Assembly: GCA_963720565.1 (NCBI GenBank)
Contig: CAVRFW010000005.1
Span: 128,001 to 192,000, forward strand
Direction of reading: 5' to 3'
Origin: Candidatus Bathyarchaeota archaeon
GTDB taxonomy: Archaea; Thermoproteota; Bathyarchaeia; Bathyarchaeales; Bathycorpusculaceae
DNA length: 64,000 bases
Numbering within the stretch: position 1 is the stretch's first letter; each line of letters opens with the position of its first letter. Made by a program: the position numbers and the translations under genes. The notes beneath the pieces were generated by a model. It was not told the DNA's origin, did no database searches, and was given only the letters and a program-made list of their open reading frames with translations. Below are positions 1-64,000 of the stretch, piece after piece.

Positions 1-1399
1 CAGCAACTCTAACAACAATCGCCGTTATTCCTCCAGCGCCCATTCCATCTGTTAGGCTAAATTCTTTAGGAAAAACAGTGAAAGCACCTACTTCAAAAGG
101 ATAGGAGGGCAGAGAAATCACCTTTTCCAGACAAACAGAGGACAACTCTTGCAGAACCCCCAAGGATGCTTCCATGTCGTCCTCATCGTCTATGCTGTTG
201 TGTGCATTAACCATAAGGGCACAATTAAAACCATATTTCGCCACTTGTTCACGGACAAGTCGACCCAACTCTTGCGGCAAATCTTCAGTGGTTTTCGGCG
301 CTAAGGTGAAAGAAAGGAAAACGGTCTTTCCGAACACCTGACATGATACCGTGGCATAGTCATTAGTAACCTTCACAAAAGGAGAGGCTCTTTCCTCGGA
401 AGCTGCAAACCTGGCAGAATCAATTATCTCACGGATTATTCTGTGGTTCTGCTCCTGAGAGGCCAAGTCGAGTTCATGCCCTAGAAGACCCAAAGGGATA
501 CAAGAGGTACCGCCAAATTCCTTTTCAAACTCAAGTTTGAGCAAGGAGGGCAGTAGACTACTTCCGATGTTCTTGAATGGACCAGGGTGAACAAGAGGAA
601 CTATGATAGCAGCCTTAGGCACGGAAGCATCAAACTTCAGCAGAGCAGCTTCGATATCAGCGTTTTCACCCAATTTCTCAAGCAACTTCTCCAAGGGCGC
701 GTTCTCACCAACCACCCAATTCAACATAAAAGCCCTGAAGAGAGGCATCGCAGGCATCCCGTACGCTTGTTTCCCCAAACGGTCTAAAGTTAAAAGAAGA
801 AGATAGGCGGACAAGCTAGCTACTATTGCAGAAACAGCCAAAAAGGGCAGAAAACGAAAAGTAAAATCGCTGATGAGTTTCCCCCAAAAGTACACAAAGA
901 CACCTATGCATAGGAAAGGCTGAATAAAAGAAGCGAGCAAACGACGCAGCAACTTTTCAGATGAAGACGCCAGAAAAACAACGTTACGAAGAGTCACCAA
1001 AGCTGCAAAACCCAGAAGACATAGTTTAATCCACCACCAAACGTCAAATAGTGCTCCCAAGACGACGCCGACAATAATAAATAACAACCAGAGAACCCAG
1101 CCAAAGAGGGAAAGCGCGACTGTTCTTCTCGGTACATAAATTGGATCTTTTCCAAGTATGGTTCTGCTTATAACAATATCAATTAAAAGAGAAACGGCGA
1201 AAAGCGACGTGCCTAGCAGGAAGCTCCAGATAAATCCTTCAAGAGATGGAAAGAGAACAAAAGTCGAGAACCCAACAACACCAATACAGAGAACAGCCAT
1301 TCCAATAACAGCTCTTCTGAAGGATGGAAGGAAGAACAAAGACGAGTAGTGTTTCAACGCACTGTTCAAAGAGTGATTCAGCGAATTCTCTGTTGCCAT
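1..1399 (-). CDS. DUF2070-family membrane protein (runs off the window start)
   Basis: Hand-translated from ATG 1399 (MATENSLNHSLNSALKHYSSLFFLP...). Multi-TM N-terminus, then motifs VHPGPFKNIGSS and VNAHNS typical of DUF2070. Absent from the ORF track because it is truncated. Confidence 0.8.
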   Translation of the reverse strand, partial: MATENSLNHSLNSALKHYSSLFFLPSFRRAVIGMAVLCIGVVGFSTFVLFPSLEGFIWSFLLGTSLFAVSLLIDIVISRTILGKDPIYVPRRTVALSLFGWVLWLLFIIVGVVLGALFDVWWWIKLCLLGFAALVTLRNVVFLASSSEKLLRRLLASFIQPFLCIGVFVYFWGKLISDFTFRFLPFLAVSAIVASLSAYLLLLTLDRLGKQAYGMPAMPLFRAFMLNWVVGENAPLEKLLEKLGENADIEAALLKFDASVPKAAIIVPLVHPGPFKNIGSSLLPSLLKLEFEKEFGGTSCIPLGLLGHELDLASQEQNHRIIREIIDSARFAASEERASPFVKVTNDYATVSCQVFGKTVFLSFTLAPKTTEDLPQELGRLVREQVAKYGFNCALMVNAHNSIDDEDDMEASLGVLQELSSVCLEKVISLPSYPFEVGAFTVFPKEFSLTDGMGAGGITAIVVRVA

Positions 1400-1652
1400 A
1401 TCCACCAACTTAAGGACGGGTTTCTTATGAATTTAGACAGGATTATTAAAGTCTAGCCAAATCAGGCAGCATAACTATCACGAATCACGTTTCTTCAGCC
1501 ACAAGTTAAATGGTAACACAGAATGCTCAGCGACAAAGAACAAGAAGACCAAAGCAGTCTCCCGTGACATCCAGCAAATTGGAAAACTGTGAATGCTGCT
1601 GAGAGCAAGGGTTTTATCTATAGAGCACCTATTATAACGCTTTGCGAAGGCT

Positions 1653-1937
1653 ATGCCAGAGCAAGAACTGCCGCCGTCCATATTTCACATGCTCGAAAGG
1701 AACTTGGGAAAGAAAATTAGGGTTATTTTAGATCCAGCATACGGTTTTGAGGGAACGTTGGTCGCCGTAACCCATGAACCCTCTGGAATCTGGCTCTCTG
1801 AAGCTGAAGCCATAGTCTTAAGATCAACCATTGCTCAACCAATACCGCAGGTCGCCAGCAGGGAGGAAAGAAGCGAGCTATTCCTACATCTCAATTCGGT
1901 CCAAAGAATAGAAGTTCTACATATTCCCCGACGCTAA
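1653..1937 (+). CDS. Sm/LSm-like fold protein (atypical)
   Basis: N-terminal helix then LGKKIRVILDPAYGFEGTLVAV (Sm1-like) and LFLHLNSVQRIEV (Sm2-like). Confidence 0.6.
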   Translation: MPEQELPPSIFHMLERNLGKKIRVILDPAYGFEGTLVAVTHEPSGIWLSEAEAIVLRSTIAQPIPQVASREERSELFLHLNSVQRIEVLHIPRR

Positions 1938-1941
1938 ACGA

Positions 1942-2112
1942 CTATACAGGGAAAAACACTTGGGCTAAAACAGACAGCACCATCAAAGCAACTGAAAACA
2001 CAACGAGAAGTTCAGGCCTAATCTTTACGCCTTCAGTTTCTTCCTCAAAGAACCTCAGCAAACCCGCACTTGCAGCAGGCATTGGACCCGATTCTTTCTT
2101 CTTCTTGCTCAT
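1942..2112 (-). CDS. secG: Preprotein translocase subunit Sec61beta
   Basis: Hand-translated 56 aa MSKKKKESGPMPAASAGLLRFFEEETEGVKIRPELLVVFSVALMVLSVLAQVFFPV; diagnostic AGLLRFF-E...KI-PE motif plus one TM. Confidence 0.92.
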   Translation of the reverse strand: MSKKKKESGPMPAASAGLLRFFEEETEGVKIRPELLVVFSVALMVLSVLAQVFFPV

Positions 2113-2313
2113 CAAACTTCCCTGCTTCAGTTGCCCGAAGCAAGTGACTTCTATAGTTTTCTTTGTTATTAATGTTACGCAGTTTTCTTGTATTTCTTGA
2201 ATGTCTTTAAGCGCAAACGCAAGCTCGCACTTCCTGAACAGCTGACGACTTTTTAAGCGTTAACAAAACTTAGAGTTGGGGAGCAGTGACATGAATGGGA
2301 ACGGTGAAGGGTA

Positions 2314-2601
2314 TTGCATATACATGAATTTCAAGAGATGATGAGATACCTGTACATTCACAGGGATTCTGATCGTGGAGTAGAAGGAACGTATGATTGG
2401 CTTGTGGAGGAAGTTGAGGAATTGGGAGAAGCTTTGAAAGGAGAGGACAGTGAAGCTACTCAAAGAGAATTTGCCGATGTAATCGCGTGGCTATCGTCTC
2501 TTGCGAACATCGTTGGAATTGACCTTGAAAAGGCTGCAATAGAAAAGTATCGAAACGTGTGTCCAAAATGCGAAAAAGCACCGTGTCAATGCGAGTTTTA
2601 G
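2314..2601 (+). CDS. MazG-like nucleotide pyrophosphohydrolase
   Basis: WLVEEVEEL...EFADV motif, C-terminal CPKC-x3-PC-x-C; TTG start. Confidence 0.85.
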   Translation: MHIHEFQEMMRYLYIHRDSDRGVEGTYDWLVEEVEELGEALKGEDSEATQREFADVIAWLSSLANIVGIDLEKAAIEKYRNVCPKCEKAPCQCEF

Positions 2602-2861
2602 GCGACCAGGCGTTTTTGCCCTAAGCCAGTCAATTCCCAAACATAGGGGCGGTTCCCCTTCCGAAGGACAGTGTTTTCTTTCTCAAGCAACTTCAGATGG
2701 TGCGCTACAACACCATATGACAATGATGTTTCTTTTGCGATGCTAGAAGCATCAGAGATTCTTGTTTCAAGAAGGTTCAGCAACACAGTTCGCGCTTTGA
2801 GACCGTTTCTAATGTTTTTAATCTGCTGCATATAGGCGTTAGGATGGTAGGTTTTCTTGAT
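2598..2861 (-). CDS. Small winged-helix (ArsR-like) DNA-binding protein
   Basis: ASSIAKETSLSYGVVAHHLKLLE HTH. First ATG is at 2831; the frame extends to an ATC at 2861 behind a GGTGA SD. Confidence 0.7.
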   Translation of the reverse strand: MKKTYHPNAYMQQIKNIRNGLKARTVLLNLLETRISDASSIAKETSLSYGVVAHHLKLLEKENTVLRKGNRPYVWELTGLGQKRLVA

Positions 2862-2910
2862 GCAACTTCACCAAGTATAGATTTGTGACTCTTCTTGAAA
2901 AGCTTTAGTC

Positions 2911-5900
2911 TCAGGTAAAGTCTGCAAGACTAACCTGCTTGGGTTTTTTGTTATCGAACATTGAAGTAATTTCATCCTTTATTAAGGCAATACGTTGAGC
3001 GTAGTATTTTGGCAAGGCGTACTTGTCAATCAACCGTTGCGCTGCAGCAAGGTATTTTTCGATACCGCCACGGTAGACTGTCAGGGTTAGCAGACCGCCA
3101 CAGAAAGGACATTTCCCGCGAAGGGGTAAACGACGGAACCGTTTGTTGCACGATTTGCATCTAAACCCCTGGGTTGAGAAGGCACGAAGGTTGCCAGCAA
3201 TATCTCGAATGAAATGGGTCGTCAAAACCTTCAATGCAACATATCGCACATCAACTGCATCGATTCTTTCTCCCAAGTCAAGCTGCATGTTCAGTTTTTC
3301 AATCATAGACTTGAACTGTTTATATGAGCTATCTGCGTTGCCCAAATTTACGTTTGAAACAGGAGTTGTAAACTTGAAGCCTTCAAACTGTGCTTCGGTA
3401 CCAAGTCTATGACCAACAATATCCATCAAAGGCCGAACCGCCCTTGCTTCAACCCTTTCCATAGTCTTTTCGTAAAATTCGAGAGGATAATCCTCATCAA
3501 CATCAAAATCATGTGCCTGCCGCTGAACTTCCTTGGTGTTAATAAACGGTGTCAAAAGCAAAGGAGCATCCATTATTCCTCCTATCTGGGCTGGCAGGTA
3601 TACACGTGAGAAATTTAGGAGCGTGTCCAAAGCAAGCATTATAGTGTCTTCGTCACCGTCGCAGTCACGCCGCTTAGCCGAATGCCACACTGGATGAGCG
3701 TAGCAGAGATGCAAATTTGTGAAGCCAATGATTCGTCCCAAGATACTTACGCAAGTGTGAGGAGCCAAGCCCATAACCAAGTGCCCAATAAGATCCTCGG
3801 CGCAAGTAACCTTGTAGTAGCTTGGAAGCTTGTAAACTCGGGTCAGAAGATCGTCTATGAAAGCTGATATTCTTAGGAAGTACTCTGCAGCAGTCCAGGG
3901 AATCACAACATCTTGAATTTTAAGCTCTAAAACCTGATCTGGATCAGTGAGAGGCGCCCCATGAATATCATGAGAGTAACCTAGCAGCCTGAGCTTTTCC
4001 ACTCTGACGCCGACTTCAGCAGGTTTGAAATGAGTCAAAGGCGCGTTTGTAGCGTCGAACCGGATTGTCCCATCCTTGTAAACAGACAAATCGTGCTTAG
4101 CCCGCAAAACACCTTTTTCAATAATCTCAGGAGTCTTGTTTTGATTTGTCATTCCCTTAACACCTTTCAGGATCTTAGGAAGAGGAACATCTATCGATTT
4201 GCACGAGTTCTCTAGCAAATCCCTGAAGTTAACAGCACATCTTTGATATTGCACCGCTTCAGCTTTGCAGGTGGGACAAATAGAAGATTTCAAAGACCTC
4301 CCGCAACGCGGGCAACTATTCTCGACGTCTGTCTCGCATCCACAGTCAAAACATTTCACTCTGTCAGTGTAGATCTTGCAATTCGGGCACTTACGCCTGG
4401 CTACCTCAACAAACACAGGCCCCTTCTTACCCGCCTCCACCAAGTCTCTATGAGAACCCCCAGCCAAGCTGACCGGATAGAGAACGTGAACCAAAGGTTT
4501 CATCTCTCGCCTCTTCGCCTTCTCAGGTCTTCCCATACGCGCGCCCACGAACGTAGGAGACTTGTCCCTAATCTCCACACCAGAAAGAAATGTCACCGCC
4601 TTCAGCGCGGATTCCGCAGTTACTGTATCCAAGGTTCGAAAAGTACCATAACCGAGACAGAAGGCAAATGCCCACGCGTCTGTTCCCTCAATGACAATAT
4701 TCTCCTCTAGCACTCTGTGAGGGGCAAAAATTTTTCTACACGCCTGAACTACGCTGGAGTCACTCTTCCCAACAATCCTGCTCACAAAGCCATTCTCGGA
4801 AGTCACTTCAGAGTCTGAGAGCCATTTCCACAAAACCTCAACTTCTTGTGTAGAAGATAGATTAGACCAGAAAAAAGTGAAGGCTGGATGCAGAGGCACA
4901 TGGAATTTATGAGACAAAATAGTCGCTTCCTCAGCAGACGGCTTGTTGCTGAAGGAGTCCTGCAACAAGGCTTCAAGTCTTTCCTCAGAAATTTTCGAGA
5001 GTTCCGAAACCTTCTTCAGGTCACACCCAAAACTCTCATCAAACGCCTTTCTTAAGTCCTTAACCCACCATTCTTCAACGTAACCAGAAGGCGAGAGAGC
5101 TTTGCTGGTGTAAAGAAAATCTCCGTAACTTATCAAAATATCGCCCAAGAAAAGGATCTTGGATATTTTTCCCTTAAAATCACCGAAGTTTTCAACGGAA
5201 ACGCGAGCTACTGAACCATCCTTTAACAGGACCACAGGGGGCTCCAGAGCATCCACAGGTACTGTGACACAGCCTTTTCCAGGCAGCTCTATACGCATTT
5301 GAGTACCAGCCGCCAGAAACTTGTCAACCACAAGCATGGTTGCCGGGTGAACCCCCACAGCTGACAACCCAGTGTTTCTCGACCGACCATATCTTAGCCT
5401 AAAACCTCCGCGCCTCGAAGGAAAGGAAAAAATGGGGCGCCCAGCAATAACGTCATCCATGAAGCCAGCGGATTTCTTTTCAGATTTTTTCCGGAACTCT
5501 CCAAGCCAATCCCATCCTTGAAAGCCAAGTTTTTCGACAATAACCAAAACCTTCGGAGCTCGTCCTACGATGCCGTCGTTGACTACTCTGAGCGCTCCGC
5601 CTCTAACGCGATTAGTCTCCACTCTCTGAAGGTTCCTAAAAGAGGAGACTTCAACGGGGTCAGATTCTGTGCCAGTAACCTCAACAGGAAGCCAATTGAG
5701 TGCTTTCTTCAACTCTTCATCTGGAATATGATATTGGAAACGCCCTACCGACCGTTCGTATAGGCGAAGTTCCTCAAGGAATCGAGATATTTCCTCCGCC
5801 GTAGGTTTATACCGGTCAAGTCCGAGCAGTTTGCGTACAAAGTCACCTACAACAAGTGTCAGAGCTTGGTCTGTCCCTCCAGCCGACCTTATTGGTCCTG

Positions 5901-6348
5901 CGAAATATATACCAAGATACTTTGTACGGTCAAGGTTTGATTTTATTTTAACCTGAGCGATACCTTGTATAGGTGCTGCTGTGAGGCCTTCTGTGAAAAT
6001 CGCTAGCGCCGTACGAATTGCTTGTTCTGCTGCTGCTTCAGGTTCCATGTGCCCAAATTTGCCATGGATTATTTCTTCTGCGACTTTGAAAGCTATTTCT
6101 TCCCTTTCAAGTCTCGTGCTTAGTGCTCTTATGCTAACAGCTACATCCTTTGGTCCCACAAGTCCTTCCACGAGATCAGCTATGTCTTTAGCAATCACGC
6201 ATTCAGTCTTTAAAGTCGGATCGACCCCCTTTTCCCTTGCGTTTGCACTTATCGTATACAATAGCTCGAGCTGTTTTTCCAGGCTTCGGATATACGATTG
6301 ATAGGATTCACTCATATTATTGTTCAAGCACTTGCTCTCCGTGTACAT
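2911..6348 (-). CDS. polC: DNA polymerase D large subunit DP2
   Basis: AGPIRSAGGT, GGFRLRYGRSRNTG, KRRDCDGDED catalytic motif, Zn fingers; no intein seen. True start may be a few codons downstream. Confidence 0.97.
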   Translation of the reverse strand: MYTESKCLNNNMSESYQSYIRSLEKQLELLYTISANAREKGVDPTLKTECVIAKDIADLVEGLVGPKDVAVSIRALSTRLEREEIAFKVAEEIIHGKFGHMEPEAAAEQAIRTALAIFTEGLTAAPIQGIAQVKIKSNLDRTKYLGIYFAGPIRSAGGTDQALTLVVGDFVRKLLGLDRYKPTAEEISRFLEELRLYERSVGRFQYHIPDEELKKALNWLPVEVTGTESDPVEVSSFRNLQRVETNRVRGGALRVVNDGIVGRAPKVLVIVEKLGFQGWDWLGEFRKKSEKKSAGFMDDVIAGRPIFSFPSRRGGFRLRYGRSRNTGLSAVGVHPATMLVVDKFLAAGTQMRIELPGKGCVTVPVDALEPPVVLLKDGSVARVSVENFGDFKGKISKILFLGDILISYGDFLYTSKALSPSGYVEEWWVKDLRKAFDESFGCDLKKVSELSKISEERLEALLQDSFSNKPSAEEATILSHKFHVPLHPAFTFFWSNLSSTQEVEVLWKWLSDSEVTSENGFVSRIVGKSDSSVVQACRKIFAPHRVLEENIVIEGTDAWAFAFCLGYGTFRTLDTVTAESALKAVTFLSGVEIRDKSPTFVGARMGRPEKAKRREMKPLVHVLYPVSLAGGSHRDLVEAGKKGPVFVEVARRKCPNCKIYTDRVKCFDCGCETDVENSCPRCGRSLKSSICPTCKAEAVQYQRCAVNFRDLLENSCKSIDVPLPKILKGVKGMTNQNKTPEIIEKGVLRAKHDLSVYKDGTIRFDATNAPLTHFKPAEVGVRVEKLRLLGYSHDIHGAPLTDPDQVLELKIQDVVIPWTAAEYFLRISAFIDDLLTRVYKLPSYYKVTCAEDLIGHLVMGLAPHTCVSILGRIIGFTNLHLCYAHPVWHSAKRRDCDGDEDTIMLALDTLLNFSRVYLPAQIGGIMDAPLLLTPFINTKEVQRQAHDFDVDEDYPLEFYEKTMERVEARAVRPLMDIVGHRLGTEAQFEGFKFTTPVSNVNLGNADSSYKQFKSMIEKLNMQLDLGERIDAVDVRYVALKVLTTHFIRDIAGNLRAFSTQGFRCKSCNKRFRRLPLRGKCPFCGGLLTLTVYRGGIEKYLAAAQRLIDKYALPKYYAQRIALIKDEITSMFDNKKPKQVSLADFT

Positions 6349-6441
6349 GGCAATATCGCATTTATTTTGACTTTCTAACAGAAGAACCGAAATAGCCTAT
6401 TGCAAAAGCAAATCACTTTGTCGGATTCAACTCAAACAAAC

Positions 6442-7200
6442 TCAAGTTCTACATCTTTTTATTCCATCTACAATTTCTGAAATCTGCCGCAAAGCATCAT
6501 CGCTTTCAATAAGGTTCCCCGTGACAATTATGTCTGCACCAGCTAAAGCTGCTGTTACAGCTTGCTCCTTGGTTCTTATTCCGCCACCTACTACCAGTGG
6601 GATATCAACGACCTTCTTAACAGTGTGAATCATTTCCGGAGGAACAGGATTCTTTGCTCCTGAGCCACCTTCAAGATAGATGAAGTGCATACCCAAGTAC
6701 TTAGCAGCAAGTGCATGAGCAGCGGCAAGTTCTGGTTTGTCATATGGGACAGGGATTGCTTTGCCAATTATGCTTGCTGTTCCGCCTTCACCCACAATTA
6801 TGTATCCCATCGATATGGGCTCCAAACCGAACTTCCGAACGAGAGGAGCCCCCAAAACGTGTGCGCCTATTATGAAGTACGGATCTACAGAGTTCAAAAG
6901 AGACATGAACCATATGGCATCTGCGTGTTGACTTATACCCGATACATTGTTAGGAAAAAGGATAGTTGGAAGATTAACCGTGCTTTTAATTGCTTTGACA
7001 ACGGCGTCAAGATGAACCTGCGAAACAAAAGTGGATCCTCCCACCATTATAGCTGCAGAATCACTTGCTTTCGAGTTTTCAGCAACTTGTGATGCTTGAT
7101 CAGGCGTTATCTTCTCAGGATCAACAAGAGTTATGTGAATAGAACGTTCTGCATTAATCTTTTCAAGTAAATATTTCTCAACAAGCCCTGGCAAAGGCAT
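6442..7200 (-). CDS. Geranylgeranylglyceryl phosphate synthase
   Basis: HITLVDPEK, IMVGGS, YLEGGSGA, VGGGIR motifs. Confidence 0.93.
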   Translation of the reverse strand: MPLPGLVEKYLLEKINAERSIHITLVDPEKITPDQASQVAENSKASDSAAIMVGGSTFVSQVHLDAVVKAIKSTVNLPTILFPNNVSGISQHADAIWFMSLLNSVDPYFIIGAHVLGAPLVRKFGLEPISMGYIIVGEGGTASIIGKAIPVPYDKPELAAAHALAAKYLGMHFIYLEGGSGAKNPVPPEMIHTVKKVVDIPLVVGGGIRTKEQAVTAALAGADIIVTGNLIESDDALRQISEIVDGIKRCRT

Positions 7201-7212
7201 ATCCCCTATTCG

Positions 7213-7476
7213 CTAAGCTTTTTCAGCGCCAGTTGCAGATCTTCTTGAAGAACCATAAATTCTGTCAGTCAACTTACAATAAACGTCAACTTCTCCTTGA
7301 GCAGACTTGATTGTGAATTCTTCCTGAAGACCACAACTACTGCAACCTGCTATAGCGCGAGACTCTTCCCTGAAAATTTCAACCCTAACAGTCTCTTTTC
7401 CGCATTTTGGGCAAGAGAAGAACTTTGGTAAACGTTTCTTAGGAATGTGAACAACTTTCTTCCTTCTTCGCCCCAT
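7213..7476 (-). CDS. elf1: Transcription elongation factor Elf1
   Basis: MGRRRKK...F-CPKCG...CSSCG...VDVY pattern. Confidence 0.9.
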   Translation of the reverse strand: MGRRRKKVVHIPKKRLPKFFSCPKCGKETVRVEIFREESRAIAGCSSCGLQEEFTIKSAQGEVDVYCKLTDRIYGSSRRSATGAEKA

Positions 7477-7574
7477 AGCAACAACCGTCCTAATAGCAAG
7501 ATTACAATCCCTTATTATTTGTGCTTGTCCTTAAATATTTGCCTAATCCATAAAAAACAGGAAGGTACGCATAA

Positions 7575-8417
7575 ATGCAATTAGCATCCGACACTCTAGA
7601 AATAGACTTGTCAGAAGCCCTTACAAGAATCAAACTTTTCATTGAAGAATACATTAATAACGCGGGCGTAGATGGCATAGTGCTCGGTCTATCCGGTGGC
7701 ATTGACAGTAGCGTAGTGGCTGCGCTATGCAGCCTTTCGATAGGAGGAAACCGAGTGTTGGGTCTCCTGCTACCGGAGAGAGAAACGTACGACCCCAAAG
7801 ACATTGACGATGCAAAGTTCGTTGCAGAAAAATTCGGCATACAAACACAGGTCTGTGATATCACGCCTACGTTGAAAAGCCTCTATGCCACCATTCCTGT
7901 TTTTGATTCGAAAGAAAAGATTTGCAAAGGCAACATAAAAGCAAGAGCCAGAATGATTTACTTATACTACTATGCGAACAAATTGAACAGGATTGTATGC
8001 GGCAGCTCCGACAAGTCGGAAACAATGATGGGATACTTTACTAAATGGGGAGATGCAGCGGCAGACATAGCGCCAATTATGGATTTGTATAAGACCCAAG
8101 TCCGAAAACTCGCCATTCATTTGGGATTTCCTGATAAACTCGCAAACAAACCGGCTACTCCTGCTTTGTGGCCTGGTCAGCTTGCCGAAACAGAACTCGG
8201 CGTTAAATACGAAATCCTTGACCTTATTCTTTATGGACTTGAAAGGTTTATGACTGTGGAAGAAATAGCGCATCAATTAAACGTCAATCTTACTCTTGTT
8301 AAGAAAGTCAGAAACAAATGGCTATCAGCAGAGCACAAAAGGAGAACTCCATTGACAGTTAAGCTTGGATACAGAACCGTGGGAATAGATTTTCGACTCC
8401 CAAGAAGCGGAAACTAA
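7575..8417 (+). CDS. nadE: NH3-dependent NAD+ synthetase
   Basis: GLSGGIDS, GNIKARARM, GYFTKWGD motifs. Confidence 0.95.
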   Translation: MQLASDTLEIDLSEALTRIKLFIEEYINNAGVDGIVLGLSGGIDSSVVAALCSLSIGGNRVLGLLLPERETYDPKDIDDAKFVAEKFGIQTQVCDITPTLKSLYATIPVFDSKEKICKGNIKARARMIYLYYYANKLNRIVCGSSDKSETMMGYFTKWGDAAADIAPIMDLYKTQVRKLAIHLGFPDKLANKPATPALWPGQLAETELGVKYEILDLILYGLERFMTVEEIAHQLNVNLTLVKKVRNKWLSAEHKRRTPLTVKLGYRTVGIDFRLPRSGN

Positions 8418-8439
8418 CTGCTTAAGAGGGTCGTGGAAA

Positions 8440-9270
8440 ATGGAAAAAATCAGAATTGCTCTTGCACAGATTAACTCTAAACGTCAAAACAAGAAAGAGA
8501 ACCTTCAGAAAATCGAAGAATTCACCAAGAAAGCTAGAAATCAAGCTGCTGACCTAATTGTTTTTCCAGAACTCTCTCTAACCGGATATGTCATGAGAGA
8601 TCAAGTTTATGAACAGGCTGAAACAATACCTGGTCCATCGAGCAGAATAATAGAAAGTATATCAAGAAAGAATGGGATAGCCATTGTTTTTGGCATGCCA
8701 GAGCTTAGCAAGAAGGCCAAAGCAACAATATTCAACACTGCTGTCTTTGTGGGAACAAGAGGCTTAATCGGAAAGTATCGAAAAATGTATCTACCCACCC
8801 ATAGCGTCTTCGAGGAGAAAAGATATTTCCGCCCCGGACACCAAACAGTTACACTTAACACAGCCTTAGGCAATATTGGCCTCTGCATATGCTACGACCT
8901 GTTTTTTCCAGAGGTGTGTCGCCTTACCCGGTTGAAAGGTGCACAACTAATAGTAGTCATCTCAGCTTCGCCAGCAGTTCGCAAAAACTACTTTGAGGTT
9001 TTAACCACTGCTAGAGCTCTCGAAAATACGGCTTTCCTCGCATATGTTAATATGGTAGGTGTGGAGGACGGCCTGCAATTTTGGGGTGGAAGCAGACTTA
9101 TCGGACCAACGGGGGACCTTCTAGCAATAGCAAAGTATGACCAGGAAGACCTCGTTGTCTGCGACTTAAACTACAACGATATAAGAACAGCCGAACCCTC
9201 TATCCCCACACTCAGAGACCTGCGCCCAGAACTCTTCGATGAGCTCAAGAGAGAGTCAGAGCAATTCTAA
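8440..9270 (+). CDS. Carbon-nitrogen hydrolase (nitrilase superfamily)
   Basis: FPEL, YRK, ICYD catalytic Glu-Lys-Cys motifs; 22 bp after nadE on the same strand. Confidence 0.9.
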   Translation: MEKIRIALAQINSKRQNKKENLQKIEEFTKKARNQAADLIVFPELSLTGYVMRDQVYEQAETIPGPSSRIIESISRKNGIAIVFGMPELSKKAKATIFNTAVFVGTRGLIGKYRKMYLPTHSVFEEKRYFRPGHQTVTLNTALGNIGLCICYDLFFPEVCRLTRLKGAQLIVVISASPAVRKNYFEVLTTARALENTAFLAYVNMVGVEDGLQFWGGSRLIGPTGDLLAIAKYDQEDLVVCDLNYNDIRTAEPSIPTLRDLRPELFDELKRESEQF

Positions 9271-9322
9271 CTCACGAACTCGTAAGAACCACAGGAATGT
9301 GCAAAATGCAGTAACGAATGAA

Positions 9323-9405
9323 ATCACAGTAATATCACAATGCCTGTGATATCATAGAATCACCAAATGCATGAACCGTGATGCTTTGTGACAAGTGATG
9401 TCACA
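9323..9405. repeat. Cluster of TGTGA/TCACA palindromic repeats (array 1)
   Basis: AGTAATATCACA 9328-9339, TGTGATATCATA 9345-9356, TGTGACAAGTGATGTCACA 9387-9405. Confidence 0.75.
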
Positions 9406-9840
9406 CTATTCAGAGGAGCCCTCTGAAATAGAGTTTTCTCTCCGAGAAACCAATCAAACGAAAGTCGAATAGATAAGAACGGCAGAAAGCGTGAAAACTT
9501 GATTAGCAAGCTCTTACGGAACAACTATGTCAGAAAAACGAAGAGGCTAACAAGTTTCAAACAGTCAAAACAAATAACTACCAATTAGAACGCCTTTCAA
9601 GTCCAATAAAAAACGTCAAAAAATACCTCTTATCAATATTATAACCCTAGAATCATTTCAAAACAATTAATAGCCACATTTCTAACCCTTTTTGCGAATT
9701 AAACCAAAATTATGAACTTTTCGATACTAAAATAGAGCTGAAGAGAGATTTTGGCCTGCTTTTTGGAGCCTACGAAAGATTTAAAGATGAAGCGCGTATA
9801 CAAAATTGTATGCATTTAACATTACCGAGGAGCAACGAAA

Positions 9841-10320
9841 ATGAAACTAAAAGAAGGCGTTCAAGCATGGCTAAATGGAGCATTAAGTGACCCCGTTGTC
9901 AAAATTCTCGCTAAAAATAGTCAATTAACAAGAACGCAACTCGAAACATTGCTCATAGACGTTTTAGCCGAGAATTTATCAAATAAACAGCTAAATTACG
10001 ACGAAAAAGCCAGATTAAGGCTAACAAACGCCAAAATAAGTCGCGGTGCCTTCAACAGGACATTAAAACAGTCAAAAGAAAATGTCATAAAATCGATCTA
10101 CACAGTTCTCCTTCTAGGCTACTTAGGCATCTTTGAAAGCACAACTTTAGACCCCTACATCGAGATAGCTAACAAATTACACGAGTACATTGAAGCTCAC
10201 AAAGGCAACCTCAATGAGGGTGAAGATACATAAGACCATCTAAAAGTCATTGATATCATCAGAAAGGAGCTAGAAACGAGCCTAAAACAGCTCTCAAGTC
10301 CATCAAAAGACACTCTGTGA
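9841..10320 (+). CDS. Putative HTH DNA-binding protein with in-frame TAA at 10231-10233
   Basis: LTRTQLETL...ISRGAFNRTLKQ resembles an HTH. The frame continues past TAA as DHLKVIDIIRKELETSLKQLSSPSKDTL to TGA 10320. Confidence 0.6.
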
Positions 10321-10588
10321 CGTCACAAATCACAACTTTCAACGCAAGATAAAGCTCGTGAAAGCATAAGAACAAACAAGCCAAAATTCACAAACTAAAT
10401 ACCAAAATAAGCTTAAAACAAAGACATTCTCCACGACGGAATTTTCGGAAATTATTGGCATAGTTCCCTGCTCAACTGTGATATGTGATGTCATAGGTGA
10501 ATTTTCGAAGAAAGCACCATAAAACTTAAATCTTTACCATAAGACTGTGATATGTGATGCAACAAACTAGGTCACATACAAATCACAG
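10316..10588. repeat. TGTGA/TCACA repeat array 2
   Basis: Perfect palindrome TGTGACGTCACA 10316-10327; exact 16-bp direct repeat ACTGTGATATGTGATG at 10475-10490 and 10544-10559; further TCACA half-sites to about 10588. Confidence 0.8.
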
Positions 10589-10599
10589 AGGGGAATCTT

Positions 10600-11313
10600 G
10601 TGATTGAGCTCTCAGCAACACTCGTTATAGTGTTAATCTTGGTCACAATAGGAGCCTCGATAGAGTACTACAGGCAAATCCGAAAGACGCAAAGAGAATA
10701 TGAAAATGCCAAGAGCGCTGTTGAAAACATTGTTCTGAGTTTCAATAGAGAACTAAGAAGGGAAGCGGAAAGACTAGAGTTAGTAGCGTATAAGGTCGAG
10801 GGCAACAATGCTAGAGAAGACACCAACAGCAAGCGAATTGATTCAATCGAGATGAAAGTCGAGCCCTTGGAAAGTCTTCTTAGCGCGACATCAGAAAACA
10901 ATCAAGGCATTGTGTCGAAAGTCACCGAAGTCGATACTAAAGTGCAAGGACTCGAATTAGCCCAGGAGAGGCTAATAGCCAAAATCACGGGATTAGAGGA
11001 TGAAATGCAGAAATTCACATTCGCCCCTGAAATGAAGAGCGAGCCAGTTATGCCTATCAGAAGAGACAAGGCATTAGCGACATTGACTGAAACAGAGATA
11101 ATGGTGTTGGAAATGTTGTTATCTGAGGGCTCGAAAACGGCTCCTGAGATAAAAGAGAGAGTAGGACTCAGCAGGGAACATACCGCAAGACTGATGAAGA
11201 AACTCTATGAGGAGGGCTACCTGGAAAGAGAAACCGGTAAGATTCCATTCAGGTACAGCGCCAAACAAGAATTGGAAAAATTCCTAAAGAAGCCCGAAAA
11301 CCAACAGGCCTGA
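10600..11313 (+). CDS. Membrane-anchored coiled-coil protein with C-terminal winged HTH
   Basis: Hydrophobic N-terminus (LSATLVIVLILVTIGASI), ~120 aa heptad-rich segment, then LTETEIMVLEML...TAPEIKERVGLSREHTARLMKKLYEEGYLER wHTH. Confidence 0.8.
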   Translation: MIELSATLVIVLILVTIGASIEYYRQIRKTQREYENAKSAVENIVLSFNRELRREAERLELVAYKVEGNNAREDTNSKRIDSIEMKVEPLESLLSATSENNQGIVSKVTEVDTKVQGLELAQERLIAKITGLEDEMQKFTFAPEMKSEPVMPIRRDKALATLTETEIMVLEMLLSEGSKTAPEIKERVGLSREHTARLMKKLYEEGYLERETGKIPFRYSAKQELEKFLKKPENQQA

Positions 11314-11551
11314 CTTACCCAGAGAGGACGATTTTTTGCTTAAGTGTTTTTGTTCCTCCATCTACTTAAGAAATTTCAGCGAGGCGTGAGGACGGTAATT
11401 AACTCTCCAGTGTCTGTCTAGATAATCCGAGTGGCGAGAGGTTTTTGTTTGGACCACAAACTTATTCTTGGTTCCAATATAGCGTGCATGAGGGCATCTT
11501 AGGTAAATTCCCAGATTACTTGCTCTCTTGAGCACCGGGACGCGTTAAATC

Positions 11552-11995
11552 TTACTTCAACTGTTTCTGAATTATTGCCTGCGGAGCGCTTGGCGCAATC
11601 TTGTATTTCATGTTATTAGGTCCTCCTGTTCTCAGAAGAAAACCCCTGTTAGACATTCTAGCAAGATATGTTGAGACCGTACTGAGGCTTATTGGCTCTT
11701 TTAGTTCCTGTTCATAGACCGCCTGGATGTCTTTCGAAGAAAACCAAATCAAGGGAAAACTTTTCTGCGTTATGAAGCGCATTTTGTCAAATCTGGAAAG
11801 ATTATTCTTCGCGCCAGGGTTGGCAGCGTTAGAGACTGTGGCTTCTTCCGGCATGCCGCCTAGTAATTCAACGAGATCCAGTAATCGAACTGCTTTGTCT
11901 CGCGTTATTTGTCCCTCGAATGCGATAGTGTATCGATTACCTTCGCTATCGAATAGCTCTATACGCATTTTTCGAGCCGGCATTGAGTGGCTCAC
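11552..11995 (-). CDS. Putative DNA-binding protein, C-terminal winged helix
   Basis: WFSSKDIQAVYEQ...ISLSTVSTYLARMSNRGFL wHTH; small N-terminal beta domain; GTG start. Confidence 0.75.
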   Translation of the reverse strand: MSHSMPARKMRIELFDSEGNRYTIAFEGQITRDKAVRLLDLVELLGGMPEEATVSNAANPGAKNNLSRFDKMRFITQKSFPLIWFSSKDIQAVYEQELKEPISLSTVSTYLARMSNRGFLLRTGGPNNMKYKIAPSAPQAIIQKQLK

Positions 11996-12006
11996 CCTAA
12001 GAGATG

Positions 12007-12318
12007 TTCACAAGCTTTACACTTCACAACTTATAGCTGTTATGGTTAAATCAGCAGCAGTGAAAAGTCAATTTCAGTTCGGAAAAGATGAAATAGGCTG
12101 AATTTGCACTGTTTTCATAATTACAACCTTCACAAGAATCTGATTTCACCAAACAAATTCATGCTTTACTCAATTATGTATTTGCATTGGAAGCGTAGGG
12201 GGGTCTTCTTCACAGAAAAGGACCATAAAAATAGTTATTGTATTAGAAATAGAGGTTGAAATGAGGCAGTTTTATTGCAAATTCACACGGACTTCACAAA
12301 ATGTGAACAGTATGTGAT
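12007..12318. repeat. TTCACA repeat array
   Basis: TTCACA at 12007, 12023, 12129, 12209, 12282, 12293; inverted pair TTCACA-AAA-TGTGAA at 12293-12307. Confidence 0.7.
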
Positions 12319-12771
12319 TTGAAGGGTTACATACACTATGAAAATAACAAAGTTAGAGTATTTAGAGCAAATGGGATGAAGATGCTAAAAAGTGTCAAAA
12401 TATGTAAGAATGTTCAAAGTCTTTCAATAGAATGGGATAAGACAGCCACCCCTTCATTTCCTCTCGAAAAGTTTCTGAGAAGAAGACAATAACAGGGTGG
12501 AAAAAAGATTAGTTGAGGATTATCTAAAAAAATGAATAACAAATACTTATTATATGCTCAGTGTTGCTTAGGCTTCAGAGTATATTTCCTATTAAAGGAA
12601 ATCATAACAAATTCTTAATAGTATAGTATATTTCCAGTAGAAACTTTGGGGTGTGTGGCTGTCTTTACTTTACCGCCTGCTGCTTTAAGCTTACATCACA
12701 TTTTAGGATTGTCGTGCTTCAAAACTACTTTTTTGTACTGCATCCTTTATCTGCTCCACTCGAAATAACGG
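12181..12771. promoter_or_regulatory. Replication origin (oriC) with ORB elements and AT-rich unwinding element
   Basis: ORB-like TTTCCAGTAGAAACTTTGGGG 12631-12651 (+) and TTTCGAGAGGAAATGAAGGGG 12449-12469 (-) flank an AT-rich tract. Weaker boxes at 12181-12203 and 12755-12771. Directly upstream of cdc6. Confidence 0.85.
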
Positions 12772-12799
12772 TGTTGCCTTTGAAAGTGGTGGGTGCAAA

Positions 12800-14017
12800 A
12801 TGGGAAGTCATAGCACAATTGATGGAATATTCGAAAATTTCGTGAAGAGTGCCCAACTATTTAGAGATCGAGAGGTACTCAGGCACGACTATCTTCCTGA
12901 AAGCCTGCCTCACAGAGAAGAGCAAATTAGGCTTCTAGGTGAAACAGTGGCGCCAGTTTTGAAAGACGCTCGTTGTTCAAACATTTTCATTTACGGCAAA
13001 ACAGGTACAGGTAAGACTGCTGTGACCAAATACGTTTTGGGTCATTTGGAGACGAAAGCAAAGGAGTACGGTGCGCCAGTTAGATTTTCTTATGTTAACT
13101 GCAGGATGACAGGGTCAGCGTATAGAGTTTTTGCAAGTCTTACCCAGAGTCTGGGGATGTCTGTTCCTTTTACGGGGTTGTCTGTGGGAGAAGTTTTTGA
13201 TAGGTTTCGAGGGAGATTGGATTCTTCCCGAACTAATTTCATAGCTGTCTTAGATGAGATTGATGCCTTGATAAAAGATCGCGGAGATAGCGTTCTTTAC
13301 GAGCTAACCCGGATTAATGAAGGTCTCAGCAAGAGCAAGTTTTCCCTTATCGGTATATCCAATGACCTTCGATTGAAAGAGTTTCTGGACCCGCGCGTTT
13401 TTAGTTCATTAAGCGAGGAAGAAATAGTTTTCAGACCTTATGATGCAAGCGAATTGCGGAACATTCTTCTTGAGCGTTCAAAGTTGTCCTTCCACGAGGG
13501 TTCTCTTTCCGATGCAGCTTTGAGCATTTGCTCAGCCTTAGCTGCGGCAGAACATGGAGATGCTAGGCGTGCTCTTGATTTATTACGTGTTGCAGGTGAG
13601 GTTGCTGAGCGACGAGGTTCGAAACTGGTTTCTGAAGAACATGTTAGAGAGGCAGAGAAGCATATTGAGCATGACAGAGTCGTGGAAGCGTTGAAGAATT
13701 TGACTTTGCATTCAAAGCTTGTGCTTCTTAGTGTTTACCGTTTGAGTAAGGCGAGTGCAACTACTGGTGAGATTTTTGATGTTTACAGTCAACTCTGTGG
13801 CGAACTGGGATCCGGGCTCCTTACTCAGAGGCGTCTTGGCACTTTAATTAATGAACTTGACTCGATGGGTCTTGTGAATGCAAAAGTCGTGAGTATGGGG
13901 CGGTATGGTCGCACAAAGAAGATTAGGCTTGAGATATCACGGACTCTTGTCAAGGATGTTTTCCACGGTGATGCTCGACTAGGGCGCTTCTTCGATCCTA
14001 TCCGTAATTCCCTTTAG
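12800..14017 (+). CDS. cdc6: Orc1/Cdc6 replication initiator
   Basis: YLPESLPHRE, GKTGTGKT, LDEID, GDARRALDLL, GRYGRT wing. Confidence 0.97.
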   Translation: MGSHSTIDGIFENFVKSAQLFRDREVLRHDYLPESLPHREEQIRLLGETVAPVLKDARCSNIFIYGKTGTGKTAVTKYVLGHLETKAKEYGAPVRFSYVNCRMTGSAYRVFASLTQSLGMSVPFTGLSVGEVFDRFRGRLDSSRTNFIAVLDEIDALIKDRGDSVLYELTRINEGLSKSKFSLIGISNDLRLKEFLDPRVFSSLSEEEIVFRPYDASELRNILLERSKLSFHEGSLSDAALSICSALAAAEHGDARRALDLLRVAGEVAERRGSKLVSEEHVREAEKHIEHDRVVEALKNLTLHSKLVLLSVYRLSKASATTGEIFDVYSQLCGELGSGLLTQRRLGTLINELDSMGLVNAKVVSMGRYGRTKKIRLEISRTLVKDVFHGDARLGRFFDPIRNSL

Positions 14018-14112
14018 CATTTTGAATTATGTGCATCGAAAAACAGGTTCCAGAAGACCTATTTGGCTACATTGAAGTACAATAGCTCATCAAGGGTTAC
14101 CGCCTTGAAAGA

Positions 14113-15669
14113 CTAGATGAAGGACAGAACATTAGTTTCAAGGGTTTGGAGGTTTATCACCGGCACTTTGCCCGGCGTAGGCATTAACCCCAGCTTTTGC
14201 ATGTAGTCTGTCTGATCTTGCCATCCGCCCGAGTTAACAACTAGGACACCACGATAATTGCAGCATCCCACAACGTGTACGTGTCCCGCGTGAAAAACGT
14301 CGGGTAATCGATCTATTACAAGGAAATCTCGGTTTTCAGGCGATAACAATGTTTTCCCCCCGTATGTGGGTGCTAAATGGCGGCTTTGAAGGAGTAGTTT
14401 CATTGCTTTCTCAGGGTATGCATGACTCAAGCCAGGAATTGAAGCGATGACATCATCTAGACTGCGACCGTGGTACATTAAAACTTCCACTTTGTGAAGG
14501 CCGACCAAACAGGGGTCTCCAAGCGAGTGTACTCTCCTATATTTTTGCATATCACTCAAGAACTCATTTGATATTGCAGGCTGAGGGAGTGCTTTCCTAG
14601 GTGCGTCATGGTTTCCAGGAGAAACGATGACTTCGATATAGTCTGGTATTTGCCCGATTAGTTTTGAGGCAAACCTGTATTGTTTATGTACGTCTTTTAT
14701 GACGAGTTCCTTAATCTGGTTCGGGTAGACACCTACTCCGTCAACTATGTCGCCTGCAATTAGTACGTATTTGACGCGACCAGCAATTTCTCTCATTGTG
14801 TTGTTTCCGTATTTGCCGTTAAGCCATAAGATGAACCGGTTGAACGCTTCTCTGTTGAATTTTGTGCTACCTACGTGTATGTCGGAGGTAAGCACAGCAT
14901 AAACGGGTTCTGAAGACCTGCGTTGAGGCTTCTGACCTACTTCTGGAAAAATTATGTCTTCAGCTAGGAACAGCTTGCTTCTGGTTTTTACGCCTGCAAC
15001 ACAAACGACTTGGTCGGGAAGTAGCAACTGCGCTTTTCTATGCAACTCCTCAGGCGCGTTATGAGAAACTAGTATGCTGGCGCTTGCTTGCAAGTCTTCA
15101 ACCGTGATTATAATTTGTCTTTTTACCTCTCGTTTTTCAGTTACCATGCCTATTATTTTCAGTTTGGTCTTAGCGGGTGACTTCAATGCCTCAATAATCG
15201 GAGTTGCTGCCTTGACGTCTATCCTCTGTCGTAGAAGGCGTTCAATCCGTTTGAATCGATCCTGAAAGTATTGGAGGTATTCTTCTATTGTTCCATTGGA
15301 GGTGAGTTTCCCTGTTGGGTCTTCAATTATGCTAAGCTCTGATTCCACATCCTTTGCATAAGGATGAAAACTGCTGTTGGCTTCAGTGATTGGTTCTTCT
15401 GCCCTCTCTATTTGCTCTTCCTCTTTCGGTTGTTCGGGCATTTCCTCAATAGGACCTGGCTGACTAAGGAGTGTTTCCAGAAAGACTCTGTCAATAAATA
15501 CTGGTTTTTCGTTTAACTCCTCAATTCTCAGCAACGCCCTGTTCATAATGGCAGTGGGGTCGTCAGTTAGGGCTGCGGCGCTTAGGAGTTCAAAGGCTTC
15601 CCTGTCTAGTTGGTATCCCGCTGCAATAGTTGTTTCAACGGCTCTCTGTAGCCTTTCTATTCCACTCAC
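14113..15669 (-). CDS. polB: DNA polymerase D small subunit DP1 (exonuclease)
   Basis: OB fold plus SDIHVGS, AGDIVDG, PGNHD, HGRS, GHVH phosphoesterase motifs. Confidence 0.96.
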   Translation of the reverse strand: MSGIERLQRAVETTIAAGYQLDREAFELLSAAALTDDPTAIMNRALLRIEELNEKPVFIDRVFLETLLSQPGPIEEMPEQPKEEEQIERAEEPITEANSSFHPYAKDVESELSIIEDPTGKLTSNGTIEEYLQYFQDRFKRIERLLRQRIDVKAATPIIEALKSPAKTKLKIIGMVTEKREVKRQIIITVEDLQASASILVSHNAPEELHRKAQLLLPDQVVCVAGVKTRSKLFLAEDIIFPEVGQKPQRRSSEPVYAVLTSDIHVGSTKFNREAFNRFILWLNGKYGNNTMREIAGRVKYVLIAGDIVDGVGVYPNQIKELVIKDVHKQYRFASKLIGQIPDYIEVIVSPGNHDAPRKALPQPAISNEFLSDMQKYRRVHSLGDPCLVGLHKVEVLMYHGRSLDDVIASIPGLSHAYPEKAMKLLLQSRHLAPTYGGKTLLSPENRDFLVIDRLPDVFHAGHVHVVGCCNYRGVLVVNSGGWQDQTDYMQKLGLMPTPGKVPVINLQTLETNVLSFI

Positions 15670-16086
15670 GCCGCAATGTCTCCTCTGCTCTATTCTTAGG
15701 CTATTTTCGCTCCTTCCCCAAGGACAATTCGCTTTCTCCCTCTTTTAGATTCAATAACGTTTGGGAAAGCAGTTTAATAGCGAGCAGTGTCTATATGTTT
15801 TCTCCTCTATTTGTCTATTCACTCTTGCCGCTTTGTGTTGAGGCTGAAATTCAGTTAGCTTTTCTACATGATATCTTCATCTACATACTTGTTGACAGTT
15901 GAATACGAGTTCCCAACGGTCTCTGATTGGGCAAAAATCTTGAATAAATTTGTTCACAGCACTCAAACAAGCATACTGGAAGCGAATTTCCTTTAATTTA
16001 CTTCTATCCCCCTATCTCGAACGTAGGGCTTTGGGAATATCTACAAGTGAAAACATTTTAGACAGTGCAGCACTCCTTGTATTCGA

Positions 16087-16210
16087 GCCGGGGTGGCGGA
16101 GTGGTTATCGCGCTGGCCTCGAGATCCAGAAAGGCACAGTTAGGGCTATGCCAGAGACAAGCCAGCCAGTGGGCCTTTGGCTCGCAGGGGTTCGAGTCCC
16201 TTCCCCGGCG
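16087..16210 (+). tRNA. tRNA-Ser(CGA) with ~40-nt intron at 37/38 (about 16124-16163)
   Basis: Acceptor GCCGGGG/CCCCGGC, anticodon stem CTGGC/GCCAG with CGA, long variable arm GGGCC-TTT-GGCTC, T loop TTCGAGT. Confidence 0.9.
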
Positions 16211-16432
16211 CCCTTGCCCATTGTCTTACGCGGGCTAGATGGAATTTGAGGTCAAAAATTCTGACAGAACTTCTCCTATGACTTACCCTCCGAGCTTTGC
16301 AATTACTCCGTTTGTTTATGCAAGCTCTCCCACTGTCTTTTTCATCCCACCAACAAGAGCATTCAACCATGCAAAACATATTAGGCGCGTATATTCATGT
16401 ATCATCCGAAAGATTGGTGTCGGAGACGAAAA

Positions 16433-17818
16433 ATGGGCCTTCACATAACTCTTGTGAACCCGCCTTATCCAAGCGGGTCTCATCAGCATCCACCGTTCAC
16501 ACCTTTGGGTTTGGGGTATTTGGCTGCTGTTCTGGAGAAGAAGCATTACACTGTCGATGTGATTGATTGCCAAGCAATCGGATGGACGTATGAGCAGGTT
16601 AAAAACGAGGTCAAAAAACGCCGCCCCGACGTAGTGGGTATAACCTCTACAACGCTTACATACAAGTCAGCTTTGCGCGTAGCAGAATTAGCCAAGGAAG
16701 TATGCCCGAATTGCCTAACTCTTCTCGGCGGTTCCCATGTTACCTTCTGGGATGACAAAGCGCTACTAGACTGCCCCTCTATAGATGTTGTAGTGCGAAA
16801 GGAGGGTGAAAATACGCTGCTAGACCTTGTTGAGAGGATAGAAGCAGGGAAAGACTACCGTTATGTGTTGGGTACAACCTCTAGGAAAGATGGAGAAATC
16901 ATAAAGAACCCTGATAGAGATTACATCGAGAATCTAGACGAGCTTCCATTCCCAGCCCATCATCTTTGGCCAATCGACCAGCTTCAGAAGTATGGAAGTG
17001 TAGTGTTTCCGATAATCGCAAGTCGTGGTTGTGTTTACTGGTGCGACTTCTGCACAACTGTAAGAATGTTTGGACGTCGATATCGCATGAGAAGCCCTAA
17101 AAATGTGGTGGACGAGATTGAATATCTTCAGAAAACCTTTGGGGCTCATCAGTTTACATTCTATGATGACGCTTTTACTGTGAACCAAGAGAGGACCGCT
17201 GAGATATGCAGGGAAATAAAGAATCGAAAACTAAAAGTAGAATGGGACTGCGAAACCCGAGTTGACATGGTTACAAAAGATTTGCTCTTTAGTATGAAAG
17301 ATGCCGGCTGTTTCGCCGTGTGGTTCGGAGTAGAATCAGGCTCGCAGACCGTCTTAGATGCTATGAGAAAAGGGATTACTCCTGCTCAAACAATCAATGC
17401 TTTCAGTTGGGCAAAAGAAGTTGGGTTGATGACTGTTGCGGGCGTGGTTCTTGGTTTTCCAGGTGAAACCAAGGAAACCATATGGGAGACAATAAAGTTC
17501 ATAGAACGCCTTAACCCCGGCGACGTGGGCTACTATATTGCAACACCCTACCCGGGAACACCGTTGTATGAACATGTTGTAGAAGAGGGATTGCTTAAGA
17601 TCCACGACTTCGATAGATACGACACTGCAACTCCCGTGTTTGAAATGGGGACCATGACTGGGCAAGAACTGAGAGAAATTCGCGAACGCGCATTCGAGAG
17701 GTTCTATCTAAGACCAGGCTACTTTTTCAGCATGCTAGGCAAAGGCAGGTTCTGGAGCTTCTCGATAATTCGAACGATATTTGCGCATCTTGTTCGAGCC
17801 GTAAAACGCCGGCTATGA
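16433..17818 (+). CDS. Cobalamin-binding radical SAM protein
   Basis: PLGLGYLAA and GGSHVT B12-binding domain; SRGCVYWCDFC cluster motif; likely start MGLHITLVNPP. Confidence 0.9.
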   Translation: MGLHITLVNPPYPSGSHQHPPFTPLGLGYLAAVLEKKHYTVDVIDCQAIGWTYEQVKNEVKKRRPDVVGITSTTLTYKSALRVAELAKEVCPNCLTLLGGSHVTFWDDKALLDCPSIDVVVRKEGENTLLDLVERIEAGKDYRYVLGTTSRKDGEIIKNPDRDYIENLDELPFPAHHLWPIDQLQKYGSVVFPIIASRGCVYWCDFCTTVRMFGRRYRMRSPKNVVDEIEYLQKTFGAHQFTFYDDAFTVNQERTAEICREIKNRKLKVEWDCETRVDMVTKDLLFSMKDAGCFAVWFGVESGSQTVLDAMRKGITPAQTINAFSWAKEVGLMTVAGVVLGFPGETKETIWETIKFIERLNPGDVGYYIATPYPGTPLYEHVVEEGLLKIHDFDRYDTATPVFEMGTMTGQELREIRERAFERFYLRPGYFFSMLGKGRFWSFSIIRTIFAHLVRAVKRRL

Positions 17819-17937
17819 ATGAAATAATTGCCTTCCCTTCTTGGTTGATTAGACGGGAGAGATCCTCGAATTTTAACATTGAAACTTCGAGCTCTACTGT
17901 GTAAGATATTTATTTTCCGTTTACCAAGTGTTTAGCA

Positions 17938-19128
17938 TTGTTGAAATTGATAAAATCAGTGTTGGTGCTAACGCTTAGTGCGCTTCTAATTCTTTGCGTT
18001 AGCTTACCTGTTTTCTTCTTTTGTTCGAACGAGAGCGGTGTTGTTGAGGAACAATTTTTTTTCGGGGTCACGTATGGCTCAAACACTACCCAGGAAGCCA
18101 AGTTGCTGATTGACAAAGCCAAAGGTTACACAAATCTTTTCATTGTCGATTCTTGGGATATAAGCACTAACGAAACCGCCCTTAATGAGATCTGTCAGTA
18201 CGCGGTAAATTCGGGATTGAGCGTAATGGTTTATTTTGATTACGTATTCTACGAAGTTGAACAGTGGTCTTGGCTTCGAAATTGGATGGAGACAACAAGA
18301 GAGAGATGGGGTGACAAATTTTTGGGAATTTACCTTTTTGATGAGCCGGGTGGAAACCAGATTGACACAAACCAATGGCGTAGTGGAACATTGGCTAGAC
18401 AGGCTATGGAAAACGCTTCAGACTACAGCGATGCCGCAGGCAGGTTTGTCAAAGATATTCCTTCAACCATAAGCTGGAGAAATGTGAAAAGTGTGAACCT
18501 CCCCATTTTCACTTCTGACTACGCGCTCTACTGGTTTGATTACTTAGCGGGTTATGACGCAGTCTTCGTGGAACTAGGTTGGAACACAAGTTCGATTCAA
18601 CAGCTGGCTCTTTGCCGTGGGGCAGCGAACGTCCAAGGAAAGGATTGGGGTGCCATAATCACATGGACTTACAATGATCCGCCCTACTTGGCAAGTGGAC
18701 CAGAAATATATGCAGAAATGGTCACCGCTTACGATGCAGGAGCAAAGTATGTCGTTGCCTTCAATTTTCCAAAGCACCCTGAGACCAACCCTTACGGCGT
18801 ATTAGCTGAAGAACACTTTGTCGCAATGCAGCAGTTCTGGGATTACGTTCAAACCCGTCCAAGAAGAGGCAATGCAGACGCGAGTGGGCAAGTGGCTTTT
18901 GTTCTGCCGAAGGATTACGGTTGGGGCACTAGACGAACGAAGAATTTCATAGAAGATAGGATATGGGGTTTTTGGCCGGAAGACCAAACAACACTTATAG
19001 TCGGAAAAAATATGCGCATACTTTTAAACTTGTATGGACTGAAGCTAGACATAATCTATGACGATCCACAGTTTAGTTATCAAGAAATGTACAAGCAAAT
19101 CTATTATTGGAACAGCACCCTTATCTAA
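17938..19128 (+). CDS. Secreted or membrane-anchored hypothetical protein, possible glycoside-hydrolase-like barrel
   Basis: Signal-like N-terminus; GIYLFDEPGG motif; aromatic-rich. Confidence 0.6.
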   Translation: MLKLIKSVLVLTLSALLILCVSLPVFFFCSNESGVVEEQFFFGVTYGSNTTQEAKLLIDKAKGYTNLFIVDSWDISTNETALNEICQYAVNSGLSVMVYFDYVFYEVEQWSWLRNWMETTRERWGDKFLGIYLFDEPGGNQIDTNQWRSGTLARQAMENASDYSDAAGRFVKDIPSTISWRNVKSVNLPIFTSDYALYWFDYLAGYDAVFVELGWNTSSIQQLALCRGAANVQGKDWGAIITWTYNDPPYLASGPEIYAEMVTAYDAGAKYVVAFNFPKHPETNPYGVLAEEHFVAMQQFWDYVQTRPRRGNADASGQVAFVLPKDYGWGTRRTKNFIEDRIWGFWPEDQTTLIVGKNMRILLNLYGLKLDIIYDDPQFSYQEMYKQIYYWNSTLI

Positions 19129-19885
19129 GGGTGAAGCAATCGGTCGATTTCTCTATTCTTTGCCTTAATTTCGCTCTTTGAACATCCATATAAAGGAAAT
19201 TTCCGACGCGGTTCGGGTAGCCACCAAAGTCTAGCTCTTCCTTTCTTCTGATTACCTTTTCAATTTCAATTGTCTCTTTAAACAGCGGGGCATCCAACAC
19301 GGTCGTATGGTATTCTCCGGGTTCGCCTGTGGCGTCTATTCCTTTCTTCCATGGACCAATCAGGGGTTTCATATCTTCGACGCATTTTCTATCGAACTCG
19401 CGACCAAACCATTCCTCTCCGAGATAATTCAGGTCTACGCAACTTATGATGGGCTTCATCCCCACCGAGAGTTCTATATCCAAGATCCTTTTTCGATAGC
19501 GGTTGCCTGGGAGGAGGGAGAAGAAGGGTCTGTCCCACAGAGGCATTATCAACTTCATTCCTAACTTTTTGCACGCGTAGTCCCACGTGCGCTTATGATG
19601 AACGTTATCGATATCGCCTGTTACTATTCCTTCGATTTCCTCTTCTTTCTTCAAACGGGCAAGCTCGCCAACGATGCCCTCGAATCGATCTCCTTCGACT
19701 TTAACTTTGAGGTGGGGCAATCCCAAGGCCTTAGCCTGCAGCTCAGCTACGGGTATGCTATGGAAAATATAGGGTTCCATGTAAACATAGGTAACTAGGT
19801 AAACAACCTCGTGGCCTTGTTCGACTATCTTATGAAGTGCTGTGCAACAATCCTTTCCGCCGCTCCAGTGAACAATAACTCTCAT
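19121..19885 (-). CDS. PP-loop ATPase, diphthine-ammonia ligase (Dph6/MJ0570) family
   Basis: WSGGKD, TGDI, PLW, GEPGEYHTTVLDAPLF. Confidence 0.85.
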   Translation of the reverse strand: MRVIVHWSGGKDCCTALHKIVEQGHEVVYLVTYVYMEPYIFHSIPVAELQAKALGLPHLKVKVEGDRFEGIVGELARLKKEEEIEGIVTGDIDNVHHKRTWDYACKKLGMKLIMPLWDRPFFSLLPGNRYRKRILDIELSVGMKPIISCVDLNYLGEEWFGREFDRKCVEDMKPLIGPWKKGIDATGEPGEYHTTVLDAPLFKETIEIEKVIRRKEELDFGGYPNRVGNFLYMDVQRAKLRQRIEKSTDCFTLR

Positions 19886-20134
19886 CTGAGGCCACCTATC
19901 AAACGAAATGGTTAGACAATAGTATCATTATTAACCTTTATGTCGCACAAAGAATTCTGTGATAGCTCCAATTTTAAACACTGTTTGATTTTGGCCTGAT
20001 AAAATTTTAAACAATTTTCGAAAAGTGATCAAGGGTTCGTGTTGATAGTACTTGAGTGTAGCAGGAGTTAGAATGGCGATACACTATTTTGAAGTCTCTA
20101 TGCGCCTTTATTGCCTGGGTATTCCTTTGAAGAG

Positions 20135-20470
20135 TCAGAATCCAAAAATCGATTTCCCTTTCTCTGCTCCATTTTCTTCTGAATGCTCATCCTCTTCGGA
20201 TATGTGGTGAGCGACATGAATAGCTAAGCCAGTTGCAGCTCCCGCAGACAGCCCCAGTAATAGGTGAGTAAGCCAGGCAAACTGAGATGAGTTTAGCAAT
20301 GCCAATACAATGAGGAAGTCAAAGACTATAGCGATTGTTAGATAGCCATAGCACCACATTTTGACACTTGTTCCACGCGGCTGATTAATGCCGATGCCTA
20401 CCAAAACTCCGAACATTGTCAGGAAACCTATCAACGCATAAATCCAGTCGTAAATCCCGTTTTCCTCCAT
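20135..20470 (-). CDS. Small membrane protein (3 TM)
   Basis: Three hydrophobic segments and an acidic tail. Confidence 0.65.
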   Translation of the reverse strand: MEENGIYDWIYALIGFLTMFGVLVGIGINQPRGTSVKMWCYGYLTIAIVFDFLIVLALLNSSQFAWLTHLLLGLSAGAATGLAIHVAHHISEEDEHSEENGAEKGKSIFGF

Positions 20471-20629
20471 TACAGTTGATACCCTTTTGCCGTGCCACTT
20501 TAATAGTTTATCTTCTCACAAGCAACTTTTCTTTCCAATAGAATAATCAAAGTCCTGCTGCTAAAACCGCTAGCTTTTTTACATAATCACACTTTACTAA
20601 GCCAAAGTTGGTGGTTACTGTAACAATAT

Positions 20630-22694
20630 TTGACGAAAAACACTGCCACAAGTGGGCTTTGCTCTTGGACCAAAGGCGAAGTAAAATCGAACGAGGCGAA
20701 GATGGCAATCAGTGAGAAGAACTTCGCAGAGGGAAAGCGTCTATTCTCCGAAGTTTTTTACGGAGTTTCCTCGGGCAAGGACTCTGATCCTGGCATGGCA
20801 GGTTCGCTTCTATACCACATGGCAATGGTTACCAAAATGGAAACCGAGAATGAGCTTCTCACGAGGGAATTTCATGCAGTTTTGCCCGAAATAAACGCGC
20901 AACTCGAGCTATTCACCGATGCTTTCTTTTCTGATATGAAAGAAACATCAAAAACAATTCTCAAAGCGAAGATTAATTGGCACGAGGTTGTTGCCAGAGA
21001 GAGTCTAAGTTCCGACAAGAAAATCCAATTGTATGCTTCTTTGAACAAAAACACCAAAGCGCTTGAAAGCATGTTGAGCAACAGAAATTCTGATGCAACT
21101 GAGCATCTTGAGAAAGTTTTCGGCAATTGGGCGCAAAACATAATTGAAATGCGTTTGCGTCAAGAATATGAAACAATAAAGGGCCTGCTTCTCACGGCTG
21201 GGCTGGTCAAACGCTTGGGCTTATCACGGGTTCAGGATTTCATGAACAGAGTGCAAGATAAGTTTGGCGAGGAAACCGTTCGAATTGCACTCGACGTTAC
21301 ACTAAAGGCTGGTATGCGAAGAGAAAAACTGCAGTCAATTATGCTTAGTGATCATTTCATAAACTATACTATGGACATGGAAAAACTAGACGGGCATATG
21401 GAGTTTCTAAACTGCCCGATTTTTGGCAGTCACAAGTACGTTGGTGAGACTTCGGGAATAGGTGAAGAGGTGGCTGCTCTTTTTTGTACTCACTTCTGTT
21501 ATGCACACGCCAAGGCAATGCTGAGCTCTGTGCTTCCTTTCACGTTTACGCTTTGGCAACCTAAACGCATTGCGACTCATGGACTCTGCGAGTTCTACCT
21601 CAAACTCGCATATTCCCCTACCGCAGAACCGGCACCGTTTGTTCCACTTATTTTGTCTTGGAATGTGACTCGAAAGTGCAATCTAAAATGCGCGCATTGC
21701 TACATAAACGCTACCGCAGAAGAACTCCAGAATGAACTCAGCACTGAAGAAGCCAAGATCCTCATGGATCAAATTTCTGCAGTCAGCAGACCACTGCTGA
21801 TATTAAGCGGCGGAGAACCTCTTTTGCGCAACGACATCTTGGAACTTATCCGCTACGGAACTGCAAAAGGCTTCAAGATGGGTCTGGGAAGCAACGGCAG
21901 CCTAATCGATTGCAAGACTGCAAAAGATCTCAAGGAAGCAGGCATCACAACCGTTTCAATCAGTTTGGATTCAAGCATTCCAGAGGTACATGACGATTTC
22001 AGGGGGGTAAAAGGATCATGGGAAAAGGCTATCGGTGCCATTAGAGCATTGAGAGAAGAAAACGTGCTTGTCCAGGTGAACACCACAGTAACACAACAAA
22101 ACTACGGAGAAATCGACGAGATTATGTCTCTGGTGGAACAACTCGGCGTGGAGAATTTCCATTTGTTCTTTCTTGTGCCTACTGGTAGAGGCGTAAAAAT
22201 TGCTGACATATCGCCAGCCAAATACGAGGATATGATTAGAACCACTTTCGCGAAAGCTGCAAAACACAAACTCAACGTGCGGCCATCTTGTGCCCCCCAG
22301 TTTATGCGCATTGCAAAGGACTCGGGCTTAGACATGCGACAGTGGATTCGGGGATGCATCGCTGGTTTGTACTACTGCCGGGTTTACCCAAACGGAGACG
22401 TCACTCCTTGTCCATACCTTCCAGTCCGACTTGGGAACATACGTGAGAAGACTTTTGGCCAAATCTGGCGTACGTCTGAGGTTTTCAAAAATCTCCGAGA
22501 TTTCAGCACCCTGAAAGGCAAATGTGGAGCGTGTGAATACATCAAAAGTTTGCGGTGGTTGCCGTGCTCGAGCGTACGGTCTCTCAAGCGATTTCATTGA
22601 CTTCTGCGGTGACTTGCATGAACCTGCCGAATTGAAAGGCGATTATTTGAAAGAAGACCCTTGGTGTGTTTACCAGCCTAAAGAAAGACGTTAA
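20630..22694 (+). CDS. Radical SAM/SPASM protein (AhbC/AhbD-like) with long N-terminal extension; +1 frameshift near 22545
   Basis: [25 protein letters not shown]...PCPY. After AAAA at 22544-22547 the shifted frame reads [11 protein letters not shown]...[13 protein letters not shown] to 22694. Confidence 0.85.
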
Positions 22695-23026
22695 AGATCG
22701 GAGCATACAACAAACCTTTCAAGGGATATCTTTGCTGGGCTGCAGTGGTATTTTTCCGCAGGCTGAAACTTAATCTTCTGAATTCCACCTTGTTTCTGCT
22801 ATTTTTCCAAAAGGAGGTTTGAAAGTGGTCATAATGACACATTGTTGTTTTCAACTGAGCCCCGCAACTCTTTTGAGCAAAGTGCCACTCACGCGCGCCG
22901 GCGTCGAAGACTTAAGGATGACTAGCTTCTCCAGAACAAGTATGCGCCGTTGAGTAGCCTAGATACTTATTTACATTTCATTAACACTATAAACTTGTTT
23001 TCACTTACTTCTGCCAAAGGGTAACT

Positions 23027-23395
23027 ATGTCTCAGAATGAAGAAGAACAAAAAAACGCTTTGACTTGTCCCAACAACACTTGCGCCAAGATTTTCCTTAA
23101 ACCCCTTAAGGCCTTGAATCTTCAAGTCGCCTCTGCCGGTCCTTATGATGCCTGTCCATACTGCTTAACAGAGATAAATCGCGATGAAGTGACGACAGTC
23201 TCAGATGAACCAATGGCGGCTGAGGTTGATGAAAAAATGTCGCTTGAAAACCAAGTTCAGGTTCCTCAGCAGTCAACTGGTTGCAGTTATCATCTGGGAT
23301 ATTTGAGCGAGCGGGACTCCAAAGACCAGATTCCAGATGGCTGCATAATCTGCAAGGACATCGTTGAATGTATGCTAAGGAAAATGAAAGACTAG
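23027..23395 (+). CDS. Cys-rich putative zinc-binding protein
   Basis: CPNNTC, CPYC, CSYHLGYL, CIIC-x5-C. Confidence 0.7.
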   Translation: MSQNEEEQKNALTCPNNTCAKIFLKPLKALNLQVASAGPYDACPYCLTEINRDEVTTVSDEPMAAEVDEKMSLENQVQVPQQSTGCSYHLGYLSERDSKDQIPDGCIICKDIVECMLRKMKD

Positions 23396-23542
23396 ATAGC
23401 TTAGTAAACTTCCATTACCTGCTAAAATATCTTATCTTGATCTGAGCAAAAAAGATTCGCAATTGCCGTAATTATTAAAAAAAATAAAAAACTTTAGAAA
23501 TAATTGCCCTGATAATGGATTGCAGGGCAAATCTTTGCTATT

Positions 23543-23898
23543 TTAGGTTTTTCTCTTCTTTTCAGGCATTTTTTCGTCTTCGACCGCTGACTTCACTGCT
23601 TCTTCTGCTTCTTCCTTCTTCTCCTCTATTTCGCTCGTGATTTCTTCGATTGGTTTTGGCGGCGGTGTGGTTGCCATTGTCCAGCCAATCCATGCTCCTA
23701 TGAACATTATGGCAACAAAAGCTATGAACACCGGTATGGCGATGACCCAGAACCTGATGTTTTGCAGCGCTTCAGCAGTGATCCGGCAAGGCCGACCATG
23801 CTTAGCCAGTTTGGATAGAACAGCGTTACCAGGTAGCCTATGGCGACGACTATGCACACGATAAATATTGCTCCACCTATTGCTTGATCTTTACTCAT
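23543..23898 (-). CDS. Conserved small archaeal membrane protein, frameshifted near 23785
   Basis: ATG 23898 gives MSKDQAIGGAIFIVCIVVAIGYLVTLFYPNWL; a second frame gives FWVIAIPVFIAFVAIMFIGAWIGWTMATTPPPKPIEE. Confidence 0.75.
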
Positions 23899-23975
23899 TT
23901 TAGTATCACCACTTATAAGCCATGTTTATAATCTTAATCCATTTAAAGTTTACCATGTCAGCTGACATACTCTTG

Positions 23976-25232
23976 TCACGTAGTTCCCATTTCCCACGTC
24001 GATAGATATTTCTTCTGTTCTAGGGTGAGTTCGTCGATTTTTATTCCCATGGCGTTGAGCTTGAGTTCAGCGACCGTTTCATCTATGTCTTTCGGTACGG
24101 TGTAGACTTTTGGAGGCATTTTCGCGCTTCTGGCGATGTACTCTGCGCTCAGTGCTTGGTTTGCGAATGACATGTCCATAACCTCAGAGGGGTGTCCTTC
24201 GGCTGCAGCCAGGTTTACGAGTCTTCCCTCGGCGAGAAGATAGAGCTTTCGTCCATCCTTTAATGTGTACTCTTCTAAGTTGGGCCTAATGGTTCTCTTC
24301 TTTTTTGACATTTTATCAATGTCTTTTAGACTTATTTCTACATTGAAGTGGCCGCTGTTTGCGATTATGGCGCCGTCTTTCATTTTCTCCATGTGTTCCT
24401 TGCGTATTACGTTGATGTCTCCGGTGGCTGTTACAAAAATGTCCCCTATCGGGGCAGCTTCTGCAAGGGGCATAACGCGCAGCCCGTTCATAGCTGCTTC
24501 CAAAGCTTTGGTCGGTACAACTTCTGTTACTATTACATTAGCGCCTAACCCCTGAGCGCGCATTGCAATACCTCTTGAGCACCATCCATACCCGCAGACA
24601 ACGAAGTTTTTGCCTGCTAGGAGGACGCTTGTAGCTCTGAGAATACCATCGATAGTGCTCTGGCCGGTCCCGTAGCGGTTGTCAAACAGATACTTCGTGT
24701 ACGCATCGTTCACAGCTAGTATGGGGTACTTTAGGCTTCCAGCCTTTTCCATCGCCCGTAAGCGCACCACGCCTGTGGTGGTTTCTTCTGTTCCGCCTTT
24801 GACGTTCCTCAGTTCTTTTGCTCGTTTGCTGTGAAGGGTACCAACCAAGTCTGCGCCGTCATCCAGAGTTATTGCGGGTTTGTAATCCAAAACTTTGTTT
24901 ATACATTCATAATACTCTTCTGTGTTTTGTCCACGCCAAGCAAAAACATGAATTCCTTTGTCTGCAAGAGCTGCTGCTACATCATCCTGCGTTGATAGCG
25001 GGTTCGACCCACACAAAACGACTTTAGCTCCACCAGCTGCTAGAGCATCCACTAAGACAGCTGTTTCCTTAGTAACATGAAGGCAAGCTCCCAACGTTAA
25101 ACCCTTGAGAGGCTTTTCTTTGATAAATCTGTTCTTGATTTGGTTCAGAACAGGCATGTGAGCTGCAGCCCATTCAATTTGCAAATGACCTTGAGATGCA
25201 AGAGATGGATCTTTGATTTTGCATGTTTCCAT
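23976..25232 (-). CDS. ahcY: S-adenosylhomocysteine hydrolase
   Basis: [46 protein letters not shown]. Confidence 0.97.
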
Positions 25233-25472
25233 TTTGTCAACCTTCTTTTAGAAAAAGACTGCTGTCTTACTATTTAGCTTTGCTTTACACTCGTAAACCT
25301 GTTTGCGAACTTACGAAGCCAATCCTATTTCCTCAACGGCACAGGCGAATATTCATACTGTCGAATAAGCCGATTGCGTCTGCTTCGCATCACCAGTTAA
25401 ATGGTCAATAAGAAAGCGTTTTTTCCTGCTGGAAAAGTTTAATTATACTTTTACGGAACTATCGATAGAGGT

Positions 25473-26084
25473 GTGTTGGTGCGGGAACCTTTCGCCGAGT
25501 TTGTCAAGAGCACGCTTAGATCACGGTCTTTGTTGATTACATGCGGTCTTCCAGGAACTTGGAAAACTGAGACGTCCGAAGAAATTTCAAAGATTAAGGG
25601 TTACCAAATTATACGGAGCGATATTGTTCGCTTGGAAGTTCTCAAGAACGAAGATGTTTTTGATGCGAAAGTGGCAGGCAACATGAGCAAACGTCTTTCC
25701 GTTTATGACGAACTATTTCGCCGGGCAGATGTTTTAGCCGGAAAAAGCAAGAAGGGCTTAATCTTGGATGCTACTTTCGTTACCCAAGATCTGCGAAGGC
25801 GTGCCGCGGAAATCGCAGCAAAGCACGACATGACTTTTGTTGTTCTCCAAACCAGTTGTCCTCAAGAAGTGTCCGTCGCTAGGATTCAGAGAAGGACAAA
25901 AGAGAAGTATGAGTCTAACGCTTTAACTGTCGAGGCGTATCTTGCTAACAAGAGCAAGTTTGAACCCGTTGATTTGGACGATTTGAAGCAGCGGTATCCG
26001 CAGCTGAAAATAATTCACTTCACGGTTGACACCTGCCATGATTCTCCAGAGAATTGGTTTGTAATCGGGATGGGAAAAAGGTAA
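25473..26084 (+). CDS. P-loop kinase-like protein (AAA_33 / COG0645 type)
   Basis: CGLPGTWKT variant Walker A, RSDIVR, ILDATF. Confidence 0.8.
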   Translation: MLVREPFAEFVKSTLRSRSLLITCGLPGTWKTETSEEISKIKGYQIIRSDIVRLEVLKNEDVFDAKVAGNMSKRLSVYDELFRRADVLAGKSKKGLILDATFVTQDLRRRAAEIAAKHDMTFVVLQTSCPQEVSVARIQRRTKEKYESNALTVEAYLANKSKFEPVDLDDLKQRYPQLKIIHFTVDTCHDSPENWFVIGMGKR

Positions 26085-26100
26085 TCAGGCATAGTTCAGC

Positions 26101-26970
26101 ATGAAAACAGATTTGCATATTCATTCGAATCATTCCGATGGAGCTTTATCTGTCGAGGAAATCGTCAGAGAAGCCAAGCTTAGGAATATTGGGTTACTAT
26201 CGATTACTGACCACGACTCGATTGCCTGTCAAGAACTTGCATTCGGTTTGGCTAGGAAAGCAGGGCTCAGCTATGTTTCCGGCGTTGAATTGAATGTGAC
26301 CTTTTCGCATCCAAGATTCAACTCGGGCAAATCCGTGTCATTAGATTTTTTAGGTTACCAATTTGTTATTGATGATACTGCATTGAGAAAGAAACTTGAA
26401 AAAATGGCAGAATATCGAGAGGCAAGAGCTGCAAAAATCTTGGAAAATCTTAATGCAGCATTTGAAATGGAAGGTATTGAAAAGCTAACAAGAAACGATT
26501 TTGCAGAAATCCAGGCTTCAGTTGATGGATCAATGGGAAGACCCCACATCGCTGATTATCTGGTTAGGAAGAAGATTGTGAAGTCTAGACAGGAAGCTTT
26601 TGACAAGTACCTCGTGAAATGCGATGTTCCAAAGTATCCACTTCACCTTGGCGATGCATCGAGATTAGTGAAAGACGCGGGGGGAAGAGTAGTGCTAGCC
26701 CATCCTAATGACCCTCATGGCACCTCCCTTGCGTCTTTGTCCAAATCGCTGTTCGAACAGACAGAGATAATACAGGAGTCGATGTTACCGTACATTGATG
26801 GCGTTGAGTGTTGGCATTCAAGAAGTGACCCTGTAACAACTAGACACTATGTCAGTTTTGCAAAAGAGCACGGCTTGATTATGACGGGCGGGAGTGATTG
26901 CCATCAAAAACCCATCGTTATGGGAACAGTTAAGGTACCAGAGAGTGTGGTCAATTACTTCAAATTTTAG
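26101..26970 (+). CDS. PHP-family metal-dependent phosphoesterase
   Basis: DLHIHS-x2-SDG, ITDHD, GVEL, GRPH, LAHP, GGSDCH. Confidence 0.92.
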   Translation: MKTDLHIHSNHSDGALSVEEIVREAKLRNIGLLSITDHDSIACQELAFGLARKAGLSYVSGVELNVTFSHPRFNSGKSVSLDFLGYQFVIDDTALRKKLEKMAEYREARAAKILENLNAAFEMEGIEKLTRNDFAEIQASVDGSMGRPHIADYLVRKKIVKSRQEAFDKYLVKCDVPKYPLHLGDASRLVKDAGGRVVLAHPNDPHGTSLASLSKSLFEQTEIIQESMLPYIDGVECWHSRSDPVTTRHYVSFAKEHGLIMTGGSDCHQKPIVMGTVKVPESVVNYFKF

Positions 26971-26978
26971 GATATATT

Positions 26979-27992
26979 TCAATCTAACCTTTTTGCATAA
27001 TTTGCAGCTAGCTTGAAGTAGGCACTTGCTTCTCTCTTTGCTGCACTTTTATCTCTACTACTTACATTTTTATCTTTGAGCTTGAAACTAGTTACTTTTC
27101 CTCGCACATAAGCCCTATAGCATTGGTAGAAAGGAAAAAGCTTGATTACTCCTTCATCTCCGGAGTACTCGATATATCTCTTTGCTAAAACGTCAGACAG
27201 GTCGGGTCGCTTTCTGAAGTCTAAATCCATGGCTAAAAAGGCAATGTCAGCGGCGACATCGGAGTACCTAAATCTCTCATTGAACTCAATGGCATCGAAG
27301 ATGTATATTTGATCCGCGACAAAAATGTTACCCGAATGGATATCGCCATGGCAGTCTTTGATTCTGCCGTCTAGTACTCTCTTCTCAAAAAGCCCGCCGT
27401 TCTGCTTAATGTACTTGCTGACTTTTTCACAGATTGCCTCATAATCGCTTGCAGATATTGTACTCCCGATGAACTCTTCTGTTTGATTAAAATTCTCTTT
27501 CCAGTTTTTCCTTATGATTCTTAATGAACCGAATTGGCGTGTTCTCTCGTTCGATTCGGCTTTCTTATGAAATTCTGCAATGATTTTAGCTATTTTGTCA
27601 ATTAGATTGTTATCGACTTTGTTGTCTTTGAGAAGCGTGATTAGTATTCTTTCTTGGGGTATTCTCTTCATCTTCAAAGCATACTCAACGATTTTTCCTT
27701 GGCCTCTTATCTTGATTGTTCTTAGTTTGTTAATCGGGACAACCTCTAGATACATGTCTCCGCAAAGACGTCTGTTGAGCTCCAGCTCTTTATCGCAGAA
27801 GAAACGCCTTTTTTCAAGGGTAGTAAAATCCAGAAATCCTAGGTCAACGGGTTTTTTCACCTTGTAAGCATGATTGTCGGTTAAGAATACAAAGGATATG
27901 TGCGTTTGAATTAATTCAATGTGGTCTGTATCTTCATCGTAAGCTTCAGGTTTCATTAAAGCTTCTACAATTTCCTTCTGATCCACAATCAT
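26979..27992 (-). CDS. Aminoglycoside-phosphotransferase-like kinase-fold protein (COG2187 type)
   Basis: QTHISFVFL, YKVKKPVDLGFLDF, DCHGDIHSGNI, FDAIEFNERFR, YRAYVRGKV. Confidence 0.85.
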   Translation of the reverse strand: MIVDQKEIVEALMKPEAYDEDTDHIELIQTHISFVFLTDNHAYKVKKPVDLGFLDFTTLEKRRFFCDKELELNRRLCGDMYLEVVPINKLRTIKIRGQGKIVEYALKMKRIPQERILITLLKDNKVDNNLIDKIAKIIAEFHKKAESNERTRQFGSLRIIRKNWKENFNQTEEFIGSTISASDYEAICEKVSKYIKQNGGLFEKRVLDGRIKDCHGDIHSGNIFVADQIYIFDAIEFNERFRYSDVAADIAFLAMDLDFRKRPDLSDVLAKRYIEYSGDEGVIKLFPFYQCYRAYVRGKVTSFKLKDKNVSSRDKSAAKREASAYFKLAANYAKRLD

Positions 27993-28269
27993 CGTTGAAT
28001 CTACTTCTCAAAGGTGTGATGCACCTTTTGGGTATGAACAAAAATTCAACGGGCAATATAGAGCTATCTGTGATTGAAGCGTTGGACTAACGCAACAGCT
28101 TGAGGTGTTAGGTGGACTTCAAATACTCTTGAGCATTTGAATGCTTCTCTTTACTTGTCTAAGTTGACCTCTGCTCTTCCGTAGCAATTAGGTATTTCTT
28201 CTGACATATTCCGGCAATGGAATTAAGAGCTAAATAAGGAACACACTTTAGCACTCATCGGTGACGAAG

Positions 28270-28374
28270 GTGATTATTGAGACAGTTGAGGATTTGAAGA
28301 ATGCTCTAAAGGACAGCGGGTATTCCAGCAAGGCAATAACTGAAATTTTGAAATGGTATGCCGAAAGACCGTGA
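28270..28374 (+). CDS. Small hypothetical protein (34 aa)
   Basis: GTG start after GGTGA SD; MIIETVEDLKNALKDSGYSSKAITEILKWYAERP, amphipathic helix-turn-helix character. Confidence 0.5.
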   Translation: MIIETVEDLKNALKDSGYSSKAITEILKWYAERP

Positions 28375-28478
28375 ATTGGTCTGTCCCAAATTAGGGCAAG
28401 CTTTCTGGACCCGCAGATTTTTCGAGTTTTGAAAGGCAAGCAATTGTGCCTTCTCTGAAACATTGCTAATTCGTGCGT

Positions 28479-29090
28479 TTACTTCTTAATATAACTAAAT
28501 ACAGCTTCTGCTTGTTCATTTGATATTTTCCGAGACTTTGCTAAAGCGTTCACTAAATCAGAAATCTGTGCCAAGGCATGAACTTTGTAGCCTAACTTCT
28601 CCAGGTTTTCCTTGCCTCCCTGTTCCCTGTCAATTACTACCATCAAATGCTCAATTTTTGCGCCAAGTTGTTCTAGCGGTTTTATTCCCTCAAGCTTTGA
28701 CAAGCCTTCGCTGATGACATCGTCGAAAAAGAGTATGTTTTCACCTTTCACGACCTCTCCGCCTGCAATTCTGCCTGTCACACCGTAGCCTTTCTGTTCT
28801 TTCCTGACCACAAGACAAGGTAAAGGTACTCTGCAGGCAATGCTGGGTAGTAATAGTGCACCTTTAAGTTCAATTGAAGCCAGCTTGTCTATTCTCTTGG
28901 AACCGAAAGTTTCCTTGATGACTTCGGCCGCAATTTCCGTGACGATGCAAAGCTCTTTTGGCACAGATAACAAACGTGCAAGGTCAATGTAGTATGGACT
29001 AAGCGCGCCAGATTTAATTCTGTATTCGCCAAACTTCACGCAACCTGATAAAAAAAGGGCTTCAGCCAACCTGTCGGTGATGCTAGACAT
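28479..29090 (-). CDS. pyrE: Orotate phosphoribosyltransferase
   Basis: KSG-x-SPYYID, VRKEQKGYG, FDDVISEG. Confidence 0.9.
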   Translation of the reverse strand: MSSITDRLAEALFLSGCVKFGEYRIKSGALSPYYIDLARLLSVPKELCIVTEIAAEVIKETFGSKRIDKLASIELKGALLLPSIACRVPLPCLVVRKEQKGYGVTGRIAGGEVVKGENILFFDDVISEGLSKLEGIKPLEQLGAKIEHLMVVIDREQGGKENLEKLGYKVHALAQISDLVNALAKSRKISNEQAEAVFSYIKK

Positions 29091-29265
29091 TCTGGGTATC
29101 CCTGAATTGAATTTAGTCTATAGCATTTAACCTTTTGTCAGAATAGGCGTACATCAAACGTTCTATGATCAAGTTGGCTTTTCTGCATTAGGAGTTGCAT
29201 GCAATTGAGTACCATGGTAGAATGTGCGCGCTCGTGAATAAACCGGTTTTGCGATTGAAGGTTCC

Positions 29266-29754
29266 CTATTGCTTGTCGTATTCTTCAACTTCATTGTTCA
29301 TTATGACAAGTTCAACGCCTGCCTGCCTGAACATTTCCTTAGTGTCTCCATCAGCGTGGTAGCGTTTCTCGCAAACCACCCGCTTTATTCCCGCGTTAAT
29401 TATAATCATCGCACAGGTTCTGCATGGCGTCATCCTGCAGAAAAGTGTCGTTCCTTCTAAAGGAATCCCAAATCTAGCCGCCTGTATAATCGCATTCTGT
29501 TCAGCGTGTAGCGTGCGTACGCAATGCTGAGTAATGTTTCCATTGAAATCAATCATTTTGCGCATGTCGTGTCCCGCATCGTCACAATGAGGCAAACCCG
29601 CAGGTGCGCCAACATACCCCGTAGTCATGATTCGTTTGTCTTTAACAATTACACAGCCGCTTCTTCCACGGTCGCATGTGGCTCGCCTAGCAACAGCATC
29701 GCAGAGGTCTAAGAAGTACCTGTCCCAATTAGGTCTTAGTTTGGTAGCCAACAA
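29266..29754 (-). CDS. dCMP deaminase family protein
   Basis: HAEQNAI and PCRTC zinc motifs. Confidence 0.9.
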   Translation of the reverse strand: MLATKLRPNWDRYFLDLCDAVARRATCDRGRSGCVIVKDKRIMTTGYVGAPAGLPHCDDAGHDMRKMIDFNGNITQHCVRTLHAEQNAIIQAARFGIPLEGTTLFCRMTPCRTCAMIIINAGIKRVVCEKRYHADGDTKEMFRQAGVELVIMNNEVEEYDKQ

Positions 29755-29828
29755 TCTCCTGTCCTGAACAGCCTATTTTCTTCACAGAACAAATTAATAA
29801 ACATGCACAGCTATCAAGAAAATGGCCT

Positions 29829-31151
29829 TTACTTTTGAAAAACGTGAACTTCTCTTCCGATTTTGTGCCTTTCATCAGTGTCAACGAAAGAGGTAATTCC
29901 AATTAGGTTCTGTGGCAAAGTTACTTTTTCCGTGAAAAATTCTTCTCGGAAAATAGATGCCGTTTTGTACCCTATCTCTGCTGCCTTATTGCCGATTTGC
30001 ATGGTAACTGGTTGCTCTGAACGAGTTTTAATGTAGGGAGATACCGTGACCAATCGCCCATCCTTTCTCAGGACTCTAAATGCTTCCTCTAAGAAGCTAT
30101 AGTGCAGAGGTTTCAGTTTTTCAATCAATCTTAGGGCATATGGTTTAGTCGGGATTTGACGCAGAGCCGGACCTAGGTCGGGTTCCGTCACAATACAATC
30201 TACCTGTTCTCGTCCTATCTTTTCTGTCAACTTCAATACGTCTCCTTGAACAACTCTGTATTTCGCGTCTTCCAAGGAATACTCGTTCTTCAGCCAATTT
30301 AGATTCCGTGTAGCCGCCTCAACACACCAATTGTTAATGTCCATGCCGACTACTTCTGCGCCTGCGAGAAGGGCTTCCTGCAAAATAGTGCCCACGCCAC
30401 AGAACGGGTCTAACAAGACTTGTCCCCGTCTAAGGGCAGCCAGGTTTGTCATAATCCTTGCCAATCGTGGAGAAATGGCAAAAATCTTGCGTTGACTAGG
30501 TTTGCCTACGTCACGCTTTTGGAATTCAAATGGATTATGGACGGCGATTGTAGTGGCAACAAATGTCTGCTCCTTTCCAACGCAGAATAGAACCTCAGCC
30601 TTGTTCTCAACCAGTTTCTTCTTAATGACTTCAACGTGACTGAGTTGAGGATAATCTCTGTCTCTGGCAAAACCCATAAAATTAGCCCGCTTGTCCTGAG
30701 AAGCCAAAGCTTTTTTTACGGTACTGCCTACAAAATGCTGCATCGTGTGGGCGACCGGACGAAAAACCGAATCAATCCAATACACACTAACGCCGAAGAT
30801 TGCTTTTCCATGAATCGAATTCTCAAACATTTGCTCGATTAACCCTGTTTTCGATATCTTATCTTTCAACTGCACTTGAGCTGTTTTTTCCTTCTGCAGG
30901 AATGCCTCTTTGACGGTCTGTGTGGCGAAACTTGTTTTAACTTCACCAATCTTTATGATCCCGCCCAGAGAAGCTACATCTACCGTGCTTGTGCTGTTAA
31001 CACTTACAACAAAAAATGTTTTTGAAAACAAGTTCACTTCAAAACTGCTGCATTTCACTTCGAGAAACGTCATGAGTTCTGCTAGTGACAATTTCCAGTT
31101 CTTTCCTGGGACAAAAAGCAAAGAAACTGAATCCCTGTTTGGCATTCTCAC
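29829..31151 (-). CDS. Trm11/TrmG10-like tRNA methyltransferase
   Basis: SPRLAR, LDPFCGVGTIL, VTEPDLG. Confidence 0.75.
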   Translation of the reverse strand: MRMPNRDSVSLLFVPGKNWKLSLAELMTFLEVKCSSFEVNLFSKTFFVVSVNSTSTVDVASLGGIIKIGEVKTSFATQTVKEAFLQKEKTAQVQLKDKISKTGLIEQMFENSIHGKAIFGVSVYWIDSVFRPVAHTMQHFVGSTVKKALASQDKRANFMGFARDRDYPQLSHVEVIKKKLVENKAEVLFCVGKEQTFVATTIAVHNPFEFQKRDVGKPSQRKIFAISPRLARIMTNLAALRRGQVLLDPFCGVGTILQEALLAGAEVVGMDINNWCVEAATRNLNWLKNEYSLEDAKYRVVQGDVLKLTEKIGREQVDCIVTEPDLGPALRQIPTKPYALRLIEKLKPLHYSFLEEAFRVLRKDGRLVTVSPYIKTRSEQPVTMQIGNKAAEIGYKTASIFREEFFTEKVTLPQNLIGITSFVDTDERHKIGREVHVFQK

Positions 31152-31310
31152 ACTGCTAAAGCTCCAGTTAGATATATGAGTGGAAGGCGCTTATAACCCG
31201 AAAGTCTAATCGCTTACCGCAGAACGCTGAAAAGTCTAAAAAAATCTGCGAAGAACGCGACAAATCGTTTAAATAGCGCTTAGGCGGTAACCTACAAAAG
31301 GGATGTTCTC

Positions 31311-31844
31311 ATGCATGCAAGAAATTATGGTCCTGTGAAAGGTCAAGCATACACAAGGAAAAAGTATGCTAAGGGATTTCCACCCCCGAAAATAGTGAAG
31401 TTCACAATGGGGGACACTAAAGCAAACTTTGATATCGAAGCAAAACTCGTGGCTACAAAAAGGTGGCAAGTACGGCATATGGCATTGGAAGCGGCGCGAG
31501 TAGCAACAAACCGTGTTCTTATGGATAAACTCATTAATGATTATCTCATGGTGGTTCATCCTTATCCTCATATAATTCTTAGAGAAAACAAGATGATTTT
31601 TGGCGCTCATGCGGACCGACTTCAGCAAGGAATGCGCAGGTCCTTTGGAAAGGGAATCGGCACCGCAGCTCGAATAGAACCTGGCCAGACAATAATAACT
31701 GTGAAAGTGAAGGCCAACGCCGTGGAAACCGCTAAAGAATCATTGAAACGAGGAAGCGCAAAACTTCCGATGCCGTGCAGGATAACCGTCGAAAAAATTG
31801 AATCTCCCGATGTAACCACCAAGACGGAGACGGAGACGGCTTGA
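31311..31844 (+). CDS. rpl10e: 50S ribosomal protein L10e (uL16)
   Basis: ALEAARV, ILRENKM, GAHADRLQQGMRRSFGK. Confidence 0.96.
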   Translation: MHARNYGPVKGQAYTRKKYAKGFPPPKIVKFTMGDTKANFDIEAKLVATKRWQVRHMALEAARVATNRVLMDKLINDYLMVVHPYPHIILRENKMIFGAHADRLQQGMRRSFGKGIGTAARIEPGQTIITVKVKANAVETAKESLKRGSAKLPMPCRITVEKIESPDVTTKTETETA

Positions 31845-34270
31845 GCCAAAAAAAAGATTTGGTTCTATGGTTTGAAACGGTAAGGAACACGGATGTTCCC
31901 ATTGTTGGAGGCAAGAATGCCAGCCTTGGCGAAATGATCAATGCCGGGCTTCCTGTGCCTCCGGGGTTTGCAGTCACGGCGTATTCTTACGAAAAGTTTA
32001 TCGAGGATACACGAATTGCTGAGAAAATCTACCAAGTAATCAAAGAGACTGTTACTGACCCTAACGATCCAAAACAGTACGATACTGCGTCAAAGAAAAT
32101 TCGCGAACTAATCAATAGGACATCCATGCCGAAAGAAGTTGAGACTGCGGTTAAATCAGCCTACAAAGAACTCTGCAAAAGGCTTAACCTGAAGGATGCT
32201 TTTGTTGCTGTTAGATCGAGCGCTACTGCGGAAGATCTTCCAGACGCTTCTTTTGCCGGGCAACAAGAAACTTTCTTGAACGTTAAGGGCTCCGACGATC
32301 TTCTAGATAAAGTTGTCAAGTGCTGGTCGAGCCTTTTTACTCCTCGCGCAATTTTCTACAGAAACGAAAAAGGGTTTGCTCATGAGAAAGTCTTCATAAG
32401 CGTTGGAGTTCAGAAAATGGTGAACTCTCGAGCTGCAGGAGTCATGTTTACTATAAACCCAGTAACCGGCAACAAAGAGGAAATCGTTATCGAAGGCAAT
32501 TATGGTCTGGGCGAATCGGTCGTTTCTGGTGCCGTGAACCCAGATGACTTTGTAGTTGACAAGAAAACGATGAAGATTACTTCACGGCGAATAGCTAGGA
32601 AAACAATTCAGTACATCCGTGATCCCGATACGGGCAAAACGATCCATTTGGATGTGCCAGAAAATAAACAGAAAGAAACATGTCTTAATGATGAAGAAAT
32701 TCTGAAGCTTGCCGAGTTGGCGAAATCGATTGAGGGTCACTATGGCAAGGCTATGGATATAGAATGGGCGATCGATAAAGATCTGCCTTTTCCCAAAAAC
32801 ATGTTCTTGGTTCAAGCTCGTCCCGAGACTGTTTGGGGTGGCAAACCGATGGAAGTATTAAGTGGATTTGAAGAAGGCAAATCTGGAGAAGGCCTCAAAG
32901 TCGTCGCAAAAGGAATATCCGCGGGAAAAAGAGGCTACGGCATAGGCATTGCTAAAGTCGTGTTTACTCCTGATGAAGCATCAAAAATTATGGTCAAAGG
33001 CGACATACTCGTAACAGATATGACTGATCCCAACTTCGTTCCATTCATGAAGATTGCAAGTGCAGTAGTAACTGATAAAGGGGGGGTAACCTCTCATGCG
33101 GCAATCGTCAGCCGCGAGTTTGGGATTCCTTGCATCGTTGGGACAGAAACAGCTACGAAAGTTATGGAGACCGGAAAGCAGTATACCATAGACTCGAGAA
33201 ATGGCATAGTTTACGAGGGAATCTTGGCTGAAGCCACAACGTCATCAGGTTCACAGGCTTCTGCTGCTGCAGGCGGAACACGTGTGGTCGAATCTGCCCC
33301 AGTAACAGCCACGAAGATTTACATGAATTTGGGTGCTCCTGAGAAAATAGTCGACTACGCGGATTTGCCTTTCGAAGGTATTGGCTTAATGCGCACTGAA
33401 TTCATCTTGTTAAACTACATAGGCCAGCACCCGATGCTTTTTGTTGACACAGGCGAAGGTCAGAAATTCGTGGATAAACTGGCTGAAGGTGTTGCTATAG
33501 TTGCCCGGGCTATCCAACCTCGGCCTGTTGTTGTGCGTTTCAGCGACTTTAAAACTAATGAGTACCGTGGTCTTAAGGGCGGAGACAAGTATGAGATTGT
33601 TGAAGAGAATCCGATGCTTGGCTGGAGAGGGTGTAGTCGATATATCAGCAAATGGTACCAGGCGGCTTTCAGACTTGAATGCCAAGCAATAAAGAAATGC
33701 CGCACAGAATGGGGGCTCAAAAACGTCTATGTTATGCTGCCGGTGGTTCGTACATTGTGGGAAGCTAAGAAATGCCTTGATATCATGAAGGAGGAAGGTT
33801 TGGAAAGGTCCCGTGATTTCAAGGTGTGGTTCATGGCTGAAACACCTTCCATCGCTATTCTTGCTGACGAGTTCTCCAAGCTTGTCGACGGATTCTCTAT
33901 AGGGTCCAATGATATGACGCAGGGCATTCTGATGATTGACAGGGATTCAGAACGTTTGGGTCAAATGGGCTACTTCGATGAACGCGATCCTGCGGTAAAA
34001 AGAATAATTGCACACTTGATTAAAGTGGCGCATGAGAATGGTTGCACGGTCTCTATATGTGGGGAGGGTCCTTCAAACTTGCCAGACTTCGCTGAGTTCC
34101 TTGTCCGCGTTGGAATAGACAGCATTTCAGTAAACAATGATGCTCTGATCACGACAAAGAAAATGGTTGCAAGCATAGAACAGAAGATAATTCTTGAACG
34201 CCTGGCGGAGCAAGCAGCAATAGCTTCTGGGCACCCGATGAAGAAACCAATCCCTGACTGGGAATGGTGA
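31841..34270 (+). CDS. ppsA: Phosphoenolpyruvate synthase
   Basis: VGGKNASLGE, SFAGQQET, GGVTSHAAIVSRE, FSIGSND. Confidence 0.96.
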   Translation: MSQKKDLVLWFETVRNTDVPIVGGKNASLGEMINAGLPVPPGFAVTAYSYEKFIEDTRIAEKIYQVIKETVTDPNDPKQYDTASKKIRELINRTSMPKEVETAVKSAYKELCKRLNLKDAFVAVRSSATAEDLPDASFAGQQETFLNVKGSDDLLDKVVKCWSSLFTPRAIFYRNEKGFAHEKVFISVGVQKMVNSRAAGVMFTINPVTGNKEEIVIEGNYGLGESVVSGAVNPDDFVVDKKTMKITSRRIARKTIQYIRDPDTGKTIHLDVPENKQKETCLNDEEILKLAELAKSIEGHYGKAMDIEWAIDKDLPFPKNMFLVQARPETVWGGKPMEVLSGFEEGKSGEGLKVVAKGISAGKRGYGIGIAKVVFTPDEASKIMVKGDILVTDMTDPNFVPFMKIASAVVTDKGGVTSHAAIVSREFGIPCIVGTETATKVMETGKQYTIDSRNGIVYEGILAEATTSSGSQASAAAGGTRVVESAPVTATKIYMNLGAPEKIVDYADLPFEGIGLMRTEFILLNYIGQHPMLFVDTGEGQKFVDKLAEGVAIVARAIQPRPVVVRFSDFKTNEYRGLKGGDKYEIVEENPMLGWRGCSRYISKWYQAAFRLECQAIKKCRTEWGLKNVYVMLPVVRTLWEAKKCLDIMKEEGLERSRDFKVWFMAETPSIAILADEFSKLVDGFSIGSNDMTQGILMIDRDSERLGQMGYFDERDPAVKRIIAHLIKVAHENGCTVSICGEGPSNLPDFAEFLVRVGIDSISVNNDALITTKKMVASIEQKIILERLAEQAAIASGHPMKKPIPDWEW

Positions 34271-34356
34271 CACAGCCTAGGTAAACCACCAACAAGTGCA
34301 GAAATCGCCTTTCCCTTTTGTTATTTCATATAGAAAAATAAAGTGGATGCATTAGT

Positions 34357-35358
34357 ATGAAAGGGTTTGATTTTGAAGAAGAAAGAATAAAACTAGAAAT
34401 AGTAAAACTCGGGGCAAAACGCGTTCTCCTGCAACTGCCTGAAGGTCTGAAACCTGAGGGTCCACGCTTGGCGAAAATCATCGAAAAAACTGGTGCTGTT
34501 CCAATAATCTCGGCAGATCCATGTTACGGATCTTGTGACTTGGCCATTGATGAAGCCGAGAGTCTAGGTATAGACCTGATAGTGCATTTTGGACATGCAA
34601 AACTGGTTAGGCACGAACAGGTTCCAACTATATACATTGAAGCAAGAGCAACAGTGACCGTTGATGAGGCCGTCGAAGCCTCAGTTCCATTGTTGAGAGA
34701 ATGGAACAGAATAGGCTTAGCAACTACAATCCAGCATGTGCAAACGCTTGCAGAGGCAAGCGAAATTCTCGTTAGAGGAGGTAAAACGGTGGTAGTCGGA
34801 GATGCTGGACGAATGCACTACGCCGGGCGCGTGAGCGGATGTGACTACAGCAACGTTAAGTCAATCTCCAACGACGTTGATGCTTTCCTGTTCATCGGCG
34901 GTGGTCTGTTCCACGCTTTGGGTATTGCCCTGAGCACATCTAAACCAACTATAGTCGCCGATCCTTATGATAAACGAGCATATTCAGTGGACGATGAAGC
35001 ACAGAAAATAGTCAAACAGCGTTGGGCATCTATTGAAGAAGCAGGAGCAGCTAAAACATTTGGTGTTTTGGTGGGTTTGAAACTCGAACAGAAACGTCTT
35101 GATGAGGCACTAAAAGTCAAAGAGTCAATTGAAAAGGCAGGAAAGGTTGCTCTTCTTTTGGCTGTAAGAGAGGTTCTCCCAGAAACACTTATGGAATTTC
35201 CAACAATAGAGGCATATGTGAATACTGCTTGTCCAAGAATTTCTCTTGATGCTCCTTCAAAGTTCTCAAAGCCCGTTTTGACCGTGAACGAGTTTAAGGT
35301 GGTTTTCGGTGAAATCTCATGGCAAAGCCTACTCAAAAAAGGCTTGTTCGAAAGATAG
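34357..35358 (+). CDS. dph2: Diphthamide biosynthesis protein Dph2
   Basis: QLPEGLK, CYGSCD, HFGH, ACPRI. Confidence 0.93.
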   Translation: MKGFDFEEERIKLEIVKLGAKRVLLQLPEGLKPEGPRLAKIIEKTGAVPIISADPCYGSCDLAIDEAESLGIDLIVHFGHAKLVRHEQVPTIYIEARATVTVDEAVEASVPLLREWNRIGLATTIQHVQTLAEASEILVRGGKTVVVGDAGRMHYAGRVSGCDYSNVKSISNDVDAFLFIGGGLFHALGIALSTSKPTIVADPYDKRAYSVDDEAQKIVKQRWASIEEAGAAKTFGVLVGLKLEQKRLDEALKVKESIEKAGKVALLLAVREVLPETLMEFPTIEAYVNTACPRISLDAPSKFSKPVLTVNEFKVVFGEISWQSLLKKGLFER

Positions 35359-36020
35359 ACATAGAGCTTTTTCTATCTCGGATTGCACCGCACACCTCGC
35401 CTCAGGCTAGCCTTGAGCAATATACAACTTCAGAAACTGTCGCTGCCACGCTGCTCTATATTGCCGCTTACGCTAACGATGACATCCCCGGGAAAACTGT
35501 TTTGGATTTAGGATGCGGTACTGGTAGGTTGGGTCTTGGCGCGGCTTTTTTGGGTGCAAAGTATGTTGTGGGGGTTGACATTGATAAGGCAGCAATAGCA
35601 TATGCTTCTGGGGCTTCGAGACGAGCGAACCTCGAAAACCGTGTTCAATGGGTTGTTGGAGACATAGCTGCTATAAGAGGCAAATTTGACACGGTTCTTC
35701 AAAATCCCCCATTCGGTGTTCAAACGCGAACCGCTGACAGGAAATTCTTGGAAAAGGCTTTGGAGGTTGGTTGCAGAGTGTACTCATTCCACAATCATCC
35801 GCATCATGATAAGCAGCTTGCTAGCCGACTTGGGGGTTCCAATATTGATCTCCTACAGGTTCCTCCTTCACCTTTTATTGAAAGGTTTGTTGAGACTCAC
35901 AATGGTTCGGTAAAAGCGGTTTACGCTATGCTTGTGACAATTCCACGCATGTTCAATTTTCACACAAAGAAAAATTACTCTTTTGTAGTTGACTTGTACG
36001 TGTTAGAGTCGAATAGTTGA
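35319..36020 (+). CDS. METTL5-family methyltransferase
   Basis: LEQYTT, DLGCGTG, NPPFG. Confidence 0.88.
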   Translation: MAKPTQKRLVRKIDIELFLSRIAPHTSPQASLEQYTTSETVAATLLYIAAYANDDIPGKTVLDLGCGTGRLGLGAAFLGAKYVVGVDIDKAAIAYASGASRRANLENRVQWVVGDIAAIRGKFDTVLQNPPFGVQTRTADRKFLEKALEVGCRVYSFHNHPHHDKQLASRLGGSNIDLLQVPPSPFIERFVETHNGSVKAVYAMLVTIPRMFNFHTKKNYSFVVDLYVLESNS

Positions 36021-36164
36021 CATTTCTCCAAACGCGAGATGGGTCTCTCGGTTTCTTCTCGTTATTGTAATCAAAAGGTTTATTGAGCAGCATGGAAGTT
36101 TACAGATATACCCATTTAGCGAAAGTGTCTATTCCATTTGTATTCGCTGTGAAAGGGAAATCAC

Positions 36165-36746
36165 ATGAGTTTGAAATCACCTCAACAGAAGAGTGGTCAT
36201 CTAGTGTTGCCTGGCGAGCGTCTGGGCGTTATTGAAGAATACATTCCGGATTCTGGAACATACGTCAAAGACGGTGTAATCTACTCTAAGATTATTGGTC
36301 GCGCTTTGATGGATTTGCTAAACAAACGCGTTTCGGTTTACCCGGTGGTTGACAGAGTAGCGGTTCCAAAACTCTCAAGCTCTGTTGTAGGGCAGGTTGG
36401 CAACGCCCAATCAGACAATGTTTTAGTGCGAATCTTCAAGATAGGCCCGAATAGACTTTCGGGTGTTTTCTCTGGTATACTGCATATTTCTGATGTTCAG
36501 GATAGATACGTTGATTCTATGAATGACGTGTGCAAACCCGGCGATATTATACGTGCTAAGGTCATAAGTGAAAAGAACAAGATGTACCACCTGTCAACAG
36601 TCGACAAGGACATGGGTGTGCTCTACGGTTTCTGTTCTCGGTGTGGAGGTCTACTGGAGCAGAAACATAATGATATGAACTGCCCTAAGTGTGGAAACGT
36701 TGAACGGCGCAAAACCGCATCGGATTATGGAAAGGAGGAACTATAA
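36165..36746 (+). CDS. csl4: Exosome subunit Csl4
   Basis: VLPGERLG-x2-EEY, S1 domain, C-terminal zinc ribbon. Confidence 0.93.
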   Translation: MSLKSPQQKSGHLVLPGERLGVIEEYIPDSGTYVKDGVIYSKIIGRALMDLLNKRVSVYPVVDRVAVPKLSSSVVGQVGNAQSDNVLVRIFKIGPNRLSGVFSGILHISDVQDRYVDSMNDVCKPGDIIRAKVISEKNKMYHLSTVDKDMGVLYGFCSRCGGLLEQKHNDMNCPKCGNVERRKTASDYGKEEL

Positions 36747-36750
36747 ACAA

Positions 36751-37032
36751 TTGAAGGTCAAGGTGCTAAAAAGAGAGGGTAAAGAACTCAAGATTGAAAT
36801 TGAAGGTGCAGGGCACGGTTTATGTAATCTAATTCAAAAGAAGCTTTTAGAAGACAAAGGCGTTGATATGGCTGGTTATGACGTTCCACATCCACTTGCA
36901 TCGAATCCTGTAATCTATGTAAGGATGAAAGGAACAGTGAAGCCGGAAGAGGCTCTTAGAAAAGCCGCAGCGAAGGCTCGCGAGACAAATGACGCCTTCA
37001 GTAAGGAATTAGAAAAGGCTCTCAAGGTCTAA
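36751..37032 (+). CDS. rpoL: RNA polymerase subunit L (Rpo11)
   Basis: EIEGAGHGLCNL, AGYDVPHPL; TTG start at 36751 after GGAGG. Confidence 0.92.
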   Translation: MKVKVLKREGKELKIEIEGAGHGLCNLIQKKLLEDKGVDMAGYDVPHPLASNPVIYVRMKGTVKPEEALRKAAAKARETNDAFSKELEKALKV

Positions 37033-37152
37033 ATATCGGTTTTTAAGCTATAAATCCTAGAGGTTTCTTCTTCCTTTGTCGGGAAAGACCGGTTTTCTAG
37101 GCCACGCTAAGTTTATAACTGCTTTAACACATTCCACAATTAGTGCGAGAGA

Positions 37153-37743
37153 TTGGTCCCTAAGAGTCTCCGTTCGATTAAGCCTGAAATTCGTGTTTTG
37201 GGAGTGGACGACGGTAAATTTATTTCTCATACGAACACCCAAGTGCTTGTTGTCGGTATCGTTTTTCGGGGAGGCTACTGGTTGGACGGTCTACTGCGAA
37301 CCAGGATAAGCGTGGACGGACTAAACTCTACCGAGAAGATAGCTTCAATGATTACAAGCTCGTCACACTGCAAACAACTGCAGGTCATAATGCTAAACGG
37401 CATAACGTTTGCTGGCTTCAATGTGGTGGATATTAAAACTTTGAACAGGGTCACAGGCATTCCAGTAATCACAGTCACTCGCGAAAAACCTGACTTAGAT
37501 AGGATTCATAATGCACTCAAAAACCTTCCTGCAGGCGAATTGCGCTGGAGACTCATAAACGAAGCTGGTGCCCCCTCTGAACTGGAAACTCGGAACGCAG
37601 GAGCAAAAATCTATGTTCAAACTGCCGGAATACACAATGATGACGCTCAAAGAATCATACGGTTCACCTCAACTCGAAGCAGTATTCCAGAACCATTGCG
37701 TGTCGCACATATTATTGCCTCGGGATTAGGTGCCCTTGACTAG
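37153..37743 (+). CDS. DUF99 family protein (endonuclease V-like)
   Basis: GVDDG, GITFAGFNVVD, PEPLRVAH. Confidence 0.88.
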   Translation: MVPKSLRSIKPEIRVLGVDDGKFISHTNTQVLVVGIVFRGGYWLDGLLRTRISVDGLNSTEKIASMITSSSHCKQLQVIMLNGITFAGFNVVDIKTLNRVTGIPVITVTREKPDLDRIHNALKNLPAGELRWRLINEAGAPSELETRNAGAKIYVQTAGIHNDDAQRIIRFTSTRSSIPEPLRVAHIIASGLGALD

Positions 37744-37810
37744 TGAACTGGCAAACCTTTAAAAGTGACCGTGTAAACGGAATCAAAAACGGGTAATGGA
37801 GTAACGAACT

Positions 37811-38161
37811 ATGGAGTTCTGTCCAAAATGTGGTTCTCGCCTTGAGCCCAAGAAATCCAAGTCGGGAAAGGCAACTTCAGTGATGCTTGCCTGCCAGAAA
37901 TGCGGTTACAAAAAGCAAGAACATGGCAGAGTCGAGACCAAAGTCGGCAAGGTCATTCAGCATGACCCCCAGCAACTCGTGGCCGTGATAAGTAAGGAGG
38001 AGCAGAAGTTGAGGACGCTTCCGACAGTTCGGATCGAGTGCCCAAAGTGCGGCAATAACGTTGCATATGTGTGGCAGGTTCAGACAAGAGGTTCTGATGA
38101 ATCTTCAACCCAGTTTCTGCGGTGCACAAAATGCAACTACACTTTCAGAGAATACAGCTGA
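37811..38161 (+). CDS. tfs: Transcription factor S
   Basis: Two zinc ribbons and QTRGSDE acidic hairpin. Confidence 0.95.
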   Translation: MEFCPKCGSRLEPKKSKSGKATSVMLACQKCGYKKQEHGRVETKVGKVIQHDPQQLVAVISKEEQKLRTLPTVRIECPKCGNNVAYVWQVQTRGSDESSTQFLRCTKCNYTFREYS

Positions 38162-38383
38162 ACACTTTGTATCAATAATCTGCTCTGCTAATTCCTCAAA
38201 ACTGCTTTTATGCAAGAAGGTTCTCACAAAAAGTCATGACTCTTCGACGTTTACCACATTTCTAAGCGCGAAACAAGCGCATATTTCTTCTATTGCCCGA
38301 TTGGATTCTGGCGACTTATTTCTTATGTTAAACTGTAAGTCTTTTATACCCCATAGCATATGGATTAAGCGAGGAAAAAAGTT

Positions 38384-39139
38384 GTGTTTAGGCTCAAAGT
38401 GGCTGACGCCAAACTATTAAGAGATATGTCTACTGCTATCTCGATTCTTGTAGACGAAGCTACATTCAAAATTGAACCAGACGGTTTGAAACTTCGAGCG
38501 ATGGATCCATCCCGTGTGGCTATGATTGATTTTGAATGGCCTAAGACAATTTTTGAGGAATATGTGTGCGCAGAACCAACGAAAATGTGCATTAACATAA
38601 GTGAGCTGCTCAAACTGCTAAAACGGGCGAGTAAGGATGAAGCTGTTGAATTGTCTCTTGACGAAAAAACTGGACGATTACAGATTAAGATATCTGGAAA
38701 GTATAGCAGAAACTTTACCATGCCTACTCTTGAAGCTTCCGAAGAAGAAGTCCCGACGCCCAAGATTGCGTTCAATGTGAAGGCAAAAACCACTACACAG
38801 GGGCTCAGCCAAGCGATAGAGGATGCTCAACTCGTGAGCGATCATGTTCGTATAGAAGCAGACTCGGAGAAACTACTTCTTAATGCTTCAGGCGACTTGA
38901 TGGGCGCTACTATAACACTTCAGAAAGGTAGCGACACGCTGCTGGATCTTGAAGCCAAAGAAAATTCGAAGGCTACCTTCAGCCTTAGCTACTTGTCAGA
39001 GATCATAAAAGCGGCATCAGCCACTTCGGAAATTGCCACTCTTGAATTCTCATCAGATATGCCCATAAGAATAGACTTTCAACAGACCAAAGAGGGCAAA
39101 TTGACCTTCTTCCTTGCGCCAAGAATCGAAACAGAATAA
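38384..39139 (+). CDS. pcn: DNA sliding clamp PCNA
   Basis: RAMDPSRVAM, FFLAPRIE. Confidence 0.97.
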   Translation: MFRLKVADAKLLRDMSTAISILVDEATFKIEPDGLKLRAMDPSRVAMIDFEWPKTIFEEYVCAEPTKMCINISELLKLLKRASKDEAVELSLDEKTGRLQIKISGKYSRNFTMPTLEASEEEVPTPKIAFNVKAKTTTQGLSQAIEDAQLVSDHVRIEADSEKLLLNASGDLMGATITLQKGSDTLLDLEAKENSKATFSLSYLSEIIKAASATSEIATLEFSSDMPIRIDFQQTKEGKLTFFLAPRIETE

Positions 39140-39201
39140 CTAGAATTACGGCATGCTGGCGCGTGCATGCGCTGGCGAACAAAAGCTCCGCATGCTTGAA
39201 T

Positions 39202-40227
39202 TCAAAGGTATTCTATTGTTCTTGTGCGTCTTGTCCGGCCTTGTTTTCTCAGGTGATATGTCAAAGGATTTCTTATGGTTCTGCATATCGAATCAGCAGG
39301 TCCAAAACAAACGCCATGAGTCTGCAGTGAAGCACAATTGTAAGTTACATATGGCTTGGTTAATCCGCTTTTGCCTGCGAGATTTTCAACTTGGTATCTT
39401 GTTTTGTCTTCCTTAAAATCTGAGACATTGGAGAACAAACTGACAATCGTGTCTATGCTCAAGTTCTGATGGATCAGGTAAGTCACCAACGTGAATCTTT
39501 CAACGTGTGACAGATGCTGCCCTTTCGCTGCTCTATCCATAAGTCCCTTTATGCATGGAGGGTAATCGGATTCCTGTGCACGTATAACCTCGTAGACCTC
39601 TTCAAACAACGGTTTTCTTTTCAAGAATTCCGCCTTGAGTTCCTCGATATCCTTCTGGATCTCGCCAGGAACCTGGGTGAGCTCCTGTTTAGTGCTGTCC
39701 TCTATTCGCTTCTGGACTTCTTCCTGCAGCAACCTTGCAAGTTCAGCGGGCGCTACACGAACCCACCCCTTCTGCATCGTTCTGTTGAGAAGTTTCCATT
39801 TAGGATCATGGAACAGTCTTCCCCTCGCTGTGTTCTGAAGGAATTTCGTGAAATAAATTGAAAAAGAAAGATCTTGGTTAACATGGACTTCCCATTCGAA
39901 AGCCTTGGCAATTTCAAAAATAACATCGTTGTTTTTTTCAGTCTCAAGGAACCTGTTTATTCTCTTAGACTCAAACAAGGCAAACCGTTCTGTTAGTTTG
40001 GGGTCTCCTATTCCCGTTGCATATATTATGGAAAGGGGATAAGAAGCCACTTCGATCTCGAACTGTTTGCTCGGTTCTTGAGAAATTGCCATCGCAAGCT
40101 CGAAAGTAGAAGTTATCCTCTGTTTCGCTCGGTCTCTAATTGCTTCCAAGCCAGCGATTGTCTCAAAATCCAATCCCAATTCAGCAACATGTTTTCTCGC
40201 CTGCGGCAAGAAAGGATATTTGACCAT
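39202..40227 (-). CDS. priL: DNA primase large subunit
   Basis: KYPFL, YPPCI, HVERF, YNC-x7-C-x6-C...NP Fe-S motif. Start may be about 7 codons upstream. Confidence 0.92.
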   Translation of the reverse strand: MVKYPFLPQARKHVAELGLDFETIAGLEAIRDRAKQRITSTFELAMAISQEPSKQFEIEVASYPLSIIYATGIGDPKLTERFALFESKRINRFLETEKNNDVIFEIAKAFEWEVHVNQDLSFSIYFTKFLQNTARGRLFHDPKWKLLNRTMQKGWVRVAPAELARLLQEEVQKRIEDSTKQELTQVPGEIQKDIEELKAEFLKRKPLFEEVYEVIRAQESDYPPCIKGLMDRAAKGQHLSHVERFTLVTYLIHQNLSIDTIVSLFSNVSDFKEDKTRYQVENLAGKSGLTKPYVTYNCASLQTHGVCFGPADSICRTIRNPLTYHLRKQGRTRRTRTIEYL

Positions 40228-40441
40228 GTCAGCTAGCGTGACGGAAATGAGATCACCCGATGTTGACTAGTACCCGTAGCTGAAAAATATAAAGACTTTT
40301 CAAACCACGGCAACAAGACCTGCGAGTTTTCAATGTTCAGCCTAGTGTAAAACCTTAGTGAGTGCTATGTAAACATAGACGAGGTTAACGTTAAATCTGG
40401 CGACGCTAAATCATTACTCGGATTGACAGGGGGAGGATTTT

Positions 40442-41611
40442 GTGGTTCCACGTGACTTTGTCTACGAAAAATTCTCGGAATACTACAAAAATTCATCCGA
40501 GACCATCAATCCCCCTTTACTATTTGATCAAAGAGAGTTCGGTTTTTTTCTGCTGAAAGAAAAAGTTATGCTCAGACACAAGAGATTTGGCAAGAAAACT
40601 GATCTGAACTCTTTTTTGAGCGAGGTCGTGCCCTCTGATGTTTACCATTCATGCGCCTACTACGAAAACCCAGATTTCGAGATGAGTAAGAAGGGCTGGC
40701 GGGGTTCAGATTTGGTTTTCGACATAGACGCTGATCATATTCCAACACCATGCAACAAGATTCATGATGAATGGAGCTGCGGCAAGTGCGGCTTCACTGG
40801 AAGAGGGATCACACCTGATGTCTGTCCAGCCTGTGGTGGAATGAAGTTCGACACTAAAACTTGGCCCTGCGAACTCTGCTTGCAGTCTGCAAAAGAGGAG
40901 ACCGAGAAATTAGTTGTCATGTTAGAGGAGGATTTTGGGTTTTCCCCTGAAGAGATGCACGTTTTCTTTTCTGGACACCGTGGCTATCATTTGCATGTTG
41001 AGACTGAATCAGTCAGGACCTTGGACGCGGCTGCCCGCAAGGAAATAGTTGATTATGTTTCCGGGCTCGGTCTCATGCTATTAGATGAAGACATCGAGAA
41101 AAAAGGTTCCAGACGGCGGAAGGTGAAGTTCTTTGATTTCCAAGATTTCGGATGGCGAAGACGCCTGAAGGTGGGCATGGAAAAATTCGTTACGAACGCC
41201 ACCAAAGAGGATTTAAAAGCGATAAGAATTCGAAGCTATAATGTGCTGAAGAATAGAGAGACAATTTCTTGGATGAGGCTGGCTCGATATATAAGAGATT
41301 TGGAGTCTGCGAAGATTGATACGGTAGTAACCACAGACTTGCATCGTCTGATCAGGATGGCTGGAACGCTGCACGGCAAAACAGGTTTGCTGAAGGTCGA
41401 ATTTCCAACGTCTAAAATTGCGAGTTTCGATCCTTTCAAGGAAGCGGTAGCTTTTAAAAAGGGGACAGCGAGAGTGTCTGTCTCTAGCGCGCCAGAGTTT
41501 AGGTTGTGTGGAGAAGTGTTTGGTCCTTACAGGAATCAGACGGTTGAACTGTCGACAGCTGCAGCGGTCTTGCTCGTGTGCAAGAAAAGAGCTGAGGTGG
41601 TACAGAATTGA
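40442..41611 (+). CDS. priS: DNA primase small subunit
   Basis: REFGF, FDIDAD, FSGHRGYH, IDTVVTTDLHRLIR, TLHGK. Confidence 0.94.
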   Translation: MVPRDFVYEKFSEYYKNSSETINPPLLFDQREFGFFLLKEKVMLRHKRFGKKTDLNSFLSEVVPSDVYHSCAYYENPDFEMSKKGWRGSDLVFDIDADHIPTPCNKIHDEWSCGKCGFTGRGITPDVCPACGGMKFDTKTWPCELCLQSAKEETEKLVVMLEEDFGFSPEEMHVFFSGHRGYHLHVETESVRTLDAAARKEIVDYVSGLGLMLLDEDIEKKGSRRRKVKFFDFQDFGWRRRLKVGMEKFVTNATKEDLKAIRIRSYNVLKNRETISWMRLARYIRDLESAKIDTVVTTDLHRLIRMAGTLHGKTGLLKVEFPTSKIASFDPFKEAVAFKKGTARVSVSSAPEFRLCGEVFGPYRNQTVELSTAAAVLLVCKKRAEVVQN

Positions 41612-42162
41612 ACGCGTACGAAGAGCTCTATTTTGCTTGGCGACGAGAAATCGAACATGCTGAGTTGGGAAATCTGTCCAGAGACTTTTACGTGAGAATC
41701 ACGGATTACCTTCGGCTTCTTAGGGAGGGTGGCAGGATGTTGGATAAGAAGACCTTGAAGTCGAGTTTGCTGGAGCATGAATCAGAACATGTCCAAAATA
41801 TGCTTGAACAGCTGGTCTGGGCGAGGTATGAGAAGCTAGTTCGTTTAGTCGCCGAGAGTCAAAAAGTACCTTCTGAACTCTTAGCTGAAGAGGAAGCGAG
41901 ACTCTTTGAGGGTTTTGCTCCGTTTGCGGAGGCATACAGCCGATTTGCCAAAGGATTACTACAGGGGCAGCTTGCTATAGGAAACGTGGAAAAAGCACAC
42001 AAAAGGGTTGTTTTAAGGTTCGTAAAATCTGTTCCCTCCATTATTGGCGTGGACATGAAGGCTTACGGTCCTTTCCTAGCCGAGGACGTAGCTTCAGTAT
42101 CTGTTGAAAACGCGAGGATTTTGGTTAAGCAGGGCCTAGCTATATTGGTCGAGTCTTCCTAG
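41608..42162 (+). CDS. GINS15 (Gins51) subunit
   Basis: Helical A domain followed by B domain IIGVDMKAYGPF...NARIL; overlaps priS. Confidence 0.85.
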   Translation: MNAYEELYFAWRREIEHAELGNLSRDFYVRITDYLRLLREGGRMLDKKTLKSSLLEHESEHVQNMLEQLVWARYEKLVRLVAESQKVPSELLAEEEARLFEGFAPFAEAYSRFAKGLLQGQLAIGNVEKAHKRVVLRFVKSVPSIIGVDMKAYGPFLAEDVASVSVENARILVKQGLAILVESS

Positions 42163-42485
42163 CTACGCTCCTGTTCTTGAAAGCCTGAATTGCGAGAATC
42201 AAAAGTAAATATGCTACTATCTACGAAACAGAAACAAGTAGCTCTGTATGGAACTGGAATAGATTTACAGTATCAGATTCACACCGTAATTCATGCCAAT
42301 TGTGAGAGCACGCATTAGAGGGAAACAAAAACTGCGGTAGCGAAACTATCTCTGAAGTTCTCAGTATGCATCGCGGTATCTCCTGTTTGCAACTGTCGTG
42401 AATCAGTCACAAATGACTTTGAGAAAGCGGAAAAGGTATAAGAATGCGGATGTTTCCTCTATTGCAAAGCTGGAAAGCGATTGAT

Positions 42486-42761
42486 ATGAATGTTCCCAAA
42501 GAAGTCACTACATACTGTCCAAAATGCAAAAAACATCAAGCTCACACAGTAAGCCTATACAAGCCTGGAAAACGTCGTGCCTTGGCAAAAGGCGAACGCC
42601 ACCACGCACGAGAGAAAAAAGGCTATGGTGGGCAAAAATACCCGCTTCAGCACGAATTCGCCAAAACCACTAAGAAACAAACCCTTAGACTCAAGTGCAA
42701 AGTCTGTAACTACATGCGTCACAAGGACGGCATACGCCTAAGAAAACTAGCCATACAGTAA
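42486..42761 (+). CDS. rpl44e: 50S ribosomal protein L44e
   Basis: TYCPKCKKH, GYGGQK, KTTKK. Confidence 0.95.
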   Translation: MNVPKEVTTYCPKCKKHQAHTVSLYKPGKRRALAKGERHHAREKKGYGGQKYPLQHEFAKTTKKQTLRLKCKVCNYMRHKDGIRLRKLAIQ

Positions 42762-42777
42762 GGAGGCGAAACAAAAC

Positions 42778-42975
42778 ATGAGCGACTGGAACAAGCTAAT
42801 TCCTAAACCACGGAGCAATTTCTTGCGCGTAAGATGCCTAAAATGCGGAAACGAACAACAACTCTTCGGAAACGCCACAAACAAGGTAACCTGCAACGTC
42901 TGTGGCGAAACCCTCGCCGAACCGACCGGCGGAAGAGCAAAAATTAAGGGAGAAAAACTCTCAACCCTAGAATAG
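42778..42975 (+). CDS. rps27e: 30S ribosomal protein S27e
   Basis: PRSNFLRVRCLKCG, CNVCG, PTGGRA. Confidence 0.95.
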   Translation: MSDWNKLIPKPRSNFLRVRCLKCGNEQQLFGNATNKVTCNVCGETLAEPTGGRAKIKGEKLSTLE

Positions 42976-42991
42976 GGGAAAAAACAGAGAA

Positions 42992-43099
42992 ATGGCTGCT
43001 GAACGCAAAGCTGAAGAGGTCCTGCAGAGGGTCTCTGACGTCATCATCGTAAACATCACCAAAGACGGCGGACAAGGTATCTTCAGAAGGGAAAAATAA
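42992..43099 (+). pseudogene. eif2a: Internally deleted translation initiation factor aIF2-alpha (35 codons)
   Basis: MAAERKAEEVLQRVSDVIIVNITKDGGQGIFRREK* sits at the conserved aIF2-alpha position between rps27e and nop10 and resembles its two termini joined. Confidence 0.75.
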
Positions 43100-43269
43100 T
43101 GGTCTGGCTCTTGAGAAAATGCCAGAAATGTGAAAGGTACACGCTGAACACTAATCTGTGTCCCAGCTGCGGTGGCGCTGTTCGCATACCGCACCCCCCC
43201 AAGTTTTCACCAGATGATAAATACCTCAAATACAGAATGGCCATAAGGAAGGAGCCGCCAAAGACTTGA
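43099..43269 (+). CDS. nop10: H/ACA RNP protein Nop10
   Basis: Hand-translated 56 aa MVWLLRKCQKCERYTLNTNLCPSCGG...PHPPKFSPDDKYLKYR. Confidence 0.95.
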   Translation: MVWLLRKCQKCERYTLNTNLCPSCGGAVRIPHPPKFSPDDKYLKYRMAIRKEPPKT

Positions 43270-44039
43270 AAGAAACATACATTAAAGAATACGCAGATTT
43301 CCAGATGGACAACCCCATTCTGGTCGAAGGCTTCCCTGGTCTAGGTTTGGTGGGCAAAATCGCGATTCGCTACTTAATAAAGCAGCTCGGAGCCAAACGC
43401 TTTGCCTACCTTTACTCTCCGCATTTCCCGTACTTCGTACTTGTAAACAAAAAGGGGAACATCCGTTTATTGAGAGGCTCCTTCTACTATTGGAAAAACC
43501 CGAAGGGAACAAACGACCTTATTCTCTTTACCGGCGACAGCCAATCCCAAACTATCGAAGGTCAATATGAAATCGCTGATCGCGTACTCGATTTCTCCCA
43601 GAAGCACAATGTAAAGACTATCATTACCATCGGTGGCTACCGGATGGAAGCAAAGGACAAACCTAAAGTTTACGTTGCAGGCACAAGCCAAGTCCTCCTG
43701 GATAAAGCTTTGACTGCAGGGGCTGCTGTAAGTGCTGCGGGAAGCCCAATTGTAGGAACTGCAGGACTGATACTTGGCCTAGCTCGCTTCAAAAGAATTG
43801 AAGCGTTATGCTTGTTGGGCGAAACTCGAGGATACCTGCCTGATCCCATGGCTGCAAGAAGCGTTCTGGAAGTGCTGAAAGCAACCTGTGGTTTTGACTT
43901 GGACTTGGATGGCTTGAATGACGAAATTGCTAAGGCGGAAACAATGGTAACGCGGTTACAAAAAATCGAAGAAAAAAGAGTTATGCAAGCTGAGGAAACT
44001 CGCAAGGAAGAAGATAAAAAAACTACTTACATCTCTTAG
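43266..44039 (+). CDS. PAC2-family proteasome assembly chaperone
   Basis: EGFPGLGLVGK, TGDSQ, GETRGYLPDP. Confidence 0.9.
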   Translation: MKETYIKEYADFQMDNPILVEGFPGLGLVGKIAIRYLIKQLGAKRFAYLYSPHFPYFVLVNKKGNIRLLRGSFYYWKNPKGTNDLILFTGDSQSQTIEGQYEIADRVLDFSQKHNVKTIITIGGYRMEAKDKPKVYVAGTSQVLLDKALTAGAAVSAAGSPIVGTAGLILGLARFKRIEALCLLGETRGYLPDPMAARSVLEVLKATCGFDLDLDGLNDEIAKAETMVTRLQKIEEKRVMQAEETRKEEDKKTTYIS

Positions 44040-45140
44040 TTTGAAAAGAATTTTGGGGTAAGTATTTCCACGATTTTCTCCGCCGCGTTTCCATCTCCGA
44101 AGGGAGATGTATTTGGCAGTTTTCTGCGTTTTGCCATTGTTGCCTCTATTCCGGCCAAGATTTCTTTGCTTTCTGTTCCTACAATCTGGGCAAAGCCAGA
44201 TTCCACGGCTTCGGGTCTCTCAGTTGACAGGCGAATTACCAGAACTGGTTTCTTAATTGCTGGTGCAGTTGCTTCTTCTTGGATTCCTCCAGAATCTGTT
44301 ATTATCAGCTCACTTTTTCTCATAAGCACTAAAAAGTCCAAGTATCCTAGTGGGGGAAGCACCTGAATATTTCCGCACGTTTCGATTCGCTTGTAAATCT
44401 TGCTCTGAAGTAATCGCTTCTTGGTTCGCGGGTGCATAGGGTATATCACTGGCAAAGGAGACTCCTCAAAGGCCTTTACAAAATTCTTTAAAACTGCCAG
44501 GTCATCAACGTTTTCCGCTCTATGGGCTGTCGCTAATACAAACTTTTTAAAGCGAACTTCCTTCAATATTTCCGATTTCTTTTCTGCTATGGGCATGTGC
44601 TGCATAACTGCATCTATAACGGTGTTTCCAGTTACGTAAATTTTGCCCCAAACATTTTCTTTTTTCAAGTTCACTTCTGAATTCGTAGTTGGGGCAAACA
44701 GGTACTCGGACAAGTGGTCAGTTAGCCGTCGGTTGTGCTCTTCAGGCATGCGCAGGTCATAGCTTCTCAAACCGGCTTCCACATGCCCTACTGGTATTCC
44801 TCGCTTGTTTGCTGCCAACGCTGCTGCCAGCACACTGTTGGTGTCGCCCTCAACTAATACAATAGAGGGTGCAGTTTCTTTCAACAATTTGTCCATTTGC
44901 AGCATTATTCTTGCCGTCTGTGCGCCATGCTGAATAGGATTTTATCTTGAAAGAGTAATCTGGAAAAGGAAGCTCGAGGTTTTCAATAAACTGTTTCGAC
45001 ATGTTGTAGTCATAGTGTTGTCCGCAATGAACAAAAAACATGGGGATTTTGTGCTTTTGCAGTGCCCTTATGATTGGAGCCATCTTTATGATTTCTGGTC
45101 TTGTGCCTGCGATAACCCCGACTTTCCTCGTGTTTTCCAT
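44036..45140 (-). CDS. wecB: UDP-GlcNAc 2-epimerase, frameshifted near 44930
   Basis: GTRPEIIK and GQHYD in one frame; HGAQTA, EGDT, HVEAGLRS, PEE, DSGGIQEE in the next. Confidence 0.9.
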
Positions 45141-45146
45141 GCCTTC

Positions 45147-47183
45147 CTATGTTTTCTTTAGGTAGCCTTCTTTGGGTTCGTAGATTGTGCCTTCACGCAG
45201 CAATTGCCCCAGCATGCGTTCGCTTTCGGTTCTCGGGATCTTGTGTTTCAGCTCCAGTTCGTTCAACAGCTTGGTTTTTTCGACGATGCTCGTTTCTTTT
45301 TCCATGTCTATCAGCATTGAGAGGACTATTTGTAGTCTGTCGCGTACGCTCTTGGGTTTTCCAGTCATTATTATGTCGATGTCCATTTTGTATGAGGATA
45401 GATCTATGCCGACTTCTCCCAGAGATCTTTTCATTATTGCTATGGCGGCTTCCGCGTCTTCAGCTGTTACTTCTTTTCTAAGTGCAACGCGGGCTCTTGC
45501 TTCGGCTATGCGAACGAGTGATTCTAGCTGGCGAGCGGTTATTGCCACCGGCGATCCTTCGGTTTCGCTTGCTGCGCGCATTGCTAGATAGAAATCTCTG
45601 AGGCGTTCTAACGCTTCGTTGCTCAGTGTTGGTTTGATTCCTTTGGCGTAACTTACGTACTTTCGCATTAGTTCAACTTCTATTTGCGTTTCTACAGGGC
45701 TAGATCCTCTTCTGTGGATTTCGAGGATGTGTGTTGACATTTTTCCGTCAGCCTCTTTGTCTGGCACATCGCGCAAGACGAAAATCAGGTCGAATCGGGA
45801 AAGTATTGTTACTGGGAGGGATATGTTTTCTGCTACCGTTCTGTGGGGTTCATATCTGCCAAGTGAGGGGTTTGCAGCTGCTAGTATCGCTGTTCGAGCG
45901 TTTAGTGTCGCTACAATTCCTCCTTTGGCGACGGAAACAGTGTGTTGCTCCATGGCTTCGTGTATCGCTACTCGGTCTTCAGGGCGCATTTTGTCCATTT
46001 CGTCGATGCATGCTATTCCTTTGTCGGCCAGTACGAGTGCACCTGCTTCGAGGCTCATGCTGCCTCCTTTTTCTCGAATTACTGCGGCGGTTAACCCAGC
46101 GGCTGTCGTTCCACGTCCTGAAGTGTAGAGGCCACGCGGTGCTATTCGGGCTACATACTGCAGAAGTTGTGATTTGGCTGTGCCGGGATCACCGATTAGG
46201 AGTGCATTCATCTCGCCTCTTATGGTTATGTCCGGGAGACTTTTTGAGACGCCGCCAAAGAGGAGGTACATTATGGCTTCTTTAATGTGTTCATACCCGT
46301 AGATTGAGGGTGCAATCGAGCTTATTATTTTTCTGTGAACCCATGGGTCTTTCGCAAGTTGAAGTATCTTCTCTTCTTCTTCAACTGAAGGCGGCGATGT
46401 TTCGGGTTCCTTGCCTAGCACTTCAAGTGAATTGGCATCTAGTTGAAGTATGAATGTTCGGAGTTTGCCGATTCCTGGTCGTGAGGGTGCGAATGCACGG
46501 ACGATGCCAACTATCGAGACGTGGTCACCGGGTCGGGCTAGATCAACTATTTCTCCTCCGACGAGTTTGACACTAAGAGTGCGTGGGAGCTGTCCGGGTG
46601 GGAGGTCTTCTGGTTTTTCTTGGAGGCGTAGGTCTTGTGAGTCTATGAAGGTTGATTCTTCTTGAATGAATTCAAATGGGCCATTTTGTCCGCAGTCGGG
46701 ACTTGGGCATACTGTTGGTGCTTTCAAGAATTGCCCAGTCTGCTCGACATGGCTTGTTGTTCCGCATCTTTTGCATTTGAATGATGCCATCATAACCATT
46801 GGACGCACAGGTGTTGCTCTGACCACGATGCCTTCGATCATGACCAGTTTTCCCATCTGTTTTGAACCGAGTTTTCTAAGTTGTTCTTTTCCGAGAAGCT
46901 GCACTATGCGAACAGTAGTTTTCTCCAGTTTTAGGGCATATTCTGAATCTTCTATTCCGAGTTGCGCATACGCAGCGTTGCCCGCATGTTGCAGGAAAGC
47001 ATCAGGTTTTTCCAGAAGTATCTCTGCAAGTCTCTGGTCAAACGCGAAGAGTTCCTCAAACTCTATTGTGATTGATTCTTTTCCTGTTATGGACATTTGT
47101 GAGATTCTTTGGCGGTATTTTTCTTTCTTAAAGAATTCCAGAAAACGTTCTTGCGGATCTACTGTTTCGAGTGCCTTGGTCAT
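45147..47183 (-). CDS. mcm: MCM replicative helicase
   Basis: GDPGTAKSQ, IDEMDKM, SRFD, TARQLES; no intein. Confidence 0.97.
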   Translation of the reverse strand: MTKALETVDPQERFLEFFKKEKYRQRISQMSITGKESITIEFEELFAFDQRLAEILLEKPDAFLQHAGNAAYAQLGIEDSEYALKLEKTTVRIVQLLGKEQLRKLGSKQMGKLVMIEGIVVRATPVRPMVMMASFKCKRCGTTSHVEQTGQFLKAPTVCPSPDCGQNGPFEFIQEESTFIDSQDLRLQEKPEDLPPGQLPRTLSVKLVGGEIVDLARPGDHVSIVGIVRAFAPSRPGIGKLRTFILQLDANSLEVLGKEPETSPPSVEEEEKILQLAKDPWVHRKIISSIAPSIYGYEHIKEAIMYLLFGGVSKSLPDITIRGEMNALLIGDPGTAKSQLLQYVARIAPRGLYTSGRGTTAAGLTAAVIREKGGSMSLEAGALVLADKGIACIDEMDKMRPEDRVAIHEAMEQHTVSVAKGGIVATLNARTAILAAANPSLGRYEPHRTVAENISLPVTILSRFDLIFVLRDVPDKEADGKMSTHILEIHRRGSSPVETQIEVELMRKYVSYAKGIKPTLSNEALERLRDFYLAMRAASETEGSPVAITARQLESLVRIAEARARVALRKEVTAEDAEAAIAIMKRSLGEVGIDLSSYKMDIDIIMTGKPKSVRDRLQIVLSMLIDMEKETSIVEKTKLLNELELKHKIPRTESERMLGQLLREGTIYEPKEGYLKKT

Positions 47184-47184
47184 C

Positions 47185-47745
47185 TTACTGTTTTCCTCCC
47201 GAGCATTCCAGTATCTGGGCTTTCCAGTCGCCGATTATCTTGCTGAGTTGTTCATAAATTGTTCTTTCTTCTTCTGTGATTTTCTTTAGAACCTGATCAG
47301 TTTGCCCCGGACCTGAAGAAGATAGTGCCACTATTTTTTTAAGTCTGGAATTCACGATGTCCCCTGCCAGTTGCTTGGTCTTCTCGAATTCTTGGATTTT
47401 CTCCGGCTTTCTGGCTATTTCTCCCTTTATGTTTGCAAGGTATCGGCGAAGTTTAGGATAGAAGTCTTCAGGAAGCTCGGATATTTGTCCAGCGATTTGG
47501 ACACGCTCCTTCCACACGATCTTGTACAGTTTGGTTGCGTCTAAACAATCGTCCTCTCGGAAATGGGCAATTCCTTGATTTGTGATTTCTTGTCCTATCC
47601 AATAGTGGACTTCGTATTCGTTTCCCTCTTCGAAAGGACCTACGGATAATCCTGCAAGTTTAATTTCGGGATAGTTTCTGTCAGCGATAATTTTCACTAG
47701 AGAGTTTTCAAAGCAAAAATCCAAGTTTTTGTTGCTCATTCGCAT
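47185..47745 (-). CDS. GINS23 subunit
   Basis: N-terminal B domain, ELPEDFY, RLKKI, TEEE; immediately upstream of mcm. Confidence 0.85.
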   Translation of the reverse strand: MRMSNKNLDFCFENSLVKIIADRNYPEIKLAGLSVGPFEEGNEYEVHYWIGQEITNQGIAHFREDDCLDATKLYKIVWKERVQIAGQISELPEDFYPKLRRYLANIKGEIARKPEKIQEFEKTKQLAGDIVNSRLKKIVALSSSGPGQTDQVLKKITEEERTIYEQLSKIIGDWKAQILECSGGKQ

Positions 47746-48126
47746 CTTCTTTTTCCCCCGGAGGTCTCTTGACTTCTATTCTACTCAGCTTCACAAGATA
47801 TAAGCAGAGCAGTTTAAAGATTTAGATGAAACAATTTGAGAATCTGCGGAGTCTGTTGGAAAATTTTGGATTATTGAGAAAGCGAGGAACAGTGGTTTTC
47901 CAAGGGCATAGCCAAAGTGTTGTCATTGAACTGGAATGTACGGGTGCCAAGAAGTTTTAGACTTCTACCAAAGCTGGGAAAGAATCGTAGAGCAAGTCTT
48001 CGGAAACAATACCCCGAAGACAGCAGTCGAGTGAGTCAGAAAACCACGCACTGCCTTTCTTTCAAGTTTTACAACTGTAACTTCTGAACGGCTACCTCCA
48101 ACAGAGGTTCAATTGTGCGCTTCTGA

Positions 48127-48930
48127 CTAAGACTTCTGTGTGAGTAAAACTGTAATATTATCCCCAAGCTTTACCTCAAACTTCTCGGCCGCGCTGCTCT
48201 GGTTTACTGCTATTTCCAGATAACCGTGGCTCCCGATCAAAGCAAGAGGCTCCGCCGGTTTCGCTTCTCCATAAGTTTTGTAGAATTTAAATCTCACTTT
48301 ACGACCCGAAAGCTTGATGTCAAGTTGACTGCAAAGCGCAAGACTGCTAATTTGGGCTTCAGTTATATTCGTGATTATGTTTCCAAAACCATCGAGGTGC
48401 AAAACCTTCCCCACTATAGACTCCTTTCCGCTGACGATTCTTGTAAACTCAGGCCTAACAATCTCTTTGACTTCGGACCCGACTTCAAAGGCTGCTACTC
48501 CCTTAGCGAGGTGTGCTGCAACTGGAGCAAAAATGTCTCTTCCGTGAAAAGTACTTGAAATAACAGGTAGCATGAAACATGGGTTGCTTATTTCGTAAAC
48601 ATGCTCGATGCCAGCTCTCTCAGCAGCGAGACTCAGCACGCCGTTATCAGGTCCAATCAAAAAGCCTTGCTTTGTTTGTATCAGTATCGACCGCCTTCTA
48701 GTGCCGACGCCAGGGTCGACGACAGCTACGTGTATGGTGCCTTTTGGGAAGTAGTCTGTTGCAGCAGACAAAATATATGCGCCCATTTGGATATTGAATT
48801 TCTCTATTTCATGCGAAATATCGATCAGTGTAGCCTCTGGGTATATTCCCAGGACTGCTGCTTTCATCTCAGCTACGTAGGGATCTTTCATTCCAAAATC
48901 TGATGTTAAGGTTATTATTTTGCGAGACAT
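48127..48930 (-). CDS. SAM hydroxide adenosyltransferase (DUF62) family
   Basis: TSDFG, VVDPGVG, GPDNG, STFHGRDIF, LEIAVN. Confidence 0.92.
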   Translation of the reverse strand: MSRKIITLTSDFGMKDPYVAEMKAAVLGIYPEATLIDISHEIEKFNIQMGAYILSAATDYFPKGTIHVAVVDPGVGTRRRSILIQTKQGFLIGPDNGVLSLAAERAGIEHVYEISNPCFMLPVISSTFHGRDIFAPVAAHLAKGVAAFEVGSEVKEIVRPEFTRIVSGKESIVGKVLHLDGFGNIITNITEAQISSLALCSQLDIKLSGRKVRFKFYKTYGEAKPAEPLALIGSHGYLEIAVNQSSAAEKFEVKLGDNITVLLTQKS

Positions 48931-49186
48931 AGCGTATAATATGTTTCATGCTACTCTTGACATTTTCCTTCATTTGTAGCAGGCTCTAAGAATTCACTTG
49001 CAGTTTTTGCTTTTCTGCAACTTTTCCTTAGCCCGGCAAATGTGAACAAAGAATTTGTAGGTCTGGTTTGTTCAACAGAGAAGTAAGGTCTCTTAGAATA
49101 TCTAATGTTAACCTAATCTCAGTGACTTTGAATGTTACAGTCTGCTGCTCAAACGCAGCTGCTACTTGTGAAGAGAGGTCAGTTTC

Positions 49187-49471
49187 CTAACCTCCATGTA
49201 TAACCGGCACAAAAACTACTTCGTCCAGATCCTTTATCTTCGTTTCCAACCCGCTAAGAACGCTGATTTCTCTTCCATTTACAAGAATAAGCGCGTTTGT
49301 GATTTGCTCTTTAGACTGATTGTCCGTCAAGGCTCTCTTGAGTTCAGGTTTTTCTCGGACAATTTCGTTGATCAAATCTCTTATTGATGAGTCTTCGGCA
49401 AAATCTCTTTTGAGTTTATCAGCACCTGAAGCATGACGTAGAGCACCCACAAACTTTAAGGTTATTGCCAT
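49187..49471 (-). CDS. Ubiquitin-like MoaD/ThiS (SAMP) protein
   Basis: ILVNGR and C-terminal HGG. Confidence 0.88.
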   Translation of the reverse strand: MAITLKFVGALRHASGADKLKRDFAEDSSIRDLINEIVREKPELKRALTDNQSKEQITNALILVNGREISVLSGLETKIKDLDEVVFVPVIHGG

Positions 49472-49512
49472 TTTCTGTTTTTCCGACTATTTGGCGTCAT
49501 TGTCAGGGTTCT

Positions 49513-49891
49513 TTAGATATCTGCTACCTTCTCTTCAGTGAAGGTCTCCACAATGTCTGTTGCAATCTGGACCAGAGTGTCAGCCTGTTTCATCATCGCT
49601 TCCTCGTTTACTTCCTCAAGCTGGGCTAGCTGTTGGACGATTCCTTCAATTTCAATGAGAAAACGCAGAACCGAATCCTTCGCTGGTTGAGGTTTTCCTC
49701 CTTCCTCGCGTAAGAGAATCTCGATGAAAGCTGGTTCTCCAAGGCTGTAATAGATGGCGCTTCGGGCTTTCCTGATGGCTTCTAGCACTAGACTAGGTGC
49801 CATGTAAGGTATTTTCCGTGCTGCTTCCAACTCCGCCTTTGCTTCGCGTAGGTATCTGAGCGCCCATCCCCGTCTGTAGTAGTCCATCATG
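49513..49891 (-). CDS. All-helical hypothetical protein
   Basis: Likely start MMDYYRRGWALRYLREA; lies between rps17e and the SAMP gene. Confidence 0.7.
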
Positions 49892-49915
49892 AGGATTTTT
49901 CCGATTATGAGTTCT

Positions 49916-50152
49916 TTAGTCTGAGAATTCTTCCTCTTCTTCCATATCCTCACTGGAAGACTCCGATTCAGCCAATGACAAGGTGCGTGTGATGTATCCC
50001 GCGATTTGATTTCTCACTCTTACAGTTGTGCCTATTGTGAGGACTTGAACTTTGCGTTTATTGTTATCAAAATTATTGGAAAACTTGGCTGGAAATCTTT
50101 CCAGTAGTTCTTTAGCTACTCTCTTAATCTGTTCAGTCTTGACTTTTCCCAA
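49916..50152 (-). CDS. rps17e: 30S ribosomal protein S17e
   Basis: MGKVKT, F-x2-NK, RNQIAGYIT. Confidence 0.95.
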   Translation of the reverse strand: MGKVKTEQIKRVAKELLERFPAKFSNNFDNNKRKVQVLTIGTTVRVRNQIAGYITRTLSLAESESSSEDMEEEEEFSD

Positions 50153-50358
50153 GTAACAGTCCGCCTGATTATTATCTGTCTTTTTGGTCTTTCAACTTCT
50201 GAAATGGTCAAAAGCAATCACAATAGGAGAAGAGCCTGAATTTAAGCTTACGCTTTAGTAATTACATTTGGAGTATCGGAAGCGGTTGTCTTTCTTGTTT
50301 TTCTGCTAAATATATATGTTAGCAAAAGAAGAATATGATGCGCTGAACTGAGGGTTAA

Positions 50359-50661
50359 TTGTTGCCAGTTCCACAGGTTAAGAAAGGCAAGTGGTCGAAA
50401 GAAAGAGAGAGAACCAAATCTGGCAGATGGAGAAAAAAACGCTCTGACGCCGATCAACCTAGAAGCAAAAAACGCTCCCGCCTCAAATACGCCTTGGTCT
50501 TGATAGCGTTAATAGTGTGTGCGTTGGTTGTTCTTTATATCTTCTTCCCGGAATTTTGGGCATCGATTAACCCTTTCGCGAGTGACTTAGGTGATTGTGG
50601 GCAGCAACGCTGTTCCGTAGTTAGTTTAGTTTTATTCCAAAGAATATTTCAAAGTTTTTAG
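50359..50661 (+). CDS. Small protein with basic N-terminus and one TM
   Basis: RTKSGRWRKKRSDA then YALVLIALIVCALVVLYIFF; 3' end overlaps tatD by 41 bp. Confidence 0.5.
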   Translation: MLPVPQVKKGKWSKERERTKSGRWRKKRSDADQPRSKKRSRLKYALVLIALIVCALVVLYIFFPEFWASINPFASDLGDCGQQRCSVVSLVLFQRIFQSF

Positions 50662-51400
50662 ATATCTGCTCTGCAACTTCAACAACAGTCATGTTCTTGA
50701 CTTCCGCTATTGCTTCGACCACTGTTCGTATGAATGAAGGACTCGTTAGCTGACCGCTGTAGGGGCGTTTCCTGTATGTTACGGGTCCGTCTGTTTCTGT
50801 TAATAGGTTTGTTAGAGGTACCTTTTTTACGACTTCCCGGATGCCGTTGGAGTAAGCTACTGGCGGACCTTCAGTTATATAGTATCCTTTCTCAACAGCT
50901 TTGTATAGTGCACTCATAGGGTGACTGAACCAGTGAAGCAGAACCCTGTCAAGACGGTATGACGGTAACATCTCCACGATTTTATCTGTTGTGCCGCGCG
51001 AATGGATTATCACCGGCAATCCAAGTTCTTCAGCCAAGTGCAGCATTGTGTCAAAAACTGCGAGTTGCTTGTCCCATATGGCTTCGTACTTGTAGTCTAA
51101 ACCGATTTCACCTATAGCAGTCACGGCCTTTCTTTGACTGTTTTCCCTGATCAGTTTCACCACGTTTTCCAATTCGTTCTCTTGCAGCACATTCACGTTC
51201 CAGGGGTGGATTCCCAAAGCGGGATAAATAAAATTGGGATATTTTTCAGCCAGCTTCAAATTTCCGATGCTTGTCTTCAAATCCATAGAATTCGAGACTA
51301 ACGCGACAACATTGGAGTCTCTTGCTTCTGCTACAAGCTGTTCGGTGTGCTCAGCATATTCTGCGTCGGAAAAATGAATGTGCGCATCAATCAGTTTCAT
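50621..51400 (-). CDS. tatD: TatD-family nuclease
   Basis: DAHIH, GIHP, GEIGLD, HSR, ETDGP. Confidence 0.93.
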   Translation of the reverse strand: MKLIDAHIHFSDAEYAEHTEQLVAEARDSNVVALVSNSMDLKTSIGNLKLAEKYPNFIYPALGIHPWNVNVLQENELENVVKLIRENSQRKAVTAIGEIGLDYKYEAIWDKQLAVFDTMLHLAEELGLPVIIHSRGTTDKIVEMLPSYRLDRVLLHWFSHPMSALYKAVEKGYYITEGPPVAYSNGIREVVKKVPLTNLLTETDGPVTYRKRPYSGQLTSPSFIRTVVEAIAEVKNMTVVEVAEQISKNFEIFFGIKLN

Positions 51401-51639
51401 TGTTATGGCCCCTGCTCTGTTATGTTTAGTGTGGTCTTCTTATGATGTTCTTTAATTTTGTGGTGAACTTTGCTCCAGATTCATTATCTTAGCTTTTAGA
51501 GTGATCCTTCGGTTTGGATTTTTGAGAATTAAACGTGGAATACGGTTTGTTCTCATGTTTAAACGATTTTAGCCGATACTATTCACCGAAAAGCCTAAAT
51601 ATAGCTTTAAAAAGAAAAAGAAGCTACGGAGAAGTCTTT

Positions 51640-51861
51640 ATGACCGATTTGGAATTAGCTGTTGCTCCCATGCATAGATTATGTAAGAAAGCAGGCGCTG
51701 ATCGAGTGAGTGAAGCCGCAGCAAAAGAGTTAGCTAAGGCCCTAGAGGAAATCGGCGTGAAAATTGCAAGAGAGGCTTTGGATTTCGCAATGCACGCTGG
51801 CAGAAAAACAATAAAATCTGAAGATATTGAAATCGCAGCCAAGAAAGTCATGGGCAAATAA
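51640..51861 (+). CDS. Archaeal histone (HMf type)
   Basis: [28 protein letters not shown]. Confidence 0.95.
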
Positions 51862-52205
51862 GTAGCAAGCTTTCCCTTTCTCTTCTTTTTTGTTTAGACT
51901 CCGCTCATTAGTGTGAGTAGGTGCTTCTCGCACCCACGGTGCATCGTCTTTCTGTTCTGGGCAGACTAATCCAGCGTCTGCCAACTAAATCATGCGAATT
52001 TGGCATGCTCTTTTTTTGCGTCCTTAGATTACTTCTGATACACAATTATTTTGTGCGGTGGTGACAAACAAACTAGAGGGATGAGTTTTCGTCTTTTCTT
52101 TAGCATCGTTTCACTTGCGAACTCAAGTTGCCCTTTTAGCTCAAAAAATAGCAAAAAATAGATAAATAGCGACGTCCTCTGTCGTAACCACTTAGAGGAA
52201 TTTGA

Positions 52206-52643
52206 ATGGCAAGTAATCTCGTAGTAAGAGACATCATGACCAAAGACGTCCATGTCGTAGGAAATGACACTAGCGTTGCAGAAGTAGTAGCAGCCATGGC
52301 TAAAAACGACTTAGGCTACGTCATGGTGGAAATGAGCGGCAAACCAACAGGCATCATAACGGAGCACGACATCATAGTCCGACTAGTAACCCAAGGCATA
52401 GCACCCAGCTCAGTCATAGCCCGAATGGTTTACACCAACCCGATATTCACAGTAAATGAAGATGCGACAATCGACGAAGCAGTCAAACTCATGAACCACT
52501 GGGGGGTCAAACATCTGCCCGTAACAGGCAAGGAAGGCGAACTCGTCGGTGTGCTGACAGCAGAAAACGTTTTGTTCGCGGTTCCTTCAATGATATCAAC
52601 ATTGGAAGAGCTCTATCGCCCCGGCTTCAAACGAGTCAGATAA
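52206..52643 (+). CDS. CBS-domain pair protein
   Basis: VRDIMT, GIITEHDI, VKHLPV. Confidence 0.9.
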   Translation: MASNLVVRDIMTKDVHVVGNDTSVAEVVAAMAKNDLGYVMVEMSGKPTGIITEHDIIVRLVTQGIAPSSVIARMVYTNPIFTVNEDATIDEAVKLMNHWGVKHLPVTGKEGELVGVLTAENVLFAVPSMISTLEELYRPGFKRVR

Positions 52644-52873
52644 GCAACTTTCCTATTGAAACAAAAAGTTTTGCAAAGTTCAGATGTACGTTGAGAGTTT
52701 CAGAATCACAAGACACTAAGAAAACGCAGCTTTGCCACACCCTTTTTCTTTCCTCTACGCGTGCAGAGGTAAGCGATCTTATAATTTTCACATTTTCTTT
52801 GGCAACAAAATGAAAACAATGAAAAAAATAGAAGGGCAGAAAAACTGCCGGCTTGTACGCCAATTACTGAAGG

Positions 52874-53798
52874 CTACTGTACGATTTTTTCCCAGCCCTT
52901 GACGAAGTCAAGGTATTCTTGTACTGGTTTGCCGCCGTAGCTTCTTAGACGTTCGCGAAGTTCGACTTGGGCGAGTGCTGCTTTCTGGAAGTCGGTGATT
53001 TGGCTGGCTTTCTCAGTCAGGTAGAGGAGGTTGTCTACGCCTGCGCGTGCCATGCGGACTGATACCGTGAGCAGTTCGCTTGGTGTGGGGACTTCTCGCG
53101 GGTCGTCGCCTGGACCGAACACGTAGAGTGAGATGTTTAGCGGTACTTCTTTGAAGAGTTTTTTGAATGCGCGGGTGAGCATTTCCCAGTACCATGGGGT
53201 GGCGTAGTTTTTGCTGAACATGACTACGAGGAATTCGTCGGTTAGTGGGGCTAGGTCGTCGAAGTTTATGCCGAAGCGTTCGTAGCTGCGTGACTGGGTC
53301 TGGAAGGACGCCGATGACGAATTTCTTCTTTGCGCGGTCGCGTACTCGTTCGCTTACTTGTGCCATGTAGTCGGTGACTTCTTTTCTTCTCCATTCGAGC
53401 CAGCTTAAGCCGCTTTTCTTCCATAGGTCGTTGCAGCGTGGGCATGTGCAGTGTCCGTGTTCTGCGAAGTGGATGCTGTTTAGCCATACTCCTGGGCTGT
53501 GGCGTGCGACTTCTTCGATGTAGTCTAGTTGTTCTGCTCGGTGTTCTGGTTGGGTTGGCAGAGGATGTCCCAGCGGACGTTAAAGTTGTTGTTGGTTCTC
53601 CATGCTGGACCAAGGGGTGATTGGCGAGATCCAGTCGGGGTGGTTGCGTGCGGTGACGTTGTCGCCGAAGATGGCGATGTTGCTGTACATGTCTGGCTGA
53701 GGTGGCATTCGTCTGCCTACTTCAGGTTTAACTCGGAATAATTGAAAGTCAAAACCTGTCGTTTTCTCTGGTAGGAAAGTGTATGTGCCGAATTTCAT
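52874..53798 (-). pseudogene. Glycoside-hydrolase-like barrel protein with about three frameshifts
   Basis: Reconstructed: MKFGTYTF...HPDWIS / QSPLGPAWRTNNNFNVRWDILC / QPEHRAEQLDYIEEVA...HCTCPRC...LPDPVT / SYERFGINFDDL...MFSKNY. Confidence 0.6.
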
Positions 53799-54040
53799 CT
53801 TTTTGCACCTTTTACCATGCAAAACGTTAGCGCGGTTATAAAGTTTTGTATAAAATACGTCGTCATCGCTTTTCTCAATAGATTTCCTTGGCCGAGTAAG
53901 GTTTGACAGCTATGGATCTATCTCTGGTAATGGCACGGCAACTTCGTTGAATTGACTACAGGTTCGATACTAGTTGCCAAGTCTCCAACTGGCACATTAG
54001 GGAATCTAGTTTGCTGGCCTTTTTCATGGTTGCCGGAAAA

Positions 54041-54071
54041 TGGTGCGGGGGGTAGGGACTTGCACCCTATG
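54041..54071 (-). repeat. Degenerate tRNA 3'-end copy (att-like)
   Basis: CATAGGGTGCAAGTCCCTACCCCCCGCACCA versus tRNA-Leu 3' end CGTGGGTTCAAATCCCACCTCCCGCACCA, same orientation. Confidence 0.6.
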
Positions 54072-54111
54072 CTGATTGGCGACGTCTCCCGGGATCCCCT
54101 CTTTTTCCCAA

Positions 54112-57100
54112 TTATTCTTCTGTCAGAGGTATCTCGTCTTTCAGATGTTTTTGACCGGTCATTCTCTTTATCCTGAGGAAACTCGCTGTGCCTTTGGGAG
54201 TTTCTTTTTCGTAGATGTCTATTTCGCCGTCGAACAAGCCAAGGACAGCTTCGAATTCTTCCGACGGATGCATCCTTGGATTAACGGTTGCCAGCACCGT
54301 GAAGCCCTTAGACTTTAATGTTGGCAGAAGCGCGCTTAGCCAGCGTCTTGTGGTAACGGCGTGGTGCTGCAACAACGCGTCTGAGACTATGTCGATGCAG
54401 GCTCTCTTCGGACCTGTCGCTGAAGGCTCGAGCGTGCGGAAAGCCTTGGTTACTGCGATGTCTATGTCTGTGAGGTTTTCTACGCCCTTGAGTTTGAAAA
54501 CGTTCGGTGCGTTTCGGATAATGGTGTCAGCTTGGGGGCTGCATAGGAACAAGTAGAAACCTTCATATTTTGAAGATAGCATTTTTGTGTTTTCAGCTTC
54601 TGCCGTTATGTTAAAGGTTGTTTCACCCGCTTCTGCTCCTGTCTCGAGGAAGCGTTTAATTAGCAGTGATCTTTCGTCGCTGGAAGGTGCAGCCAGAACG
54701 ACGGCGTAGTTTTCCGGTAAGCCTCCTAGGAGGATGTGGTCGAGGTCTGGGGTTCCGCTAGATATTTTGGCCGCTGCTCTTTCTTTTGTTACAGGCGGAT
54801 TTGCTGTTATGGTGACTGGTGGGAGGTTGAAGGTTTTGGTTTCGCCCAGGTCATCCACGTAGACAGCTTGCGGGTTCAGAGTGTAAGTTCCAGCTTTCAG
54901 GCATCTCAAGGTGAGTTTTACTGTGTTGACTTGGAAAGCGCCGACTTCCCTGTTTTCCATCTTAATGGTGTCGCCCTGTATGATGCACCAAGGTGACGAC
55001 GAGGTAACTTTGAGGTCGTCGAGAAGCGCGTTCTTGATTTCAACTAGCTGTGCTGGTTTTCTTCCGACGTTTACGCAATCGACGCGCATTTCAAACTCTT
55101 CGCCTACCCCAACTTGTTTGAGCGCCATCACGTTTGCTTGCACGTTAGCGTGTTCAAACCTTGCTTCTATTTCTCGGCGGATTCTCTGCGCCTCTGCAAG
55201 ATGAACCTTAGCCTCCTCAAAACGTTCCTGCTTCTCAAGAGCCCAAGCATAGTCCATTCTAGGACGGAATTCCCATCTAGGACGAGCAACAATAATTGTT
55301 TTTAGAGATTCTAGGAATTTCTCGAATGTCTGATTCGATTCGTTACACCGACCTTCGGCGGCCAATCGGATACCTCTAGTCAATGCCACGTCGGGCACAA
55401 CTAGAAAATGCGACCGAAACTCTTGTGGCAACGTGCCCGTCTTCTCATAATACTCATTTGCTTGCCTCAAATCACCTAGTTTACTGAATATACGGATGAG
55501 GCTTGCATAAGAATTCAAGCGACCCGACATTGCGTCTGTTTTCTTGCCGTACTCTATCGATTTCAAGCCGTAAGACAACGCTTCAACGAGTTTTCCATCG
55601 CGTTCATCGAGATTTGCCAAGGCGTTGCATGCTAGGGACAATTCAGCAAACATGCCGAGTTTTTCTCCATTCCTAAGGACGCTGGTATACGCGTGTCTGG
55701 CTTCGGAATAAAGAAAACAAGTCGCAAACCCAACCCCAGTCCAGTACATGGCTTCTACTTCTCTGCGGGCATCCCCTAGTTCCTTAAAAATGGAGACTGA
55801 TCGCAGAAGTTTGCCTATTCCCTTCTCCTCCAAACCCTCTAGTATCGCGCATAATACGCCACTTCTCCACAAAGCAGTAGCCACATCCGCAAGAGAGTAT
55901 TCCTCCTCAAACACCTGCAGGGCCGCGTCGGAATCAGCCAGGTCCATTTTCGAATTTCCGCTCGGCGCCCAGCCAAACGCTCTTCCTCTATTGACAAGAA
56001 TCCGTGCCATCTCCAGCCGGTCATCTACGCCCAATTCTTCTGCTTTCTTAGCGTATTCCATCAGGAGGTCGGACGCGCCCCAAATGAAGTAAGCCGCATC
56101 CATGGCTTTTCTTATAGCGCGCAATTGCAGGCGACTCGTCTCCAGGGTTGCGAGTTTGTCAAAAGTTTTTACAGCTTCCCTGTACATGCTGTTGGCGGCG
56201 TAGGCGTCTCCCAGTCCCTCCAGCGCCGTTCTTTTCTGTTTATTTTGCCCCTCGGGCAGGTTCTGGAGAGCATACGTGAAATGATCGATGGCTTGAGCGT
56301 TGCTCCACTTCGCGAGTGCGTCTTGTCCTGCAGCTATAGCGTATTTTACTGCTTTTTCTTTGTTGTCTGCCTGTGCGTAGTGGTAGGCCAGTTCGCTTAG
56401 CGGCGATTTCCTATCCTTGGTGGCGCTTTCCAGTTTCTCTGCAACCTTGCTGTGATATGCTCTCTTCAGTGTGGGAGAGACTTCGTCGTATATGGCGTCG
56501 CGTGACCTTGCATGATCAAACCGATACTGTTCGCCTTCGGAGCAAACCAGAGATGTGGCTCGCGCAATCATGTCCAAGGCATCAGCAACTTCAAGATAAT
56601 CCTGACCTAGAATCGAAGCAAGAAGTTCTGTGTCAAACTTCTCTCCGATGACAGAAGCAGCCTCAAGTATCCTCCTCTGGTTGTGAGGCAGCACACTCAG
56701 CCTTTGCAGAATGATGTCTTTTACCTTCTCTGGTAACGCTAGTTCGTCGCTTGCCAGACGCCACTTTTCTTGTTCCATGGTCAAGCCGTTGCATTCTTGA
56801 AGCATTCTCACTGACTCGACAATGAAAAGCGCGTTTCCTTGGCTTTCCTCGGATAGTTTCGCAGCGAAATCTTCCTGGATATCGCCGCCCAGCATGCTTC
56901 CCGCAAGTTCAGAAATACTAGTTGGACTAAGGCCTGCCACCTTGATCTCTTTGTACAGGTCTTCTCGCCTCATCAACCGCATGGTCTCAACAAGCGGGTG
57001 AAATCTCCCCTCAGAGTCAGGCGTTAACTGTTCACTCCTGAATGTTGCCAAGAGAAGGACTCTTTCTGAGCTGATTGCGCGTGCAATGTAATGAATGAGC

Positions 57101-57639
57101 GCCAGCGAGGCGGAATCGGCCCAGTGCAAGTCGTCTATGAAAAGGATTACGGGTTTTCTCGAAGAGATGGCTAAGAGCGTTCTTGTGACTGCAGCAAAGG
57201 TTTGGTCCTTCCACAACTGCGGCGAAATCGCCTGCGCCTTCCCAACCCTCTCGGCTTGATTGGGCCCCGTCGACCAAGTTGTCACTTCCAGTTCTTCTCG
57301 CTTAATCGCTTCATCTTCCCCTGTGAAGTAGGCGTTGAAGGCTTCGAAGAATGGGAAATAGGGGATCGCGGCGTTGCTGAGGCACCAGCCAGTTAACACG
57401 GTGACTCGTTGTTTTCTTGCTCTTTTCAGGAACTCTGTCACGAGTCTTGTTTTTCCGCTTCCTGCCTCGCCGGAGATGAAAAATGTTGTTCCTTTTCCTT
57501 CGATAACAGAATCCAAGCATTGTACGAGCTCTCCAAGTTCGCGTTCTCTTCCAACGAAAGCAGGTTCAGCGTGTATTGCAGTGCCCAATTTCGACTCACC
57601 GTTTGGACTGCGTCCAGCCAGAATATTTGGCTTCTTCAC
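54112..57639 (-). CDS. STAND-type AAA ATPase / TPR / Ig-like / degenerate KaiC-RecA multidomain protein
   Basis: FVGRERE, GEAGSGKT, IDDLHWAD, TPR-like helices, then ISSGTPDLDHILLGGLP...FDGEI. Confidence 0.85.
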   Translation of the reverse strand: MKKPNILAGRSPNGESKLGTAIHAEPAFVGRERELGELVQCLDSVIEGKGTTFFISGEAGSGKTRLVTEFLKRARKQRVTVLTGWCLSNAAIPYFPFFEAFNAYFTGEDEAIKREELEVTTWSTGPNQAERVGKAQAISPQLWKDQTFAAVTRTLLAISSRKPVILFIDDLHWADSASLALIHYIARAISSERVLLLATFRSEQLTPDSEGRFHPLVETMRLMRREDLYKEIKVAGLSPTSISELAGSMLGGDIQEDFAAKLSEESQGNALFIVESVRMLQECNGLTMEQEKWRLASDELALPEKVKDIILQRLSVLPHNQRRILEAASVIGEKFDTELLASILGQDYLEVADALDMIARATSLVCSEGEQYRFDHARSRDAIYDEVSPTLKRAYHSKVAEKLESATKDRKSPLSELAYHYAQADNKEKAVKYAIAAGQDALAKWSNAQAIDHFTYALQNLPEGQNKQKRTALEGLGDAYAANSMYREAVKTFDKLATLETSRLQLRAIRKAMDAAYFIWGASDLLMEYAKKAEELGVDDRLEMARILVNRGRAFGWAPSGNSKMDLADSDAALQVFEEEYSLADVATALWRSGVLCAILEGLEEKGIGKLLRSVSIFKELGDARREVEAMYWTGVGFATCFLYSEARHAYTSVLRNGEKLGMFAELSLACNALANLDERDGKLVEALSYGLKSIEYGKKTDAMSGRLNSYASLIRIFSKLGDLRQANEYYEKTGTLPQEFRSHFLVVPDVALTRGIRLAAEGRCNESNQTFEKFLESLKTIIVARPRWEFRPRMDYAWALEKQERFEEAKVHLAEAQRIRREIEARFEHANVQANVMALKQVGVGEEFEMRVDCVNVGRKPAQLVEIKNALLDDLKVTSSSPWCIIQGDTIKMENREVGAFQVNTVKLTLRCLKAGTYTLNPQAVYVDDLGETKTFNLPPVTITANPPVTKERAAAKISSGTPDLDHILLGGLPENYAVVLAAPSSDERSLLIKRFLETGAEAGETTFNITAEAENTKMLSSKYEGFYLFLCSPQADTIIRNAPNVFKLKGVENLTDIDIAVTKAFRTLEPSATGPKRACIDIVSDALLQHHAVTTRRWLSALLPTLKSKGFTVLATVNPRMHPSEEFEAVLGLFDGEIDIYEKETPKGTASFLRIKRMTGQKHLKDEIPLTEE

Positions 57640-57714
57640 AAGATTTTACATAAGGTCTTCAAGTATTGAAAAAGTTTGTTACAATTTGCGCCCTGCAACG
57701 GTTGGGGAGCGTGC

Positions 57715-59026
57715 TTATTTGTTCCACGGTCCTTGCCATAGCGGGTACTGGTAGGTTGCTCCTGCCTCTTTCATTAGCGCTGGAGGGGACATTGGCACTT
57801 GGGTTCCATTCTGCCACTGAAAAATGGCCATCATCAAGTAATCCTCAATTGGGCTATTCGGAGCACCTGACCCCACCAATACATCATGCGAAGAAGTAAA
57901 CATAAAATGCCTAGCCATGCTGAGTCTCCACATTCGTCGTCTCCAAAGCTTTGATTACGGCTTCGGTCTCAGTCGTCCCTGCTCGCTCGATAGCGTCAGG
58001 GAGAATAATCCGCACCGTATCGTAGGCGGGAATCGCAGTGCTGCCTGCCAATTCTCCCCATCTTTGAAAATACGCTTCACGAGTGGGCAGTGTCTTGTTA
58101 GTCACTGGGTACCCTGCAACTGCAGGCGACGCAGCGGCAGAGATGGTGTCGCACTTCCCTTCAGTCAACTCCCATCCTGTAGGTCCTGCTGCTGATCCCA
58201 AGACTCCCCAAACTACGAACGGCGATTGACGGTCAAACCACTCTTTAACAAATAGAACGTCTCCCTGCGTAATTATGTATGGAACCAGAATTTCTGCTCC
58301 CGATGCTTCGATGGCGGCAAGGTAGCTTGTGAAATCAGTGGTTCCAAAGCTATACGGGGTATTGTAAACTACTTTGAAGCCATAGTTGGAGAGAGCCTGG
58401 TTCAGATTTGATGCCACTGCCTTTCCAACTGGAAAATCGTCGAATAGGAGTGCAACTTTTGTGAAGCCGGTGTAGTTTCCAACGGTGATGATGCCGCGCA
58501 GTAGTCCGGCAGCTGATGCGGTGTCGTTTGGTGGAAAAGCTCTGAAGGAGTACTTGTATTTTTGGTAGTTGTCTGAAACTCGCTGCGTATAATTGTCGCC
58601 GCCTCCGAACATGATAAAATGGATTTTCTTGTGTTCGCAACATACATCTTGATAGGCTAGAACGTTTACGCCTCCCATGGATATTATGTAGTCTGCCTTG
58701 TCAACGGTTATCAGCTTGGTTAGGGCGTTGACGCCCACCGATATGTCTGCTCCCGATGAACTGTCGTCGTCTTCGCCAACCACCGTGAGGTTTCGTCCCA
58801 AGACGCCACCTTGAGCGTTTAGTTGTTCGGCAGCCAACACCGCTCCCCGCCAGAGGGATTTTCCAGCGGGCATGTCTAGATCTCCGCAGACGCCGATTAT
58901 GATGTTTTCCGAAGGCGGCAGTCTAGCGCTCCAAAGCATGTAAGCGGCGCCTCCGCCGATGGACGCGACAACGATCATGGCGATCAAGAATGCTGATTGA
59001 ATCTTGGTCAAGGCTCTAGAATTCAT
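57715..59026 (-). CDS. Branched-chain amino acid ABC-type substrate-binding protein, frameshifted near 57922
   Basis: N-terminal TM, GAVLAAEQLNAQGGVLGR, TTDFTSYL, AIERAGT; the C-terminus continues in the 57715-57933 frame. Confidence 0.85.
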
Positions 59027-59214
59027 AGACAGCCCATCCCACCATTCAACTTATGCCGGGAGAAGCAGATATTAAATTTGCTGTCGCCAGAACGAATCAC
59101 CCTGTTTGCTGCTCCGAAACAAGTGGGTTTTAGTCGGCAGCGGCAAACCTCAAGAAACCCAAAATCTTCATTTTAAGCTTATTCTCGCTAAATATGGCTG
59201 AATAGCGCTTATTT

Positions 59215-59302
59215 TGGTGCGGGAGGTGGGATTTGAACCCACGAACGCCTACGCGATAGGGTCCTAAGCCCTACTCCTTTGACCAGACTTGGAGACCCCC
59301 GC
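59215..59302 (-). tRNA. tRNA-Leu(TAG)
   Basis: GCGGGGG/CTCCCGC acceptor, TAGGG-CTTAGGA-CCCTA anticodon arm, long variable arm, encoded CCA. Confidence 0.95.
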
Positions 59303-59423
59303 CGCACGCTGTTTAGGAGGTGAGAATACGTTGGTGTCCTTTAATATTTGTTTAACTATCCCGAGAACCAAACCGCAAGCTCTTTATTTCAAATTGCAGT
59401 TTTGTTCTCAGAGCGTTAGTGAT

Positions 59424-59500
59424 GCCTCGGTAGCCTAGCCCGGTGGGGCGTTACCTTGGTAAGGTAATGGTCGCGGGTCCAAATCCCGCTCGAGGCTCCA
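59424..59500 (+). tRNA. tRNA-Thr(GGT)
   Basis: GCCTCGG/TCGAGGC acceptor, TTACC-TTGGTAA-GGTAA anticodon arm, T loop TCCAAAT, encoded CCA. Confidence 0.93.
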
Positions 59501-59733
59501 CTAAAATCTCCACTAAGACGAGACGTCATCGATTCTTCATTGATACTGGTGAAGTGTTCATTTTTTTCTGCAGGCAATTGCATCTGTTCAAGAGAAAGCG
59601 TGATTGCTTCTTTCTCTTAACTGTAAGTTGAACCATTGGTTTTTTTCCTTTCTGATATATTGCGGAAAAAGAAACTTGCCTTTTATTGGGTTACGACTTC
59701 TTTTTAGATTGTGGAATAGAAGGAGCGGTTTAT

Positions 59734-59877
59734 GTGAGTCGCCTTGAGAAAAGATTAGCTACCCTGTTCGGTTTGCTTCTGAGTCCTTTGTATTTGCTTG
59801 AGGAAAGAGAGCGCAATGAAAGAATGCAGGAAAGAATTAACCGACTGGCACGAAAGACAAGCAATTTCGAAAGCTGA
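59734..59877 (+). CDS. Small hypothetical protein (47 aa)
   Basis: GTG after GGAG; MSRLEKRLATLFGLLLSPLYLLEERERNERMQERINRLARK. Confidence 0.4.
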   Translation: MSRLEKRLATLFGLLLSPLYLLEERERNERMQERINRLARKTSNFES

Positions 59878-60312
59878 AGCATTCTTCTTTTCTTATCTCC
59901 AATCTTAGTTAACCAGCCAAGAAAGACTATTCTATGAGGTTTTGTCGTTTCTCACACATCAACTGCAGCGTATTGAACGACTATGTGCAAAATCGTGTTT
60001 AATGGCGATTAATCATCCATTATCTCCAGCATCGGCTGACCGCAGCAATCCGGATTTCTCTGTTGCTGACAGTTGTGAGAGTGCTTACAATCACAAGACT
60101 CGTAGTCATCTTCGATCTTTCTACCACATGTCTTGCACTGAAACGTCGGCATTCGTGTCCACCAAGAACACACTTTGAAAGGAGACATAAATATCTTCTA
60201 ACTGTAGTCCCAAAAAACCACGTAATACGCTTCTTTTCTATGAGAAAAGGGTGCTAAAATCGATTGTATTAATTTATATATATACCATAAGCAATGAAAT
60301 AAGGAGGATATC

Positions 60313-61056
60313 ATGGCTCTCGTCAGTCTTGGCGACACTTTGTCAATCGTGGCGATAGTAATAACGGTGGTTATCGCCTGTGCAATTGTGATTTTTGCCA
60401 TGCGGAAGCATAGAGAAACCACAAAAAAGCCTAAGCAAGCTGAAAAAGAACCCGCCCTCACTGGGTTGCCATTCAAACTCTCCAAGAGTGTTCAGTCTTC
60501 CGATGCCTCAAGCGCAAAAGATGAACTCAGAATCTTGGAATTGGAGAGAGAAATTCTAAGTGACGCAATAAGACGGCTTTATGAAGCTCACGCGGAAGGC
60601 AAAATCAATGAGCAAGAGCGCGAAAGACTTGCGAGTTCCTACAAGAGTCGTATGATGACCGTGAAAGAATCCATGGCGAAGGACGAAACCGTTGTGGCTT
60701 TGCACGAACTTGAAAGCATGCAAGAAGACCTAATGAAGCTCTTCAGCGAACGCTTCGGCGACTTAAGCTCCAAAGTAGACGAGCTCCGGTCAAAAATTGA
60801 CGTCAAACCCATAAAGGAAATACCGGTAAAAATGCCCCCGCCCGAGGTTCAAATTCCCGAGCAGCTTGAAGTTGCTGAGGAGGAAGAAGAGGAAGAGACG
60901 GCGGAAGAAGGGGGAGAATCAAAACCCAAAAAGAAAAAGAAACCGCTGGCAGAAAGGACAAGCCGAAAAACCGAAGCTGAGAAGAGAATAGATGAGATAA
61001 GGAGCGAAGTAGAGAAGGTTTTAGACAAGCTGGGGCAAATGGAGATTGAAACCTGA
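60313..61056 (+). CDS. Membrane-anchored coiled-coil hypothetical protein
   Basis: GGAGG SD, N-terminal TM, long helical segments, acidic/basic linker. Confidence 0.75.
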   Translation: MALVSLGDTLSIVAIVITVVIACAIVIFAMRKHRETTKKPKQAEKEPALTGLPFKLSKSVQSSDASSAKDELRILELEREILSDAIRRLYEAHAEGKINEQERERLASSYKSRMMTVKESMAKDETVVALHELESMQEDLMKLFSERFGDLSSKVDELRSKIDVKPIKEIPVKMPPPEVQIPEQLEVAEEEEEEETAEEGGESKPKKKKKPLAERTSRKTEAEKRIDEIRSEVEKVLDKLGQMEIET

Positions 61057-61759
61057 AAAGGAACTAGTTGAGAGCCAGAAGAGAAATGCGGCTTTGGAAG
61101 CGGTCAAGCACGTTAAGGACCGATTTATAGTTGGTTTGGGTAGCGGAAGCACAGCCGCCTATGCGATAGAAGCAATAGGGGAAAGAATAAGGCGCGAGAA
61201 CCTGGTCCTGATGGCGGTGCCGACTTCATATCAAGCGTTCTTGTTGGCAGCCAAATGTGGCGTTCCCTTAACAACCCTTGAGGAACACCCGATAATCGAT
61301 TTGACAATTGATGGTGCTGACCAGATAGACCCGAAGCTAAACTTGATTAAAGGCATGGGCGCTGCATTAGCGAGAGAGAAAATAGTCGCTTCAATGTCAA
61401 GAAAAAACGTAATAATCGCCGATGAAAGCAAGAAAGTCAAATTTCTTGGCGAGAATAATCATCCGGTGCCGGTTGAAGTTCTGCCTTTTGCAATCACCGC
61501 TGTAAAACAGAAAATTGAGAAAATTGGGGGAAAAGCCGTTTTGAGAGAGGGGAACGGAAAGCTCGGACCGGTGATAACGGATAACGGAAATGCCCTCATA
61601 GAAGCGTTTTTCGGGGTAATAGACAATGCTGCAGACTTGGAAAAGAAAGTTAAGATGATTCCAGGCGTGATTGAAACTGGTTTGTTCGTCGGTTTATCAG
61701 ACACTGCATACGTGGGAACTGTTTCGTCCGTAGTCAGGATTGAGAAAAAAACAGATTAA
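61046..61759 (+). CDS. rpiA: Ribose-5-phosphate isomerase A
   Basis: GLGSGST, DGADQ, KGMGAALAREK. Confidence 0.95.
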   Translation: MKPEKELVESQKRNAALEAVKHVKDRFIVGLGSGSTAAYAIEAIGERIRRENLVLMAVPTSYQAFLLAAKCGVPLTTLEEHPIIDLTIDGADQIDPKLNLIKGMGAALAREKIVASMSRKNVIIADESKKVKFLGENNHPVPVEVLPFAITAVKQKIEKIGGKAVLREGNGKLGPVITDNGNALIEAFFGVIDNAADLEKKVKMIPGVIETGLFVGLSDTAYVGTVSSVVRIEKKTD

Positions 61760-61875
61760 AGCTGTGTTCCAAAACTATACCGAGATTCAGCATCATTTTT
61801 GTGTCGCTTACTGATTAGTCCTCCGAAACGCTTTTATCAGCGAAATAACGTCTTTTGAGCAAGGTTCGAAGCTAC

Positions 61876-61959
61876 ATGCTAAATCGTGAAAGTCAAAAGC
61901 AGAGTCATCATCGAATGTTTTCTAGCTTCGGATACTACTTTTATTATTATTTTTGCTGA
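61876..61959 (+). CDS. Putative Tyr/Phe-rich leader peptide
   Basis: MLNRESQKQSHHRMFSSFGYYFYYYFC*; TATA-like TTTTATCA at about 61832 upstream; hairpin immediately downstream. Confidence 0.7.
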   Translation: MLNRESQKQSHHRMFSSFGYYFYYYFC

Positions 61960-62002
61960 GCCCAGAACCAAAAAAATTTCATGTTAAGGTTTCTGGGCGC
62001 AA
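61953..62002 (+). promoter_or_regulatory. Leader hairpin
   Basis: GCCCAGAA 61960-61967 pairs with TTCTGGGC 61991-61998; TTGC 61953-61956 can pair with GCAA 61999-62002. Confidence 0.65.
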
Positions 62003-62018
62003 GGATAGTTGATAATTA

Positions 62019-63251
62019 ATGGAAAACAAAAAAATTGTGGTCAAGTTCGGGGGTTCATCTCTAGCCGATCATGAACGCTTACTGAAAGCTGTAACTGCGG
62101 TGGTTAATGAATCGCAGAAAGGTACGCAGATCGCTGTTGTCGTGTCGGCTATGGGCAAGACAACCGACACCCTGCTCAGCACTGCAAGAAACACAAGCAA
62201 TGGGAAACTCCAAAAACAAGAACTGGACGATATTCTGAGTATGGGTGAACGGACAAGCGTTCGCATTTTCGCCGCTGCATTGCGAAATAACGGCGCGGAC
62301 AGCTGCTACTTTGATCCAATGGATGAAAATTGGCCAATAATAACTGACGCAGCATTCTCCAACGCTAACCCGTTGTTAATGGAATGTAAGCGTAGAATTC
62401 GGGAAAACGTTTTGCCAGTCGTTGAGAAAGGCATTATTCCTGTGATAGCTGGTTTCGTCGGCAAGACTCAGGAAGGAAAGATTACCACGCTTGGCAGAGG
62501 TGGAAGCGACACAACTGCATTCATTATAGCAGAAGCACTTCACGCCGACGAAGTTGTCCTGGTGACAGATGCTGACGGAATAATGTCTGGTGACCCAAAA
62601 ATCATCACAGGGGCGAAACGTCTTGAGGCGATAGATGTGAGCACTCTTGTGGGTCTGGCTGATTCTGGGGCAAAGTTCGTCCACATTAAAGCCCTCAAAC
62701 ACAAACCTCCAGCCATAAATGTACGGGTAATCAACAGTCAACATGGGAACCTGTCGGAGCAAGGCACAATAATAACAGGCGGATTGTCCACTGAACTTGA
62801 CGTAAGCATGGCTTATTCCTCGCAAGTGGCCGAGATAACAGTTGTCGGCAACAACATTTCCGAAAACCCCCAGATTGTTCAGGAAATGATGGAGAAAACC
62901 AAGAAGCACAACGCGTTGTTAGGCCTGTCCATGAACCAGAACAGCATTATACTCTACCTCGCGGAAGTAGAAGCCACAAACCAACTCGTCAACGACATTC
63001 ATCAAACAGTACTTAAAAACAAGGAGAATATAGCAATGGCAGTTAAGAAGAACCTCGCCTACTTCCGAATCAGCGGAGTCGGATTAGAAGAAACACATGG
63101 CATAATAGGAAAAATTAGCGAAACCTTACGCCTCAACAACATAAACATTTCCGGAATACTCACAATTACATCCAGCATACTCATATTCGTAGATTGGAGC
63201 GAAAAAGAGAAAGTGCTTAACCTCATCAGAAACGCGCTCAAAACCCACTAA
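62019..63251 (+). CDS. lysC: Aspartate kinase with ACT domains
   Basis: VVKFGGSS, VVSAMG, TTLGRGGSDTTA. Confidence 0.92.
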   Translation: MENKKIVVKFGGSSLADHERLLKAVTAVVNESQKGTQIAVVVSAMGKTTDTLLSTARNTSNGKLQKQELDDILSMGERTSVRIFAAALRNNGADSCYFDPMDENWPIITDAAFSNANPLLMECKRRIRENVLPVVEKGIIPVIAGFVGKTQEGKITTLGRGGSDTTAFIIAEALHADEVVLVTDADGIMSGDPKIITGAKRLEAIDVSTLVGLADSGAKFVHIKALKHKPPAINVRVINSQHGNLSEQGTIITGGLSTELDVSMAYSSQVAEITVVGNNISENPQIVQEMMEKTKKHNALLGLSMNQNSIILYLAEVEATNQLVNDIHQTVLKNKENIAMAVKKNLAYFRISGVGLEETHGIIGKISETLRLNNINISGILTITSSILIFVDWSEKEKVLNLIRNALKTH

Positions 63252-63268
63252 CAACGGAGATGAAAAGA

Positions 63269-64000
63269 ATGAACCAAGGAAAAACAAGAAGAATGAAACG
63301 CATAATGAACGAGGATCACTGCACGGTCATCGTTCCAATGGACCACGGGGTCACAATAGGACCCGTAAAAGGCATCGAAAACATGCAAACCATAGTCCAA
63401 CAACTTGTCAACGGCGGAGCCGACGCCATACTAGTCCACAAAGGCATCGCCAAACACGTCGACACAAAAGACTCAGGATTAATAGTTCAACTCTCTGCCT
63501 CCTCAAACTTGAGTTCAAATCCCAACACCAAAGTTCAAGTCTGCACCGTCAGAGAAGCCATCCGCCTGGGCGCAGATGCTGTGTCAGTACACATCAATGT
63601 TGGGGCGCAAGACGAAGACAAAATGCTTCAAACACTGGGTAAAGTTGCTAACGAATGTGACATCTACGGTATTCCACTCTTGGCAATGATGTATCCAAGA
63701 GGGCCGAAAATACAAGACGAACATGCCGTTGACGTGGTGGCGCATGCCGCTAGAATAGGTGCAGAACTTGGTGCAGACATTATCAAAGCAAACTACACAG
63801 GAAACATGGAAACATTCAGAAAGGTTGTCGAAAGCTGCCCAGTTCCAGTGGTTATTGCAGGCGGCCCCAAATCCAAGACAGCAAAAGAAATCCTGCAAAC
63901 GGCACACGAATCGCACAAGGCTGGAAGTGCTGGACTCTCGATTGGACGAAACGTGTTCCAACATGAAAACCCAACCCTGATGGTTAAAGCCCTCTGCGCT
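63269..64000 (+). CDS. 2-amino-3,7-dideoxy-D-threo-hept-6-ulosonate (ADH) synthase / DhnA-type class I aldolase (truncated by window end)
   Basis: Hand-translated [11 protein letters not shown]...[11 protein letters not shown]...HKG...AMMYPRG...AELGADIIK...IAGGPK...GRNVFQH; 17 bp after lysC. Confidence 0.85.

Follow-up and report, generated by a model that had tools for sequence, protein, structure and literature searches.

A conserved module of three predicted DNA-binding proteins and three repeat families beside a replication origin in Thermoproteota

Three genes located beside the origin of replication of a Bathyarchaeota genome, here called A, B and C, look like three separable protein-site pairs, each motif tracking one gene. 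We observed a set of motifs confined to the locus, synteny of the genes and co-loss of gene and motif in a 64,000-nucleotide stretch of DNA (the window), its genome and its relatives, and the pattern suggests an ancient, lineage-dispensable, origin-flanking module of Thermoproteota. In the reading that we favour, at somewhat less than even confidence, B would bridge the origin flank and anchor it, C would serve as an accessory factor at the origin and A would regulate itself. The first-pass annotation had proposed a centromere-like membrane tether. The locus-confined motif, the origin linkage and the co-loss of B with its array speak for it, while the segregation role remains a prediction.

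Chromosome positioning and segregation in most Thermoproteota, and the timing of origin firing without cyclins, are presented as open questions in the accessible part of PMC7617429. Three uncharacterised proteins are encoded here, with a target predicted for each from co-loss, beside the origin of a group that is among the most abundant archaea. As Nitrosopumilaceae and Thermofilaceae have cultured members (C homologues are present in cultured Thermofilaceae), positioning and timing can be addressed with short probes and ChIP. Even if the module were purely regulatory, it would add a control circuit not described before, linked to the origin and predating the class split. No description of A, B or C was found in the mostly open-access literature searched, and a passing mention is possible.

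The origin and its gene neighbourhood

The oriC of the window (12180..12775) has ORB-like boxes at 12180 (+, weak), 12447 (-), 12630 (+) and 12752 (+), and between the ORBs an AT-rich unwinding stretch at about 12471-12629 with a GC content of 0.315-0.325. A strict ORB pattern gave no match in 5 genomes and was replaced by a matrix built from relatives, with the window excluded; the two strong boxes of the window were its top scores genome-wide. The Orc1-type cdc6 initiator follows at 12800..14017 (+; TIGR02928 above cut-off), and the only other cdc6 paralogue of the genome is 31% identical. Inverted ORBs, an AT-rich stretch and an adjoining Orc1-type cdc6 are the features expected of an archaeal oriC and, judged by them, the origin beside the module is real.

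The three predicted DNA-binding proteins beside it had been described correctly as HTH-like (A, 9841), anchored winged-helix (B, 10600) and winged-helix (C, 11552), and the module does adjoin oriC, the ORB-flanked origin being 1.6-2.9 kb from the 19-mers described below. Comparing synteny with cdc6, we found A, B and C origin-linked across much of the phylum. The order A-B-C-cdc6 was conserved from Bathyarchaeia to Nitrosopumilaceae in 74 of 80 loci and, where synteny breaks, A-B is still 15-32 kb from cdc6. By this distribution the module is ancient and would predate the split of these classes.

A, B and C are each lost or relocated singly in some lineages, and hypF, a HerA-NurA-like pair and an HTH-CBS gene have a variable presence inside the block; the latter three were rejected as core parts, each being found in some lineages only. 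As the first-pass annotation had noted, there is no ParA/SegA ATPase gene in the module, nor was any ATPase found among its conserved neighbours in 100 loci. Elsewhere in the genome there are ParA/MinD-like genes, with scores below the family cut-offs, and SMC is also encoded.

Motif 1 follows gene B

The four 19-mers that had been reported are present exactly at 9387, 10477 and 10546 on the plus strand and at 10316-10334 on the minus strand, and are unique in the genome. A matrix made from them scores its own four sites at 27.6-28.7 and the next best of the 2.09-Mb genome at 16.0; being self-trained, it leaves the weight on other tests. The repeats are real, but their unit is not a fixed 19-mer. 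It consists of a palindrome of 10 bp, GTGAYRTCAC, accompanied by further half-sites that are often spaced in 7-bp steps. They may resemble the BlaI/CopY box and the omega-repressor heptad arrays.

In the window, an array of 8 half-sites lies upstream of A (9323..9405, including the 19-mer at 9387-9405), one site (10316..10334) overlaps the TGA (10318-10320) at which A naturally ends, a second array (10477..10604, with the 19-mers at 10477 and 10546) covers the promoter and start codon of B, and a distal palindrome, GTGATATCAC, is located within the nadE coding sequence (7855..7864); the nadE of relatives also bears motif-1 sites. The density of TGTGA/TCACA is maximal at the locus, with 27 per 3.5 kb against a genome mean of 5.7, and the two intergenic stretches hold 18 half-sites, while 1000 dinucleotide shuffles gave a mean of 3.0 and a maximum of 10. 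Only 4 strict sites exist genome-wide, three of them in this region. The genome scan for origin enrichment therefore indicates a motif confined to the locus and not spread over promoters.

Across Bathyarchaeia, strict motif-1 sites numbered 152 in 61 loci with B (743 kb) and 3 in 22 loci without B (262 kb), whereas eight control palindromes gave counts of 0-3. In 20 distant loci the density of TGTGAY half-sites was 2.06 per kb where B is present and 0.68 per kb where it is not, control words being flat, and 7 of the 8 B loci of this set had no A in view. There are exceptions: a strict site is absent nearby in 3 of 60 B loci; two families (f35, f42) and most Nitrosopumilaceae have half-sites only, with no strict site; and in one genome (G081, completeness 86%) the sites remain although B was not found. 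No motif-1 regulon was apparent, the off-locus scatter being like that of controls in most genomes checked; in 2 of 5 further genomes the strict word exceeded the control off-locus (7 to 1 in G297, 4 to 1 in G075).

This co-loss of gene and motif ties the arrays to the membrane-anchored B. Binding by C was ruled out by the arrays that stay in C-less lineages. The same applies to binding by A alone, since 16 loci keep A after losing B and the sites, and loci in which A was not found still have half-sites along with B. A single motif common to the three proteins was also discarded, as three motifs segregate with three genes. In all, the pairs B-motif 1, A-motif 2 and C-motif 3 are quite probable as protein-to-site assignments.

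The protein B (10600..11313, +) has an N-terminal membrane anchor (hydrophobic segment with KD 2.6, then basic residues), a coiled coil at about 28-140 and a C-terminal winged helix at 162-222. Its Pfam matches are TrmB (E 1e-9), MarR and coiled-coil entries, above domain-level cut-offs only and far under the Lrs14/Sta1 cut-offs. The recognition-helix residues R192, E193, H194, R197 and K200 are invariant in 43 homologues. The anchor was present in 76 of 92 homologues and absent from 16, and 7 of 8 further homologues lacked it. Given these homologues, and one family (f28) in which B has no anchor but 3-4 sites remain, it is not the membrane link that is invariant. B itself was not found in 7 sampled families (f7, f13, f15, f16, f18, f19, f20), an absence backed by profile search in 5 genomes only. 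The B-less families occupy five places on the protein tree, the deep nodes of which are weak, so that 3-5 independent losses would be the best estimate.

Genes A and C have motifs of their own

Gene A (9841..10320, +, 159 codons) encodes a Tfx/sigma70-region-4-like HTH protein with a C-terminal helical hairpin. In this assembly it is interrupted by an in-frame TAA (10231-10233); relatives at 95-98% identity are intact. The structural model (pLDDT 87.9) has helices at 31-46, 53-57 and 68-94. Sigma70_r4 was matched by 3 of 40 homologues and HTH_10 by 3 of 40, and one homologue matched tfx below cut-off (E 1.9e-6). The A protein of the window had no Tfx/EnfR family match, the best homologue reaching 27.8 bits against a cut-off of 60.25. 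A profile search of solved structures found nothing, and a fold search that barely covered the HTH part gave generic helical-hairpin matches only.

Upstream of A is a palindrome that the first-pass annotation had not mentioned, motif 2 (GKATACA-N4-TGTATMC, 9796..9813), a putative A binding site and the top matrix match of the genome. A probable TATA-like box precedes it (9780..9786, +), and a comparable AT box, judged by eye, is found ahead of the operator in many relatives. The strict pattern occurred in 50 of 59 A-bearing loci. Motif 2 was present in all 77 Nitrosopumilaceae loci, was retained in 16 of 17 loci with A and without B, and was missing from 5/5 C-only loci. In the genomes checked no regulon was found for motif 2 either, with off-locus scatter like controls in most.

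Gene C (11552..11983, -) most likely starts at the ATG at 11983, as in nearly all listed relatives, giving 143 aa with an N-terminal beta-hairpin and helix, a linker and a C-terminal winged helix (weakly BlaI/Fur-like). Its model matched winged-helix structures with Z 9-11 across about 70 residues; by sequence, there was no significant match to solved structures (best E 0.011). Motif 3, also missing from the earlier observations, consists of TTCACA/TGTGAA words (12007..12307; at 12007, 12023, 12129, 12209, 12282, 12293 and 12302) that flank the distal ORB and the promoter of C. The densest 400-bp interval of the genome is here, with 7 words against a mean of 0.46. Over 64 loci with C adjacent the mean was 6.5 against 2.2 expected, and the motif was at background level in 7 origins without C. 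In distant C loci an ORB-like box was found upstream of C in 20 of 25 and none in 5; in 15 of those 20, cdc6 was not in the stretch examined. One genome (G143) has C about 500 kb from cdc6.

A possible role in origin positioning

In our favoured reading, B would be signal-anchored with a cytoplasmic coiled coil of about 110 residues, which we infer to span roughly 16 nm. Its winged helix would bind TGTGAY half-sites and GTGAYRTCAC palindromes across 1-5 kb near oriC, B oligomers would bridge or loop these sites and, where B is anchored, the origin flank would be held at the membrane. This would be accessory help in placing the origin, as opposed to an essential partition system driven by a motor. 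C, by binding the TTMACA words that surround the distal ORB, would assist or regulate the firing of the origin, and A would repress its own promoter via motif 2, within the stretch clamped by B. We infer the oligomerisation and topology of B; the least secure step is that its array serves positioning rather than transcription control.

Nearly as likely, and still short of an even chance, B could be a membrane-localised repressor with auxiliary operators that loop A and its own promoter, A-B-C being a small regulatory cascade timed by replication of the origin and the origin-membrane attachment a side effect. The O2 and O3 sites of lac are auxiliary operators that act by looping. The winged helix of B is indeed TrmB/MarR/Lrs14-like, and anchorless variants retain sites. 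The sites also bracket the TATA-like box of B (near 10521-10531, inside the array) and its start codon, as operator sites would; of 43 loci with A and B close together, 35 have a palindrome at the B promoter, and Nitrosopumilaceae show the same arrangement. Others overlap the stop codon of A or precede this gene by about 400-630 bp. Of 60 loci, 27 have palindromes at a distance of 100-700 bp upstream of A and 59 have one close to its 3' end, and TGA is the stop of A in 46 of the 59 relatives that have B and in 6 of the 17 that lack it.

Against a repressor, no targets outside the locus were found for B or A in the genomes checked. Besides, when the A-B gap exceeds 800 bp the palindrome is at the B promoter in 0 of 17 loci and at the 3' end of A in all 17, on which grounds we rejected pure self-regulation as the main role of B. 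In lineages where no A is in view, arrays are still found within oriC and at the ends of convergent genes. Coding regions hold 37 strict sites, 34 of them at most 920 bp from A, and the ORFs involved are unrelated (nadE, hypF, an aminotransferase-like gene). At one hypF position the palindrome was present in 8 of 15 loci, the joint frequency of its codons in the same genes being about 0.03-0.08; certain half-sites in hypF coincide with conserved Cys-Asp codons. The hypF of the window genome, located elsewhere, has 0 palindromes. Such positions (the stop codon of A, convergent ends, coding regions) would fit a structural array better than self-regulation.

Rather improbable is that the whole module controls initiation with no segregation role, B at the membrane sequestering or timing the new origin and C cooperating with Cdc6, or blocking it, at the ORBs. 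C and motif 3 are interleaved with the ORBs at fixed offsets, C and cdc6 are jointly missing from 23 of the 24 genomes of one clade, B half-sites extend into oriC in Methanomethylicia-side loci, and DNA polymerase D genes flank the module. However, A, B and the arrays are retained in a clade in which 1 of 24 genomes yielded this cdc6 and none of the 14 loci searched had a recognisable ORB, and the origin proper of the window contains no motif-1 palindrome. Finally, the idea that the repeats arose in an AT-rich origin flank by chance or as a by-product of mutation, with unrelated regulators merely left near the origin, could appeal to genes that are lost or moved alone and to the neighbours that come and go, but is largely refuted by the control-palindrome and shuffle results, the conservation across classes and the gene-specific co-loss, and we give it hardly any credence.

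Returning to the bridging and anchoring of the origin flank by B, we consider a broader claim unlikely, though worth stating: that B, together with its TGTGAY array, forms the first archaeal integral-membrane origin anchor, an ATPase-free centromere-like tether, and C a phylum-wide second origin-binding protein. The users of B would be Bathyarchaeia, ammonia-oxidising archaea and Caldarchaeales, and it would still be needed in a clade that has seemingly lost its Orc1-type origin; the ORB cluster would be accompanied more faithfully by C than by cdc6. Evidence against a centromere comes from the few sites, the losses of B and of its anchor, the arrays kept without this cdc6, and an array span of 1-5 kb rather than hundreds of kb.

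Comparison with known systems

As regulators, A shares its HTH class with Tfx/EnfR, below their cut-offs and with a different C-terminal part, and B shares its winged-helix class with TrmB/Lrs14/MarR, adding the anchor and the long coiled coil. Among segregation systems, SegAB and AspA-ParB-ParA have a site-specific binder with palindromes beside its own gene, AspA being a winged-helix protein, and the SegB sites carry the same centromere-or-operator ambiguity as here (PMC5120986, accessible portion). According to that portion, both need an adjacent ParA-type ATPase, absent here, and neither is membrane-anchored. The difference that had been claimed holds for both: no segA-type ATPase is found upstream of the DNA-binding gene, and no ParB/ParA in the locus or among its conserved neighbours. 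Family profiles gave no SegB match for A, B or C.

C resembles WhiP, the winged-helix initiator encoded beside the Sulfolobus oriC3, an origin without ORBs in the text available (PMC4010727), and differs from it in being associated with ORB-type origins served by Cdc6. C is lost with cdc6, and ORB-like boxes stand beside it in most of the distant loci too. A closer model is UBP, a small site-specific protein of Sulfolobales that recognises a non-ORB motif, ucm, inside an Orc1-type origin; in the excerpts of PMC12141716 there is one ucm midway between ORBs and more than 300 other sites, UBP is limited to Sulfolobales and Desulfurococcales, and it is asked whether other lineages possess analogues. 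As with ucm, a non-ORB motif within the origin tracks the protein; unlike ucm as described there, motif 3 occurs in multiple copies on the flanks of the distal ORB, and its clustering is restricted to the origin. No UBP entry was seen among the structure or sequence matches of C.

For B, the logic had been likened to RacA/ram of Bacillus subtilis. The likeness stands for the winged helix, the coiled coil, the centromere-like sites and the proposed anchoring of the origin region. RacA, as presented in the accessible part of PMC4914108, is soluble and sporulation-specific, binds a GC-rich ram site and needs DivIVA, whereas B would have its own anchor, a winged helix that is C-terminal instead of N-terminal, a coiled coil ahead of it where that of RacA is C-terminal and binds DivIVA, and AT-balanced, local sites.

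The other parallel is RicO of Staphylococcus aureus, which in the available text (10.64898/2026.03.06.710092) combines an N-terminal DNA-binding domain, a coiled coil and a C-terminal amphipathic helix in direct contact with the membrane, has nine ricS sites over about 700 kb and is accessory to SMC. No homology with B was seen in Pfam or NCBIfam, and B has the reverse domain order and a true hydrophobic anchor. Like RicO as so described, B would join DNA binding, a coiled coil and a membrane part in one protein (by sequence, in most of the 92 homologues), with specific sites confined near the origin, here over 1-5 kb rather than some 700 kb.

Three motifs beside the origin

The first-pass annotation had given a single motif to the three genes beside oriC. 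We have found instead three motifs, each tracking one gene. The pairing of each protein with the motif that it binds is a prediction drawn from the joint loss of genes and motifs, and is probably right. The four 19-mers of that annotation are all exactly where it had placed them. Its unit of about 19 bp has to be redrawn, since the sites are there but the unit is the palindrome GTGAYRTCAC (motif 1) plus extra half-sites, often 7 bp apart. Across the 2.09-Mb genome TGTGA/TCACA words average 5.7 per 3.5 kb and are densest at this locus, with 27, and three of the four strict copies of the palindrome are found here within 2.5 kb. In the genome scans, and in keeping with the enrichment at the origin that had been anticipated, motif 1 was scattered outside the locus, mostly near control level (two genomes were above it). 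Motif 2 was likewise scattered and mostly near control in the genomes checked.

The origin proposed beside the module is recognizable by its ORB boxes, an AT-rich stretch and an Orc1-type cdc6. Using a matrix made from the ORBs of relatives, we identified ORB-like boxes at 12180, 12447, 12630 and 12752; two of these are strong and form an inverted pair around the AT-rich stretch, ahead of cdc6. Either side of the block (2911-6348 and 14113-15669) are genes which, by their sequence, we take to be the two DNA polymerase D subunits, a layout common to many relatives.

Gene B and motif 1

The transmembrane segment, coiled coil and winged helix attributed earlier to B (10600-11313, plus strand) were all recognized by sequence. 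Specifically, the protein begins with a hydrophobic segment, then basic residues, and continues through the coiled coil to a winged helix of TrmB/MarR-like type; the recognition residues of this winged helix were invariant across 43 homologues. Motif 1 tracks B, with 152 strict sites in 61 loci containing B vs 3 in 22 loci without it (not counting L135, a second stretch of the genome of L062), all three from the genome G081; the eight palindromes used as controls had 0-3 sites in the same comparison. In 20 further distant loci half-sites amounted to 2.06 per kb with B vs 0.68 without, four control words being flat. On a tree of four proteins, whose deep nodes are weak and which leaves out 21 rows with too little sequence, the families without B occur at five positions; a profile search confirmed the absence in five genomes only. 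One locus of G081 (L148, G081:C1:1714000-1728000) retains A, its operator and motif-1 sites, though searches of the genome (86% complete) located neither B nor C nor this cdc6; this is either a recent loss or an assembly gap.

Genes A and C

A (9841-10320, plus strand) has 159 codons; this assembly has a TAA in frame at 10231-10233, which shortens the gene by 29 codons. Close relatives are intact, those at 95-98% identity reading through, and the stop is either an assembly error or a nonsense allele. The structure model consists of helices throughout. The protein of the window matched no family in profile searches; among homologues, a Sigma70_r4 match in 3 of 40 and a likeness to Tfx, below cut-off, in one make a helix-turn-helix likely. 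Just downstream of the TATA-like box of A lies motif 2, GKATACA-N4-TGTATMC (9796-9813), overlooked in the first-pass annotation. By its strict pattern it was present in 50/59 A loci; it also occurred in all 77 Nitrosopumilaceae loci and in 16 of the 17 A loci without B, and in none of five loci having C alone. Several distant families (f35, f39, f44) retain A with no strict match. A might be a repressor of its own expression. In family f10 (L075, L082, L087, L094, oriented ~800-2800) a gene that by eye is ESCRT-III/CdvB-like appears a few kb upstream of A.

C (11552-11983, minus strand) combines a small beta-hairpin-helix domain with a winged helix, according to its structure model and fold matches. 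Motif 3, TTMACA, is grouped around the distal ORB. With C adjacent its mean was 6.5 vs 2.2 expected (64 loci), and seven origins without C had 0-3 vs 1.4-2.7 expected; an eighth (21 vs 19.7) was uninformative. Among 25 distant loci, 20 carried an ORB-like box immediately upstream of C and five had none; 15 of the 20 had no cdc6 in the fetched stretch (about 10 kb in 11, 3.4 kb in four). In family f19 the ORBs remain beside C with cdc6 3.3 kb off, and in genome G143 C and cdc6 are about 500 kb apart. C is best read as a predicted accessory origin-binding factor.

Distribution and synteny

The linkage of A, B, C and cdc6 expected by the first-pass annotation recurs in Bathyarchaeia and beyond. 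Among 121 Bathyarchaeia genomes A was found in 93, B in 78 (single protein query) and C in 73, and phylum-wide, in a set of 251 genomes, A was found in 125 and C in 163; several families gave no match with the A and C queries used. The 60 B-centred loci, from 60 of the 78 B-bearing genomes, contained A in 59, C in 37 and cdc6 in 43. The order DP2-GGGPS-A-B-C-cdc6-DP1 is repeated in distant families, and 74 of 80 loci, almost all bearing Nitrosopumilaceae names, have A-B-C-cdc6. Homologues extend to Caldarchaeales, Methanomethylicia, Nezhaarchaeales, Culexarchaeum and Thermofilaceae. The names seen were 'hypothetical' or 'uncharacterized', except for one A homologue, a predicted DNA-binding protein.

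Other neighbors were also found. A HerA-like ATPase and a gene NurA-like by sequence, with no Pfam match, lie between B and C in L036 (5743-8284) and eight other loci, and are absent from the window. In many distant lineages (L058, L059, L079, L091, L249-L254, L258, L264) B and C are accompanied by hypF and an HTH-CBS gene, which may belong to an ancestral block. In Nitrosopumilaceae (L115:7040-7340, L116, L124-L126) a short ORF, by eye an AbrB/SpoVT-type hairpin protein, separates B from C, and in Caldarchaeum-side loci (L105) A is preceded by a coiled-coil protein whose end is MazE-like.

Possible function

Our preferred reading, held with somewhat less than even confidence, is that B would bridge the origin flank, C would act at the ORBs and A would repress itself. 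Oligomers of B would do the bridging, its anchored versions would keep the flank at the membrane, and the attachment would be an accessory positioning device alongside SMC, a full-length copy of which is encoded in the genome (G000:C9:227242-230763, slightly below the family cut-off). Where A and B are close together, motif-1 sites flank the promoter of B in 35/43 loci. Where intervening genes widen the gap beyond 800 bp, the palindrome was at the start of B in 0/17 and at the 3' end of A in 17/17, in ten of which a convergent hypF ends opposite the palindrome. These counts contradict a reading of the sites as self-control by B. Besides, 37 strict sites fall within ORFs of unrelated neighbors, 34 of them no more than 920 bp from A, and in 8/15 (non-independent) loci uncommon codons make up the palindrome at one position in hypF. 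On the Methanomethylicia side, with no A seen, arrays appear at convergent ends, at the promoter of B and inside oriC. This pattern suits a bridged array better than control from a single operator. A looping repressor cascade, whose auxiliary operators would give a similar pattern, is nearly as likely as our preferred reading.

Some results weigh against a tether. The anchor is absent from 16/92 B homologues and from 7/8 further ones, and family f28 has an anchorless B with motif-1 sites retained; membrane attachment is therefore not an invariant feature of the array. The single-protein search detected no B in seven families. In the clade f17/f14/f26/f11 (24 genomes; examples are L059, L063, L083, L092, G030 and G075) A was found in 18, B in 19, and C and this cdc6 in one each; the only cdc6 seen in G030 and G075 is a 30%-identical paralogue. 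No ORB was found in any of 14 loci of this clade and the arrays are nonetheless retained, so that the array is independent of the canonical origin. Origin-less or alternative initiation is possible there. Control of initiation by the whole module is unlikely. Chance is extremely improbable: the two intergenic stretches hold 18 half-sites, a number that not one of 1000 dinucleotide shuffles attained (3.0 on average).

Comparison with known systems

In the literature searched we found no published description of A, B or C. As the first-pass annotation held, the module is not SegAB or AspA-ParBA, because those systems have an adjacent ATPase (PMC5120986) and none adjoins A-B-C. Two ParA/MinD-like ATPases, below all cut-offs, are encoded elsewhere (G000:C1:28230-28760, C4:25389-25901). 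The analogy drawn with RacA/ram survives as anchoring logic within our tentative reading and fails for architecture, which differs from that of B (PMC4914108). For C, the proposed role is comparable to that of UBP (PMC12141716), with no kinship implied. Nearest in working mode to the proposed B tether is RicO, whose sites (bioRxiv 10.64898/2026.03.06.710092) span about 700 kb, whereas the motif-1 array extends over a few kb.

Follow-up and report, generated by a model that had tools for sequence, protein, structure and literature searches.

A conserved leader reading frame rich in aromatic codons, a probable ribosome-read amino-acid gauge ahead of an aromatic operon in Bathyarchaeia

The window analysed here is a stretch of 64,000 nucleotides from a Candidatus Bathyarchaeota genome whose closest named homologues are Bathyarchaeia records. 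Near its end lies the head of a ten-gene aromatic operon, preceded by a short leader open reading frame (ORF; Table 1). Behind lysC and ADH synthase the order continues on contig C5 with DHQ synthase II, aroD, aroE, archaeal shikimate kinase, aroA, aroC, an aminotransferase and prephenate dehydrogenase; for DHQ synthase II, the aminotransferase and prephenate dehydrogenase the best-family matches are below the cut-off. An earlier, sequence-only reading had proposed a Tyr/Phe-sensing leader peptide at this site and had counted the aldolase behind lysC to an aromatic operon: this gene does encode ADH synthase and stands near the start of a complete aromatic operon, and the DHQ synthase and aro/phe/tyr genes expected downstream are present. 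The end products of the pathway are Phe, Tyr and, via chorismate, Trp. Two further aspartate kinase paralogs exist in the genome; other paralogs lie directly behind an upstream gene and have no leader of this kind. The gene upstream of the leader encodes RpiA (ribose-5-phosphate isomerase; window 61046-61759), and among relatives the upstream gene varies. The genome is 89% complete, and no trpE was found in it; the gene is present in 33 of 48 same-family genomes.

Table 1. Features at the head of the aromatic operon (window coordinates).
Feature	Position	Strand	Remarks
BRE-like and TATA-like promoter elements	61823..61839	+	same-family loci share a near-identical, similarly spaced motif
P1, 5' arm	61865..61874	+	5' UTR beside the leader start codon
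Leader ORF	61876..61959	+	27 codons plus TGA; counterparts at 69 loci, 65 of them with ATG
P1, 3' arm	61923..61932	+	Ser-Phe-Gly codons
Putative sensor codon run YYFYYYF	61933..61953	+	3' part predicted to pair with the lysC ribosome-binding/start region in the ribosome-free fold
Hairpin P3	61960..61998	+	begins at the leader stop; A/U-rich loop; arms 61960-61969 and 61988-61998
SD-like purine stretch ahead of lysC	62001..62012	+	3' end of the genome's 16S: GGATCACCTCCT
Aspartate kinase (lysC), paralog attached to the aromatic operon	62019..63251	+	NCBIfam NF005159 above cut-off
ADH synthase	63260..64000, continues beyond the window	+	TIGR01949 above cut-off

The leader ORF (translation MLNRESQKQSHHRMFSSFGYYFYYYFC*) is present as had been described, and so is its run of seven aromatic codons, TAC TAC TTT TAT TAT TAT TTT. 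The run does not strictly end the ORF, as a Cys codon stands before the TGA and the C-terminus reads YYFYYYFC. The two additional Phe residues ahead of the run (codons 15 and 18) and the TATA-like box (TTTTATCA, 61832-61839) were likewise found, the latter together with a BRE-like CCGAAAC at 61823-61829. Because these promoter elements are conserved about 40-50 nt before the leader ATG, transcription would be expected to start upstream of the leader ORF, probably near 61861-61863. Public RNA runs gave sparse contigs, with shares of at most 0.12, and were set aside as evidence. At least three of 1906 entries for short upstream ORFs in the genome have seven aromatic residues in eight; among the matches listed are the window leader and one ORF on contig C12, and the genome-wide scan for further codon-run leaders gave no second convincing case among the matches listed. 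The -1 frame of the leader (window 61945-62012) crosses the hairpin and has its stop 9 nt before the lysC ATG.

The stem predicted near the leader stop, here called P3, exists. Its distance from the lysC ATG, given as about 16 nt, holds for the extended stem (about 16-18 nt) but not for the core stem, which ends 20 nt before the ATG. A second helix, P1, was absent from the earlier reading and is formed by pairing of the 5' UTR with the Ser-Phe-Gly codons of the leader. The predicted fold of the window consists of P1 and a long stem, in which P3 is lengthened by Tyr/Phe codons that pair with the lysC start region (z -2.1). A search of Rfam returned no match at gathering score (four matches far below it, best E 0.061), and a scan of the window for bacterial-type promoters and terminators found none, nor any hairpin-plus-U intrinsic terminator.

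Searching the 301 genomes of the class with the kinase gave matches in 96 of them at E <= 1e-90. Loci were taken from the matched genomes except G044, G078 and G197, and further loci were added. A broken copy in G002 was left out, and after removal of duplicates and of two loci without an anchor 112 orthologous loci remained: 69 with a leader of the window type, 42 with another device and one without upstream DNA. The broken copy, from a genome of the same genus (G002:C2:75918-77141), lies in four pieces with stops, through assembly error or decay. The 69 leader peptides are all different, with 17-44 residues and divergent N-terminal halves; 65 start with ATG, and in 68 at least five of the last twelve residues are aromatic. 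In these last 12 positions, 531 of 828 codons specify Phe, Tyr or Trp (TTT 125, TTC 125, TAT 194, TAC 74, TGG 13), compared to 4.2% aromatic residues in lysC, and only nine are other U-rich codons, which argues for selection on the residues and not on a U-tract. The C-terminal motif SF[GDE]Y.FYY.F is kept within the family of the window, the order of F, Y and W differs from family to family, and some relatives have Trp codons in their leaders, too. The frame of the leader relative to lysC is distributed 27/23/19 over the three possibilities, and ADH or DHQ synthase follows downstream at 65 of the 69 loci.

The most aromatic ORF was chosen at each locus, which inflates these counts, and kin are not independent; a control subjected to the same kind of choice therefore matters. 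It was provided by other aspartate-kinase loci, from a contig scan that listed at least four orthologues. A best 10-residue aromatic count of at least six occurs in 64 of the 69 orthologous leaders vs one of 85 control loci. The leader is thus confirmed as a real feature beyond chance, and its frame and codons, whose conservation had been named as a check, are both kept among the relatives at 69 loci.

Covariation of the hairpin had been proposed as a further check, and both P1 and P3 covary. In 40 close sequences the two helices together have 93.2% of cells paired and eight pairs with two-sided changes, as high as in none of 500 shuffles, with the structure taken from the window and seven rows misaligned in P3. 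For P1 by itself 95.6% of cells are paired, and five of its eight pairs show two-sided changes; the consensus that the folding tool predicted from the same alignment recovers P3 only in part. Over all 69 loci the hairpin scores z < -2 against shuffles in 59, and in 67 its start lies within -3 to +7 nt of the leader stop (the fold window began at -3); its sequence is unlike from family to family.

Leader conservation, codon selection, covariation and operon content all support the proposed Tyr/Phe-sensing leader peptide. It is very likely that the leader gates the aromatic operon as a ribosome-read gauge of charged tRNA-Tyr/Phe (in some relatives also of Trp), because sensing by a stalled ribosome is the sole reading that fits the codons, the position and the operon. 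As to the output, the likeliest is that a stall on the run frees the lysC start, and we regard the chances of such translational gating, which is a prediction, as evenly poised. The first ribosome would translate the leader and, where aromatic amino acids abound, depart fast, upon which the RNA would fold shut: P1 would conceal the leader's own start, and P3 would fold the U/C-rich Tyr/Phe codons onto the lysC start and its purine-rich binding site. The kinase gene would then stay untranslated, and the tightly packed operon behind it would be lost through coupling or polar termination. If charged tRNA is short, the ribosome would stall on the run and cover the pairing strand, and lysC could be translated.

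Several results bear on gating at the SD of lysC. The expected number of pairs between the codons and the start region has a median of 13.0, vs 7.0 with a shuffled hairpin (higher in 62 of 69 loci) and 9.8 with codons outside the run (50 of 69), and both comparisons favour it. Two further points in its favour are that the layout appears equal to that of the mycobacterial polycysteine attenuator discussed below, and that a nested clade controls the same gene by a seemingly purely translational device. Also in its favour, the modelled cost of opening the lysC start in the window is 7.9 kcal/mol in free RNA vs 1.6-3.7 kcal/mol with a ribosome on the run. The family medians are 5.9 kcal/mol free, 4.8-5.1 stalled and 5.9 with a ribosome at the stop, and the cost is higher in free than in stalled RNA at 42 loci and lower at 18. 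Across the family the modelled switch is therefore weak, about 0.5-1 kcal/mol, which speaks against SD gating. Moreover, the codon:SD pairing falls into the best decile in only one of 69 loci when compared to synonymous variants and in five of 69 when compared to swapped partners, so that there is no sign of a co-adapted pairing.

A close rival of SD gating keeps the same sensor with a transcriptional output. U-rich RNA (codons, hairpin loop or tail) that is bared by the departing ribosome would permit aCPSF1/FttA or oligo-U termination, and a stalled ribosome would shield it and let RNA polymerase read on. Among the proteins of the genome is a match to arCOG00543 above cut-off, which we take to be aCPSF1/FttA. 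U4 tracts occur in the last ten codons at 53 of the 69 loci, in the hairpin at 41 and after it at 16. P1, moreover, would let only a first ribosome use the leader, in keeping with a decision taken once. According to the available text of a study of archaeal termination, U4 tracts are required and a hairpin is not needed (PMC13675443). Against these points stand the lack of a hairpin-plus-U terminator in the window, several loci without U4 in codons, hairpin or tail, and the equal use of TTC and TTT. The suggestion that the codon run doubles as a U-rich terminator signal is supported in part only, with U4 frequent in the last codons but TTC as common as TTT; we consider the transcriptional output a tentative alternative.

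In another arrangement, the hairpin would be an ON element comparable to a 2:3 antiterminator: a stall would keep it intact and the lysC start free, and a ribosome at the stop would melt its 5' arm, so that the released 3' arm blocks the start. The last aromatic codon mostly lies two before the stop, and at 53 of 69 loci a ribosome at the stop makes local opening more than 1 kcal/mol costlier than it is when the hairpin is intact (in the window 4.8 vs 0.6, as high in none of 30 shuffles). Family-wide, however, shuffled spacers cost the same (3.97 vs 3.88; 5.84 vs 5.96), and the 3' arm therefore does not look like a tuned anti-SD; once freed, it forms pairs with the SD region in 30 of the 69 folds, no better than shuffles. 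The hairpin would also refold after departure of the ribosome, and we regard this arrangement as improbable.

It is more doubtful still that the window leader acts by a hungry-codon frameshift, which would take the ribosome beyond the stop and across the hairpin. The window's genome does contain candidate frameshift cassettes, the sister clade has them at this very gene (see below), and the -1 frame reaches the lysC start at 24 of 69 loci, the window included, vs 13.0 +/- 2.6 in shuffles. Yet an SD-like codon plus NTT-T site is found in none of the 69 leaders, the leader-to-lysC frame is mixed, the +1 frame reaches lysC at 33 loci vs 29.8 +/- 4.2 expected, and the -1 frame falls short of it at 45 of 69; frameshifting in a leader of the window type is thus unlikely. 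Hardly credible is an action of the peptide itself, by nascent-chain arrest or as a small protein, or an ORF that is a by-product of a U-rich element: the conserved C-terminal motif in the window's family could point to an acting peptide, but helix P1 accounts for the Ser-Phe codons, the F/Y/W order varies between families, and non-aromatic U-rich codons are nearly absent.

Among known systems, the mycobacterial polycysteine attenuator Ms5788A, in the available part of its description, likewise has a short first ORF whose 3' end carries a run of codons for the end product, and it too lacks an intrinsic terminator; its leader folds back with the run opposite the SD of the next gene, as is predicted for the leader studied here (10.1101/834739). 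The gauge proposed here differs from it in its archaeal host, in sensing two or three amino acids, in the pairing of its short 5' UTR with part of the ORF and in a much weaker predicted codon:SD pairing. With E. coli pheL-pheA, trpL and hisL, as far as the available texts cover them, it shares a short leader ORF rich in end-product codons (10.1101/834739, PMC5009743); a helix starting at the leader stop and a biosynthetic operon behind are further shared features. Unlike pheL and trpL, it has no terminator hairpin with U-tail, no clear alternative antiterminator and no Rfam match, and it thus lacks the terminator of classical transcription attenuators. In archaea, a two-codon Trp minigene before trpY of Methanothermobacter has reportedly been proposed as a translational sensor. 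Control of archaeal trp/aro operons by aromatic supply is also known from TrpY (Methanothermobacter) and Tar (TK0271, Thermococcus), and the archaeal aromatic amino-acid regulators that we found in print are, unlike the leader, DNA-binding proteins in the available text (PMC6737238). A study of Haloferax small proteins, in its accessible part, merely likens some 5' ORFs to leader peptides (PMC10117724). In a literature search that covered mostly main texts outside subscription journals we found no archaeal leader-peptide attenuator or amino-acid-sensing frameshift. Such amino-acid gauges were found described in bacteria only, and the leader looks like a variant of leader-peptide control.

The 42 loci with another device all belong to families f26 and f35. 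Upstream of the kinase, and one base off its frame, the pattern GGT GRN NNN NTT TWY is present at 42 of 42 examined loci of these families and at none of 70 others; it was derived from those 42 loci, and the split follows the family labels. The short ORF stops 3-15 codons past the pattern. The +1 frame continues into the kinase at 39 of the 42 loci; in L084 and L207 it is a separate ORF of 57-59 codons that ends at the aspartokinase's own start, and one locus shows a one-base break relative to a near-identical genome. These features resemble a prfB-like +1 shift site placed at Phe/Tyr codons. In prfB, according to the available text of a 2016 review of frameshifting, a +1 shift takes place at a CUU_U site, 3 nt behind an SD, when the A-site is slow; the sister-clade device likewise has a short 0-frame ORF, an SD-like element 3-4 nt before an NUU codon, a next codon beginning with U and the main ORF in the +1 frame (PMC5009743). 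Unlike prfB, the candidate cassettes here and at the genes discussed below have in the A-site a sense codon for the pathway product (Phe, Tyr, Trp, Ile, Leu, Val, His), their codons are often in tandem, and the host is an archaeon. The combination of SD-like element, NUU-U site and +1 target was found in none of the 69 window-type leaders and in the 42 sister-clade loci.

Alternatively, a GTG inside the GGTG could serve as start codon, and an in-frame GTG does exist at all 39 fused loci. The spacing from GGTGR to ATG in the genome, however, peaks at 4-7 nt, which suits the ATG of the upstream ORF (5-6 nt) and not the GTG (9-11 nt), and a ribosome stalled there would repress too, so that we rate a GTG start as less likely than the frameshift. 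In a quick tree the 42 frameshift loci form one branch (support 83) nested among leader-bearing loci, and the window-type leader therefore looks older. In loci of genus g118 (e.g. L070, L079 and L080) three five-codon units stand in tandem, with a Phe, a Tyr and a Trp codon at their respective ends; the Trp unit has no NTT codon.

Similar putative cassettes, each with a codon of the pathway's own product, precede trpE, ilvB, a cimA-like gene and hisG, and those of ilvB, the cimA-like gene and hisG lie in the genome of the window. For trpE, an off-frame NTT TGG is present at 65 of 73 loci (30 best hits, 40 chosen across families and three more); 64 of the 65 have a start codon exactly four codons earlier, with one chance upstream site, and 26 of the 65 are without an in-frame start near the front. 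A gene of the LeuA/CimA family has TTT ATY, with an Ile codon, at 29 of 30 loci; we name it cimA-like since the other paralog sits in the leu cluster. In the window's genome (G000:C5:209677, + strand; L380/L401) a six-codon ORF ends Phe-Ile-stop, and its +1 frame is the LeuA/CimA-family gene. Cassettes at codons for Leu, Val or Ile precede ilvB at 23 of 30 loci, and the +1 frame ends within -15 to +26 nt of the ilvB start; re-pairing of the tRNA at the Leu sites looks poor. The short ORF before ilvB at G000:C5:207790 (- strand; L280/L238) has cassettes at a Leu and a Val codon, and its +1 frame of 46 codons stops 15 nt before the ilvB start. Two successive +1 cassettes at His codons, and hence three frames, lead to the start of hisG (G000:C9 ~204340-204560, + strand; L431), as known from the window's genome alone. 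The cassette scan of this genome gave 49 entries, of which two (ilvB and cimA-like) were read as real, and missed hisG, which needs two shifts. Outside the class, 21 pattern matches were picked, ten of which open into long +1 frames; the five such frames that were scanned encode TrpE (3) and tryptophan-tRNA ligase (2).

Bathyarchaeia thus probably run much of their amino-acid synthesis by the ribosome itself, via two exchangeable devices: a stall-and-hairpin leader and an SD-assisted hungry-codon +1 frameshift. The latter would have replaced the leader at the same gene in one clade. Its targets would also include trpE, ilvB, the cimA-like gene and hisG, as well as trpE and the gene for tryptophanyl-tRNA synthetase in further classes of the phylum. 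If this is true, it would be the first attenuator-like control in archaea, and hungry-codon frameshifting would be put to productive use in nature. This second device touches on a gap named in the 2016 review, which in its available text knows no example of a hungry-codon frameshift that gives a starvation-useful product (PMC5009743); a 2021 review, in its accessible part, lists one archaeal case of -1 frameshifting (PMC8211752). A conserved sensor without intrinsic terminator makes a regulatory linkage of archaeal ribosomes, RNA polymerase and aCPSF1 testable, and frameshift-gated genes would be annotated with a wrong start or as broken.

Two minor observations may be added. In L381, L382, L384, L387 and L389, from other classes of the phylum, a Trp-codon cassette opens a +1 frame of 360-365 codons, and two of these, when scanned, are tryptophan-tRNA ligase. 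Within the window, a scan of positions 58900-60000 revealed tRNA-Leu(TAG) at 59215-59302 (- strand) and tRNA-Thr(GGT) at 59424-59500 (+ strand).
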